Shown in pieces: positions 1 to 64,000 of a stretch of 64,000 nucleotides of DNA. Source of the DNA: Clostridium sp. 26_21 (lineage in GTDB: Bacteria > Bacillota > Clostridia > TANB77 > CAG-508); the NCBI GenBank assembly GCA_001915995.1, contig MNRO01000022.1:10546-74545 (forward strand). The letters are read 5' to 3'. Below the pieces are notes generated by a model, which worked only from the letters and a program-made list of their open reading frames with translations, was not told the origin of the DNA and ran no database searches. Within the stretch, counting starts at the first letter, position 1. Each line of letters opens with the position of its first letter. The position numbers and the translations under genes were made by a program.

Positions 1-2549
1 TGGAATATCATTCAACACTTGCAACAATTGAAGAAATTGATAAATTAGATATAAAAGTAACACATACAAGATGTAATGGATGTGAAAATCATTGTCAATT
101 AACAATAAATAGATTTAGTAATGGAAAAAGACATATATCTGGAAACAGATGTGAAAAAGGTGAAGGAATAGTAAATTCACACAAAGATTTACCAAACTTA
201 GTAAAATATAAATATGATAGAATATTTGGATATACACCATTAGAAGAAAAAGATGCACCAAGAGGAACAATAGGAATTCCAAGAGTTTTAAATATGTATG
301 AAGACTATCCATTCTGGTTTACATTATTCACAAATTTAGGATTTAGAGTAATAATATCAGAAAAAAGTACAAGAAAAATATATGAAAAAGGTATTGAATC
401 AATGCCATCTGAATCTGTATGTTATCCAGCAAAATTATCACATGGACATGTTATAAGTCTAATACAAAAGGGAATTAAAACAATATTTTATCCATGTATA
501 CCATATTCAAGAAAAGAATATGATGATGCAAATAATAGATATAATTGTCCAATTGTAATATCTTATTCAGAAGTATTAAAAAATAATATTGAAGAATTAA
601 AAAGTGAAGATATCAAATTCATAAATCCATTTTTACCATTTGAATCAAAAGCATTATTAAAAAGAATGATGGAATTACCTGAATTTAAAGAATATAATTT
701 TAACAAAAAAGAATTAAAAAATGCAATAGAAAAAGCTCAACAAGAATATCAAAAATGTAGACAAGATATACATGAAAAAGGAAAAGAAACAATTGAATAT
801 ATTGAAAAAAATAATTTAAAAGGAATTGTATTAGCAGGAAGACCATATCATGTAGATTCAGAAATAAATCATGGAATAGATACATTAATAACAAGTTTAG
901 GAATGTGTGTATTAACAGAAGATAGTGTGGCAGATAAAGCATTACCAGAAAGACCACTTCGTGTTGTTGACCAATGGATGTTTCATTCAAGATTATATGC
1001 AGCAGCAGATTTTGTAGGTAGACATGATAATTTAGAGCTTGTTCAAATAAATTCGTTTGGTTGTGGAGTTGATGCTGTTACAACAGATGAAGTTGAAGAA
1101 ATTCTAACAAGTTTTGGAAAAATGTATACATTAATAAAAATTGATGAAGTAAATAACTTAGGAGCTGTAAGAATTCGTTTACGTTCATTACTTGCAAGTA
1201 TTAATAAAAGATTAAATAATAAAAAAGATGAAAAAGAAACAGGTGAATATTTCTTAAAGAAAAATCCATTTACAGAAGAAATGAAAAAAGAATATGTAAT
1301 CTTAATTCCACAAATGGCACCAATTCATTTCGATTTTATTGAACCAGTTTTACAAAGTGAAGGATATAAAGCAAAATTATTAAGAGAGTGTACACAAAAT
1401 ACAATTGAAACAGGTTTAAAATATGTAAATAATGATGCATGTTATCCATCAATTATTACAACAGGTCAAATGATAGAAGCATTAGAATCTGGAGAATATG
1501 ATGTAAACAAAACAGCATTAATAATGTCACAAACAGGTGGAGGATGTAGAGCAACAAATTATATAGGATTTATTCGTAAAGCTCTAAAAGACGCAGGTTT
1601 TGGACAAGTTCCAGTAATTTCATTTAATGTTGTCGGAATGGAGAAAAATCCTGGATTTAAGCTAACATTACCATTAGTTGAAAAACTATTAAAATCAATG
1701 GTTTATGCAGATTTATTACAAAAAATGTTATATAAAAATAGAGCTTATGAAAAAAATAAAGGTGAAACAGATAAATTATTTGCAGAATGGATGGAAAAGG
1801 CAAAAAAACTTGCAATAAATAGTAATTCAAAAGAATTTTCAAAAAGTATATATCAAATGGTGGATGATTTTGAAAAAATTGAATGGAAGCAAGGAAAAGA
1901 AAAGCCAAAAGTAGGAATAGTAGGAGAAATCTTAATTAAATATCATCCATTTGGAAATAATTATGTAGCAAATTTATTAGAAAAAGAAGGTGCAGAAGTT
2001 GTTTTACCAGACTTTATGGGATTTGTTAAATATGTTGCAGCAAATGGAGTAATATCACATCAATTATTAAAAAATAATGGATTGAAATCAATGTTATTTG
2101 ATGTTGCAATAAAATTGATAAATTCATTTGAAAAAGATGCTAAAAAAGCATTAGAAAAATCTAAAAAAGGATATTTACCAACTTGTGATATTTGGCATTT
2201 GGCAGATAATGTAAAATCAGTTTTATCAACAGGAAATCAAACAGGTGAAGGTTGGTTCTTGACAGCTGAAATGCTTGAATATATGGAAAATGGTATTCAA
2301 AATATAGTTTGTGTTCAACCATTTGCATGTTTACCAAACCATGTTGTTGGTAAAGGTGTAATAAAAACTATTAGAGATATGTTCCCAGATGCAAATATTG
2401 TACCAGTTGATTATGATCCAGGTGCAAGTGAAGCAAATCAGACAAATAGAATTAAACTTCTTATGACAGTTGCTAAAGATAATTTGAAAATTAAGCAAAA
2501 AGAAAAAAAGATGACTGAAAAAGAAAATAAAAATAAAGTTAGTATATAA
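1..2549 (+). CDS. CoA-substrate-specific enzyme activase / 2-hydroxyacyl-CoA dehydratase D-component-like fusion protein, C-terminal part (5' end upstream of window)
   Basis: Frame 3 is open from nt 3 with no stop and runs into ORF 294..2549. A Cys cluster (CNGCENHCQ...RCEKGEG) is followed by an HgdB-like region typical of activase-related fusion proteins. Confidence 0.6.
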   Translation, partial: EYHSTLATIEEIDKLDIKVTHTRCNGCENHCQLTINRFSNGKRHISGNRCEKGEGIVNSHKDLPNLVKYKYDRIFGYTPLEEKDAPRGTIGIPRVLNMYEDYPFWFTLFTNLGFRVIISEKSTRKIYEKGIESMPSESVCYPAKLSHGHVISLIQKGIKTIFYPCIPYSRKEYDDANNRYNCPIVISYSEVLKNNIEELKSEDIKFINPFLPFESKALLKRMMELPEFKEYNFNKKELKNAIEKAQQEYQKCRQDIHEKGKETIEYIEKNNLKGIVLAGRPYHVDSEINHGIDTLITSLGMCVLTEDSVADKALPERPLRVVDQWMFHSRLYAAADFVGRHDNLELVQINSFGCGVDAVTTDEVEEILTSFGKMYTLIKIDEVNNLGAVRIRLRSLLASINKRLNNKKDEKETGEYFLKKNPFTEEMKKEYVILIPQMAPIHFDFIEPVLQSEGYKAKLLRECTQNTIETGLKYVNNDACYPSIITTGQMIEALESGEYDVNKTALIMSQTGGGCRATNYIGFIRKALKDAGFGQVPVISFNVVGMEKNPGFKLTLPLVEKLLKSMVYADLLQKMLYKNRAYEKNKGETDKLFAEWMEKAKKLAINSNSKEFSKSIYQMVDDFEKIEWKQGKEKPKVGIVGEILIKYHPFGNNYVANLLEKEGAEVVLPDFMGFVKYVAANGVISHQLLKNNGLKSMLFDVAIKLINSFEKDAKKALEKSKKGYLPTCDIWHLADNVKSVLSTGNQTGEGWFLTAEMLEYMENGIQNIVCVQPFACLPNHVVGKGVIKTIRDMFPDANIVPVDYDPGASEANQTNRIKLLMTVAKDNLKIKQKEKKMTEKENKNKVSI

Positions 2550-2555
2550 GCAAAT

Positions 2556-2585
2556 AGCCCACACAGATTTTATTCTGTGTGGGCT
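2556..2585. terminator. G+C-rich hairpin (AGCCCACACAGA / TCTGTGTGGGCT) between convergent genes
   Basis: Perfect 12-bp stem seen directly in the sequence. Its G+C-rich composition contrasts with the AT-rich surroundings. Confidence 0.55.
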
Positions 2586-2607
2586 ACTGGTTAGAGGTTA
2601 AAAATCA

Positions 2608-2919
2608 TTACTTAATGCTATCTTCCTCATCTTCGGGGGAAACAGGAATTGCAATCAAATCTTTTGCACAATATCTGTATTCCCAGCCAAACTCGTGTAA
2701 GAATTGATGGAACTGATCTTTAGGAAAGAGTTTGTTCTCGTACAAACGACAGAATAGAACATATTCATTCCAAGTGCTTAAAGAAACGAAAATAGTTTGG
2801 TTCGGATAGATATCAACAGCAGAATCATCCTGCGAATCCAGAAAATTGCTAATAAGCTTTTTGGCTTCATTCAGTAAAGATTCCTGAATATTGTTGACCC
2901 AAATGTTAGACTTTTTCAT
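2608..2919 (-). CDS. hypothetical small protein (104 aa), G+C-enriched; paralog of 3143..3514
   Basis: ATG at 2919 has an AGGAGG ribosome-binding site 9 nt upstream. Shared motifs with the 3143..3514 product (LFPKDQFHQFLHEFGWEY vs LFPKEEFNTWLREHHWKL). A consensus promoter lies upstream. Confidence 0.55.
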   Translation of the reverse strand: MKKSNIWVNNIQESLLNEAKKLISNFLDSQDDSAVDIYPNQTIFVSLSTWNEYVLFCRLYENKLFPKDQFHQFLHEFGWEYRYCAKDLIAIPVSPEDEEDSIK

Positions 2920-2987
2920 TACTGTCCTCCTTGTTGCATAACGCAACACTATAATAATATACCAAAAACCATTAAGGTTCTATACAT

Positions 2988-3016
2988 ATTATAAAACATT
3001 TTACATAAAATGTCAA
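2988..3016 (-). promoter_or_regulatory. sigma70-type promoter TTGACA-N17-TATAAT with an ACAT-AAA-ATGT inverted repeat in the spacer
   Basis: Reverse complement of 2988-3016 reads TTGACAttttatgtaaaatgtttTATAAT. The 19-mer ttttacataaaatgtcaaa (2999-3017) is identical to 3617-3635. Confidence 0.6.
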
Positions 3017-3098
3017 AAACTATTTGTAGTTTTGATTGTTTTTCGAAATTTCTTATCGGTAATTTTTTCGAAAATTGGTATAAATAAAATTATAACTA

Positions 3099-3131
3099 AA
3101 GGGCGCTTATCCTTTTCAGGAAAGCGCCCTT
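3099..3131 (-). terminator. G+C-rich hairpin AAGGGCGCTT...AAGCGCCCTT downstream of the 3143..3514 gene
   Basis: 10-bp perfect stem immediately after the minus-strand stop. Confidence 0.5.
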
Positions 3132-3142
3132 AGTGCTATGGG

Positions 3143-3514
3143 TTAATTGATTTCAATGAGCCTGATTTTGTCAACCAAACAGTTGAGCTTCCAATGGTGC
3201 TCCCTCAACCAAGTATTGAATTCTTCTTTGGGAAAAAGAGGATCCTTGATAATGCTGAGAAAGTGAAGCTTGTTCAGAGGGAGAGACGATTCATCAACTT
3301 CAAACTGATCTTCGAAGAGGTACAGAACGACTGTAGAGTCATCGAAGAGGTTCATGTTCTTGTTGGAACTTTTAGAGTCTGATTCATACATAGAACTGAC
3401 TTGGTCGAAGATGATTTTTTTTGCATCTTCGAGCAACAGTTCCTTAGAACGTCTGTTGATAGTGAGGAACATCTGCGGGGTAGGTAACATGTCAAAGTTC
3501 GTAGTGTTTTCCAT
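3143..3514 (-). CDS. hypothetical small protein (123 aa), G+C-enriched; paralog of 2608..2919
   Basis: ATG at 3514 has a GGAGGG ribosome-binding site 8 nt upstream. Motifs are shared with the 2608..2919 product, and a consensus promoter lies ~100 nt upstream. Confidence 0.55.
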   Translation of the reverse strand: MENTTNFDMLPTPQMFLTINRRSKELLLEDAKKIIFDQVSSMYESDSKSSNKNMNLFDDSTVVLYLFEDQFEVDESSLPLNKLHFLSIIKDPLFPKEEFNTWLREHHWKLNCLVDKIRLIEIN

Positions 3515-3605
3515 GATTCAAGCCCTCCATAGCTTGCTTGTAGATAACTAAATAAATCAGTCATCGGATAATAAATATAACCACTTTTATGGCTACATAC
3601 ATTTT

Positions 3606-3634
3606 TATTATACATCGTTTTACATAAAATGTCA
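3606..3634 (-). promoter_or_regulatory. sigma70-type promoter TTGACA-N17-TATAAT, second copy of the same promoter/operator-like architecture
   Basis: Reverse complement reads TTGACAttttatgtaaaacgatgTATAAT and contains the same ACATAAAATGT palindrome-like core. Confidence 0.6.
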
Positions 3635-3654
3635 AATTATGTAAGATGAAATTT

Positions 3655-3683
3655 GTTGACAAAATCTGGGGGTGAGTATATAT
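3655..3683 (+). promoter_or_regulatory. sigma70-type promoter TTGACA-N17-TATATT driving the small hydrophobic ORF; divergent from the 3143..3514 gene promoter
   Basis: TTGACA at 3655-3660, 17-nt spacer, TATATT at 3678-3683. Confidence 0.5.
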
Positions 3684-3715
3684 TAAATATGCCTTTCGCC
3701 AAAAGGTAGAAGGGA

Positions 3716-3737
3716 GGTGTTATTATTTTGCACGATT
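3716..3737 (+). repeat. direct repeat copy 1 (GTGTTATTATTTTGCACGATTT), covering the Shine-Dalgarno 3' edge and TTG start of the small ORF
   Basis: Identical to 3838-3857 except for two extra T. Confidence 0.7.
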
Positions 3738-3795
3738 TAATTGACTTGATAAAACTTATATTGATTTACTACATAGTAAAGCTTTTGAGTAAATA
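3727..3795 (+). CDS. 22-codon hydrophobic peptide (M)HDLIDLIKLILIYYIVKLLSK, candidate type I toxin (Fst/Ibs-like)
   Basis: GGGAGGTG ribosome-binding site at 3711-3718 lies 8 nt before TTG 3727. The ORF encodes a single predicted transmembrane helix with a Lys tail. A terminator follows directly and a promoter lies upstream. It is too short for the ORF track. Confidence 0.35.
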
Positions 3796-3804
3796 GCAAA
3801 AAGA

Positions 3805-3837
3805 AAAGACTAAGAATTGGAGGTTCTTAGTCTTTTT
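3805..3837. terminator. bidirectional rho-independent terminator (AAGACTAAGAA-ttggagg-TTCTTAGTCTT + T6)
   Basis: 11-bp perfect stem with a T-run on the + side and a TTCTTTTTG run on the - side. Confidence 0.65.
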
Positions 3838-3857
3838 TGTGTTATTATTGCACGATT
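3838..3857 (+). repeat. direct repeat copy 2 (GTGTTATTATTGCACGATTT), immediately after the terminator
   Basis: If transcribed from the minus strand, it yields RNA complementary to copy 1 and so to the small ORF's start region. Confidence 0.7.
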
Positions 3858-3878
3858 TGTTTTACAATTGCTATAATT

Positions 3879-3907
3879 ATATTAGCATAATTATAAAAAA
3901 ATGTCAA
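3879..3907 (-). promoter_or_regulatory. candidate antisense (antitoxin RNA) promoter TTGACA-N17-TAATAT reading toward the bidirectional terminator
   Basis: Reverse complement of 3879-3907 reads TTGACAtttttttataattatgcTAATAT. The predicted ~75-nt antisense RNA would span repeat copy 2 and the terminator. Confidence 0.4.
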
Positions 3908-4035
3908 TGGTAAGAAAATTGTTTTAAAATACTAAATTGTACTGACCTCCCAGTATAATCAAAAAACATCAAAAAAATGGTATAAATATATAAGGTTTAC
4001 AAACGAAACCAAAATTAAGAAAATAAGGAAAAAGA

Positions 4036-5715
4036 ATGGAAAGATTATATAAATATATAGAAATAACAGATTTAAAAGATATGCTAAAAAAATCAGGAGA
4101 AAAATATGGTGAAAAAATAGCATATAAAATAAGACAGGAAAATGGATATAAAGAAATCACACATAATGAAGTAAGAAAAATGGTTGATGGACTTGGAACA
4201 AAATTGATAGATATGGGGTTAAAAGATAAAAGAATAGCTGTAATAGGTGAAAATAGATATGAATGGGAAATAGCATATTTATCAATAGTTTGTGGGACAG
4301 GAACAGTAGTACCATTAGACAAATCATTACCAGAAAATGAATTAGAAAGTTTAATTGAAAGATCAAAAGCAGAAGCAATAATATGTTCACAAAAATATGT
4401 CGAAATATTAAAAAAGACAAAATTAAAATATATCATTTCAATGGATTTAGAAAATGATAAAGATGGAATTATATCACAAAAAAGACTTATATCAGAAGGA
4501 ATACAATTAGTAAAATCTGGAGATACAAGTTTTACAAATGCCAAAATTGATAATGAAAAAATGAGTATAATGTTATTTACATCTGGAACAACATCAATAT
4601 CAAAAGCAGTAGCACTTTCACATAAAAATATATGTTCAAATTTAATGGATATATCATCAATATTAGATGTAAATTCATCAGATGTGTTTTTATCATTTTT
4701 ACCATTACATCATGTATTTGAATGTACAGTTGGATTTTTATTTTCATTATATGTTGGAGCTGAAACAGTATTTTGTGATGGAATTAGACATATTCCAGAA
4801 AACTTAGCTGAATATAAGGTTTCTGTAATGGCATCTGTTCCAGCAATATATGAAAGATTATTCAAAATAATAAAAAAGCACTTAGAAAAACAAGGAAAAG
4901 TTGAACAAATACTTAAAGATGAAGAAAAATATAAAGATTCAAGTATGGAAAAGAAAAAAGAAGTATTTAAAGAAATACATGATTCGCTTGGTGGAAATAT
5001 AAAACTATTTATAAGTGGTGCAGCAAGTTTAGAACCAAGTATTGAAGAAAAATTTAGAAGGCTTGGATTTAATATGGTTCAAGGATATGGATTAACAGAA
5101 ACATCACCAGTTGTTGCAATAGGAAATAAAAAATATCATAAAACAGGATCTATTGGAAAATGTGTTCCAAGTGATGAAGTGAAATTATTAGATGTAAATA
5201 AAGATGGAATTGGAGAATTAGCAGTAAAAGGACCTAATGTAATGATTGAATATTATGAAAATAAAGAAGCAACAGAAAAAGTATTAAAAGATGAATGGTT
5301 TCAAACTGGTGATTTAGCAAGAATTGATGAAGAGGGTTATATATTTATTTGTGGAAGAAAGAAAAGTGTAATTGTATTAAAAAATGGTAAAAATATTTTT
5401 CCAGAAGAAATGGAAACATTAATTAATAAAGAAGATGGTGTAGAAGAATCATTTATTTTTGGAAAGCCAATTTCAAAAGATCCAAATGATATAAAGATTT
5501 TTGTAAAAATTGTTTATAACAAAGAAAGTTTTGAAGGAAAAACAGAAACTGAAATAAAAGAATATTTTAATGAAAAAATAAAATCAATAAATAAAACAAT
5601 GCCACATTATAAAGCAATTAGAGGAATTATTATTTCAGACAAACCATTAATAAAAACTACAACAAATAAAATTAAAAGAGAAAAAAATCTAGAACAAATA
5701 ATGAAGGAGTTATAA
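4036..5715 (+). CDS. AMP-dependent acyl-CoA (or acyl-ACP) synthetase, long-chain fatty acid ligase family
   Basis: AMP-binding motif LFTSGTTSISKAV, a 559-aa product, and first position in the fab operon. Confidence 0.8.
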   Translation: MERLYKYIEITDLKDMLKKSGEKYGEKIAYKIRQENGYKEITHNEVRKMVDGLGTKLIDMGLKDKRIAVIGENRYEWEIAYLSIVCGTGTVVPLDKSLPENELESLIERSKAEAIICSQKYVEILKKTKLKYIISMDLENDKDGIISQKRLISEGIQLVKSGDTSFTNAKIDNEKMSIMLFTSGTTSISKAVALSHKNICSNLMDISSILDVNSSDVFLSFLPLHHVFECTVGFLFSLYVGAETVFCDGIRHIPENLAEYKVSVMASVPAIYERLFKIIKKHLEKQGKVEQILKDEEKYKDSSMEKKKEVFKEIHDSLGGNIKLFISGAASLEPSIEEKFRRLGFNMVQGYGLTETSPVVAIGNKKYHKTGSIGKCVPSDEVKLLDVNKDGIGELAVKGPNVMIEYYENKEATEKVLKDEWFQTGDLARIDEEGYIFICGRKKSVIVLKNGKNIFPEEMETLINKEDGVEESFIFGKPISKDPNDIKIFVKIVYNKESFEGKTETEIKEYFNEKIKSINKTMPHYKAIRGIIISDKPLIKTTTNKIKREKNLEQIMKEL

Positions 5716-6278
5716 TGACAACACAAATTTTAGGTAATGTATTTGAACATTATGAAGAAATTGACTCTACACAAACAGAAATACATAGAAGAATAGAAAA
5801 ATGTAAAATACAAAATGGAACCATTATAATGGCAGATAGACAAACAAATGGAAAAGGAACACATGGTAGAGTTTGGCATACAGGTAATGAAAATAATATT
5901 GCATTTTCATTTTATATTGAAACAGAATGTGATCCACAAAAACTTGAAGGTATAACAATAGAAATTGCACAAATATTAATACAAATTTTTGAAGAAAAAT
6001 ATGGAATAAATCTTCAAATAAAAGCTCCAAATGATATTTATTATAATGGAAAAAAAGTTGGTGGAATATTAACAGAATCTAAAATTGTTGGACAGAAAAC
6101 AAAATATATAGTTGTAGGAATAGGCATAAATACTAATAGTAAGAATTTTAGTGATGATATAAGAAATATTGCAACATCAATTAAAAAAGAATTTAACATA
6201 GATGTTGATAATTTATTTATTGTAAATGAATTTTGCAAAATATTTGAAAAAAGATTAATGAAAAGGATAGAAGAATAA
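5715..6278 (+). CDS. birA: biotin--[acetyl-CoA-carboxylase] ligase, short form (catalytic domain only)
   Basis: NGKGTHGRVWHT matches the GRGRxGRxW biotin-ligase motif. KKVGGILTE matches the Lys/GGIL motif. The stop overlaps the fabD start region. Confidence 0.7.
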   Translation: MTTQILGNVFEHYEEIDSTQTEIHRRIEKCKIQNGTIIMADRQTNGKGTHGRVWHTGNENNIAFSFYIETECDPQKLEGITIEIAQILIQIFEEKYGINLQIKAPNDIYYNGKKVGGILTESKIVGQKTKYIVVGIGINTNSKNFSDDIRNIATSIKKEFNIDVDNLFIVNEFCKIFEKRLMKRIEE

Positions 6279-6279
6279 T

Positions 6280-7221
6280 ATGAAAATAGGATTTTTGTTC
6301 CCAGGTCAAGGTTCACAATATGTTGGAATGGGAAAAGATTTATATGAGAAATATGAGGAAGTTAGAAATATATATGATAGAGTAGAAAATTTGACAGGAG
6401 TAGATGTGAAAAAGATATCATTTGAAGGTCCTGAAGAAGAATTAAATCAAACTAAAAATACTCAACTTTGTATTTTAACAATGAGTTTAGCAATATTAGA
6501 AATACTTAATAAAAATGGAGTAAAAGCAGAAATGTCAGTAGGTTTAAGCCTTGGTGAATATTCTGCACTAATATATAGTGGAATATTAAATTTTGAAGAT
6601 GGAGTAAAATTAGTTCAAAAACGTGGAGAATATATGCAAAATTTAGTTCCTGATGGTGAATGGCTAATGTCAGCTATACTTGGAATGGGAGAAGATGAAG
6701 TTGAAGAAGTATGTTCAAAAATTCAAAATGGATTTGCAGTACCAGTAAATTTTAATTGCCCAGGTCAAATTGTAATTTCAGGTGATAAAGATGGAATAAA
6801 AGAAGCAGAAAATATAGCTAAACAATATGGTGCTAGAAGAGTTATTGAATTAAAAACATCAGGTCCTTTTCATACTATAAAATTACAAAAAGCATCTGAT
6901 GAATTAAGAAAAGAATTAGATAAAATAAAATTTAATAATGGAGATTCAAAAGTTATTAAAAATATAGATGCTGAAGTTTATACAGAAAATGATGATATGA
7001 AAGATATTTTAGCAAAACATATAATTAGTCCTGTTAGATTTTCAAAGAGTTTGGAAAATATGATTAAACTTGGTGTTGATACTTTTATTGAAATAGGGCC
7101 AGGTAAGACATTGTCTGGATTTGCTAAAAAGATTAAAACAGATAAAGAGATAAGGATTTTTAATGTGACAGATGTGGAAACATTGAAAAACGTTTTATAT
7201 CAAGTTCTGGAAAAAAATTAA
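6280..7221 (+). CDS. fabD: malonyl CoA-ACP transacylase
   Basis: GFLFPGQGSQYVGMG active-site region and GLSLGEYSAL serine motif. Confidence 0.9.
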   Translation: MKIGFLFPGQGSQYVGMGKDLYEKYEEVRNIYDRVENLTGVDVKKISFEGPEEELNQTKNTQLCILTMSLAILEILNKNGVKAEMSVGLSLGEYSALIYSGILNFEDGVKLVQKRGEYMQNLVPDGEWLMSAILGMGEDEVEEVCSKIQNGFAVPVNFNCPGQIVISGDKDGIKEAENIAKQYGARRVIELKTSGPFHTIKLQKASDELRKELDKIKFNNGDSKVIKNIDAEVYTENDDMKDILAKHIISPVRFSKSLENMIKLGVDTFIEIGPGKTLSGFAKKIKTDKEIRIFNVTDVETLKNVLYQVLEKN

Positions 7222-7250
7222 TTATTTTTCAATAAGAAAGGTGGAAGAAA

Positions 7251-7985
7251 ATGGAGAAATGTGCATTAATAACAGGTGCAACAAGAGGAATAGGCAAACA
7301 AATAGCAATAACATTAGCAAAACAAGGCTATAATATTGCATTAAATTATAGAAAAGAAAATGAAGAACTAGAAAATACCAAAAAAAAAATTGAAGAAATT
7401 GGAGTTCAAGTTATAGCAGTAAAAGGTGATGTTGCAAATTTCGAAGAGTGTGAAAACTTTGTAAAACAAGTAATAGAAAGATTTGGACAAATAGATGTAT
7501 TAGTAAATAATGCAGGAATTACAAAAGATATGTTACTTATGAGAATGAAGAAAGAAGATTTTGAACAAGTAATAGATACTAATTTAGTTGGAACATTTAA
7601 TGTTACAAAAAATGTAGTGCCATATATGATGAAAGCTCGTTATGGAAGAATAATTAATATTTCATCTGTTGTTGGAATTTCAGGTAATGCAGGTCAAACA
7701 AATTATTCTGCATCAAAAGCAGGAATTATCGGATTTACAAAGAGTTTGGCTAAAGAGATTGCTTCAAGAAATATTTTAGTAAATGCTGTTGCTCCTGGTT
7801 TTATTGAAACAAATATGACTGATGTTTTAAAAGATGATGTTAAACAGGAAATTGCCAAAAATATTCCTTTGAAGAGAATGGGAACTGCTCAAGATGTTGC
7901 TAATGTTGTTAAGTTTTTAGCTTCTGATGATAGTTCTTATATTACTGGGCAAGTTATTAATGTTGATGGTGGTATGCTTATGTGA
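7251..7985 (+). CDS. fabG: 3-oxoacyl-ACP reductase
   Basis: Short-chain dehydrogenase Rossmann motif TGATRGIGK, NAG motif, catalytic YSASK. Confidence 0.9.
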   Translation: MEKCALITGATRGIGKQIAITLAKQGYNIALNYRKENEELENTKKKIEEIGVQVIAVKGDVANFEECENFVKQVIERFGQIDVLVNNAGITKDMLLMRMKKEDFEQVIDTNLVGTFNVTKNVVPYMMKARYGRIINISSVVGISGNAGQTNYSASKAGIIGFTKSLAKEIASRNILVNAVAPGFIETNMTDVLKDDVKQEIAKNIPLKRMGTAQDVANVVKFLASDDSSYITGQVINVDGGMLM

Positions 7986-8019
7986 TTTGAATAATAATTA
8001 AAATTTTCAGTTAACACAT

Positions 8020-8056
8020 ACTGAGGCTGTAATAAGCAAGCTTTAATAGCCTCAGT
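8020..8056 (+). other. stem-loop ACTGAGGCT-(19 nt)-AGCCTCAGT in the fabG-fabF spacer, where acpP usually sits
   Basis: 9-bp perfect inverted repeat seen in the sequence. No T-run follows, so it is not a canonical terminator. Confidence 0.4.
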
Positions 8057-8115
8057 GTTCGTCAAAATTTAATTCTTATTCAAATAAAATAAGTAAAAAA
8101 ATAGGAGAGAAAGAT

Positions 8116-64000: not shown

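Follow-up and report, generated by a model that had tools for sequence, protein, structure and literature searches.

Two small-gene cassettes in a strain-variable chromosomal slot of a gut Clostridium, with a promoter module found across low-GC gut Clostridia

Several described systems resemble parts of a locus that we analyzed in a very AT-rich human-gut Clostridium, where two small minus-strand genes, here called A and B and neither with an assigned function, lie in a window (the whole stretch of DNA analyzed) of 64,000 nucleotides. Prophage morons, like A and B, have their own strong promoter and terminator, are atypical in composition, sit between unrelated genes and are present or absent by strain. 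A and B differ from them in occupying a chromosomal slot between housekeeping genes with no prophage or mobile-element context, in having no homologs in phage, plasmid and IMG/VR collections (tblastn of both proteins against phages and plasmids gave no match, and IMG/VR held no relatives), and in having a non-coding chassis that is better conserved than the coding sequence. The orphan immunity arrays of polymorphic toxins (for example, acquired interbacterial defence clusters and T7SS LXG immunity paralogs) likewise encode small acidic cytoplasmic proteins without catalytic residues, form tandem paralogs with strain-level presence and absence, and hold ancient alleles under purifying selection. 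In contrast to these arrays, A and B have no toxin, recombinase or secretion-system gene nearby, show no sequence or fold similarity to immunity families and carry a full promoter per gene; a functional parallel between the two is one that we can only infer. Integron cassettes share with the slot small, mostly orphan genes of atypical composition that are exchanged at a defined site, as well as conserved cassette ends that include a 3' hairpin. They are usually promoterless, whereas the A and B cassettes carry their own promoters, and the slot further differs in that no integrase or attI was seen, that its 3' hairpin resembles an intrinsic terminator and that its junctions are consistent with simple microhomology. 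For the promoters themselves, the closest relatives are strong Gram-positive sigma-A promoters, which can carry a -16 'TRTG' element, as in B. subtilis Pveg. The module described below shares with promoters of this type the consensus -35 and -10 hexamers at 17 bp, TRTG at -16 and an A-rich upstream region, and is set apart by an extra 12-nt spacer segment, TTTTATGTAAAA, that is invariant across unrelated genes and genera. We know of no described promoter class with an invariant 12-nt spacer segment.

Coordinates of the two genes and their associated elements are given in Table 1. A first-pass annotation of this DNA had described two homologous genes of 104 and 123 aa; the length of B stands, and that of A is corrected to 103 aa, a GTA codon having been counted. 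The homology was upheld at the level of profiles: pairwise BLASTP detects similarity over the C-terminal 36 aa alone (33% identity, E 4e-5), and profile-profile comparison of the A-type and B-type alignments (hhalign) gives 97.3% probability over 78 columns (E 2.1e-11), indicating that A and B are true distant paralogs. Computed composition and codon usage also agree with the earlier report of G+C enrichment, with 0.356 for A and 0.401 for B compared to 0.24-0.29 for five neighboring genes and 0.258 for the window. The excess is located at third codon positions, with a GC3 of 0.385 in A and 0.54 in B against 0.094 ± 0.023 (maximum 0.165) in 40 long ORFs of the window, placing the two genes 12-19 standard deviations over the host mean.

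Table 1. Positions of the features at the A/B locus (window coordinates)
Feature	Position	Strand	Remarks
GC-rich hairpin	2553-2588	both	terminator common to the convergent activase gene (+) and A (-)
Gene A	2608-2919	-	ATG 2917-2919, AGGAGG upstream; 103 aa
Gene A product			acidic, pI 4.66, A-type family member, EDEEDSIK tail
5' leader of A	2920-2981	-	two small hairpins and AGGAGG ribosome-binding site
Gene A promoter module	2988-3016	-	TTGACA-TTTTATGTAAAA-TGTTT-TATAAT; 12/12
Terminator hairpin of B	3099-3131	-	CCATAGCAC precedes the hairpin at 3132-3140
Gene B	3143-3514	-	123 aa; acidic, pI 4.89, B-type family member
Conserved 5' leader of B-type cassettes	3515-3600	-	5'-terminal hairpin, second hairpin, then CTACAAGCTATGGAGG
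Gene B promoter module	3607-3635	-	TTGACA-TTTTATGTAAAA-CGATG-TATAAT; 12/12
Type I toxin-antitoxin-like module	3656-3907	both	outside the cassettes
Toxin-antitoxin-like module: + promoter	3656-3684	+	
Toxin-antitoxin-like module: 22-aa hydrophobic ORF	3728-3796		
Toxin-antitoxin-like module: bidirectional terminator	3802-3838		
Toxin-antitoxin-like module: convergent promoter	3879-3907	-	

Both genes are preceded, as first reported, by perfect sigma-A (sigma-70-type) promoters, with TTGACA and TATAAT separated by 17 bp; four such sites were observed in the window compared to 0.10 expected. The 19-mer TTTTACATAAAATGTCAAA said to be common to the two promoters was found in exactly two copies, at 2999-3017 and 3618-3636, with no further copy in the window when up to three mismatches were allowed, and by inspection it contains the inverted repeat ACAT-N3-ATGT, which extends to TTTGACAT-TTT-ATGTAAAA with 7/8 positions pairing. 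Its interpretation as the pair's own repressor operator did not survive comparison with other genomes. The 18-nt sequence made up of the -35 and spacer, together with a perfect -10, stands before unrelated genes at more than 119 loci, and many of the genomes that contain it lack the A/B protein family, so that neither autoregulation by A and B nor a cassette-specific repressor explains the 19-mer. A spacer-binding factor acting clade-wide may exist. Within the motif, the weaker element is the palindrome: its ATGT arm is the most changed among near-variants, in which the T-tract and A-tract stay.

Comparison across loci clearly indicates that the 19-mer forms the core of a module shared across the clade, TTGACA-TTTTATGTAAAA-T(R)TGn-TATAAT. 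We found it as a 29-bp promoter, TTGACA-TTTTATGTAAAA-N5-TATAAT, in many low-GC gut Clostridia, where it stands at more than 119 loci, several per genome; this count is a lower bound, with 119 unique instances among the matches listed, and these have no conservation in their flanks and a T-R-T-G-n pattern in N5. Because the 12-mer served as the search seed, its invariance among the 119 loci is true by construction, and independent evidence on the spacer comes from the register of its occurrences, the near-variants and the family cassettes found by protein similarity. Nearly all occurrences of the 12-mer (130 of 135) are in promoter register, leaving five free copies compared to about four expected by chance. 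In the family cassettes the 12-mer is 98% identical, against 46% for N5 and 50% for the first 12 nt past the -10. The 12 nt of the spacer are as constrained as the hexamers, and always in the same register. Downstream of the module we found mostly orphan small genes with raised GC3 (median length 115 aa), about four-fifths of the 60 scanned having no Pfam match, and their GC3 excess of +0.091 is larger than the +0.032 of genes with other near-consensus promoters (p 3e-4). The module-driven genes include an abrB-like gene and, in two genomes, veg, and some of them encode DNA-binding proteins (Xre, AbrB/MazE-like, Spo0A_C-only and BlaI-like). Only four IMG/VR contigs carry the module, no stable-RNA gene was found downstream at the 14 loci without a predicted ORF, and the motif sequence was not found in the literature searched.

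The slot lies between a CoA-dehydratase-activase gene and the AMP-ligase/fab operon, which flank it in every strain compared, and it is strain-variable, not universally conserved with genome-typical composition. At this one syntenic site we found B alone, A with B, a 113-aa protein with P0006 and a 121-aa protein, P0009 alone, or P0011 alone. Gene A is missing in four strains (L001, L003, L006 and L007), and its presence is independent of B; the genes are accessory and foreign-looking in composition, as proposed, and the single acquired block that had been proposed with them is contradicted by this separate gain and loss and by the other paralogs that fill the slot in other strains. A and B each form a cassette of their own, and the hypervariable slot that houses them is filled within one species by differing combinations of anciently diverged family members. 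The flanking genes differ between strains by a dS of only 0.03-0.09 (97-99% amino-acid identity), compared to a dS of 2.6 and dN of 0.18 between B and P0006 and 38% amino-acid identity between B and P0009. With dS saturated and ω at 0.07 (B and P0006), the slot alleles are old and under purifying selection. In two independent cases the rearrangement junctions fall directly 3' of TTGACAT, and the genes called within ±10 kb include no recombinase.

The type I toxin-antitoxin-like module, which had been described as joined to the insert, is inherited independently of the family genes. It keeps to the AMP-ligase side and is absent in L150, and in L011 and L140 a gene for a 523-aa membrane protein lies between it and the family genes. 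Similar to par/Fst-type type I loci, it has convergent promoters, a common bidirectional terminator and a short hydrophobic peptide, together with two copies (3721-3740 and 3841-3858) of the repeat ttattatt(t)tgcacgattt, through which the antisense RNA would be complementary to the start of toxin translation. It differs from them in that its peptide is just 22 aa long with no Pfam match, and the sole Rfam match, to RefA9, is sub-threshold (26.8 bits against a threshold of 49 bits). The comparison with par/Fst concerns this module alone, which is not co-inherited with A and B.

Outside the coding sequences, the GC-rich hairpin terminators noted earlier were reproduced for both genes, with predicted folds of -25.6 kcal/mol (z -7.1) at the end of A, where the stem covaries in L068, L150 and L151, and -25.4 kcal/mol (z -6.1) at the end of B. 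A simple terminator scan missed both hairpins because their U tails are interrupted. The possibility that the B hairpin is a dispersed repeat was rejected, as it was found only at these cassettes. The leader of A folds weakly (z -1.0), with the same layout in L151, and the leader of B folds at -26 kcal/mol (z -3.75), with 14 RNAalifold pairs of which two are compensatory. Since a covariance model of the B-type leader (window plus 99 loci) scored strongly at family genes only, with matches at L043, L026 and L040 either weak or inside coding sequence, we rejected this leader as a general element. Rfam gave only sub-threshold matches for leaders and terminators across positions 2000-4600, and complementarity between 5' and 3' UTRs was rejected as a general feature of module cassettes, with no clear signal (17.7% against 11.8% in controls). 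Leaders keep 70-82% identity and terminators up to 94% in comparisons of cassettes whose proteins share only 35-46%.

The protein family itself is very small and lineage-restricted, with seven representatives among 1.84 billion (1.84e9) proteins, 11 clusters among 5.8e9 proteins and only two loci in JGI metagenomes. Neither protein matched Pfam at E up to 10, including any Imm family; NCBIfam gave only noise (11-15 bits against cut-offs of 120-750), the best PHROGs match (E 0.26) was below the family threshold, and a PDB sequence profile search reached only E 0.72. One PADLOC candidate, PDC-M63A (E 0.0022, gene A only), was rejected after being matched by just 1/15 family members. With no match at threshold to any known family, the proteins did not turn out to be housekeeping ones. 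The structure predictions suggested in the first-pass annotation were run with AF2 (A: pLDDT 84.8, pTM 0.74; B: pLDDT 68) and give no significant fold match: Foldseek returned nothing at E < 0.06 for A and B against the PDB or for B against BFVD, and neither model matched a winged-helix domain significantly. The weak structural matches lean to winged-helix domains, a tendency that would be compatible with nucleic-acid binding or a scaffolding role as well. Both proteins are acidic, cytoplasmic and alpha/beta, without conserved catalytic-looking residues, and no cognate toxin is present near A and B, where the neighbors are housekeeping genes, the 523-aa membrane protein and the type I toxin-antitoxin module. 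They are most likely stoichiometric binders of an inhibitor or immunity type that would act in strain-level or mobile-element conflict, the basis for this reading being their size, charge, lack of catalytic residues, paralog arrays and presence/absence polymorphism.

We consider it probable that the locus consists of two independent expression cassettes in a recombination-prone slot, with a clade-wide promoter module. Each cassette would be complete in itself, with a sigma-A-type promoter of full consensus, a 5' leader capped by a hairpin, an intrinsic terminator and a small ORF between leader and terminator; the two ORFs encode distant paralogs from the lineage-restricted family. Judging from the junctions, slot content would change through homologous or microhomology recombination, for which the shared sequence would be the conserved promoter, leader and terminator together with the activase 3' end. 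The module is most likely a very strong promoter, its strength, start site and expression being predictions, and its spacer is probably read by RNA polymerase holoenzyme, an RNAP-bound factor or a promoter-coupled conserved regulator. RNA polymerase normally needs no specific spacer sequence, and an invariant 12-nt segment in a sigma-A spacer would imply a polymerase or associated factor that reads it, or a clade-wide regulator of these genes. If the module works in this way, it would offer a ready-made, portable and very strong promoter for use in low-GC gut Clostridia that are uncultured or difficult to engineer, and a sequence tag leading to an orphan accessory gene pool so far hidden in many gut species: small, fast-turnover genes with non-host codon usage, about 80% of them without a Pfam domain. 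In addition, the slot shows in a clear natural case how ancient alleles are reshuffled inside one species without loss of conservation in the non-coding chassis.

A more tentative reading makes the module a clade-wide regulon, in which the spacer, with the -35, would be the operator of a conserved DNA-binding protein in low-GC gut Clostridia that silences or induces accessory, mostly orphan genes together, A and B included. Spacer bases as invariant as the hexamers, several copies per genome and an imperfect dyad symmetry (TTGACAT-TTT-ATGTAAA, or ATTTTA-TG-TAAAAT) would suit an operator, as would the tie to compositionally atypical small genes, not to strong promoters generally, and the DNA-binding products of some module-driven genes. 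However, the 12-mer is essentially absent outside its fixed promoter register, near-variants differ mainly in the ATGT arm of the dyad, and veg, a classic constitutive gene, is driven by the same module. No candidate regulator was found, and by eye none of the operator consensus sequences compared (Spo0A, CodY, Rex, CcpA, TnrA, CtsR, WalR, PlcR, DegU, LexA and Fur) fits the motif in both sequence and spacing. The model of a single acquired cassette of 2.55-4.03 kb, including the toxin-antitoxin module and with both genes repressed together, possibly by their own products, at a private palindromic operator, is now largely refuted and very unlikely. It would account for the identical 19-mer with its inverted repeat, the foreign-looking composition and a predicted order of secondary-structure elements resembling a winged-helix-like alpha/beta pattern, but A, B and the toxin-antitoxin module each come and go independently, the motif recurs in family-less genomes, no fold match is significant, and the candidate recognition helix (EEFNTWLREHHW in B, DQFHQFLHEFGW in A) has 0-1 basic residues in proteins of pI 4.7-4.9.

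Equally unlikely is that A and B are ordinary resident genes expressed at very high levels, with codon usage set by translational selection and not by foreign origin or conflict. Many of their preferred codons are C-ending two-fold and T-ending four-fold ones (AAC, TTC, ATC, CAC, ACT, TCT, GTT and CGT), as is typical of highly expressed Firmicute genes, and perfect promoters combined with 5' stabilizer-like hairpins and strong terminators, as well as the use of the module by veg, point the same way. Against this, CTC (33%) and CTG (19%) are essentially unused by the host (0.00), CAG, AAG, AGG, CCG and TCG are also used, GC3 lies far over the host mean, and both genes are strain-variable and absent from most relatives. 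The databases searched yielded no donor lineage for this codon usage, and selection on the mRNA is therefore no less possible than import. It is improbable that the 29-bp module and the hairpin terminator are the 5' and 3' handles of a cassette-exchange system among low-GC gut Clostridia, in which an integron-like pool of orphan genes with non-host codons would have its recombination site inside the promoter. Junctions right after TTGACAT and the invariant spacer would fit such an exchange, as would two further observations: the inner loop of the B terminator is inverted here, where A is present, relative to strains without gene A, and the orientation of cassettes is random with respect to their neighbors.

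Genes A and B are two small minus-strand genes in the slot between a CoA-dehydratase-activase gene and the AMP-ligase/fab operon, each forming a cassette of promoter, 5' leader, small ORF and terminator hairpin. The first-pass annotation had read them as homologues on a single acquired insert with a private operator; its observation is confirmed and its interpretation partly supported. The homology stands, with the correction that A encodes 103 aa, not 104. A pairwise BLASTP comparison of A and B aligns the C-terminal 36 residues only (E 4e-5), and when A-type and B-type alignments are compared profile to profile, the probability is 97.3% (E 2e-11) over 78 columns, so the two are distant paralogues over almost their full length. 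Both are preceded, as described, by a perfect TTGACA-N17-TATAAT promoter, of which the window contains 4 against 0.1 expected, and the 19-mer common to these two promoters occurs exactly twice in the window. The GC-rich terminator hairpins noted earlier fold strongly (z -7.1 for A and -6.1 for B). Both promoters are probably active and strong, and the 5' hairpins of the cassettes would stabilise the mRNA.

Consistent with the failure to place them by eye, the two proteins have no family match in Pfam, NCBIfam, PHROGs or PADLOC. With the family profile, an exhaustive HMMER search retrieved 7 proteins among 1.84 billion representatives, a word-indexed search of 5.8 billion clusters gave 11 family matches, and the JGI metagenome collection holds the family at only two loci; no copies were found in GenBank phages, PLSDB plasmids or IMG/VR. 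Human-gut metagenome assemblies (Hadza and other cohorts) contain exact and near-exact copies of the A/B genes. Both proteins are acidic (pI 4.66 and 4.89), with no signal peptide or hydrophobic segment, and the positions invariant in the family are hydrophobic core residues (A31, L66, F94, L103 and W108 in B numbering). The AlphaFold2 model of A is confident (pLDDT 84.8, pTM 0.74) and predicts a long helix at the N terminus, then a β-hairpin, a pair of helices, another β-hairpin and an acidic tail that is disordered; that of B is weaker (pLDDT 68) and keeps this order. Foldseek searches of PDB and BFVD with these models returned nothing significant, and the weak matches, often winged-helix domains, do not justify an assignment. 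A and B belong to a new orphan family, arranged like morons or an immunity island, and their products are probably non-enzymatic, binder-type proteins with a binder or immunity-like role. About 6 kb from a family member in L017, a locus from a different genus, lies an ORF that by eye resembles an AbiQ/ToxN-type abortive-infection toxin.

The reported G+C enrichment holds: 0.356 for A and 0.401 for B against 0.24-0.29 in neighbouring genes, in a window that is extremely AT-rich (25.8% G+C; GC3 0.094 ± 0.023 over 40 long ORFs). The excess sits at third codon positions (GC3 0.385 in A and 0.54 in B). Host-favoured A-ending codons are avoided (ATA 0/16, CCA 0/9, GTA 0/10), TTA has a share of 15% against 74% in the host, and CTC (33%) and CTG (19%) are used where host use of both is essentially nil. 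All family members keep this non-host third-position composition to differing degrees (A3 0.16-0.34 vs 0.55; C3 0.17-0.37 vs 0.02). The L017 homologue has a GC3 of 0.67 against ~0.25 for its host. The codon bias of A and B would come from import or from selection.

The reading of the region as one acquired insert fails on a comparison of related contigs, since slot content differs between strains. Contigs with exact protein B fall into two haplotypes, B alone (L001, L003, L006, L007) and B with A (L002, L004, L005, L008-10), and contigs reached via more distant family members have still other arrangements at the same syntenic site. Flanking genes of the variant contigs differ from those of the window by a dS of 0.03-0.09 (97-99% protein identity), whereas B and P0006, a paralogue in L011, are saturated at a dS of 2.6 (dN 0.18, ω 0.07), and B shares only 38% amino-acid identity with the L140 member P0009. 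Alleles and paralogues in the slot are therefore anciently diverged; they evolve under purifying selection and are reshuffled within essentially one species.

Locations of the features (L numbers are related contigs or loci; P numbers are family proteins)
Feature	Contig	Coordinates	Strand	Remarks
Activase-type gene, 3' part	window			full product 1434 aa, BcrAD/BadFG + DUF2229; upstream of A/B region
Gene A	window	2608-2919	-	ATG 2917-2919; 103 aa
Gene B	window	3143-3514	-	123 aa
CCATAGC / GCTATGG motifs	window	3132-3140 and 3525-3531		same positions in L001, L011, L140, L147
Type I toxin-antitoxin-like module	window	3656-3907		par/Fst layout, convergent promoters
22-aa hydrophobic ORF of this module	window	3728-3796		
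Shared bidirectional terminator of this module	window	3802-3838		
Repeat in this module	window	3721-3740 / 3841-3858		
AMP-dependent ligase, biotin-protein ligase, fab/acc genes	window			downstream of A/B region
Third small gene	window	22230-22478	-	promoter ~22538-22566, terminator ~22180-22215
Slot	L011			three paralogues (113 aa, P0006, 121 aa) and 523-aa membrane protein
Slot	L140			one 109-aa member, P0009
Slot	L150			one A-like member, P0011; no B, no toxin-antitoxin module
Junction 1	L011	7760-7800 and 9508		1.75-kb insertion with 523-aa membrane-protein gene
Junction 2	L150	4905-4925		deletion; antitoxin-RNA promoter -35 joined to spacer of A-like gene's promoter
Second hypervariable cassette	L001	14951-15445		
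Second hypervariable cassette	L002	15477-16019		
Second hypervariable cassette	L011	15584-16162		
Second hypervariable cassette	L140	10539-11069		
AbiQ/ToxN-like ORF	L017	6937-7428		163 aa
Module-driven orphan genes near the origin (jag-mnmE, dnaA-rnpA)	L034	1400-2710 and 6512		another genus
Module-driven orphan genes near the origin (jag-mnmE, dnaA-rnpA)	L025	1558-2790		another genus
Module of adenylosuccinate-synthetase-like gene	L117	1160+		

Between cassettes with proteins 35-46% identical and coding DNA ~60% identical, 5' leaders are 70-82% identical and terminator regions up to 94%. In the B-type leader one hairpin forms at the 5' end and another follows it; covariation is modest, and the leader's covariance model scores strongly at family genes only. 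In the terminator hairpin the inner loop is conserved and the outer stem covaries; the inner loop is inverted in every haplotype that also has gene A. Two independent rearrangement junctions lie directly after TTGACAT, the -35 sequence, and in L011 a 3'-end fragment of the activase gene is duplicated between cassettes; these fit recombination via shared short sequences, which may have occurred here, without proving a dedicated mechanism. CCATAGC right after the B-type stop codon complements GCTATGG at the leader's Shine-Dalgarno region, and the 121-aa cassette of L011 has a compensatory pair, GCTATGT/ACATAGC. These motifs could mark a 5'-3' interaction or a shared protein site; such pairing is not general among cassettes with the promoter module described below.

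The toxin-antitoxin-like module, previously taken to be joined to the A/B insert, lies outside the cassette, as it is kept beside the AMP-ligase gene independently of family genes (conserved in L001, L002, L011 and L146; absent from L150). Its layout is of par/Fst type, and through a repeat the antisense RNA is complementary to the toxin start region. Every clearly coding gene of the window is on the plus strand except A, B and a third small gene. This gene (82 aa, GC3 0.30) has the same cassette architecture, with TTGACT-N17-TATAAT, a 5' hairpin, AGGAGG and a GC-rich terminator, but neither the TTTTATGTAAAA spacer of the A and B promoters nor a Pfam match. A second hypervariable cassette lies beyond the activase gene, just upstream of window position 1, and encodes a secreted Cys-rich protein (164-192 aa, GC3 0.28-0.44) behind its own near-consensus promoter; its 5'UTR motif GTGTGCTAT is complementary to the 3' motif ATAGCACAC, which is followed by a GC hairpin.

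The more interesting result is the A/B promoter itself, a 29-bp module with an invariant spacer, which marks comparable cassettes across the gut Clostridia. Scanning a single genome for each GTDB species for TTGACATTTTATGTAAAA-N5-TATAAT, we found at least 119 loci, nearly all, among the matches listed, in uncultured low-GC gut Clostridia, with 4 or 5 in several single genomes; by a rough estimate, fewer than one would be expected by chance. IMG/VR viral contigs rarely carry it (4 matches), and the sequence appears in no paper of the literature library searched. Among the matches listed, the 119 unique instances have nothing in common beyond the 29 bp except mild A-richness upstream and the N5, which has the form of the Gram-positive -16 element (T-R-T-G-n). 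Of the 135 copies of the 12-mer TTTTATGTAAAA in 0.96 Mb of these loci, 130 stand in exact promoter register, and the 5 elsewhere approximate the chance expectation; other perfect promoters there are without the motif. Near-variants differ mostly in the ATGT arm and the final A, leaving the T- and A-tracts. In family cassettes, which were picked by protein similarity and are free of DNA-search bias, the 12-mer is 98% identical against 46% for the adjacent N5 and 50% for the first 12 nt past the -10; only P0013, the most divergent member, is without the module. By register, variants and family cassettes, the spacer is constrained as strongly as the hexamers.

The palindromic 19-mer had been proposed as a repressor operator of A and B. 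Its use in many genomes without the family excludes a private operator or autoregulation by A/B, and leaves two readings: either the spacer is intrinsic to the promoter and is read by RNA polymerase or by a factor of this clade bound to it, or it is a clade-wide regulator site tightly coupled to the promoter.

The module is linked to atypical small genes (median 115 aa among the listed loci), with orientation relative to neighbours of about 50:50. Some 80% of 60 scanned module-driven genes have no Pfam domain, and those that match include Veg, LemA, AbrB/MazE-like, Xre, Spo0A_C-only and BlaI-like proteins. Their mean GC3 excess over their own genome is +0.091, against +0.032 for genes behind other near-consensus promoters (p 3e-4). 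Near the replication origin of some genomes, several small genes driven by the module crowd into the interval between jag and mnmE, both core genes, and in the L034/L025 genus one orphan is located between dnaA and rnpA, also near the origin. The L117 module drives a divergent adenylosuccinate-synthetase-like gene (GDEGKGK motif by eye), and such a cargo is unusual among small accessory genes.
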